The position numbers and the translations under genes were made by a program. A stretch of DNA of 28,339 nt from an uncultured Oscillospiraceae bacterium (GTDB lineage Bacteria > Bacillota > Clostridia > Saccharofermentanales > UBA5734). Positions within the stretch are counted from its first letter, which is position 1. Every line of letters begins with the position of its first letter. Under the pieces are notes generated by a model, which ran no database searches, had not been told where the DNA came from, and saw only the letters and a program-made list of their open reading frames with translations. The DNA is taken from NCBI GenBank assembly GCA_964427795.1, contig CAYRWC010000001.1, positions 1-28,339 on the forward strand, given 5' to 3'. Below, one piece after another: positions 1-28,339 of the stretch.

Positions 1-675
1 GCCCTCGCGGTTTTCAATTTTGGCGATGATATGGATATCCTCGCCATGATAGCGTTCCAGTGTTTTGCGAATTTCCAGAATATCGGACTGCCGGTGAACA
101 AATGACGCCGCGATAAAATCAAAATCCTGCTCAATGGCGAAGCGGATATCCTCAATATCCTTGCCGGTTAAAGGCGGCAGGTTGATCTGGGCATCGGGCA
201 GATTGATGCTTTTGTGATCGGAGAGCACACCGCCGTTGCGGACTAGACATTGAACGTCCTTGCCGGTGATTGCCGTTACTTCCAACTCGATAAGGCCGTC
301 GTCGATCAGAATATGCGATCCGCGATGCAAATCCGTATGGATATTGGCGTAGGATACGGGGATCAGCTGATCGCCGCCCGGTTCTTCACCGGCTCTGACC
401 GTTACGTTGCTGCCTTCAAGCAGCCGGATTTGCCCTTTTTCAAAGATGCCGGTTCGGATTTCCGGCCCTTTGGTATCCAGTAATAAAGCTATCGGCAAAT
501 TCAATTCGCCGCGCAGCTGCTTAATCCGGTTGACGCGCGCCAAATGCTCGGCGTGGGTCCCATGCGAAAAGTTCAGACGGGCGACATTCATGCCATGGAT
601 CATCAGCTGGCGCAGGACATCATCCTGATCCACAGCCGGTCCCATGGTGCAGATAATTTTTGTTTTTCTAAGCAT
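1..675 (-). CDS. pyk: Pyruvate kinase, N-terminal part (runs off the left edge; missing from the ORF track)
   Basis: Reverse complement from ATG at 675 reads MLRKTKIICTMGPAVDQDDVLRQLMIHGMNVARLNFSHGTHAEH, the classic PK N-terminus (TKIICT-GP, ARLNFSHG). A purine-rich SD-like sequence (AAAGGTGG) lies upstream. Confidence 0.96.
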   Translation of the reverse strand, partial: MLRKTKIICTMGPAVDQDDVLRQLMIHGMNVARLNFSHGTHAEHLARVNRIKQLRGELNLPIALLLDTKGPEIRTGIFEKGQIRLLEGSNVTVRAGEEPGGDQLIPVSYANIHTDLHRGSHILIDDGLIELEVTAITGKDVQCLVRNGGVLSDHKSINLPDAQINLPPLTGKDIEDIRFAIEQDFDFIAASFVHRQSDILEIRKTLERYHGEDIHIIAKIENREG

Positions 676-722
676 ACCTGACCACCTTTTACTCGCTTTA
701 AGGCGTTTATGAGCTTAGCCGG

Positions 723-1211
723 TCAGATGATAATGCTGTGATCGTCCTGAAGTCCGGCCAAACGCAATTTACCCCCCAGGTAGGATAATACGGCCATGAT
801 GGCGAGACGCGTGGTAACCGTATTATTCTTTTGCAGGCTATTGATAAAAGAACGATCCTTATTATCCAGTTCAAGTTCTTGATCCAGGCATTGCAGAATA
901 GTTTCGATAAAGATGCCTTTTTCCTCGGACGAATATTTTTCACCGCCAAGCTCGCTATTGATTATTTTATGCATTTCATGCATATTACTCTGCTCGGCCA
1001 GCTGTTCGGCGGTGATGTTCTTCCCCAAATAAGTAAGCGTTTCTTTGGAAAACAGCCAGAACTGCGGCAATTGCTTAATCAACGACAGCATGACCTCATT
1101 TTCCATGTCCGGCATCATGGTGGTGAACCGGACGATCTTGTCATTCAACAGATTCCGCCAGGCATTGATCCCCAGAATCATTTTGATTTGGTTTTCCGAC
1201 TTGTATATCAT
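723..1211 (-). CDS. Hypothetical protein, 162 aa, predicted helical with a C-terminal hydrophobic segment
   Basis: GAGGAG SD upstream of ATG 1211 and an open frame. The N-terminus (LGINAWRNL..DKIVRF..MMPDM..EV....I.Q.P.F) resembles a family of uncharacterised bacterial proteins (from recall, not searched). Confidence 0.75.
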   Translation of the reverse strand: MIYKSENQIKMILGINAWRNLLNDKIVRFTTMMPDMENEVMLSLIKQLPQFWLFSKETLTYLGKNITAEQLAEQSNMHEMHKIINSELGGEKYSSEEKGIFIETILQCLDQELELDNKDRSFINSLQKNNTVTTRLAIMAVLSYLGGKLRLAGLQDDHSIII

Positions 1212-1365
1212 AGCTATCGCTCCTCATATCGTTATGCGAGTATTTTATCTCAAATCCGGGCCGGTAGCAATTTACATTCGTCATTAACATCGAAAGAACT
1301 GCCTATAACTGCCCGACCGCTCTCCGGCCGGAATGGGATAATCCTTTTTACAATTATTTTTGACA

Positions 1366-1394
1366 TTGCCATTATCTGAGCAGGCCGATATAAT
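1366..1394 (+). promoter_or_regulatory. SigA-type promoter TTGCCA-17-TATAAT
   Basis: -35 TTGCCA at 1366-1371, -10 TATAAT at 1389-1394, 17-nt spacer. Confidence 0.6.
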
Positions 1395-1441
1395 AAACAC
1401 GAAGCCGCGACTTCCAATTCTTCTGAAAGGGGGCGATTGTT

Positions 1442-1477
1442 TTGGCAAAAATTGATTATGAGGTGGGTAACACCTGA
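1442..1477 (+). CDS. Putative 11-aa leader peptide MAKIDYEVGNT
   Basis: SD GAAAGGGGG at 1425-1433, TTG at 1442, TGA at 1475-1477, just downstream of the promoter. Confidence 0.3.
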   Translation: MAKIDYEVGNT

Positions 1478-1646
1478 ATCAACCGATGAGCGGGCCTGAA
1501 TTCGATTAAACTTGATTCTTATATAGCCCAACCGACATCAGATTACTGGTGATATAAGAATTTAGGGAGATCGGATTCAAGTCCGCCATCCTTGTCGTAA
1601 ACCCTCTGTATTCTGTTGCTTCCATAATCCTTGAAGCAATAGCGTT

Positions 1647-1675
1647 AACACCGTGGGTAAGCCGACGGTGTTTTT
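1647..1675 (+). terminator. Terminator-like hairpin directly upstream of the CD3324-family gene
   Basis: AACACCGT (1647-1654) / ACGGTGTT (1665-1672) 8-bp stem running into TTTTT. Confidence 0.5.
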
Positions 1676-1703
1676 GTATAACCAGAAGAAATTGGAGATG
1701 GAA

Positions 1704-2012
1704 ATGGATTATACGAATGCAAGCCATGTATTACCGGAAGAATTGATCCGGGCTATTCAACAATATGTTGACGGCGGTTTGGTCTATATACCCCGACGAG
1801 CCGACAATCGTCTGCGCTGGGGATCAAACAGCGGCAGCCGGGAGGCTTTGTCACGCAGAAATCAAATTATGAATCAGGACTACCATAAAGGGCAGACCAT
1901 AACCGATTTGGCCGATAAATACCATCTATCGGAAGATAGTGTCCGGAGAATTATCGCGACCGGATCGAGACGTTCAGCACAGTCAATAAAACCAACAGAA
2001 CAGACGCGATAA
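1704..2012 (+). CDS. CD3324-family (Mor-like HTH) small protein
   Basis: GGAG SD at 1694-1697, ATG 1704. Sequence MDYTNASHVLPEELIRAIQQYVDGGLVYIPR..WGSNSG..RN...LADKYHLSEDSVRRII matches the family pattern I recall. Confidence 0.85.
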   Translation: MDYTNASHVLPEELIRAIQQYVDGGLVYIPRRADNRLRWGSNSGSREALSRRNQIMNQDYHKGQTITDLADKYHLSEDSVRRIIATGSRRSAQSIKPTEQTR

Positions 2013-3105
2013 AGAGCGCCCAGAGACCGGCGACGATGCCGCTGCTGTTGGCAAATATTCCGGCAATCAGCGGCATGACGGTCGCACCTAATCCGCCTAA
2101 CGACATCATCAAGCCGCTGGCAACGCTGGATTCGGCTACCAACGGTCCGGCGTTGGTTACGACCATGCCGTAAACGCCGGACATAGACAGACCCAGGAGA
2201 ACAACGGCTATGATGAGCAGAGCGGGATGGCTGGACACGATCAACAAAAGAGCCGCGATGCTGATGCCGATTGCTTCGACCATGAGAAAAGGCGCTTTTT
2301 TAAGTTTGCTTCCGTATAAAAAGATCGAGATACGGCCGACGATAATGGCAATCCAAAGGCATGAAAGCATGGATTGAGCCAATGAAGGCGCAAAGCTCCG
2401 CCAGGTGGACAGATAGGTTACCAGCCAGCCGCTGAAGCCGGTTTCGACGCCGACATAAGTGAAAAGCATCACCATATACAGGTAAAGCCGCCATTCTTTG
2501 AGAAACTTCAATGACACCGGCTTTTTCTGTCCCGTTGGCCGGGATGATTCCTGAATCGGCATGAACAAAGTAACAAAGAAGAGAATGAAAGCCATCAAGG
2601 CGACTAAAGCAGCCGGCCACTGCCAGCTGATATTCAAACGGACGGACAGCGCGACTAATAATGGAGCTATGAAAGCGCCGATCGAGAAACACGTATGAAC
2701 CAAACTGATTTTACTGCTGTCGCCGTTTGTCGCCCGGACGACCAAAAAATTGATCATATTATTGGAACTGCCCCAGGCTAACCCGGTAATAAACAAAACG
2801 CAGTAAAGCAAAGGAAGAGGCGGCGTCAAAGCTATACCGGCAAAACCCAGACAAAAACCGGCTGCCGTGATCAACAGGGTTTTCTTTCTGCCGATCCAGA
2901 CCGAAAGCGGACCGCTGAGAAAATTCGATAAAAGACTGCCGACAGCTTGAATGGAAAGCAATACACCACCTTCATCATAACTAAGCTGATAATCGCGCAT
3001 CAGATAGACGAGCAGGGAACTGGTCATCAGCACCATAGCGCCATTAACCAGAAAAAAATACATGCAACCGAGTAAAAATCTTTTGTTGACCGGACTTTGA
3101 GTCAT
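1951..3105 (-). CDS. MFS transporter (12 TM, FucP/GlcP/TsgA-like sugar or solute permease)
   Basis: About 12 hydrophobic segments, motif-A-like G.LS.WIGRKK, and FLY.G.E.GF.GWL in the C-terminal half; SD GGAGG. Confidence 0.9.
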   Translation of the reverse strand: MTQSPVNKRFLLGCMYFFLVNGAMVLMTSSLLVYLMRDYQLSYDEGGVLLSIQAVGSLLSNFLSGPLSVWIGRKKTLLITAAGFCLGFAGIALTPPLPLLYCVLFITGLAWGSSNNMINFLVVRATNGDSSKISLVHTCFSIGAFIAPLLVALSVRLNISWQWPAALVALMAFILFFVTLFMPIQESSRPTGQKKPVSLKFLKEWRLYLYMVMLFTYVGVETGFSGWLVTYLSTWRSFAPSLAQSMLSCLWIAIIVGRISIFLYGSKLKKAPFLMVEAIGISIAALLLIVSSHPALLIIAVVLLGLSMSGVYGMVVTNAGPLVAESSVASGLMMSLGGLGATVMPLIAGIFANSSGIVAGLWALFIASVLLVLLTVLNVSIRSR

Positions 3106-3139
3106 ATGCTGCCTCCAGGATGATGAACTGAACTGTGCC

Positions 3140-3148
3140 AGTATAGCA
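3140..3148 (-). promoter_or_regulatory. Extended -10 promoter (TGcTATACT) for the MFS gene
   Basis: Reverse complement of 3140-3148 is TGCTATACT, about 35 nt upstream of the MFS start. Confidence 0.4.
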
Positions 3149-3167
3149 TATATTTTCTGCTTTTTTC

Positions 3168-3196
3168 TTGTCAGAACGGGAAAATTCCTTGATAAT
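3168..3196 (+). promoter_or_regulatory. SigA-type promoter TTGTCA-17-GATAAT for hflKC
   Basis: -35 at 3168-3173, -10 at 3191-3196. Confidence 0.5.
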
Positions 3197-3255
3197 GGTC
3201 CTGATACCTGAATGAACGTCTTGTCCGGACGGCAATTCAGATGAAGGAGGTAATC

Positions 3256-4242
3256 ATGAAAAAAGAAACGATTCGGTTAATCCGCCTGATCGGCTTGGTT
3301 GTAGTAGTCATTTTGCTTATTCTGATCGGCAAAAGCAGTGTTTTTACCGTTAAGGAAAGCGAACAGGCTGTCATAACGACCTTCGGCAAGTACACCAAAA
3401 CCGTTGAAGCCGGACTGCACGGCAAATTGCCCTGGCCGATTCAATCGGCAATCGTTCTCCCGGTCAATTTAACACAAAAAATCGAATTGGGTTACGGCAG
3501 TTCCTCGGATGGATCGTATTACAGCATACCGGAAGAGAGCATGATGATAACCGGCGATATGAATATCGTCAATATCGATTTCTTTGTCGAATGGAAAATC
3601 AGCGATCCGTTTAAATACCTGTATGCGACAGAAGATCCCAACGCTGTCTTAAAAAACATGATTCAAAGCACAGTCCGCTCTGTTGTCGGGACGAAAAGCA
3701 TTGATGACGTTCTGACAACTGGAAAAATCCAAATCCAAGCCGATGTCAAAGAGATGCTAAAAGAGCGCTTGAGCGAACAGGATATCGGTTTAATGCTGGT
3801 CGATGTCAAAGTCAACGATTCCGAGCCGCCGACAGAGGATGTCGCCAAAGCTTTCCGGGATGTTGAAACAGCCAAGCAGCAGAAAGCAACCGCTCTCAAT
3901 CAGGCTATGGAATATAAGAACAGTAAAATCCCGCAGGCGAATGCGGAAGCTGATAAAATCATCAAAGACGCGGAAGCGGAAAAACAAAGTAAGATCAACG
4001 AAGCTGTCGGCGAACGGGACCGGTTTTTATCCATGTATAACGAGTATGTCAGCTTCCCGGAAATAACGCGGGAGCGCATGTATTTGGAAACACTGGAGAA
4101 AATCCTGCCGGGCATCCAGGTTTATCTGGACGACGGAACAGGCGTGCAGAAGCTGCTGCCTTTGGAGCCTCTGACTCAAAGCAGCACCGCGGCAGCACAG
4201 CCGACAGACGCATCATCCGCTGATGATGCCGCCGGAAATTGA
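3256..4242 (+). CDS. hflK: FtsH protease modulator HflK (SPFH/band 7)
   Basis: AAGGAGG SD, N-terminal TM, TTFGKY..TV.AGLH.K.PWPI, MITGDMNIV, PP.EDV.KAFRDV..A, PEITRERMYLETLEKIL; paired with hflC. Confidence 0.93.
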   Translation: MKKETIRLIRLIGLVVVVILLILIGKSSVFTVKESEQAVITTFGKYTKTVEAGLHGKLPWPIQSAIVLPVNLTQKIELGYGSSSDGSYYSIPEESMMITGDMNIVNIDFFVEWKISDPFKYLYATEDPNAVLKNMIQSTVRSVVGTKSIDDVLTTGKIQIQADVKEMLKERLSEQDIGLMLVDVKVNDSEPPTEDVAKAFRDVETAKQQKATALNQAMEYKNSKIPQANAEADKIIKDAEAEKQSKINEAVGERDRFLSMYNEYVSFPEITRERMYLETLEKILPGIQVYLDDGTGVQKLLPLEPLTQSSTAAAQPTDASSADDAAGN

Positions 4243-4259
4243 ACAAGGAGGGCAACACG

Positions 4260-5129
4260 ATGAAAAAGTGGATTATCACAGCGGCTGTCGCTTTACTGGT
4301 TGTCATTTTGCTCAGCACCTCCCTTTATACGGTCCATGAAGGCGAGTATGTCTATCTGACTCAATTCGGTGCCATCCAAAATATCAAGACCGATGCAGGG
4401 CTGCATATTAAAGTTCCGTTTATCCAGGATGTCAACCATCTGACAAAAAAGCAGATGATTTATGATGTCAAACCGTCGGAAGTTTTAACGGCCGATAAAA
4501 AGGCCATGATCGTCGATAGTTATTCAATTTGGCAGATCAGCGACGTGACGACCTTTATCCGGACGGTCAACAATGTGCCGGAAATGCAAAAGCGCATTGA
4601 TGCCAGCGCGTACAGCGTCATAAAAAATGTAATGGGGCAGATGCAGCAAAGCGATATCATTGCAGACGGCTCAGACAGTAGAACTTCTTTGAATAAACAG
4701 ATAACCGAGCAGGTCGCGGCAAATTTGAAAGATTATGGTGTGGCGATCGTCACCGTTGAAATCAAGCGTTTCGATCTGCCTGAAGACAACACCACAGCCG
4801 TTTATGACCGGATGATTTCCGAACGTTCACAGATGGCCGCTTCCTACAAAGCGGACGGCGATTACGAGGCAGCAAAAATCCGCAATGAAACCGATAAGGA
4901 AGTCAACATTATACTCGGCGAAGCCCAGGCGCAAGCCAGCAAGCTGCAGGGCGAAGGTGAAGAAGAGTATATGAAGACGCTGAAAGAATTGTATAATGAT
5001 CCTCAGAAAGCAGATTTCTATCTTTTTGTCCGTGAACTGGAAGCTCTGGAAAAATCCCTGCAAGGCAAAAAAACGGTGATTTTGGGCGCCGATTCGCCTA
5101 TAGCGAAAATTTTAAATCAGATCGATTGA
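4260..5129 (+). CDS. hflC: FtsH protease modulator HflC
   Basis: AAGGAGG SD; TQFG, GLHIKVPFIQ, VLTADKK.MIVD, IKRFDLP, VYDRMISER, P..ADFY.F.R.LEA. Confidence 0.93.
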   Translation: MKKWIITAAVALLVVILLSTSLYTVHEGEYVYLTQFGAIQNIKTDAGLHIKVPFIQDVNHLTKKQMIYDVKPSEVLTADKKAMIVDSYSIWQISDVTTFIRTVNNVPEMQKRIDASAYSVIKNVMGQMQQSDIIADGSDSRTSLNKQITEQVAANLKDYGVAIVTVEIKRFDLPEDNTTAVYDRMISERSQMAASYKADGDYEAAKIRNETDKEVNIILGEAQAQASKLQGEGEEEYMKTLKELYNDPQKADFYLFVRELEALEKSLQGKKTVILGADSPIAKILNQID

Positions 5130-5130
5130 G

Positions 5131-5856
5131 TTACGGATGCTCATCGCCTGCGGGAGGCGCGGCCGGGTAAAAATAGGCGGCCGCCCCGCCCAGACGGGAT
5201 GTTTGATACCAGAGCCCCAGATTGATCAGTTTACGTTCGCCGCTGTCAGATACGTCGCTCCAGATAGTTTGATCGGCATATTCGTAAAGGGCGACCAGCG
5301 TGATCCAGTGCCAGCTGTCCAGATTCTCCAATCTTCCATTGGAGAGATTGAGAAAAGCTACCGGACTGTCCATATTCAAACCTTCGGCAATGAATTGGAC
5401 AAAGGATGCTAACGGTTTACGATGATTCATCTGTCCGGGCACGGGAAAAACCGCCGATTCAAGGGCAATCGCGTAGGAATCGGCAAATCGGGTAACCCCA
5501 CTGGTCAGCATGGACGCTTCATTAACCCCCATGCGGCCTGGTGTTACATAGTGCCAGATCTTTTCCATAAATAATGTGAAATTGACCTGGTCATGATTTT
5601 GCTCGATAAGCGGGTAGAGCGGCCGGTAAAACGGTTGGCTGCGAGCTAAATAGAGCAGCATTGTCGCCGAGGTGCAAGGCCCGCATCCGGCCTGACGCTG
5701 CCAGGCTTCGCTGTACCAGTCCTGATCGCAGCCAAAGGATGAAGCGTCATCGGATTGACGCATAGGAATATTCATCAGTTCGGGTTGTGATAAGCCGGCA
5801 AGACAATGGGCTTTTTCCGGATCAAGCCCGGAACCCGGCCAAGGATTTTGCTTCAC
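5131..5856 (-). CDS. Putative papain-fold (C39-like) cysteine peptidase
   Basis: GAGGTG SD before GTG 5856 (the ORF track start at 5904 is probably too long). Motifs CDQDWY...Q.AGCGPCT (catalytic Cys) and HWITLV (His). Confidence 0.6.
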   Translation of the reverse strand: MKQNPWPGSGLDPEKAHCLAGLSQPELMNIPMRQSDDASSFGCDQDWYSEAWQRQAGCGPCTSATMLLYLARSQPFYRPLYPLIEQNHDQVNFTLFMEKIWHYVTPGRMGVNEASMLTSGVTRFADSYAIALESAVFPVPGQMNHRKPLASFVQFIAEGLNMDSPVAFLNLSNGRLENLDSWHWITLVALYEYADQTIWSDVSDSGERKLINLGLWYQTSRLGGAAAYFYPAAPPAGDEHP

Positions 5857-5911
5857 GTTTCTCACCTCAGAAAACAGTATATCATGTCCGCTGAACGGAG
5901 GCATGGCTATA

Positions 5912-5983
5912 ATGGAAATGACAATGATGCAGGTTATGGATAACCGCGGTACGGTGGAAAACCGGCTGTCGGTCTTCCTATAA
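5912..5983 (+). CDS. Putative Met-rich small ORF MEMTMMQVMDNRGTVENRLSVFL
   Basis: GGAGG at 5897-5901, ATG 5912, TAA 5981-5983, ending 4 nt before the thpR ATG. Confidence 0.3.
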   Translation: MEMTMMQVMDNRGTVENRLSVFL

Positions 5984-5987
5984 AGTA

Positions 5988-6536
5988 ATGCGCTTGTTTT
6001 ATGCCATTGAACTGGATGAATCGACCCGGTCTGCTATCGGACAGGCCAGAATGTCACTGCTGGAAAGGGCACGGGCGGGTAAATGGACAAGACCGGCTAA
6101 TTATCATCTGACTCTGCAGTTTCTCGGAGAATGTGATCCCGGTCAACTTCCTATTTTGCACGATATTCTATACCGTACAGCCGCGCTTCAGCAGCCGTTC
6201 TGGCTGACGTTTCAGAAATGGGGCGCATTTGGCAGGCATCAGGAAATTGTCTGGCTGGGTGTGAATCATGAACCGGCTCTTGATTTTTTATATGGCAATT
6301 TAAATAGAATGCTGCGGGAAAATGGTTGTCCTCATGAAGACCGGCCTTACTACCCGCACATGACTTTGGGCCGTCAGGTCCGTTTGGCAGACGACACTTT
6401 AAAAAATCTGCCGGATTTTTCTGTCCGTATGTTGGCTGATCATCTGGCTTTAATGGAAAGCACCCGCTTGGATGGCCAACTGGTTTATCGGGCTCTATAT
6501 CGTGAACCATTAAACATGACAATACATAACAAATAA
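5988..6536 (+). CDS. thpR: RNA 2',3'-cyclic phosphodiesterase (2H phosphoesterase, LigT-like)
   Basis: MRLFYAI start and two HxT motifs (YHLTLQFLG, YYPHMTLGR). Confidence 0.93.
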   Translation: MRLFYAIELDESTRSAIGQARMSLLERARAGKWTRPANYHLTLQFLGECDPGQLPILHDILYRTAALQQPFWLTFQKWGAFGRHQEIVWLGVNHEPALDFLYGNLNRMLRENGCPHEDRPYYPHMTLGRQVRLADDTLKNLPDFSVRMLADHLALMESTRLDGQLVYRALYREPLNMTIHNK

Positions 6537-6541
6537 AAAAC

Positions 6542-6570
6542 TGGACATGGCGCCAGACCTGTGATATAAG
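6542..6570 (+). promoter_or_regulatory. SigA promoter TGGACA-17-(TGa)TATAAG for the GntR operon
   Basis: -35 at 6542-6547, extended -10 TG at 6562-6563, TATAAG at 6565-6570. Confidence 0.5.
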
Positions 6571-6709
6571 AAAGGCAGAGTTGGTTATGCTTTTCTTGTT
6601 TGCATTATCTATTAAATGTCATGACAAAGCGGACATGATGCATACGAAAAGCTAAAACAAGCCTTTCACCACATTTTGCCGATTTCGGCAATTAAGAAGA
6701 GGCGCCAAG

Positions 6710-7858
6710 ATGATCATCGACCGCCAATCCTCGATTCCTATATATCAGCAAATCCAGCATATTCTGGAGCAAGCGGTCTTATCCGGTGAATATCAGGCCG
6801 GCAGTCTGCTGCCGACCGAAGCCGCCTTATGCGGGCAATACGGCATCAGCCGTTATCCGCTTCGTCAGGCTATGGCCAATTTAGTGCGGGCCGGTCTTTT
6901 AGAACGGACACGCGGTAAAGGTACATATGTACGGACAAATAAGCCGAATGAACAATCCACGCAAGCAGAACAACAGCAGAACCAGACAGAAACCAAGTCG
7001 GTAACTGGCGGCAAACCGTTGATTGCTTTGGTCATACCAGGATTACACGGCGATTATCCTCGGGATATAGCCAGCGGATTTTTGCAATCGGCTGCCGCTC
7101 AGGACTTTGCTGCTATCGTTGCAGTCAGCCGCGATAAGGATGAAGAAATCAACTGTTTGGAACGATGTGTCCGGGCCGGTGTCGCCGGCTTGGCCATATT
7201 CCCGCACGATGGGCATGTTGGCGGCATATTAGCCGGCTTTCAGGCGAAAGGCGTATATATCGCTTTGATCGACCGCAGTATTGAGCTGCCGCGGTTTGAT
7301 TTAATTGCGTCGGACAATATCGGCGGCGGTTTTATGGCCGCCCGCCATTTGCATCAGTGCGGTTTTACAAAAGCTGCTTTCATTTCCGACAGCTGGCCGG
7401 TTTCATCGGTTCAGGAACGCTTGCAGGGATTTCGCCGCGGCATGGAGCAGTACGGGCTCAGCTGGCTGAATCCGCTGCCTGCCGGTTGCGAACCGGCGGT
7501 GGATCAGGTCTTTTCATCGGCGCTGTTCATGGAGTATCTGGATTATTGCCGGAATCAGCAGCCTTGGGGGCTTTTTTGTGAGAATGACGGACTGGCGATA
7601 AAAATGATGACTCTGTTGAAAGAACGTAATTTTATCATCGGCAAAGATGTCGGTATCATCGGCTTCGATAATGATTCAGCCGGACGTTACAGTGTCCCGG
7701 GTTTGACGACGATATCCCAAAACGGCTGGCTGATCGGCGACGCCGCCGCCCGGGCGGTCATCGGCCATATAACCGGCGAAGACAGCCCTTTCAGCCGTCA
7801 TATTTTACCGACACAGATAATCATCCGTCAATCATGCGGCGAAAGCGGCATGATTTAG
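6710..7858 (+). CDS. GntR wHTH plus LacI-type sugar-binding domain regulator (AraR-like architecture)
   Basis: N-terminal PIYQQI..LPTE..L..QYGISR..LRQA..LV..G.LER.RGKGT; C-terminal DNIGGG..AA.HL, ND.LA, IIGFDN, LTTI.Q. Confidence 0.93.
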   Translation: MIIDRQSSIPIYQQIQHILEQAVLSGEYQAGSLLPTEAALCGQYGISRYPLRQAMANLVRAGLLERTRGKGTYVRTNKPNEQSTQAEQQQNQTETKSVTGGKPLIALVIPGLHGDYPRDIASGFLQSAAAQDFAAIVAVSRDKDEEINCLERCVRAGVAGLAIFPHDGHVGGILAGFQAKGVYIALIDRSIELPRFDLIASDNIGGGFMAARHLHQCGFTKAAFISDSWPVSSVQERLQGFRRGMEQYGLSWLNPLPAGCEPAVDQVFSSALFMEYLDYCRNQQPWGLFCENDGLAIKMMTLLKERNFIIGKDVGIIGFDNDSAGRYSVPGLTTISQNGWLIGDAAARAVIGHITGEDSPFSRHILPTQIIIRQSCGESGMI

Positions 7859-7923
7859 TGTTAAACTGCGTGATTTTTTTACATCACGGTCAATCAGGAA
7901 CAGAGGAAAGAAAGGATGATGAT

Positions 7924-8934
7924 ATGGCAGATAATAAGCCGGGTAATTTAAATAATCCAAAGCCGTCGGCTCCGCAGACGCCGCGGCGGCGTATGATCGC
8001 CGCGTTGGAAAGACGTCCGGTCGCAGGCCGTGTTCCAACTTTTGAATTGGTCTTTTTCCTGACGATGGAGAAATTCGGCCGGCTGCATCCAAGCCACCGG
8101 TTTTACGGCCAGTGGGACCAGATGTCGAAGCGGGAGCAGCAGCTGCATCGAGACGATATGGCTTCACTTTACATTGAAACGGCGGAAGCGTATGGTCATG
8201 ACGCCATATTTATCCATCCCAATCCCGGTACGAAAATCGAGACCGTCCGTCTGCTGACGCGCATCCGGGAAATGAGCGGCGATCGCTATTTTATCATGAA
8301 GCACGGCGATGCGACTTTTTCCATACCGGACGGCAGCCACATGGTTGATTTTGCTTTCAGAATGGCCGACCAACCGGAACAGCTGCACGCCGAAGCGCGA
8401 AGTCAGGTCGAACAAGCGCTGGCTGATTCGGCAGAGCTGCAAAAAGAAGGATTGCTGGACGGTTTTGCTTTATGTTCCGATTATTGTTTCAATACGGGGC
8501 CGTTTTTGAGCCCGAATCAGTTTGGTGAATTTGTCGCGCCATATCTGGCCCGGCTGATCCAAGGTTATCGCGATCAAGGGTTTTATACAATCAAGCACAC
8601 GGATGGAAACATTATGCCGATCATCGATCAGCTGGTTCAGGCCAATCCTCATGCGCTGCATTCGCTGGACCCGCAGGCCGGTGTCGACATAGCCGAGGTC
8701 AAACGGCTCTACGGCAACAGGATTTGCCTGATCGGCAATGTCAATTGCGGACTTCTGGAAACCGGCACCGATGAGCAAGTCGTCGAATCGGCGCGCTACG
8801 CCTTGCGAAACGGCATGCCGGGGTACGGTTACGTTTTTTCAACCAGCAACTGCGTTTATACCGGCATGCCGCTTGAGCGGTACGACCTGATTATAAAAGT
8901 ACTTAATGAAGAAGGAAGGTACGACAATGATTGA
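7924..8934 (+). CDS. Uroporphyrinogen decarboxylase/MtaA-superfamily TIM-barrel protein (probably not HemE)
   Basis: SDY.FNTGPFLSP..F.EF..PYL, KHTDGN, LHSLDP, LIGNVN, YVFSTSNC. No RQAGR motif of true UroD. The start (7924 vs 7993) is uncertain. Confidence 0.85.
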   Translation: MADNKPGNLNNPKPSAPQTPRRRMIAALERRPVAGRVPTFELVFFLTMEKFGRLHPSHRFYGQWDQMSKREQQLHRDDMASLYIETAEAYGHDAIFIHPNPGTKIETVRLLTRIREMSGDRYFIMKHGDATFSIPDGSHMVDFAFRMADQPEQLHAEARSQVEQALADSAELQKEGLLDGFALCSDYCFNTGPFLSPNQFGEFVAPYLARLIQGYRDQGFYTIKHTDGNIMPIIDQLVQANPHALHSLDPQAGVDIAEVKRLYGNRICLIGNVNCGLLETGTDEQVVESARYALRNGMPGYGYVFSTSNCVYTGMPLERYDLIIKVLNEEGRYDND

Positions 8935-11743
8935 TTTAAATCGGCTAAACCGGATGTCTGACGAATATTTGACGGAATGGAATGAACAATACGCGAAACC
9001 ACAGCGTAATTATTGGGGTCAGCGGACGGTCCTGCAGCTGCGTTACGCCGTTCAGCTGGCCGCCTGCGGCATGGCGCGCGAAGATGACATTGCCGCCGCC
9101 CTGACCGCGGCTTGGACCGATTTTCAGAATCAGGGCGCGATAACCCGCGAAACCTGCGCAACAGTAGAGACTCTGCTCCAACCGCTGGCCGCGGCGGCTA
9201 AATCAATAACGCTTCTTTGCATCGGTCATGCTCATATCGATATGAACTGGATGTGGTCCTATGATGAAACCGTCTCTGTGACACTGGATACTTTCCGCAC
9301 CATGCTTGATCTGATGGATGAGTACCCGGATTTTACTTTCGCCCAATCTCAGGCGTCGGTTTATGAGATCGTCGCGAAACATGATCCGGCCATGCTGGAA
9401 GAAATAAAAAAACGCATCCGCGAAGGCCGTTGGGAAGTGACGGCTTCAACCTGGGTCGAAGCCGACCGCAATATGCCCAGCGCGGAAAGCATGGCCCGGC
9501 ATTTCCTGTATACCCGGCAATATCTGGCCGAATTGCTGTCTATCGATCCGTCGACTCTGGATCTGGATTATGAGCCGGATACCTTTGGCCATCATCAGAA
9601 TGTGCCGGAGGTTCTGGCGGATGCCGGCGTAAAATACTATTATCATTGCCGCGGAGCGGAAGGTCCGCTTCTCTGCCGCTGGCAGGCGCCCTCCGGCCGG
9701 TCGGTTATTTCTTATCGGGAACCGCTTTGGTACAACTGGACCATGGACGGACGCTGCGCTATGATCGCGCCGAAGTTTTGCCGGGATTATGGTCTGAATG
9801 TGGCGCTGCGGGTTTACGGCGTCGGCGATCACGGCGGCGGACCGACCCGGCGCGACTTGGAAAAAATTATCGATATGAGTAGCTGGCCGATTTTTCCGTA
9901 CTATACATTCGGCACTTATCATGAATTTTACCGCGCCGCGGAGCAGATCAAAGAGCAATTGCCTGTCGTATCCGGTGAATTGAATTTTATCTTTGATGGC
10001 TGCTATACAACGCAAACCAGAATCAAACGGGATAACCGGCTGGGTGAAAACAGCCTGTTCGAAGCCGAAGCAGCCGACGCGATCAGTTCGCTGGTTTTAA
10101 AACGACCTTATTCCGGCGCCGACTTCCGGCAGGCTTGGAAAAATATCTTGTTCAACCAATTCCACGACATATTGCCGGGATCGGGGACGGTTGATACCCG
10201 GGAGTATGCCCTGGGTCTGTACCAGCAGGCCTTTGCCCTGACCAACAGCCGGCGGACCGCTGCTTTGCGGGCGGTGGCCGATCAAATCGATTCATCGTCG
10301 CTGACCGTAACGGAAGATATCAGTCTCAGCCGTTCCGAAGGCGCCGGCGTCGGCTTTCCGACCGCCAGCGGCAGCCTGAGCCGTTATAGCCGTCATGCCG
10401 GCCTGCGCCGCCTGTTTATGGTTTGGAATCCGCTGCCCGCCGAACGAACGGAAGCCTGCGAACTGACTATCTGGGACTGGCAGGGCGATGTATCGCGCAT
10501 GCAGTTCCGGGACAGCCGGGGGAATGTGGTACCGCACCAATTGATCGCCGACGGCGTTCATGAATACTGGGGACACCTTTATCAGACTGTCCTGGTTCAG
10601 ACGCGCGTGCCGGCAATCGGATATGAAACACTTGCTTTAAGCGAATTGCCGGCGCAGGAACTGCCGGCGGCCGAAATAGGACCGCGTATCATCAGCGAAC
10701 CGGATTTTACTCTGGAGAACGAGTATTTATCTGTAACCATATCCAGACTGGACGGTACGCTAGTTTCGTTAACCGATAAAGAAACCGGACATGAATATGC
10801 CGATCCGCAGGCGCCGCTATCCATTTTCCGCTTGATTGAAGAAGATCCGCAGCAAGGCATGACCGCCTGGGTCGTAGGTCCTTATAAGAAAATCAGTTCT
10901 CTTCACCAAGGGGTCCGTTTTACCGGCCGTCAGGCCGGTCCGGTCCGCCAGAGCCTGACCTGGACAACCGAATTCGGGAATCAATCCGAACTGACCGTTA
11001 CGCTGTCTTTGAACCGGGGTGAACGCCAGCTTCGCCTGGATATAGCGGTGAAATGGCAGGAAATCGGTTCGGCAAAAACCGGAGTGCCGCAATTGAACCT
11101 GTTGCTGCCGATTCCGTATGCTTGTCCGTATTTTCAATATGACATACCGATGGGTACCATTAATCGGGAGCCGCATCACTTTGATGTGCCTGCAAGTTCG
11201 TACGCCTTCGCGGCCAATCCGTCCGGCCGTTCGCTTATGTTGGTTTCCGACAGCAAATATGGCTTCCGCGGTTCGGAGGATGGTCTGGCCATAACCCTCA
11301 TCCGCTCCAGCTTCGATCCGGATCCCTGGCCGGAGGTCGGCGCCCACCAGATCCGGCTGGCCATCGCTCTGACCGACGGCGGCCGCGATGCCGAACAATT
11401 AGCCCGCGCTTTCTGCCATCCGTTCAGCACCGTAGCCATGCGCAAGCCGCAAACCGGCTGCCTGCCGCTGCATCAATCGCTCTGCAGCCTGATCGACGGT
11501 GAGACTTACTTGTCGGCCGTCAAACTTGCCGAAGATGGAAACGCTCTGACCGTCCGGTTGTATTCCCTGAATGAAAAGACCGTCCGGACGACGCTTCGTT
11601 TCTGGCAGAAACCGCAGAAAGCCGTCCTGACAGATTTAATGGAACAACCGGTTGAAGGAGCCGATCCGGTTCTGATACAGGATAACGACGTGGTTTTCTC
11701 CGTGAAACCTTTCGGCCTGCAAACCGTAAAAATCACTTTCTGA
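8927..11743 (+). CDS. GH38 alpha-mannosidase
   Basis: GHAHID (Zn), TFAQSQA, WVEAD.NMPS.ES, PDTFGH (nucleophile), GVGDHGGG, NQFHDILPGS. Overlaps the upstream stop; SD GGAAGG. Confidence 0.95.
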   Translation: MIDLNRLNRMSDEYLTEWNEQYAKPQRNYWGQRTVLQLRYAVQLAACGMAREDDIAAALTAAWTDFQNQGAITRETCATVETLLQPLAAAAKSITLLCIGHAHIDMNWMWSYDETVSVTLDTFRTMLDLMDEYPDFTFAQSQASVYEIVAKHDPAMLEEIKKRIREGRWEVTASTWVEADRNMPSAESMARHFLYTRQYLAELLSIDPSTLDLDYEPDTFGHHQNVPEVLADAGVKYYYHCRGAEGPLLCRWQAPSGRSVISYREPLWYNWTMDGRCAMIAPKFCRDYGLNVALRVYGVGDHGGGPTRRDLEKIIDMSSWPIFPYYTFGTYHEFYRAAEQIKEQLPVVSGELNFIFDGCYTTQTRIKRDNRLGENSLFEAEAADAISSLVLKRPYSGADFRQAWKNILFNQFHDILPGSGTVDTREYALGLYQQAFALTNSRRTAALRAVADQIDSSSLTVTEDISLSRSEGAGVGFPTASGSLSRYSRHAGLRRLFMVWNPLPAERTEACELTIWDWQGDVSRMQFRDSRGNVVPHQLIADGVHEYWGHLYQTVLVQTRVPAIGYETLALSELPAQELPAAEIGPRIISEPDFTLENEYLSVTISRLDGTLVSLTDKETGHEYADPQAPLSIFRLIEEDPQQGMTAWVVGPYKKISSLHQGVRFTGRQAGPVRQSLTWTTEFGNQSELTVTLSLNRGERQLRLDIAVKWQEIGSAKTGVPQLNLLLPIPYACPYFQYDIPMGTINREPHHFDVPASSYAFAANPSGRSLMLVSDSKYGFRGSEDGLAITLIRSSFDPDPWPEVGAHQIRLAIALTDGGRDAEQLARAFCHPFSTVAMRKPQTGCLPLHQSLCSLIDGETYLSAVKLAEDGNALTVRLYSLNEKTVRTTLRFWQKPQKAVLTDLMEQPVEGADPVLIQDNDVVFSVKPFGLQTVKITF

Positions 11744-11752
11744 ACAGCCGGT

Positions 11753-12415
11753 TTATTGGACCGGTCCGTTTAAACCGAAAGCGGAGAGAGCGCTGCTCAT
11801 CCCTAATCTGTCCGCTCCCGCTTCCACAAGCGCGATAGCCTGTTCAGCTGTCCGGATGCCGCCGGCAGCCTTGACCCGGACGGCTGGACCGACATGCCGC
11901 CGCAGCAGACGCACATCCTCAGCCGTCGCTCCTCCGCCGGCAAAACCGGTTGATGTTTTAATGAAATCTGCAGCAGCGCGTGTGACGAGGCGGCACAAAG
12001 CTATTTTCTGATCATCATTCAGAAGGCAGGCTTCAATGATGACCTTGACGGTGTTTTTACCGGCTAAGGCTTTGATGCCGGCAATTTCGTCATAGACATA
12101 ATCTACGTCGTCCATCAGCATTCTGCCGATGTTGATGACCATATCCAATTCAGCCGCGCCGTCCTCCAGCGCCCGGCCGGCTTCGGCCAGCTTCGTTTCC
12201 TTGCTGTTGTAGCCCAGCGGGAAACCGATGACGGTACATACCGGCACCCTGCCTTGCAGCCGGGCGGCTGCAGCCGCAACATAACAGGGCGGGATGCAGA
12301 CACTGGCAAAACCGTATAGCAGCGCCTCATCGCAGAGCATTGCGATATCCTGCAGGCGGGCGGTCGGTTTCAGCAGCGTATGGTCGATTTTATTGTACAA
12401 AAACGAATAATCCAT
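11753..12415 (-). CDS. deoC: Deoxyribose-phosphate aldolase
   Basis: IDHTLLKP, VCTVIGFPLG, ELDMVINIG, FIKTSTG, VKAAGGIR, GADRLG.S. Confidence 0.97.
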   Translation of the reverse strand: MDYSFLYNKIDHTLLKPTARLQDIAMLCDEALLYGFASVCIPPCYVAAAAARLQGRVPVCTVIGFPLGYNSKETKLAEAGRALEDGAAELDMVINIGRMLMDDVDYVYDEIAGIKALAGKNTVKVIIEACLLNDDQKIALCRLVTRAAADFIKTSTGFAGGGATAEDVRLLRRHVGPAVRVKAAGGIRTAEQAIALVEAGADRLGMSSALSAFGLNGPVQ

Positions 12416-12595
12416 GATGGCTTACCTCACATTTTTTTATGCTTCCATTAACCAGATGTTATCAGTATACGGAATTGCGGCGTCCAAATCCAGCTGCCGC
12501 AATTCCGGATGAAAATACGATTTATGGCAAAGCAAACGGCGGACGTAGATACGGGAATATACGGTTGTACGCGATACATGATCTGTTGCGGCATC

Positions 12596-12625
12596 TTGAC
12601 TTTTGCCAAATTTCCTGTATATACT
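12596..12625 (+). promoter_or_regulatory. SigA promoter TTGACT-18-TATACT driving the T-box leader
   Basis: -35 at 12596-12601, -10 at 12620-12625, immediately before T-box stem I. Confidence 0.6.
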
Positions 12626-12633
12626 GGTGGCAA

Positions 12634-12948
12634 TAAGAGCCATGAAGGGGAGAGTAGACTGACTGATCCTCCTCCAGAGAGTTTCCAAGGCCGGGATATT
12701 CGGCCGCCGCTGCAAGGAAACGCTGGATTAGCAGCCGAACATGACCCCGGAGCTTGACCGGCCGAATCCGCTTTGCGGGTTGAGGTTGATCCGGATGGTG
12801 ACCGTTACAGCATCAGGGTATAAGCCGGACCTTTGGCGGTCGGCCGTACCTGCGAAGGTTCGATTCGCGAGAATCGGATAAAGCGGAGTGGTACCACGGG
12901 ATTATAACCCGTCTCCTGCACATTTGTTGCAGGCGGCGGTTTTTTTTC
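12634..12948 (+). promoter_or_regulatory. T-box riboswitch, Met specifier (AUG)
   Basis: Stem I with GAGAGUAG, AG-bulge GAGA, GCUG, specifier loop GAAC-AUG-ACCCC (AUG at 12741-12743). CCGUUA at 12802. Antiterminator GGAG-UGGUACC-ACGGG..CCCGU-CUCC. Located upstream of metG. Confidence 0.93.
12909..12947 (+). terminator. T-box intrinsic terminator
   Basis: CCGTCTCCTGCA/TGCAGGCGGCGG stem plus 8 T; mutually exclusive with the antiterminator. Confidence 0.88.
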
Positions 12949-12974
12949 GCCGTCCTGATGAGGAGGCGACCTTT

Positions 12975-14624
12975 ATGCAACCTATTTTTATCGGCGGAGC
13001 CTGGCCATATGCCAACGGTTCTCTGCACATCGGCCAGATCGCGGCTTTATTGCCGGGTGATGTTCTGGCGCGATATTTTCGGCAGAAAGGACATCCGGTC
13101 CTATATGTGTCCGGCTCCGACTGCCACGGTACGCCGATTGCCGTCCGAGCGGCACGCGAGAATCGGCAGCCCGGCGAAATCGCATCATTTTACCATCAGG
13201 AATTCACATCGGTTTTCAGCCGTCTGGGTTTTTCCTACGACTGTTATAGCCGGACGGATCAACCGCAGCATGCCGAATTGGTGCAGAACGTCTTCCTGAC
13301 CTTGCTGAAAAAAGGTCTTCTGGAAAAAAAGCCGGTCAGCCAGGTTTATTGCAGTCATTGCCGGCGTTTCCTGCCCGACCGGTATGTTGAAGGCCGGTGT
13401 CCCCGCTGCGGCGCCCAGGCGCGAGGCGATCAATGCGACGCCTGTACCGCCATTCTCGATCCGCAGGACTTGATCGATCCGCACTGCAAATTATGCGGCC
13501 AGCCGACAGTGCTGCGCCGTTCGGATCATTATTTTTTCAGGCTGTCAACCTTTCAGGATGCGCTGACGCATTATCTGGATGAGGTGGAATCCGGCTTCCG
13601 GATTAATGCCCGAAATGAAACCAGACGTTATTTGCAGGAAAACCTGCCCGACCGTGCCGCGACCCGAGATCTGGACTGGGGAATTCCGGTTCCGGTACCC
13701 GGTTTTTCCGGCAAAAGCATCTATGTCTGGATCGACGCCGTATTGGGCTATCTGTCGGCGAGCCGGCATTGGAGCCAGGAAACGGGCTTGGACTGGCGGC
13801 CTTTTTGGACAGAAAACGCTCAAGCCTGGTATGTTCACGGTAAAGATAATATCCCTTTTCACAGCCTGATCCTGCCGGCTTTGCTTGAGGGCTGCGATCC
13901 TGGCCTGAAGAAGCCGGATCATCTGTTGTCTTCCGAATATATGACGCTTGAGGGCCGGAAAATCTCAACCAGTCAAAATTGGGCCATATGGGTTCAGGAT
14001 CTGCTGGATCAGGTTCCGGCTGATTCCATCCGCTATTTTCTGTTATCCAACAATCCGGAAAAACGGGATGCCGATTTCTCTTGGCTTTCTTTTATCAACA
14101 GCCATAACGGCGAACTCCTGGGAGCTCTGGGCAATCTCGTCAACCGTACGCTGCAGTTCATCAAAAAATACCGCGACGGCGTGACCCTCAACGAACCTTG
14201 CGACCCGGCGATCTGGACGGAAATCGCCGCCAGCTACCGCGATTGCGGCGGGCTTCTGGAACAGGGTGAAATTAAAGCTTCGCTGGAGCGCGCTTTCAAG
14301 CTGGTTCGGCAGCTCAACAAATACTTTGACCAGACCAAGCCATGGCTGACCCGCGATGACGATCCCGGCAGCTGCGACCGGGCTCTGGCCACCTGTCTGC
14401 ACGGACTGGCCAATCTGTCTCAGCTGCTGGCGCCGTTCCTGCCTCATACTTGCCGGAAAATCCGACAGGATCTCCAGCTGCCGGAAGAAGTCGGCTGGGA
14501 ACCCGTAATTTGTCCGTGCGGCCGGATCCTCGGTGATATCGCGATCCTCTTTCCTCGTCTTGATGCCGGTAAATTTGGCGGCGATGCGCATTTGTGCGAT
14601 AATAAAGCTGTAGCAGTCAAGTAA
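12975..14624 (+). CDS. metG: Methionyl-tRNA synthetase, MetRS2-type (two Zn knuckles, no C-terminal Trbp/dimerisation domain)
   Basis: GAWPYANGSLHIGQ, SGSDCHGTPI, four CxxC, YVWIDAV.GY, HGKDNIPFHS..LP, EGRKISTS; GGAGG SD; Met T-box upstream. Confidence 0.96.
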   Translation: MQPIFIGGAWPYANGSLHIGQIAALLPGDVLARYFRQKGHPVLYVSGSDCHGTPIAVRAARENRQPGEIASFYHQEFTSVFSRLGFSYDCYSRTDQPQHAELVQNVFLTLLKKGLLEKKPVSQVYCSHCRRFLPDRYVEGRCPRCGAQARGDQCDACTAILDPQDLIDPHCKLCGQPTVLRRSDHYFFRLSTFQDALTHYLDEVESGFRINARNETRRYLQENLPDRAATRDLDWGIPVPVPGFSGKSIYVWIDAVLGYLSASRHWSQETGLDWRPFWTENAQAWYVHGKDNIPFHSLILPALLEGCDPGLKKPDHLLSSEYMTLEGRKISTSQNWAIWVQDLLDQVPADSIRYFLLSNNPEKRDADFSWLSFINSHNGELLGALGNLVNRTLQFIKKYRDGVTLNEPCDPAIWTEIAASYRDCGGLLEQGEIKASLERAFKLVRQLNKYFDQTKPWLTRDDDPGSCDRALATCLHGLANLSQLLAPFLPHTCRKIRQDLQLPEEVGWEPVICPCGRILGDIAILFPRLDAGKFGGDAHLCDNKAVAVK

Positions 14625-14657
14625 CTGGTTTCCCGATCCGGCAGGCGGAGGAGCATC

Positions 14658-16010
14658 ATGATGACAGCGAACAGACGGCCATTATGGCGAACATTAATCG
14701 GCACCGGTCTTTGCCTGGCTGTTTTGCTGTTATCTGGTTTGAGTGCCGGTTGTCTGTCTGAATGGTCGTATTATTTGAATACCGGCCGGACGGCCTCATC
14801 TGTTGAGACAATAGAATCAACGTCGACATGGCCCGGCAGCCAGGCTGAACCGTCAAAAACCGGTTTGATGTCCGACTCGGCGGTATCGTCGGCAATGACG
14901 GCATATTCCTCAGCTGCGTCGGCAACCGGCGAATCGTCCGGCTGCGTACCGGCTGATCCGACACGGCTGGACGCCTGTTTTGACGAACAGGCGACGCGGC
15001 TGATCCTGCAAGGCTTGCGGCAGCGGATAGACACGATCAAGCTGGATCAGGCTTTTGCGGCTTATCAGATAAGCGAAGATCAGGTTCGGGACGCCATATC
15101 GCAGGTGTTCAATCTTTACCAAACGATATGCCGGCAACATCCGGAGTACTTTTATCTGAATGGTTCGGCAGAAGTCCAGTATACCTTGATCCAGGGCTTA
15201 AACAGCCGTATCAAGGCGATGAGCCTCAAGCTTGGCTACTGGGACGATCTCGCCGGCTTCGGTCCGGCACAGCTGGAAGACCTGGCCGGCCAGGTCGACC
15301 GGGAAGCGGAGAAAATAGCGGGGCAGATTCGCCAAAAGACCGGCGAACCTTGGGAACAGCTATCCTTGCTGCACGATCTGCTGATTCGGCTCATCGCGTA
15401 CGATCCGGATGCCAGTCAGGCGCATAACCGTGTCGACAGCGCGCTGCTGCAGCATGTGTCCCTATGCCAGGGCTACGCTCAAACCTATCAGTTGATCGGT
15501 CAAAAACTCGGTTATGATATCCGGCTGATCAGCGGTGAAGTGGACGGGGAGGGACATGCCTGGAATCTGGTATGCCTGAACGGCGTTTTTTATCATGTTG
15601 ATGTCACTCATGACGACCCGATACCGGACGGCGGCGCGGACGGCCCACTCCGCCATTGCCATCTTTTCCGCTCGGACGCGCAGATGGCCGTGACGCATCA
15701 GTGGGATCCGTCGCAGTATCCGGCTTGTCCGTCGGACGGCGTGTTTTATTATACCGGCAACGGCCTGACTGTGTCGGGACGGGATGAACTGAAACAAAAG
15801 CTGGCTGATTTTCTGCGCGACGCGGATTTTTCCGGCGGCAGAACCTGCCGCTTGGAGCTTTTATACGCCGGCGGCGATCTGCCGGACAAGGAGCAGCTGG
15901 AAAAAATTCTCAGCGGCGCACTTCAGGAATATGCCTTTTCAGAACCGATATATTACCGTGTAGACAGCAACAAATCCGTTGTGCTGATGGATGTGAGCAC
16001 CCAGGCCTGA
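14658..16010 (+). CDS. Transglutaminase-like (Cys-His-Asp) domain lipoprotein
   Basis: Signal peptide with lipobox-like LSAGC, Ser/Thr-rich linker, LCQGYA (Cys), GHAWN (His), YHVDVTHDD (Asp). Confidence 0.85.
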   Translation: MMTANRRPLWRTLIGTGLCLAVLLLSGLSAGCLSEWSYYLNTGRTASSVETIESTSTWPGSQAEPSKTGLMSDSAVSSAMTAYSSAASATGESSGCVPADPTRLDACFDEQATRLILQGLRQRIDTIKLDQAFAAYQISEDQVRDAISQVFNLYQTICRQHPEYFYLNGSAEVQYTLIQGLNSRIKAMSLKLGYWDDLAGFGPAQLEDLAGQVDREAEKIAGQIRQKTGEPWEQLSLLHDLLIRLIAYDPDASQAHNRVDSALLQHVSLCQGYAQTYQLIGQKLGYDIRLISGEVDGEGHAWNLVCLNGVFYHVDVTHDDPIPDGGADGPLRHCHLFRSDAQMAVTHQWDPSQYPACPSDGVFYYTGNGLTVSGRDELKQKLADFLRDADFSGGRTCRLELLYAGGDLPDKEQLEKILSGALQEYAFSEPIYYRVDSNKSVVLMDVSTQA

Positions 16011-16030
16011 GTCTGGAGGTGAACGAGCCG

Positions 16031-17110
16031 ATGATTTTGTTCGTCCTCAATCCCGGATCGACTTCAACGAAAACGGCTCTGTTTCGGGATGGAAAATGCT
16101 TATTCCGGGAAACGGCTTACCATTCGGACCGGCAGATGCAGAAAGCGTCCCGGCTTGCCGACCAGCTGCCGATGCGCCTGATGGCTGTGAAAAAAGCTTA
16201 TCTGGCGGCACTGAAACAGGAAGGCGTCGGTTCGGCGGAGATCGATGCTTTTGTCGGCCGCGGCGGTTTGCTGCACAGCATGCCCAGCGGTACATACCGG
16301 GTCAATCAAGACATGTTGGATGATCTGCACGCCGCGCGCTACGGCGAGCATGCCAGCAATCTGGGCGCCATAATCGCAGCCCGTCTGGCCGAACCACTCG
16401 CCAAACCGGCTTTTGTGGTCGATCCTCCGTCGGTTGATGAGATGGACGATCTGGCCCGCTATACCGGTTTGCCGTCGATCCGCCGGCGTTCGGCTTTCCA
16501 CGCGTTGAACCAGAAAGCGGCGGCCCGTCTGGCGGCCGGCAGGATCGGCCGATCATATCAGGACTGTTCGATGATCGTGGCGCATTTGGGCGGCGGGATT
16601 TCTGTCGCGATGCATCAAAACGGCCTTGTGACCGATGTCAACGACGCGTTGGAGGAAGGCCCGTTTTCACCGGAACGGGCCGGTAGTCTGCCTTCCTTGC
16701 AGCTGCTGGCCTTAATGTCCGGATCCGGGAAATCGGTTTCAGACATGCGGCGCCTCTTGATTACCCAGAGCGGGCTTTACGCTTATACCGGCACAACGGA
16801 TTGCCGGGTAGTCGAGGATCTGGCCCAAACCAGAACGGATTATCGCGAACTCCTGGAAGCCATGGCTTATCAGATAGCGAAATCGATCGCCGCTTTGTCC
16901 GCCGCCGTATCCGGTCATGTCGATGCGATCGTACTGACCGGAGGTTTGGCTTATAGCCGGTTATTGACGGGCTGGATAAAAGAGCGGATTGATTTTCTCG
17001 GGCCTGTTCAGATTATTCCCGGCGAACACGAATTGGAAGCCTTGGCTGCGGGAGCCGAACGGGTGCTGAAGGGGGAGGAAGAACCTCGAATTTACGTTAA
17101 GGAGGCATGA
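16031..17110 (+). CDS. buk: Butyrate/branched-chain carboxylate kinase
   Basis: LNPGSTSTK, GRGGLL, GEHASNLG, FHALNQKA, AHLGGGISV, GPFSPERAG, PGE.ELEALA; GGAGGTGA SD before ATG 16031. Confidence 0.96.
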   Translation: MILFVLNPGSTSTKTALFRDGKCLFRETAYHSDRQMQKASRLADQLPMRLMAVKKAYLAALKQEGVGSAEIDAFVGRGGLLHSMPSGTYRVNQDMLDDLHAARYGEHASNLGAIIAARLAEPLAKPAFVVDPPSVDEMDDLARYTGLPSIRRRSAFHALNQKAAARLAAGRIGRSYQDCSMIVAHLGGGISVAMHQNGLVTDVNDALEEGPFSPERAGSLPSLQLLALMSGSGKSVSDMRRLLITQSGLYAYTGTTDCRVVEDLAQTRTDYRELLEAMAYQIAKSIAALSAAVSGHVDAIVLTGGLAYSRLLTGWIKERIDFLGPVQIIPGEHELEALAAGAERVLKGEEEPRIYVKEA

Positions 17111-17112
17111 GC

Positions 17113-18051
17113 ATGATCAATAGTCTCGGTCAGATCGAAGATCTCGTCCGCGGCCGTCCTCCGGGACGAATCGCCGTGGCGGCGGCTCATGACGACCATG
17201 TCTTGCAGTCGGTTTATGAAGTATACCGAAAGGGCTATGCCCATCCGATTCTGATCGGCGATAAAGAGAAAATCCTGCGGCTGGCCGACCAGCTGTCTCT
17301 GGATGTTTCGCCTCTGCCGATGATCAAGGAACTGGATGAACGGAGAAGCGCGGATATCGCTGTAAATCTGGTCAATAACGACGAAGCGGACACCATCATG
17401 AAAGGACTTCTGCAGACGGCCGATCTGCTTAAGGCCGTACTGGAGCGCGAAAAAGGCTTGCGAGCCAATATGCTGATCAGTCATGTCGGGCTCTATGAAA
17501 TCGCCGGCTATCCCAAATTGCTTTTCATAACCGATGCCGGAATCAATATTGCTCCGGACTTGAAACAGAAAGTGGAAATCATCCGCAACGCTCTGGATGT
17601 GGCTCATGAATTAGGCATTGCCAAACCGAAAATAGCTGTTCTGGCCGCCGTGGAAACCGTCAATCCGGCGATGCCCAGCACGCTGGACGCGGCGGCTCTG
17701 GCCAAAATGGCGCAGCGTGGTCAGATAAGGGACTGCCTGATCGACGGCCCGCTGGCTCTGGACAATGCGATTGACCCCGCGGCGGCCGGGCACAAACAGA
17801 TTGTCAGCGAGGTTGCCGGCGATGCCGACATTCTCTTGGCGCCGGATATCGAAGCCGGCAATATCCTGGTCAAATCGCTGGTCTTTTTATATCATGCCCG
17901 TTCCTGCGGCATGATTACCGGCGCCCGCGTGCCCCTGATTGTCACTTCGCGCGCCGACAGCAGCGAAGCCAAGTATTATTCGATTTTGCTGGCTTTAGCC
18001 ATGCTGCGGCAGCCCGGCGCTGCCGACACGCAGAGAAGGGAGCTGTTGTAA
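17113..18051 (+). CDS. ptb: Phosphate butyryltransferase / branched-chain phosphotransacylase
   Basis: IAVAAA.D..VL, IMKGLLQTAD, ITDAGINIAP, IDGPLALDNAI, PDIEAGN.L.KS, LTSRADS-like VTSRADS. SD at 17101-17105 favours ATG 17113. Confidence 0.95.
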   Translation: MINSLGQIEDLVRGRPPGRIAVAAAHDDHVLQSVYEVYRKGYAHPILIGDKEKILRLADQLSLDVSPLPMIKELDERRSADIAVNLVNNDEADTIMKGLLQTADLLKAVLEREKGLRANMLISHVGLYEIAGYPKLLFITDAGINIAPDLKQKVEIIRNALDVAHELGIAKPKIAVLAAVETVNPAMPSTLDAAALAKMAQRGQIRDCLIDGPLALDNAIDPAAAGHKQIVSEVAGDADILLAPDIEAGNILVKSLVFLYHARSCGMITGARVPLIVTSRADSSEAKYYSILLALAMLRQPGAADTQRRELL

Positions 18052-18552
18052 ATGGCTGGTGCGAATAAAACCATTATTTCGGTCTGGGTCGAAGATAAAC
18101 CGGGTATCCTCTGGCATGTCACCCAGTTATTTGGCGAACAAAATTTCAACATCGAAAGCTTGGCTGTCGGCAGTACGGAAAAACCGGGCATTGCCCGCAT
18201 GACCATCATTGTGGCCGGCGATAACCGTGCCGTGGACGCCGTCCTGAATCAATTGAACCGCATGGCCGATCTGGTCAAGGTCAAACAGATCGACAATGAA
18301 GATTCGGTATCCATGGAGCTGGCTTTGGTTATGGTCGACGCTCCGGATGATAAGAAAACCGATATTATTAATCTGGTCAATGTTTTCCGCGCCCGCATTG
18401 TCGATGTGGCCAGCCGCTCCATGACTGTAGCGGTTGCCGGCGCGCCGGTCAAGCTTCAGGCCTTGATCGATCTGCTCAGGCCCTTCGGCATCCAGGAAAT
18501 CGTCCGTTCGGGCACGATTGCCATCGATCGCGGGAATAAAGAACGGCTTTAG
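18052..18552 (+). CDS. ilvN: Acetolactate synthase small (regulatory) subunit homologue, divergent, with no large subunit nearby
   Basis: ACT domain (NIESLAVG.TE.PG.ARMTI) plus ALS_ss_C (ELALV.V, FRARIVDVA, G...K.QALI.LL.PFGI.EIVRSG.IAI.RG). Confidence 0.88.
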   Translation: MAGANKTIISVWVEDKPGILWHVTQLFGEQNFNIESLAVGSTEKPGIARMTIIVAGDNRAVDAVLNQLNRMADLVKVKQIDNEDSVSMELALVMVDAPDDKKTDIINLVNVFRARIVDVASRSMTVAVAGAPVKLQALIDLLRPFGIQEIVRSGTIAIDRGNKERL

Positions 18553-18559
18553 CGGATGA

Positions 18560-19117
18560 TCATTCCGCGGGATAGTCGTTGATGATCGTGGCAGTCATGG
18601 GCTGCGGCTCTTCATTGATGTAGGCGTGGGGGGCAGACGCGTCGAAAGTCAGGGCGTCGCCGGCTTGCAGGATATGCCGTCTGCCGTTTATGTCCAGGAC
18701 CAGACTGCCGCTGCCGACCAGGATATATTCTCGGGATTTGTCCGTATGGCCGATCGATGTATAACTTGAATGAGGTTCCATATCGAGCCGGAACAATTCG
18801 AAGCTTCTGCGCAGAGCCGTTTGAAAATAGCAGGAAATGCGATATGTGCCGTCTTCGCTGCTTTGTTCCTGCGCATCGGCACGGGTGATAACCTGCGTGT
18901 CCGGTTGATGCTCGTCAATCAGCAGGGTATAAGGAACCTGCAATCCTTTGGCGATTTTCCAGATCGTGTTGATCGTCGGATTGGTATCGCCTTTCTCAAT
19001 CTGCGACAGAATGACTTTACTGACTTGAGCCAGCTCTGCCAGCCGGCTCAGGCTCAGATTGCGTTCCTGACGCAGCCGTTTTAAATTTTCCGCTATATTA
19101 GCGCCAATATTCTTCAT
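18560..19117 (-). CDS. XRE-family HTH plus cupin regulator (PuuR/SutR-like)
   Basis: IAENLKRLRQERNLSLSRLAE...SK..LSQIE.G.TNPTI.T.WKIA.GL; C-terminal cupin with EYI.V..G and H.Y.N. Confidence 0.93.
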   Translation of the reverse strand: MKNIGANIAENLKRLRQERNLSLSRLAELAQVSKVILSQIEKGDTNPTINTIWKIAKGLQVPYTLLIDEHQPDTQVITRADAQEQSSEDGTYRISCYFQTALRRSFELFRLDMEPHSSYTSIGHTDKSREYILVGSGSLVLDINGRRHILQAGDALTFDASAPHAYINEEPQPMTATIINDYPAE

Positions 19118-19136
19118 TTTCGCACCTTTTCATCTG

Positions 19137-19165
19137 TTGACAGAGATCGCGGTCCCTTGTAAGAT
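19137..19165 (+). promoter_or_regulatory. SigA promoter TTGACA-17-TAAGAT for azlCD
   Basis: Perfect -35 at 19137-19142, -10 at 19160-19165. Confidence 0.6.
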
Positions 19166-19256
19166 AGACACGATCATAAAATATACCGTTACGATCGTTT
19201 ACTATATTGTACAGCAAGCGATGGAACCCGGCAAGCGCCCGGTGAGGAGGATCTGC

Positions 19257-19979
19257 TTGACTAAACGGACAAAGCTGCTCGAAGCCCTGAAGGCGGCATT
19301 CCCCAAAACCCTGCCGGTTTTAGCCGGTTTTGCTTTTCTGGGCATGGCATACGGCATCTTGATGAGTGCGAAAGGTTACGGCGCGGCGTGGCCGTTCCTC
19401 ATCAGCGTGACAGCATTTTGCGGCAGCATGCAGTTTGTCGCCATAACGCTGCTGACCGGCGCTTTTAATCCCTGGCTGGCTTTGGCCTTAACCCTGGTTG
19501 TCAATGCCCGGCATCTGTTTTACGGTATCTCGCTGCTGAACCGTTATAAAGGTCTGGGCCGGCTGAAACCTTTTTTGATTTTTACCCTTTGTGATGAAAC
19601 CTTTTCTCTGGTCTGCAATACGGATGTACCCAAAGATATCGACCGCGGCGCATTTTATTTTTTTATATCGCTGCTTGATTATAGTTATTGGGTTATTGGT
19701 TCTCTGGTTGGCGGTCTGGCCGGCAGCCTGTTTCAAATTAAAATCCAGGGCCTCGATTTTGTCTTGACCGCCTTGTTTGCGGTGATTTTTCTGGATCAGT
19801 GGCAAAAACGGCAAAATCGTCCGGCAGCTGCCGTCGGTATTGCCGGAGCAGCGCTATGTCTTCTGATTTTCGGACCGAACCGCTTTATGATCCCGGCTTT
19901 GCTGCTGATTACCCTGACCCTTTATTTCGGCGGGCGGAAATTCGATAAACAACAAATAGAGGAGGCCGGGAAATTATGA
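19257..19979 (+). CDS. azlC: AzlC branched-chain amino acid exporter permease
   Basis: P.LAGF.FLG.AYG, F.GSMQF, VNARHLFYG, F.L.DETFS; GAGGAGG SD before TTG 19257. Confidence 0.93.
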   Translation: MTKRTKLLEALKAAFPKTLPVLAGFAFLGMAYGILMSAKGYGAAWPFLISVTAFCGSMQFVAITLLTGAFNPWLALALTLVVNARHLFYGISLLNRYKGLGRLKPFLIFTLCDETFSLVCNTDVPKDIDRGAFYFFISLLDYSYWVIGSLVGGLAGSLFQIKIQGLDFVLTALFAVIFLDQWQKRQNRPAAAVGIAGAALCLLIFGPNRFMIPALLLITLTLYFGGRKFDKQQIEEAGKL

Positions 19980-20305
19980 CGCTGTCTCCTTTAGAAACAA
20001 TCCTGACCATCGCTGTGATTACCGCCGGCACCATGGCGACCCGGTTCCTGCCATTTTTGATTTTCCCGGAAAACAAACCGGTTCCGAAGGCTGTCGCTTA
20101 TTTAGGCCGGACTCTGCCATGCGCCATGGCCGGCTTTCTGGTTGTCTACTGCCTGAAAAATGTATCCGTGCTGACGGCACCCTTCGGTTTGCCTGAAACC
20201 GCGGCTTTGATCTGTCTTGCCGCCCTGCATTTGTGGAAACATAACGCCCTGCTCAGCATCGGCGTCGGCACCGCCGTGTATTGCCTGCTCATCGGCGTCG
20301 TTTAG
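19976..20305 (+). CDS. azlD: AzlD branched-chain amino acid exporter small subunit
   Basis: T.ATRFLPF, YLG..LP.A....LVVYCL, HLWK.N.LLSI..GT; ATGA overlap with azlC. Confidence 0.93.
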   Translation: MTLSPLETILTIAVITAGTMATRFLPFLIFPENKPVPKAVAYLGRTLPCAMAGFLVVYCLKNVSVLTAPFGLPETAALICLAALHLWKHNALLSIGVGTAVYCLLIGVV

Positions 20306-20362
20306 CCGACACCGCGAAACCTGCGCCGGTCGGACGGGAAAGAATCCTTGCGGTGACCTTCC

Positions 20363-22309
20363 TTAACCGACAGTCTCAAACTGGCTGTTATACAAGTCTG
20401 CATAAAAGCCGTTGGCAGCTAAAAGACCGGCATGGCTGCCTTGTTCGACAATATCGCCGTCGCGCATGACCAGGATCAGATCGGCGTCACGAATCGTCGA
20501 GAGGCGATGGGCGATGATAAAGCTGGTGCGGCCTTTCATCAAGCGAACCATAGCTTTCTGGATCAGGACTTCCGTACGGGTGTCGACGGAACTGGTGGCT
20601 TCGTCGAGAATCAAAATTTTTGGATCGGCCAAGACGGCGCGGGCAATGGTCAGCAGCTGCTTTTGACCTTGCGAGATATTGCTGGCCTCTTCATTGAGAA
20701 CCAGGTCATAGCCGTGCGGCAAGGTATGAATAAAATGATCGGCGTAGGCGGCGCGGGCCGCGGCAACGACTTCGTCGTCAGTGGCGTTGAGGCGTCCATA
20801 ACGGATGTTGTCACGGATTGTGCCGTTAAACAGCCAGGTATCCTGAAGCACCATGCCAAATTGGCTGCGCAGGTCGGAACGGCTGAAGATCTTGATATCC
20901 GTATCGTCGAGGCGGATGCTGCCGCTGTTGACATCGTAAAAGCGCATGAGCAATTTTACCATGGTTGTTTTGCCGGCGCCGGTCGGGCCGACAATGGCTA
21001 TTTTTTGGCCGGGGCGGATTTGCGCGGAGAAGTCGTGAATAATGATTTTTTCCGGCAGATAGCCAAAATGGACATGATCGAACGACACGGCGCCGGATAA
21101 ATTCTTGACGGATGCCGGTTCCGCAATGTCGGGTTTCTCCTCGGTTTCACCAAGAAATTCGAATACACGCTCGGCGGCAGCCATCGTCGATTGCAGGACA
21201 TTGGCTATGCTGGCTACTTGTGATATCGGTTGAGTGAAAGACCGGATATATTGAATGAAAGCCTGGATGTCTCCGACGCTGATTGCCCCGCGGATGGAAA
21301 GCCAGCCGCCGAGAATACAGACCGCGACATAACCGATGTTGCCGATAAAGGTCATGACCGGCATCATCATGCCGGATAAAAACTGCGATTTCCAGGCCGA
21401 ATCATAGAGCTGCTCATTTAAGGCGCTGAATTTCCGGATCGATTGTTCCTCGCCGTTATAAGCCTTCATGACCAGATGGCCGCCGTACAATTCTTCAACA
21501 TGACCGTTGACATGGCCTAAAACCGTTTGCTGGCTGATAAAGAATTTTTGCGACTTCTTCACGACAAAGGTGACCAGAAACGCGGAAACCGGGAGGATGA
21601 GAAGAGAGGCCAATGTCATTTGCCAACTGATCGAAAACATCATAATCAGGACGCCGATCAAGGTTGTCAACGATGAAACGATCTGAGCCAGGCTTTGATT
21701 CAGCGTGTTGCTGACCGTATCGACATCGTTGGTCACCCTGGACAAAACTTCTCCATGGGTCTGGTTATCAAAATAGCTCAACGGCAGGCGGTTGATTTTC
21801 AACGATATGTCGCGGCGAAAACGATAACTGATTTTCATGGCCAGGCCGGACATGATGAAACCCTGAATATAATTAAAAACAGCGCTGACGGCATAGAGTC
21901 CAATCAGCCAGAGAATGATGTTGCCGATATAGGAAAAATCGATCGACGCACCGGCGACACCGCTTAATTTGGCTATAACGCCTTCAAATAAACGGGTTAT
22001 GGCACGGCCGAGTATTTTAGGGCCGATGATCGCGAAGACGGTGCTGCCGACAGCGAAGATCAGAACGATGATAATCGATATCCAGTATGGTTTCAGAAAT
22101 TGAAGCAGAGTCCGCATGGTTCCCTTGAAATCGCGGGCTTTTTCTCCGGGCATCATGCCATGGCCGCCCGGGCCTGGACCGGGTCCGGGGCCGGAGCCGG
22201 GGCCGGGTCTGCGCATTGCGCCGCCGGGCTGGCGCAGACGACCGGATTTATCGGATGGAGCCGGCTGAATGTCTTGAGTCTTTTCCTGCTTGTTCAACCT
22301 TTTGCTCAT
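20363..22309 (-). CDS. Heterodimeric ABC exporter subunit B (TMD+NBD, consensus Walker B; TM288/EfrD-like)
   Basis: GPTGAGKTT, ISQGQKQL, ILILDEATSSVD, IAHRL. SD GAGGAGG before ATG 22309; ATGA overlap with subunit A. Confidence 0.95.
   Translation of the reverse strand: MSKRLNKQEKTQDIQPAPSDKSGRLRQPGGAMRRPGPGSGPGPGPGPGGHGMMPGEKARDFKGTMRTLLQFLKPYWISIIIVLIFAVGSTVFAIIGPKILGRAITRLFEGVIAKLSGVAGASIDFSYIGNIILWLIGLYAVSAVFNYIQGFIMSGLAMKISYRFRRDISLKINRLPLSYFDNQTHGEVLSRVTNDVDTVSNTLNQSLAQIVSSLTTLIGVLIMMFSISWQMTLASLLILPVSAFLVTFVVKKSQKFFISQQTVLGHVNGHVEELYGGHLVMKAYNGEEQSIRKFSALNEQLYDSAWKSQFLSGMMMPVMTFIGNIGYVAVCILGGWLSIRGAISVGDIQAFIQYIRSFTQPISQVASIANVLQSTMAAAERVFEFLGETEEKPDIAEPASVKNLSGAVSFDHVHFGYLPEKIIIHDFSAQIRPGQKIAIVGPTGAGKTTMVKLLMRFYDVNSGSIRLDDTDIKIFSRSDLRSQFGMVLQDTWLFNGTIRDNIRYGRLNATDDEVVAAARAAYADHFIHTLPHGYDLVLNEEASNISQGQKQLLTIARAVLADPKILILDEATSSVDTRTEVLIQKAMVRLMKGRTSFIIAHRLSTIRDADLILVMRDGDIVEQGSHAGLLAANGFYADLYNSQFETVG
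22168..22210 (-). repeat. Coding (Pro-Gly)n repeat, RRPGPGSGPGPGPGPGG
   Basis: Imperfect hexamer repeat in the subunit B N-terminus. Confidence 0.8.
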
Positions 22310-24543
22310 AAAGCCAATTCCTCCTCGGATAACTGCGACGAGGCGATTTCCAGATATACAGGGCAAGACTTCAGCAGCTCGTCGTGCGTTCCTTTGCCGA
22401 CAATCTGCCCCTGATCAAGAACAATGATCTGATCGGCATGACGGATGGTGCCGATGCGCTGGGCGACAATCAGTACGGTGGCGTGCCCTGTCTGCTGGCG
22501 CAGCGCCTTGCGCAGAGCGGCATCCGTTTGATAGTCCAGAGCGGAAAAGGTATCGTCGAATATATAAATTTCCGGCCGTTTGATGAGCGCGCGGGCAATG
22601 GACAGCCGTTGTTTCTGTCCGCCGGATACATTGGCGCCGCCCTGGGAGATCGGCGTATCGAATCCGGCTTCGCCGGCTTCAATGAAATCCAGGGCCTGGG
22701 CGGTCTGCGCCGCCTGCCGGGTTTCATCGGGACTGGCTTCCGGCCGTCCGTAGCGGATGTTATCCCGGATCGAGCCCGTGAAAAGGACGCCTTTTTGCGC
22801 CACATAACCGATTCTTTCCCGCAAATCATGCTGCCGGACCTGGCGGACGTCAACGCCGTCGATCAGAATCCGGCCGTCGGTTACGTCGTAAAAGCGGGGA
22901 ATCAGATTGACGACGGTCGATTTGCCGCAGCCGGTGCTGCCGATCAACGCCGTTGTTTCTCCGGGCTGGGCCGTGAAAGTGATGTCGGTTAAAACATCGT
23001 CGTCGGCGTTCGGGTAACGGAAATATACATGATCGAAAACCACCTTGCCCCGTTCGGCCGGATCAAAAGGCAGTACGGTTTCGGGATCGTTGATTTGCGG
23101 TTTGACCGCCAGCACTTCGGCAATCCGCTGCCCGGATACGCTGGCGCGCGGCAGCATGATGAAGATGATGGAAATCATGAGAAACGACATGATGATCTGC
23201 ATGGAATACTGCATAAAGGCCATGATGTCGCCGACCTGCATGGAACCCGTGTCAACCTGCCCGGCGCCGACCCAAACAATCAGAAGCGTTATGCCGTTCA
23301 TGATCAGCATCATCAAGGGCATGAGCAAAGCCATCAGACGGCTGATAAAAAGGTTGATCCGGGTCAGGTCCTGGTTGGCGGTATCGAATTTTTCCTCCTG
23401 ATGGCGCTGCGTGTTGAAAGCGCGGATTACCATCATGCCCGTAAGAATTTCCCGTGTAACGAGGTTTAGCCGGTCGACGAGCTTCTGCACCTGTTTAAAT
23501 CGGGGAATGGCGACAAAAAACAAGACGATGATCAGGGTCATCAGGATCGCTACGGCCAACGCTATGATCCAGCCCATGGATATGTCGCTGTTGATGACCT
23601 TAATGACGCCGCCTGTTCCCAAAATGGGAGCATAAAACAATATGCGCAGCAGCATGACCAGTGTCATCTGGACTTGCTGAATATCATTTGTGGAACGCGT
23701 GATCAAGGATGCGGTGGAAAAGGTGTCAAATTCGGCACTGGAAAAATGCTCGACTTGGGAAAAGACCGCCAGACGGAGATTGCGCGACAGGCCGGCGGCG
23801 ACACGGGCGGCCAGCAGTCCGACCAGAATCGAGCACACGGCGCCGATCAAGGCGATCAGCAGCATGATGCCGCCTGTCCGGAGGACATAGCGCGATTGAA
23901 TCGCGGCGACATCCAGACCGATTGCCTTATACTCCGACGATATCCGCGATATGGCCGTCTGGAGTATCGTGCTGTCCGTCAGGCCGGCCATCTTTTCTCC
24001 GGCTTGATCCAGCATCTGCTGCCGCTGGGCTGCCGGAAGCTGAGCCAGAATTTTGAAGATGTCGGAACCGGCCGGCAGATTGGCCAGCATGGAACTGTCG
24101 CCGATACCCGATGAACCGTTTTCCTGAATTTGTTCGATTGCCGAAAGCATAGTCAGCGCTTTGGCCAGCGCCGCCGACGCCGAATCGCTGATTGCGGCAT
24201 CCGGTTTCAGGGCGTATAACGGCTCTTCGGCAAGAAGCGGGTATTGCCCGAGTGCTGTTTCATAAGCCTGGGGCGACATTTGCGTACGGTCAAGCAAAGT
24301 CATGCCGGCCTTGATTTCATCAGCGTCGTCCGCAGGCAGCAAAAGCTGCAGATGCTCCATGACCGATTGGCGCAGAACGGTGGGAACCGGCTGATCGATG
24401 CCGTTCTGCTGGATGCCGACATTAACGATGTTCGACATATAATCCGGCAATTCCAGATCGGTCATGGCCTGGAGAAACAACAAAGCAAATATCAACAAAA
24501 TCGCACCGATAAAAGGCCGTAAATATCGGACCAGTCTTAACAT
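22306..24543 (-). CDS. Heterodimeric ABC exporter subunit A (degenerate NBD; TM287/EfrC-like) with a large extracytoplasmic loop
   Basis: GSTGCGKST, VSGGQKQR, Walker B IFDD (E to D), H-switch VAQR (H to Q). AAGGAGG SD before ATG 24543. Confidence 0.95.
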   Translation of the reverse strand: MLRLVRYLRPFIGAILLIFALLFLQAMTDLELPDYMSNIVNVGIQQNGIDQPVPTVLRQSVMEHLQLLLPADDADEIKAGMTLLDRTQMSPQAYETALGQYPLLAEEPLYALKPDAAISDSASAALAKALTMLSAIEQIQENGSSGIGDSSMLANLPAGSDIFKILAQLPAAQRQQMLDQAGEKMAGLTDSTILQTAISRISSEYKAIGLDVAAIQSRYVLRTGGIMLLIALIGAVCSILVGLLAARVAAGLSRNLRLAVFSQVEHFSSAEFDTFSTASLITRSTNDIQQVQMTLVMLLRILFYAPILGTGGVIKVINSDISMGWIIALAVAILMTLIIVLFFVAIPRFKQVQKLVDRLNLVTREILTGMMVIRAFNTQRHQEEKFDTANQDLTRINLFISRLMALLMPLMMLIMNGITLLIVWVGAGQVDTGSMQVGDIMAFMQYSMQIIMSFLMISIIFIMLPRASVSGQRIAEVLAVKPQINDPETVLPFDPAERGKVVFDHVYFRYPNADDDVLTDITFTAQPGETTALIGSTGCGKSTVVNLIPRFYDVTDGRILIDGVDVRQVRQHDLRERIGYVAQKGVLFTGSIRDNIRYGRPEASPDETRQAAQTAQALDFIEAGEAGFDTPISQGGANVSGGQKQRLSIARALIKRPEIYIFDDTFSALDYQTDAALRKALRQQTGHATVLIVAQRIGTIRHADQIIVLDQGQIVGKGTHDELLKSCPVYLEIASSQLSEEELAL

Positions 24544-24721
24544 ATATAAAGGTCCTCCTTCAGGAGCTGCTGCGGGGGCAGCCGCGTCGTTTGACAGTGT
24601 CGGCAATTGCCTGCCGCTGCCGGAAAGGCTTTTGTGTGAGTAATTATACTGCAACATACCGGAATCTGCTTGGATTATTGTGGCGAGTTTTTGAACAAAT
24701 ATGAAATTTGCGGTGGGGGGC

Positions 24722-24750
24722 TTCGCAAATCGTTGAATTCGTGATATGAT
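24722..24750 (+). promoter_or_regulatory. Promoter TTCGCA-17-(TGa)TATGAT for the HD-permease pair
   Basis: Extended -10 at 24742-24750; GAGGAG SD at 24767-24772 follows. Confidence 0.45.
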
Positions 24751-24783
24751 CAGAGCTGATTTTATTGAGGAGCTGATCCAATT

Positions 24784-25359
24784 TTGAGTTTATTAAGAGA
24801 AGTGTTCCATTCACAAAAAAAGCAGTTGAAACACCGCCAGCTGCAGGTTGAATATAATTCGTATGTTGCCGATCTGATGAACCATCCCAAGGTCCGCCAG
24901 ATGGATTTTTATCCGCATCATGCATCGGTGACTTGTCTGGAGCATTGTCTTTCCGTATCATATTACAGTTACCGCCTGAGCCGGAAAATGAAGCTGAACG
25001 CCCGTTCCGCCGCCCGCAGCGGTTTACTGCATGACCTTTATCTTTATGACTGGCATATCAATCATCCGGTACCGGGCTTGCACGGCCTGACTCATCCGCA
25101 AACCGCGCTGGATAATGCCCGCCGTTACTTTGAACTCAGTTCCGGCGAAGAAGACGCGATCCTCTGCCATATGTGGCCTCTGACCTTCAAAATGCCGCGG
25201 ACAAGGGAATCCTGGATGATCTGCCTGATGGACAAATACTGCGCGTTAATTGAAGTTTTCCGTTTAAGCAGCCATTTAAAGCTTTATCCGCATAACGCGA
25301 ACGGCCGTTTGGCTTCCGAGCAAAGCTGGCGCAATGTCCTGAAAGAAAATCTGATATAG
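24784..25359 (+). CDS. HD-domain metal-dependent phosphohydrolase
   Basis: H...CLEH..SVSY, GLLHDLYLYDW, HG.THP..AL, ILCHMWPL, C.MDK; TTG start with SD. Confidence 0.9.
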   Translation: MSLLREVFHSQKKQLKHRQLQVEYNSYVADLMNHPKVRQMDFYPHHASVTCLEHCLSVSYYSYRLSRKMKLNARSAARSGLLHDLYLYDWHINHPVPGLHGLTHPQTALDNARRYFELSSGEEDAILCHMWPLTFKMPRTRESWMICLMDKYCALIEVFRLSSHLKLYPHNANGRLASEQSWRNVLKENLI

Positions 25360-25372
25360 CGTCCGGATTGCT

Positions 25373-26500
25373 ATGAGAAACGCAGTCCGGAAACTGTTCG
25401 CTCTCATACGCCGGGATCCGGTTTTGTCAATATCGGGTTTGCTTGCCATATTATCGGCTTTTCTTATTCCGCCGGACCGGGATTATCTGAGTTACATCGA
25501 TTATAAAGTACTCATTTGTTTATTTGCGTTGATGATCGCCGTCGAGCTTCTCCAGGAAGCCCGGCTTTTTTCTGCCGCCGCCGGCTTGCTGATCAACCGG
25601 GTGCATGGCCTGCGGCGGATGATGCTGGTTCTGACGGCTATGACTTTTCTATCGTCGATGATTTTAACCAATGATGTCGCTTTATTGACCTTTGTTCCTT
25701 TGACGCTGATCATCGGCCGCGTTCTCGATGATCGAAAAGCCTTGATACGTATGGTTGTTCTTCAAACGATTGCCGCCAATGCCGGCAGTATGCTGACACC
25801 GATCGGCAATCCGCAGAATCTTTATCTTTATGCGCACGGCGGCATGACTTGGACGGATTTTTGGTCTGCGGTCTGGCCTGTCGGCTTAGCCGGCGGTATT
25901 TTACTGGTCCTGTGCATCGCCGTCGCGCCGGATGCCAGTCTGCAAGCCAGGCTGCAAGCCGTATCCGTCCGCCGCGACCGCAATCTTGTTTTAAGTCTGC
26001 TCATTTTTCCTATGGCCGTAGCCTGCGTTTTCGGTTTATATTCCGAATGGCTGCTGCTGGCCGCTGTTTTGCTTCTGCTGCTGCCCTTGCAAAGAAAAGT
26101 ATTTTTACGCGCCGATTATGCGCTCTTGCTGACATTTGTGTTTTTCTTTGTTTTTATCGGCAATATCAGCCGCCTGCCTATGCTCCGGGACGCGGCTGTT
26201 CATTTGTTGAACAGCCCGCGCCGGGTTATCTTGGCGGGAAGCTTGCTCAGCCAGGTCATCAGCAATGTTCCTGCCGCTATTCTGTTATCCGGTTTTACCG
26301 GTTATTGGCGCGAATTACTTCGCGGTGTTGATGTCGGCGGCTGCGGTACTTTGATCGCTTCTCTGGCCAGCGTGATTTCCTGGCGTCTTTTCAGCCGGGA
26401 AGAAACGGCGCCTCAGATCAGATCACGCTATCTGGCTGTATTCGGCGGTTATAATCTGATCTTCCTGGCCGTTTTACTGGCTGTGGCGCTGCTGTTTTAA
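25373..26500 (+). CDS. SLC13/ArsB-NhaD (IT superfamily) anion permease
   Basis: SMILTNDVAL.TFVP, AANAGSMLTPIGNPQNLYL, SQVISNVPA, DVGG.GTLIASLAS. Confidence 0.9.
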   Translation: MRNAVRKLFALIRRDPVLSISGLLAILSAFLIPPDRDYLSYIDYKVLICLFALMIAVELLQEARLFSAAAGLLINRVHGLRRMMLVLTAMTFLSSMILTNDVALLTFVPLTLIIGRVLDDRKALIRMVVLQTIAANAGSMLTPIGNPQNLYLYAHGGMTWTDFWSAVWPVGLAGGILLVLCIAVAPDASLQARLQAVSVRRDRNLVLSLLIFPMAVACVFGLYSEWLLLAAVLLLLLPLQRKVFLRADYALLLTFVFFFVFIGNISRLPMLRDAAVHLLNSPRRVILAGSLLSQVISNVPAAILLSGFTGYWRELLRGVDVGGCGTLIASLASVISWRLFSREETAPQIRSRYLAVFGGYNLIFLAVLLAVALLF

Positions 26501-28339
26501 TCAAATATTGAACAACATATCGCTGTATGAAGGAAGCGGCCAGTCTTTTGCCCCGACCAGGACTTCCAGATTGTCACTGTCCTGACGCAGCAGGCTCATG
26601 GTTGTGAAAACCTGGTCGCGGTAAGCTTCCGCCTGTTTGACGCTATTTTCACGCAGAGCCGAGGCGGCTTCGACCACTGTTTCCAATTGACGGAGATCCT
26701 TATTCAAGGATAACAGGAGACCGGATAGTTCGTTAAGCATTTCGCGTTCCACCTGAACGTCGCCCCGGGCTGCAGTAATATTGGCAATAGCCTGAGCCAG
26801 GCCGGATTTATAACGTATAACGGCCGGCAGAATCTGGCGCTTAACCATTTCTATCATGGTCAAAGCCTCGATATGGATGGTTTTACAGTAATTCTCATAG
26901 AGAATTTCGCAGCGGGAATCCATTTCTATCCGTGACAGGACGGCATGCTTTTCCATCAGCGCCAGGTTTTTTTCAGCCCGGATGGCGGCGATGGCATCGA
27001 CGGTGTTGCGGATATTCGGCAAGCCGCGGCGTTCGGCTTCCGCGATCCAGTCTTCGCAATAGCCGTTGCCGTTGAAAATAATCCGTTTATTATTCTTGAT
27101 CACATCGAGGATGATCGCCGATATCTCATCGGATAATTGATCGGCTTTTTCCAACCGGTCGGCGAACCGGCATAATTCTTCGGCAACAATGGTATTGAGG
27201 GTGAAGTTGCATTGGGCGATAGACTGAGATGAACCAACCATGCGGAATTCAAATTTGTTGCCGGTGAAAGCAAACGGCGACGTGCGGTTGCGGTCGGTGC
27301 TGTCTTTGAATAAATTGGGCAGACTGGAAGTCCCCAGACATAAGGTGCCGCAGCATTTGCTGCTGGTAGCGCTGCCGTTCTCCATTTGTTCGAAGATGTC
27401 GGTCAGCTGATCGCCGAGAAAAATCGAGATGATAGCCGGAGGCGCCTCGTTCGCTCCGAGACGATGGTCATTGCCCGGACTGGCCGCCGAAACACGAAGC
27501 AAGTCGGCATATTCGTCAACAGCTTTGATAATGGCACATAAAAAAAGCAGAAATTGTTGGTTCTCATGCGGCGTGACGCCGGGTTCCAATAGATTTTGCC
27601 CGTCGTTGGCACTCATCGACCAATTGTTGTGTTTGCCGGAACCGTTGACGCCGGCAAAGGGTTTTTCATGCAGAAGGCAGACCAGGCCATGTCGTAAAGC
27701 GACCTTGCGCATTGTTTCCATCGTCAGCTGATTGTGATCGGTCGCAATATTGGTCGTCGTGTAGATCGGCGCCAGTTCATGCTGCGCCGGCGCCACTTCG
27801 TTATGCTTGGTTTTTGCTGAAACGCCCATCTTCCAAAGTTCGCTGTCCAAATCGGACATATAAGCCGCTACCCGATCTTTCAGCTGTCCGAAATAGTGGT
27901 CTTCCAGATCCTGGCCTTTGGGCGGCTTGGCGCCGAATAGGGTGCGTCCCGTCAGGATCAGATCCTTGCGTTGGTCGTAGAGTTTTTTATCGATCAGGAA
28001 ATATTCCTGCTCCGGCCCGACCGTCGTGGTTACATGGGTGGCCGAGGTATTACCGAGCAGGCGCAGAATGCGCATCGCTTGCTTATTGAGGGCGTCCATC
28101 GACCGCAAGAGCGGCGTTTTCTTGTCCAGCGCTTCACCGGTATAAGAACAGAAAGCGGTAGGGATGTAGAGCGAATTCTCTTTGACAAAAGCCGGCGATG
28201 TACAGTCCCAGGCCGTATAGCCGCGAGCTTCGAAAGTGGCGCGCAAACCGCCGGAAGGGAAGGAAGAGGCATCCGGCTCGCCTTTGATCAGTTCCTTGCC
28301 GGAAAATTCCATGATGACTTTCCCGTCGGGCGTCGGGGA
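26501..28339 (-). CDS. glnA: Glutamine synthetase type III, 5'-truncated by the window edge
   Basis: The frame stays open to the edge (SPTPDGKVI before M at 28312). Motifs [72 protein letters not shown]. Confidence 0.97.

What the first reader, a model, noticed from the sequence alone, without database searches (positions are those of the whole stretch)
6710..11743. Stand-alone UroD-fold metalloenzyme coupled to a GH38 mannosidase: possible unknown sugar-processing step
The UroD-superfamily gene overlaps the GH38 start, and both follow a sugar-sensing regulator. It lacks the HemE porphyrin-binding RQAGR. It has H-x-D (KHTDG) and a late Cys (SNC) at positions matching the Zn ligands (H-x-C...C) of MtaA/MtbA methyltransferases. 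No corrinoid protein, activator or heme gene is in the window. Inference: a metal-dependent enzyme acting on a modified mannoside or its aglycone (O-methyl sugar demethylation, decarboxylation, epimerisation). The loose precedent is mngR-mngAB mannosylglycerate use. The cluster has no transporter.
Basis: partly seen in the sequence, partly recalled or inferred. Interest (0 to 1): 0.65.

Follow-up and report, generated by a model that had tools for sequence, protein, structure and literature searches.

The report
B12-type methyltransferase beside a mannosidase
A very highly conserved, uncharacterised enzyme with the uroporphyrinogen-decarboxylase fold is translationally coupled to an alpha-mannosidase gene, and it is most likely a vitamin-B12-protein-dependent methyl-removing enzyme whose partner genes lie elsewhere in the genome, possibly acting on methylated sugars without oxygen.

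Summary
The three genes are real. A GntR-HTH/sugar-binding regulator (6710-7858) is followed by a URO-D-superfamily gene (true start probably 7924, ends 8934) and a GH38 alpha-mannosidase (8927-11743) that overlaps it by 8 nt (ATGATTGA).

"Stand-alone, no corrinoid" holds only for the window. The same genome encodes, dispersed:
- one corrinoid protein;
- one RACo-type activase;
- an MTHFR plus pterin-binding MT II pair;
- DUF1638;
- at least 12 URO-D paralogues.

Orthologues are 65-91% identical across about 13 phyla and single-copy.
- They sit inside corrinoid methyltransferase operons in about 8 of 80 loci.
- They co-occur with RACo in 76 of 80 genomes, against backgrounds of 33% and 57%.
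- They sit beside GH38 in 6-10 of 80 loci, in several separate clades.

The window protein is predicted to dock the genome's only corrinoid protein (ipSAE 0.74; best control 0.01).

Its H-x-D-G-N motif aligns with MtaA's zinc motif H-x-C-G-N. Cys-to-carboxylate is the pattern reported for O-directed UroD-fold methyltransferases.

Best reading: an MT-I-type substrate:corrinoid O-demethylase, possibly for methylated mannose or other sugars. The substrate is inferred only. This scan has flagged the same theme on at least 16 other genomes.

The parts
6710..7858 (+). Transcriptional regulator: GntR-type winged HTH fused to a LacI/RbsR-type periplasmic-binding-protein-like sugar-binding domain
   Evidence: Pfam GntR 70 bits and Peripla_BP_3 103 bits. 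The NCBIfam partial match to RbsR-type repressors is below cut-off. The same architecture recurs next to orthologues in Lentisphaerota, Chloroflexota, Planctomycetota and Bacillota (cluster 9; L119).
7870..7887 (.). Short inverted repeat (GTGAT-N8-ATCAC) in the 65-nt gap between the regulator and the URO-D-like gene; possible operator or weak hairpin
   Evidence: Read directly from the sequence. Not tested. No convincing terminator lies between the genes.
7924..8934 (+). URO-D-superfamily protein of 336 aa: candidate substrate:corrinoid-protein methyltransferase (MT I type) with a His225-x-Asp227 ... Asn309-Cys310 site
   Evidence: Pfam URO-D. NCBIfam best partial hits are MtaA/CmuA, far below cut-off. 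AF2 model pLDDT 83, pTM 0.85. Foldseek gives HemE 2eja TM 0.71 and MtaA 4ay7 TM 0.68. About 7000 homologues, 65-91% identical. Predicted docking to the genome's corrinoid protein.
8927..8934 (+). ATGATTGA overlap: the GH38 start codon lies inside the last codons and stop of the URO-D-like gene (translational coupling)
   Evidence: Sequence. The same 8-nt overlap is called in the syntenic MAG locus L001 (genes 10001-11011 and 11004-13820).
8927..11743 (+). GH38 alpha-mannosidase, 938 aa, no signal peptide evident, closer to the Ams1/cytosolic class than to characterised bacterial GH38s
   Evidence: Pfam Glyco_hydro_38N, Alpha-mann_mid, Glyco_hydro_38C and C2. PDB sequence hits: Ams1 7vqo/6lz1 at E 1e-53 to 1e-49, against S. 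pyogenes 2wyh at 8e-15. It converges on deoC (11753-12415, minus strand), so the transcription unit ends here.

Best explanation
The 336-aa protein belongs to an uncharacterised, single-copy, very highly conserved clade of the UroD superfamily. It most likely works as an MT-I-type methyltransferase.

Proposed mechanism:
1. It takes a methyl group from an O-methylated substrate and passes it to the Co(I) form of the genome's single corrinoid protein (contig C115).
2. That carrier is kept active by the single RACo-type ATP-dependent reductive activase (contig C62).
3. The carrier is unloaded by a pterin-binding MT II onto tetrahydrofolate. The MT II gene sits next to an MTHFR gene on contig C512. 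A homocysteine-methyltransferase-domain protein on contig C7 is an alternative acceptor route.
4. His225 and Asp227, with Asn309 and/or Cys310, occupy the positions of MtaA's zinc ligands. They would hold a Lewis-acid metal that polarises the ether oxygen.

In this lineage the gene is translationally coupled to a cytoplasmic GH38 alpha-mannosidase and sits under a sugar-binding regulator. The favoured substrate is therefore a methylated mannose or mannoside. O-methyl-mannose occurs in microalgal, fungal, bacterial and invertebrate glycans. Demethylation would either unblock the glycan for GH38 or make the released sugar metabolisable.

What is shown: the fold, the conservation, the motif equivalence, presence of all partner genes in the genome, recurrent clustering with corrinoid modules and with glycosidases, and the co-occurrence statistics.

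What is inferred: corrinoid dependence (about 0.7), the O-methyl direction (about 0.55), and a sugar substrate (about 0.4, with mannose specifically lower).
For: 1. Superfamily placement. The best family hits are MtaA/CmuA methyltransferases. The best PDB sequence hit is CdmB, a UroD-fold substrate:corrinoid MT I (PMC13222342). Fold matches are HemE and MtaA, TM about 0.7.

2. Motif. W 'IKHTDGNIMPIIDQ' aligns with the own paralogue 'IYHNCGNVVPLIAD'. That paralogue aligns with MtaA 4ay7 'VLHICGNVNPILSD'. Kountz and Balskus (bioRxiv 10.1101/2023.07.31.551370) state that S-directed UroD-fold methyltransferases have His-Cys-Cys, whereas O-directed ones replace Cys by carboxylate or by non-ligands.

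3. Orthologues (67-69% identical) lie inside same-strand corrinoid operons.
- L018: Crp, MTHFR-C, MTHFR, pterin MT, corrinoid protein, URO-D, DUF1638, RACo, orthologue, a further UroD-like gene.
- L061: RACo, HcyMT, DUF1638, orthologue, each with a 4-nt overlap.
- L027 and L060: the orthologue is directly adjacent to the corrinoid protein.
- In G366 RACo ends 9 nt before the orthologue.

4. RACo co-occurrence.
- 47 of 50 orthologue genomes carry RACo.
- Class sample: 11 of 12 against 62 of 188, Fisher p 8e-5.
- A second phylum: 18 of 18 against 59 of 103, p 1e-4.

5. The own genome holds all the partners: corrinoid protein with DxHxxG, RACo, MTHFR plus an MT II whose best PDB match is the D. 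hafniense O-demethylase MT II 4o0q, and HcyMT and DUF1638.

6. Complex prediction with the own corrinoid protein.
- Score 0.74, best of 3 controls 0.01.
- The mark was reached by 58 of 80 solved complexes and 2 of 110 mismatched pairs.
- Runs agree in at least 95% of contacts; partner pLDDT is at least 84.
- The interface uses invariant residues of both families.
- This may partly reflect likeness to solved methyltransferase-corrinoid protein complexes.

7. Sugar link.
- One of five GH families lies within 26 of 80 orthologue loci, against 1 of 40 RACo-centred control loci from the same genomes.
- GH38 lies within 10 of 80 loci against 0 of 40, and is immediately adjacent in six loci.
- The adjacent cases fall in at least four separate clades of the tree.
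- Close homologues of this GH38 elsewhere sit beside other UroD-like paralogues in 4 of 20 loci.
- O-methylated mannose in natural glycans: PMC12507850.
Against: - About 90% of orthologue loci show no corrinoid gene within 10 kb, and no single neighbour is conserved.
- The canonical zinc triad is incomplete. Cys310 is one column off the ligand position and is not conserved in the wider H-x-D clade. No metal site could be inspected in 3D.
- RACo is common anyway in these anaerobes (33-57% background), and related genomes are not independent, so the co-occurrence p-values overstate the case.
- 65-70% identity between phyla is unusually high for substrate-specific MT I enzymes. It would fit a shared housekeeping component better.
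- The GH seeds for one search were chosen from the orthologue loci, which biases that comparison.
- The GH38 coupling seen here is limited to this lineage (L001/L005). In the next relative the regulator directly precedes the GH38 (L169).
- Cleavage of an alkyl methyl ether by Co(I) is chemically harder than cleavage of an aryl methyl ether, and it has no characterised precedent in this fold.
- No paper links this clade to any activity.
Confidence: 0.5

Rival explanations
1. Corrinoid-independent sugar-processing enzyme. A His/Asp(/Cys) metal site in a TIM barrel acts directly on a modified mannoside or its product, for example as a hydrolase, isomerase or decarboxylase. The links to corrinoid genes would then reflect shared anaerobic lifestyle and paralogue-rich genomes.
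For: - Most orthologue loci (about 72 of 80) lack corrinoid genes nearby but often carry GH, kinase, oxidoreductase or sugar-regulator genes.
- The MtaA zinc triad is not conserved.
- The family scores far below every curated methyltransferase cut-off.
Against: - Tight, overlapping operons with RACo, corrinoid protein, DUF1638 and pterin MT occur in several phyla.
- RACo co-occurrence is 76 of 80.
- The docking prediction with the corrinoid protein passes.
- No UroD-fold enzyme with such a sugar chemistry is known.
Confidence: 0.2
2. A shared, housekeeping-like component of a corrinoid methyl-transfer network rather than a substrate-specific MT I. Examples would be a methyl-corrinoid:acceptor (MT II-like) enzyme or a part of a split methionine-synthase-type system (HcyMT, corrinoid protein, RACo, DUF1638). 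The GH38 adjacency would be incidental operon packing.
For: - The gene is single-copy and 65-91% identical across phyla, with variable context typical of housekeeping genes.
- L061 and L029 place it with RACo, HcyMT and DUF1638.
- The own genome has only one B12-binding_2 hit and hence no canonical MetH found.
Against: - It is present in only 12 of 200 and 18 of 121 sampled genomes, although RACo is far commoner.
- A pterin-binding MT II exists separately, both in the own genome and in L018.
- Its neighbourhood is enriched in glycosidases relative to RACo neighbourhoods.
- A sugar-binding regulator recurs beside it.
- Translational coupling to GH38 is shared with the relative L001.
Confidence: 0.15
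3. Corrinoid-dependent O-demethylase whose substrate is a non-sugar methoxy compound. This could be a methoxylated aromatic aglycone set free by glycosidases, or free methanol-like donors, rather than a methylated sugar.
For: - All characterised O-directed UroD-fold MT I enzymes act on aryl methyl ethers or halomethanes (PMC13222342).
- GH78 rhamnosidase and GH2 neighbours are enzymes that also deglycosylate plant phenolic glycosides (my own knowledge).
Against: - GH38, GH20, ROK and PfkB neighbours point to glycan and mannose catabolism, not to phenolic glycosides.
- The family occurs in Omnitrophota, Ratteibacteria and hot-spring lineages, where plant phenolics are unlikely substrates.
- Sequence identity to CdmB is marginal.
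Confidence: 0.1
4. A divergent uroporphyrinogen decarboxylase (HemE) or other tetrapyrrole-side-chain decarboxylase.
For: Pfam URO-D match. The top Foldseek hit is A. aeolicus HemE.
Against: - TIGR01464 scores 19.7 bits against a cut-off of 303.
- Only the C-terminal half matches URO-D.
- No haem genes appear in any examined locus.
- The gene lies in a sugar operon.
Confidence: 0.02

Closest known systems
UroD-fold substrate:corrinoid-protein methyltransferases (MT I) of anaerobic demethylase and dehalogenase systems: CdmB (PDB 9rui), OdmB/VdmB, MtvB, MtoB
   Same: - TIM-barrel UroD fold.
- Best PDB sequence hit is CdmB (E 9e-5).
- The genome has the same four-part kit: MT I candidates, corrinoid protein, pterin MT II (best PDB match the D. 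hafniense O-demethylase MT II 4o0q) and a RACo-type activase. The activase is single-copy and unlinked, as reported for Acetobacterium (my knowledge of Schilhabel et al. 2009).
- Cys ligands are replaced, as in O-directed members.
   Different: - Similarity covers only about 115 residues at low identity.
- There is no corrinoid gene in the operon.
- It is coupled to a glycosidase and a sugar regulator.
- The clade is far more conserved (65-91% between phyla) than known MT I families.
- The substrate is unknown. If it is a sugar, it would be an alkyl rather than an aryl methyl ether.
MtaA/MtbA/MtsA methylcobamide:coenzyme M methyltransferases (TIGR01463; M. mazei MtaA, PDB 4ay7)
   Same: Same fold (TM 0.68). 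Shared motif H-x-[C/D]-G-N-[IV]-x-P-[IL] and the (L/M)SP motif. Both are expected to dock a corrinoid protein.
   Different: The zinc triad His-Cys-Cys becomes His-Asp-Asn(Cys+1). The family score is 44 bits against a cut-off of 235. The organism is not a methanogen, and there is no CoM context.
Type 1 mlp gene clusters (Kountz and Balskus, bioRxiv 2023.07.31.551370)
   Same: [quoted passage not shown] They are widespread in anaerobes.
   Different: Mlps keep His-Cys-Cys and are tied to S/Se-methyl metabolism. This clade has His-Asp, sits with sugar genes, and is usually not clustered with its carrier.
HemE, uroporphyrinogen III decarboxylase (TIGR01464)
   Same: Same fold and the same Pfam family.
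   Different: It fails the equivalog model by a wide margin, there is no haem context, and the N-terminal half is not recognised by the Pfam model.
Cytochrome P450-dependent 6-O-methyl-D-galactose demethylase of marine Bacteroidota (aerobic; recalled from Reisky et al. 2018, not checked here)
   Same: It would solve the same biological problem: removing an O-methyl group that blocks sugar catabolism, from a gene encoded beside glycosidases.
   Different: It is oxygen-dependent, with an unrelated fold and chemistry. The present system would be the anaerobic, cobalamin-dependent counterpart.

Membership tests
Pfam URO-D (PF01208) / UroD superfamily | Profile score above the gathering cut-off, and a UroD-type (beta/alpha)8 fold | tested here: met
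   68.5 bits against a cut-off of 23.9, residues 220-357 only. Foldseek TM 0.68-0.71 to HemE and MtaA structures.
HemE (TIGR01464 equivalog) | Full-length match above the curated cut-off | tested here: not met
   19.7 bits against a cut-off of 302.95.
HemE | Haem or tetrapyrrole pathway context | tested here: not met
   No haem genes in the window or in orthologue loci. The genome-wide haem pathway was not searched.
MtaA/CmuA methyltransferases (TIGR01463, NF040654, NF004889) | Score above the curated cut-off | tested here: not met
   44.3 against 235.4; 30.1 against 400; 49.5 against 244. Only about 110 residues are matched.
MtaA/CmuA methyltransferases | Zinc ligands His-x-Cys ... Cys | tested here: not met
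   His225 is kept. Cys1 becomes Asp227. The Cys2 column is Asn309, with an invariant Cys310 one residue later.
Corrinoid-dependent three/four-component demethylase systems (MT I + corrinoid protein + MT II + activase) | Corrinoid protein, reductive activase and methyl-corrinoid:THF MT II encoded in the same genome | tested here: met
   Corrinoid protein at C115:3713-4360 with DxHxxG. RACo at C62:5599-7461. MT II on C512 beside MTHFR.
Corrinoid-dependent demethylase systems | Orthologues clustered with corrinoid protein or activase genes | tested here: inconclusive
   About 8 of 80 loci, some with 4-nt gene overlaps, in Chloroflexota, Planctomycetota, Verrucomicrobiota and Aerophobetes. The rest are unlinked.
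Corrinoid-dependent demethylase systems | Physical interaction of MT I with the corrinoid protein | tested here: inconclusive
   Prediction only: ipSAE 0.74 against a best control of 0.01. The mark was reached by 58 of 80 solved complexes and 2 of 110 mismatched pairs. Contacts agree at 95% or more, and partner pLDDT is at least 84.
Corrinoid-dependent demethylase systems | Substrate-dependent methylation of the Co(I) corrinoid protein | not testable with these tools
   Needs an anaerobic enzyme assay.
Type 1 MGC Mlp1/2/3 | [quoted passage not shown] | tested here: not met
   The site is His-Asp-Asn/Cys, and the window holds no such neighbours (definition).
GH38 alpha-mannosidase (neighbour gene) | N-terminal catalytic, middle and C-terminal GH38 domains | tested here: met
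   PF01074 162.6 bits, PF09261 56.1, PF07748 72.6, PF17677 39.3.
MngB mannosylglycerate hydrolase (NF007331) | Equivalog score | tested here: not met
   74.4 bits against a cut-off of 1138.

The most novel reading that the evidence does not exclude
This clade is the first anaerobic, cobalamin-protein-dependent O-methyl-sugar demethylase. It would be a UroD-fold MT I that cleaves an alkyl methyl ether on mannose or a related hexose and hands the methyl group, through a shared corrinoid protein, to tetrahydrofolate. That would let saccharolytic anaerobes in a dozen phyla digest O-methylated glycans (microalgal N-glycans, bacterial and fungal polysaccharides) and harvest their methyl groups as C1 units.
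Probability: 0.3. Interest if true: 0.8.

Novelty: new variant of a known kind. Interest (0 to 1): 0.55.

Why it matters
O-methylated sugars are widespread in algal, fungal, bacterial and invertebrate glycans. The only demethylation route I know of is oxygen-dependent (P450; recalled from the literature, not checked here), and four of my literature searches that touched on sugars found no paper on an anaerobic route.

A conserved UroD-fold family tied both to glycosidases and to the corrinoid methyl-transfer machinery would fill that gap. It would extend corrinoid methyltransferase chemistry to alkyl methyl ethers. It would also add a methyl-group source to the C1 budget of anoxic habitats.

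In practical terms, the family is a single, very conserved protein of about 317 aa. Its partner proteins are identifiable in the same genome, so the hypothesis can be tested directly in vitro.

Tried and rejected
- **Universal neighbour.** All-against-all clustering of ORFs from 80 loci, plus a Pfam tally of 115 operon partners, found no conserved neighbour.
- **Literature.** Searches linking UroD or corrinoid to GH38, sugars or methylated sugars returned nothing relevant.
- **Sister clades.** Look-ups of P0127 and P0128 gave contigs too short to be informative.
- **Direct alignment to MtaA.** The profile search of PDB with alignment A1 did not reach MtaA, so the equivalence was established through a paralogue.
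- **Promoter and terminator scan.** Counts were at chance level and give no evidence for or against co-transcription.
- **Split-methionine-synthase idea (orthologue as the CH3-THF-binding part).** I considered it and down-weighted it after finding separate pterin-binding MT II genes in the own genome and in L018.
- **mngAB analogy.** Rejected on the NCBIfam score.
- **Tree.** The careful tree search did not finish, so only the quick tree is used.

Full report
**Observation**

The window carries, on the plus strand, three genes:
- a GntR-HTH/periplasmic-binding-protein-type regulator (6710-7858);
- a URO-D-superfamily ORF (7834-8934);
- a four-domain GH38 alpha-mannosidase (8906-11743).

The unit ends against a convergent deoC gene.

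The URO-D gene most likely starts at ATG 7924.
- This start matches the 336-aa, 91%-identical homologue of a Clostridiaceae MAG whose locus is syntenic over 20 kb.
- More distant homologues start about 17 residues further in.

GH38 most likely starts at ATG 8927, behind GAAGGAAGG. This gives the overlap ATGATTGA with the URO-D stop.

**What the URO-D-like protein is not**

- It fails the HemE equivalog model (19.7 against 303 bits).
- It fails all MtaA/CmuA models (at most 49.5 bits against cut-offs of 235 or more).
- Pfam recognises only its C-terminal half.

**What it resembles**

The AF2 model (pLDDT 83, pTM 0.85) is a UroD barrel, equally close to HemE and to M. mazei MtaA (TM about 0.7). 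The only significant PDB sequence hit is CdmB, a UroD-fold chloromethane:corrinoid-protein methyltransferase (PMC13222342).

**The family**

About 7000 clusters match, and the best 120 are all 67-91% identical and about 317 aa long.

Genome contigs holding orthologues at 65-91% identity come from the following groups:
- Bacillota, Chloroflexota, Armatimonadota, Planctomycetota;
- Verrucomicrobiota, Lentisphaerota, Kiritimatiellota, Calditrichota;
- Omnitrophota, Ratteibacteria, Calescamantes, Sumerlaeota, Aerophobetes.

At 50% clustering the clade collapses to essentially one representative, with sister clades at 40-50% identity.

More than a third of positions are invariant in a 24-sequence sample. 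Invariant motifs include FELVF, HPNP, HGD, FALCxDYCxNxGPF, IKHTDGNIMP, HSxDPQ, GNVNC and STSNC.

The gene is single-copy wherever it was found.

A quick tree shows the following:
- The Bacillota copies, including the window's, fall in one clade.
- Other phyla are partly interleaved.

**Active-site motif**

A MAFFT alignment with the genome's own paralogues and with distant representatives puts 'IKHTDGNIMPIIDQ' on 'IYHNCGNVVPLIAD' of the canonical paralogue on contig C88. HMMER aligns that paralogue to 'VLHICGNVNPILSD' of MtaA 4ay7, and its 'LSSGCDIP' to MtaA 'LAPGCGIA'.

This gives the following equivalences:
- His225 and Asp227 take the places of the first two zinc ligands.
- Asn309 takes the place of the third.
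- The invariant Cys310 follows by one residue.

H-[ST]-D-G is shared by a very large radiation of UroD-like proteins. Cys310 is specific to the tight clade.

Kountz and Balskus report His-Cys-Cys for S-directed UroD-fold methyltransferases. For O-directed ones they report replacement of Cys by carboxylates or non-ligands.

**Corrinoid link**

The window has no corrinoid gene, but the genome (90% complete, 553 contigs) has the following:

| Component | Location |
|---|---|
| Corrinoid protein with DxHxxG, behind a PocR-AraC regulator | C115:3713-4360 |
| RACo-type activase | C62 |
| MTHFR followed by a pterin-binding methyltransferase (best PDB match the D. hafniense O-demethylase MT II 4o0q) | C512 |
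| Homocysteine-methyltransferase-domain protein | C7 |
| DUF1638 | C352 |
| Twelve Pfam URO-D matches | dispersed |
| Two members of a Pfam-invisible UroD-like family | C42, C223 |

Among 80 orthologue loci, about eight place the orthologue itself inside same-strand corrinoid modules:
- L018 reads Crp, MTHFR-C, MTHFR, pterin MT, corrinoid protein, URO-D, DUF1638, RACo, orthologue, UroD-like.
- L061 reads RACo, HcyMT, DUF1638, orthologue, with 4-nt overlaps.
- L027 and L060 place it next to the corrinoid protein.

RACo co-occurrence:

| Sample | With orthologue | Without orthologue | Fisher p |
|---|---|---|---|
| Orthologue-bearing genomes | 47 of 50 | not sampled | - |
| 200-genome class sample | 11 of 12 | 62 of 188 | 8e-5 |
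| 121-genome sample of another phylum | 18 of 18 | 59 of 103 | 1e-4 |

Relatedness of the genomes inflates these p-values.

A complex prediction with the genome's own corrinoid protein passed:
- Score 0.74; best of 3 controls 0.01.
- The mark was reached by 58 of 80 solved complexes and 2 of 110 mismatched pairs.
- Runs agree in at least 95% of contacts; partner pLDDT is at least 84.
- The interface is built from invariant segments 140-148 and 192-199 of the enzyme and the conserved VPxxLIAARAM helix of the carrier.

This supports a retained docking surface. It does not show binding, and it may lean on likeness to solved complexes.

**Sugar link**

No neighbour is universal.

GH38 is immediately adjacent to the orthologue in six loci:
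- this lineage (two loci);
- two Thermoflexus loci;
- an Akkermansiaceae bin;
- a Kiritimatiellota bin.

It lies nearby in others, and these cases fall in at least four separate clades.

Other recurrent neighbours:
- GH2, GH78, GH20 and GH31;
- ROK and PfkB kinases;
- GFO/IDH/MocA and aldo-keto reductases;
- AraC, LacI or GntR-PBP regulators.

One of five GH families lies within 26 of 80 orthologue loci, against 1 of 40 RACo-centred control loci from the same genomes. The families were picked from the orthologue loci, so this comparison is biased upward.

Almost all these genomes have several GH38 genes (48 of 50). Adjacency is therefore enriched but not obligatory.

Of 20 loci centred on the closest homologues of this GH38, four carry other UroD-like paralogues next to the GH38. 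In the nearest relative outside the genus, the same regulator directly precedes the GH38. The insertion of this gene into the regulator-GH38 unit is therefore lineage-specific, while the superfamily-level association of UroD-like genes with GH38 is recurrent.

**Interpretation**

The simplest account of all this is an MT-I-type, O-directed, corrinoid-protein-dependent methyltransferase. It would share the genome's single carrier, activase and MT II with the other UroD-like paralogues. This is the arrangement known for Acetobacterium O-demethylases, where the activase is unlinked.

Coupling to a cytoplasmic GH38 under a sugar-binding regulator points to a methylated mannoside or mannose. O-methyl-mannose is documented in microalgal N-glycans and in other organisms (PMC12507850).

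Corrinoid dependence is moderately well supported. The substrate is inference only.

The very high conservation remains unexplained. It keeps alive the rival that this is a shared component rather than a substrate-specific enzyme.

**Relation to earlier notes of this scan**

After forming this reading I found that the scan has flagged UroD/MtaA-fold genes in sugar loci on at least 16 other genomes. Several follow-ups proposed B12-dependent sugar demethylation. Those are unchecked AI notes and are not counted as evidence here.

What this report adds for this clade:
- the motif chain to MtaA;
- the RACo co-occurrence counts with backgrounds;
- the complete dispersed partner set in the same genome;
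- the L018 and L061 operons;
- the docking prediction.

**Verdict**

This is an uncharacterised variant within the corrinoid-methyltransferase branch of the UroD superfamily. Interest is moderate (0.55).

Noticed in passing
window 8927-11743: The GH38 is much closer in sequence to the fungal Ams1/cytosolic alpha-mannosidase class (PDB 7vqo, 6lz1, 7ufs; E 1e-53 to 1e-48) than to the characterised bacterial GH38s (2wyh 8e-15, 3lvt 2e-13). It also has an N-terminal extension of about 95 aa before the catalytic domain.
   Followed up: partly
L018:10773-11870, L027:3885-5111, L061:5319-6305; own genome C42:3881-4957 and C223:3454-4554: A family of about 360 aa with no Pfam hit sits directly downstream of the orthologue, with a 4-nt overlap in L018. 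Profile comparison shows it to be another very divergent UroD-like protein with a YHxDG motif (hhalign probability 65%).
   Followed up: partly
genomes G034, G251, G261, G344 (phylum sample): Some genomes of the second phylum sampled give 50-69 first-look candidates for the UroD-like query. This suggests very large paralogue expansions of this superfamily in saccharolytic anaerobes.
   Followed up: no
L030:44-1189, L033:4372-6333, L034:8102-9988: In Omnitrophota, Ratteibacteria and Brocadiaceae bins a large DUF6785/DUF6784 protein sits directly upstream of the orthologue on the same strand. In some of these loci a pyruvate:ferredoxin oxidoreductase gamma-type gene lies downstream. It might be a transporter for the unknown substrate.
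   Followed up: no
L026, L035, L037, L055, L066: A conserved block is shared by five unclassified MAGs: HSP20, ClpB, orthologue, amidohydrolase_2, GH78 rhamnosidase, endonuclease V, DUF192, PfkB kinase. The chaperone pair next to the orthologue is unexplained.
   Followed up: no
own genome C115:2344-4360; C62:5599-8102; C512:1-1698: The genome's single corrinoid protein follows a PocR-sensor/AraC regulator. The single RACo activase overlaps a 5-formyl-THF cyclo-ligase gene. MTHFR is followed by the pterin-binding MT II. The methyl-transfer kit is thus split into at least five unlinked units.
   Followed up: partly
L169 (G002:C514:1-2696): In the Bacillota MAG with the closest non-congeneric GH38 (64% identity), a 53%-identical GntR-PBP regulator ends 45 nt before the GH38 start with no UroD-like gene between. 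The orthologue of that genome lies elsewhere, in L006.
   Followed up: partly
control loci L122-L161: RACo genes in these genomes are often next to a pterin-binding methyltransferase (15 of 40), a corrinoid protein (6 of 40) or MTHFR (5 of 40). This fits roles in THF-linked methyl transfer or in reactivation of split methionine synthase.
   Followed up: no
window 7870-7887: A small inverted repeat, GTGAT-N8-ATCAC, lies in the regulator/UroD intergenic gap.
   Followed up: no

Follow-up and report, generated by a model that had tools for sequence, protein, structure and literature searches.

Which enzyme does a homologue of the AHAS small subunits serve when its gene stands directly behind that of a phosphate acyltransferase? 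This question is raised by an IlvN-like protein, here called IlvNx, whose gene lies in the window, by which we mean the whole stretch of 28,339 nucleotides that was analysed (Table 1). As read from the sequence, the ATG at 18052 abuts the ptb stop codon (TAA, 18049-18051) with no gap, and Pfam scans of all open reading frames of at least 150 aa revealed no ilvB, ilvC or ilvD in the window; both points had been made in a first-pass annotation of this DNA and are confirmed here. Upstream, the transglutaminase-core gene ends 8 nt before buk, and the buk stop overlaps the ptb start by 4 nt (ATGA, 17107-17110). Promoter and terminator scans of the tgl-buk-ptb-ilvNx run gave nothing convincing. Beyond azlC-azlD, the window holds two convergent ABC exporter genes.

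Table 1. Positions of the IlvN-like gene, its domains and its neighbours in the window.
Feature	Position	Strand	Remarks
Transglutaminase-core protein	14658..16010	+	Pfam Transglut_core; N-terminal lipoprotein-type signal LSAGC
buk, butyrate (short/branched acyl) kinase	16019..17110	+	GTG start; NF002834, TIGR02707
ptb, phosphate acyltransferase, distinct Ptb subfamily	17107..18051	+	Pfam PTA_PTB
Shine-Dalgarno AAGGGAG of the IlvN-like gene	18036..18042	+	within the ptb 3' end, 9 nt upstream of the ATG
IlvN-like gene (IlvNx)	18052..18552	+	166 aa, full-length
N-terminal ACT domain of IlvNx	18067..18291	+	residues 6-80; Pfam ACT_AHAS_ss (PF22629) at residues 9-75
C-terminal ALS_ss_C domain of IlvNx	18316..18534	+	residues 89-161; PF10369, 93.8 bits
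XRE-HTH/cupin regulator, convergent	18560..19117	-	Pfam HTH_3 and Cupin_2
azlC-azlD, branched-chain amino acid exporter family	19137..20305	+	Pfam AzlC, AzlD; TIGR00346

IlvNx scores above both AHAS small-subunit equivalog cut-offs (179 bits against 119 for NF008864; 170.8 bits against 56.9 for TIGR00119), so its assignment to this family is not a matter of chance. Its AlphaFold2 model (pLDDT 87.9) places the secondary structure of the ACT domain at residues 6-14 (beta1), 19-29 (alpha1), 33-41 (beta2), 47-55 (beta3), 58-69 (alpha2) and 75-80 (beta4). Foldseek matched the model to the small subunits of T. maritima (2FGC, TM 0.88), E. coli (IlvH, 2F1F, TM 0.87) and A. thaliana (6VZ8, TM 0.86-0.88), and over the solved structures 2FGC, 2F1F, 6VZ8 and 2PC6, N. 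europaea included, TM values were 0.85-0.88 at sequence identities of 33-40%. The ALS_ss_C domain stays near that of canonical small subunits, with motifs such as FRARIVDV and RSG.IA..RG, and the order of ACT and ALS_ss_C as well as the similar length are common to IlvNx and the IlvH/IlvN proteins of the AHAS isozyme III type. By sequence and predicted fold, IlvNx is a full-length IlvH-type protein. One reading of the locus is accordingly that IlvNx is an alternative AHAS subunit which binds IlvB, responds to effectors differently (for example by being valine-insensitive through Trp-21), is co-expressed with buk-ptb and changes AHAS regulation whenever the operon is on. The family scores and the fold speak for this reading, which we nevertheless consider rather unlikely in light of gene linkage and of the residues that IlvNx has lost.

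The gene had been described as an orphan paralogue, with the proposal to look for a canonical ilvBN elsewhere in the genome. A canonical small-subunit gene is present: in the same assembly (553 contigs, 90% complete), contig C96 carries a canonical ilvN (VENRAGVLTRVTSLFARRGYNIESL) followed by ilvC, and a partial ilvB is found on C492. IlvNx is thus not the only IlvN of its genome, and because the copy on C96 has the canonical motif, the substitutions in IlvNx are not lineage-wide. The canonical ilvN-ilvC pair on C96 (L001, 220-1793) is preceded by mscL and not by ilvB, and in a genome of the same genus (G001, C21:88764-92157) ilvB faces ilvN-ilvC convergently from the opposite strand, at a distance of about 1.2 kb; in this lineage, the canonical small-subunit gene is therefore also uncoupled from ilvB.

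A database search separated the homologues of IlvNx into a tight group of proteins of 164-168 aa that are 59-95% identical to it, a second tier at about 47-56% identity and, beyond these, ordinary small subunits. The first tier shares the motif SVWVED.xGVLWHVxQLFGExNCNIESL, the second reads SIWVENQAGVLSKV..FGE, and the canonical motif is SVLVEN..GVL.RV..LF.RRGFNI.SL. The clade comprises at least 78 database clusters and occurs in 36 further Clostridia species genomes; the names of the carrier MAGs include Saccharofermentans, Mageeibacillus, Oscillospiraceae, Clostridiaceae, Thermoclostridium, Eubacterium and HGW-Firmicutes. In public sequencing runs, holders of the clade were low-depth Logan contigs from sludge, soil and wastewater metagenomes, and the RNA-labelled runs among them are probably DNA.

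This clade differs from the less similar IlvN-type genes in its neighbour. On six contigs that carry members of both tiers, the arrangement was (buk)-ptb-IlvN-like throughout, and the outer flanks of two of them (L010, L011) were unrelated. A locus scan with one genome per species yielded 80 loci, 36 of which encode a protein at least 44% identical to IlvNx. In all 35 informative loci of this group ptb lies directly upstream, the remaining one being cut by a contig end, and ilvB or ilvC within 6 kb was found in none of the 35. At the other 44 loci, with identities of at most 46%, the gene is invariably preceded by ilvB and/or followed by ilvC, and ptb is absent. In a quick maximum-likelihood tree, the ptb-linked IlvN-like proteins fall on one side of a branch with an SH-aLRT of 98, and in a set of 116 Ptbs those linked to them group as a single clade (SH-aLRT 100, branch length 0.5). 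The comparison of phylogeny and neighbourhood suggested in the first-pass annotation thus yields a distinct IlvN-like clade that stands behind a single monophyletic Ptb subfamily. For an alternative AHAS subunit one would not expect a gene that, unlike those of all less similar homologues, is never adjacent to ilvB or ilvC and that is strictly co-inherited with one Ptb clade; nor is there an obvious physiological reason why such a subunit should be tied to a Ptb gene for so long.

The linkage is specific on the side of Ptb as well. In 80 metagenome loci of other Ptbs (43-55% identical), no IlvN-like gene occurred within 4 kb, and the further Ptb paralogues in genomes of the family (at most 42% identity) have no IlvN-like neighbour. 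The distance between ptb and the IlvN-like gene varies from -4 to 142 nt (median 18.5) over the clade loci, and the IlvN-like gene has its own GGAGG-type Shine-Dalgarno sequence at every one of them, from which it follows that membership in the operon is general while tight coupling is not. The translational coupling proposed earlier is hence in keeping with the abutting codons of the window but is not general across the clade.

The usual gene order is buk-ptb-ilvN-like, with buk upstream of ptb in 32 of the 35 clade loci, and the partner of IlvNx could accordingly be Buk, or a complex of Buk and Ptb, with an ACT subunit acting on an acyl-phosphate-forming kinase as in aspartate kinase. The overlap of buk with ptb in the window is in line with this idea, and the next-best structural matches of IlvNx include ACT regulatory subunits of aspartate kinase, although at a TM of only about 0.4. 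However, buk is missing from the loci L044, L055 and L058 (and L006/L007), the respective genomes having buk copies elsewhere, and the ptb-IlvNx pair is intact there. Moreover, the gene that abuts IlvNx is ptb, and at the clade loci Ptb is better conserved than Buk (55-93% against 45-89% identity). We therefore consider Buk an improbable partner.

A survey of all 54 species genomes of the GTDB family, in which the Ptb subtype was defined by at least 62% identity, detected this Ptb in 29 and IlvNx in 27 genomes, with both genes adjacent on the same strand in 26. Of the exceptions, G018 has IlvNx and ptb both cut at contig ends, and in G092 ptb is at a contig start. In G082 the ptb match ends about 200 nt before the contig end and the MAG contains no IlvN-like gene; here (L209, C272, 2003-3053) the Ptb match stops at residue 289 and gives way to unrelated sequence up to the contig end, possibly owing to a rearrangement or a chimeric contig. 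Within genera the presence of ptb-IlvNx is patchy (5/8, 5/8 and 4/8 genomes), which implies joint gain or loss of the two genes.

These patterns also bear on the idea that IlvNx is a free-standing ligand-binding ACT protein that has a different enzymatic partner or none, acting for instance as a buffer or on a distant target, and that merely shares transcriptional control with ptb. No fused Ptb-IlvN protein was present among the longer homologues, where the only fusions were of IlvN and IlvC; we rate this search as weak evidence, and, together with a co-fold score (ipSAE 0.37, see below) that is weak, it is what favours a free-standing protein. Against it, the adjacency to ptb outlasts both a full turnover of the flanks and the loss of buk, the two proteins form matching monophyletic clades, and they are lost jointly within genera. 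Since such patterns are typical of subunits and not of mere co-regulation, we give this explanation little credence.

Further features of the loci concern the state and the surroundings of the genes. An in-frame stop interrupts ptb next to an intact IlvN-like gene in L024 (5093-5995, at residue 104), G017 (C10:7015-7929, TAA) and G072 (C68:17211-18113, TAG), which could reflect decay or assembly errors. In L028 the buk match consists of two overlapping segments (3990-4790 and 4718-5065) that differ in frame, which points to either a frameshift or an assembly error. A homologue of the transglutaminase-core protein is encoded upstream of buk/ptb in L006-L009, L012, L023-L041, L056 and L058; in the nearer sub-clade, to which IlvNx of the window belongs, this lipoprotein gene is conserved directly before buk, or before ptb at loci without buk; the deeper sub-clade lacks it, and a functional link is not apparent. 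The XRE-HTH/cupin regulator lies outside the conserved module and is absent from the same-genus locus L023, in which azlC-azlD directly follow the IlvN-like gene on the same strand (6570-7642), whereas in the corresponding part of the window (18560-20305) the XRE/cupin gene lies in between. We had considered azlCD as a conserved theme of branched-chain amino acid (BCAA) metabolism and rejected it, as these genes are adjacent only in this genus.

If IlvNx had no AHAS to serve in some of its hosts, a role in this enzyme could be excluded. No such host was found: ilvB is present in 36 of 36 carrier genomes, in line with an alternative AHAS subunit, and at least one canonical ilvN is present in 34 of them. 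Among the 26 genomes of the nearer sub-clade, about 24 have as many ilvB as canonical ilvN genes (1:1 or 2:2). Because these counts already match, the ptb-linked copy is supernumerary in this sub-clade, which argues against the need for another AHAS subunit. In the deeper sub-clade, two ilvB genes are accompanied by only one canonical ilvN in several genomes, and ilvB often lacks an adjacent ilvN. In G056, a genome of 4.3 Mb, no IlvN-family gene other than the ptb-linked copy was found; the ilvD-ilvB genes of this genome (L103, C18, 2725-8470) precede an AraC/Cache regulator, and the locus contains no small-subunit gene. The excess of ilvB in the deeper sub-clade and the case of G056 keep the AHAS reading alive. 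Overall, the genes of AHAS small subunits are linked to ilvB/ilvC, whereas that of IlvNx is always found behind ptb and is supernumerary beside a canonical ilvN.

The gene had further been proposed to encode a rewritten effector pocket. Residues were compared by aligning IlvNx with E. coli IlvH (PDB 2F1F), in which the IlvH number equals the window residue minus 4. The substitutions that had been listed against E. coli IlvH in the first-pass annotation (N11D, S17W, R18H, G21Q, Q25E and R26Q, in IlvH numbering) were all reproduced, the IlvH sequence used there being correct, and the alignment adds L8W, S24G and G27N. The valine site of IlvH consists of L9, N11, L16, N29 and V35 (Kaplun et al. 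2006, as quoted in PMC11893703). Together with G14, these residues correspond to V13, D15, L20, N33, V39 and G18 of IlvNx, and the valine-site positions are invariant or conservatively replaced in the clade, with variation between Asp and Asn at residue 15. An Asp at the N11 position is natural in the valine-sensitive IlvN of C. glutamicum (PMC11893703). We thus abandoned the idea of a rewritten pocket: V13, D15, G18, L20, N33 and V39 are retained, and the changes that define the clade lie outside the pocket.

Another point of the first-pass annotation, namely that replacement of IlvH residue 17 by an aromatic one is a known valine-resistance change, is borne out by the documented feedback-resistant allele ilvH G14D+S17F, which is in use. 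The allele lends some support to a feedback-insensitive AHAS subunit, but Trp-21 and His-22 set only the nearer sub-clade apart from AHAS small subunits; the deeper ptb-linked sub-clade has Ser and Lys at these positions, so Trp-21 cannot be the point of the clade. W21 and H22 may modulate the ligand response within the nearer sub-clade and are not clade-defining.

Which residues do define the clade was examined in a column comparison of 35 distinct clade sequences with 20 canonical paralogues of the same genomes and 39 other ilvB/C-linked proteins. In the canonical sets, 25 positions show at least 90% invariance; the clade keeps 14 of these and has lost 11. Those kept (V13, G18, L20, L26, N33, I34, S36, G40, T51, E89, D118, R152, T153 and G154) are the pocket and the core of the fold. 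The non-conservative losses affect R29 and R30 at the end of alpha1, Q63, Q67 and K70 in and just after alpha2, and R88 and K94 on beta5, the first strand of the C-terminal domain. Retention of the canonical residue in the clade is 0% for R29 and R30 and 3% each for Q63 and K70, while R88 and K94 are Met in most members. In addition to these seven replacements, an invariant Trp-12 separates the clade from AHAS small subunits. The loss of helix residues that are invariant in canonical proteins (R29, R30, Q63, Q67 and K70) speaks against an alternative AHAS subunit. According to PMC12994207, which summarises plant work on 6VZ8, the helices of the AHAS ACT domain bend and act on the bound dimer of the catalytic subunit; going by this secondary description rather than by coordinates, we infer that the residues lost from IlvNx mark the surface by which AHAS small subunits contact their catalytic partner. 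The retained pocket residues, the losses on the two ACT helices and one strand and the role ascribed to these helices therefore suggest a protein with its pocket kept and its docking face changed. At the level of sequence, the valine-type pocket core is shown to be retained and the helical ACT residues to be swapped across the clade, and IlvNx is predicted to have kept the ability to bind a branched-chain amino acid similar to valine.

On the other side of the proposed pair, Ptb is a recognizable member of its family (158 bits to Pfam PF01515; 274 bits to the C. acetobutylicum PTB, 7VG9). It keeps equivalents of eight of the nine conserved CaPTB residues named in PMC9706017 (D217, K228, N250, K254, S279, R280, S283 and E285), the remaining one, K186, being replaced by Ala, and judging from these residues it looks catalytically intact. 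Its acyl specificity is not fixed by family membership, because its scores fall short of the NCBIfam ptb equivalog cut-offs (373 of 399 for NF004472 and 365 of 410 for another). The kinase, by comparison, is well above its own (449 bits against 222 for NF002834; 410 bits against 289 for TIGR02707). No acyl-CoA dehydrogenase (PF00441) was detected in the genome of the window (90% complete), in its 98%-complete congener G001, or in G011 and G100, while G015 and G101 have one. Given the missing PF00441 match, buk-ptb is unlikely to end a classic butyryl-CoA pathway in several carriers, an argument that is suggestive only. The Ptb and Buk enzymes of Listeria take branched substrates and can supply acyl-CoA primers, as reported in refs 50 and 51 cited by PMC12751926, and by analogy a branched-chain role of Ptb-Buk is plausible here. 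The bkd cluster of Bacillus/Listeria and the Ptb-Buk pair of solventogenic clostridia comprise the same enzyme families; in contrast to these, the genes described here have the order buk-ptb, lack adjacent bkd genes and encode a separate Ptb clade.

A direct contact of the two proteins was assessed by co-folding, with alignments of 33 rows for Ptb and 53 rows for IlvNx. Ptb and IlvNx gave an ipSAE of 0.37 (runs of 0.26, 0.40 and 0.37), whereas the best of three controls scored 0.00; the runs agreed in at least 79% of contacts, and the pLDDT of the partners was at least 84. In calibration, 58 of 80 solved complexes passed the co-fold mark, as did 2 of 110 mismatched pairs, and since scores of at most 0.60 comprise 7 of the 80 solved complexes and both of the passing mismatches, a score in this range is more often wrong than right unless the prior is strong. 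Taken with the strong genomic prior, the predicted complex lends mild support to binding of IlvNx to Ptb.

Based on these findings, we propose that IlvNx is a duplicated AHAS small subunit that has been recruited as a ligand-sensing regulatory subunit of the upstream Ptb, an interpretation of sequence data to which we give roughly an even chance. Of the two possibilities raised at the outset, linkage, co-inheritance and matching clades favour an ACT regulator repurposed for Ptb/Buk over an AHAS subunit swapped in when the operon is on. In this working model, the duplicated and re-surfaced ACT + ALS_ss_C protein would no longer serve acetolactate synthase and would instead, via Ptb, control the interconversion of short or branched acyl-CoA, acyl-phosphate and free acid by Buk-Ptb. 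Its ACT dimer would bind a branched-chain amino acid at the retained pocket, presumably one similar to valine, and the altered helical face would dock on Ptb in place of IlvB. Ligand binding would then alter Ptb activity. We would favour inhibition by analogy with AHAS, which would amount to feedback on the salvage of branched short-chain acids to acyl-CoA; the sign of the effect, like the nature of the ligand, is conjectural. As an outcome, the status of branched-chain amino acids would be coupled to the flux through branched acyl-CoA and acyl-phosphate. That a partner-switched paralogue of an AHAS small subunit makes Ptb allosterically responsive to BCAAs in this way is a tentative extension of the proposal, possible rather than probable.

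The logic proposed for IlvNx, a small ACT dimer that binds an amino acid, sits on a catalytic protein and relays ligand occupancy, resembles that of the ACT subunits and domains of aspartate kinase (beta subunit), 3-phosphoglycerate dehydrogenase and PheA, which belong to other ACT subfamilies and match IlvNx at a TM of about 0.4. We know of no ACT partner of the characterised Ptb-Buk enzymes, and the literature searched contained no published ACT or IlvN partner of Ptb/Buk. Likewise, neither to our knowledge nor in that literature has an ACT subunit been described on a phosphotransacylase. A regulatory subunit is not part of the description of the C. acetobutylicum PTB (PMC9706017).

All clade members are annotated as acetolactate synthase small subunit, which would be wrong for the whole subfamily if they are regulators of Ptb. 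Metabolic reconstructions for Clostridia of the digester, sludge and gut type would then have to be revised, both for BCAA synthesis and for the formation of butyrate or branched acids. The proposal would further imply an undescribed link, in anaerobic Clostridia, between the BCAA pool and the metabolism of branched short-chain acyl-CoA, acyl-phosphate and fatty acids, and IlvNx would be the first IlvH fold to regulate a non-ThDP enzyme. It would represent a natural allosteric module in which the ligand pocket was kept and the docking surface exchanged, of relevance to the evolution of allostery and to the building of BCAA-responsive switches. IlvNx and Ptb are two small soluble proteins and hence amenable to standard assays.

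Some IlvN-type proteins outside the ptb-linked clade also show unusual arrangements. P0121-P0127 are natural fusions of an IlvN-type small subunit with ketol-acid reductoisomerase of about 510 aa, apart from P0124, a fusion of 722 aa with an additional TPP_enzyme_C domain. Finally, ilv operons of Lachnospiraceae contain two IlvN-like genes between ilvB and ilvC, which are arranged in tandem in L090 (6001-7169) and L097 (6001-7042) and lie about 3 kb apart in L096 (6001-6465 and 9438-9908).
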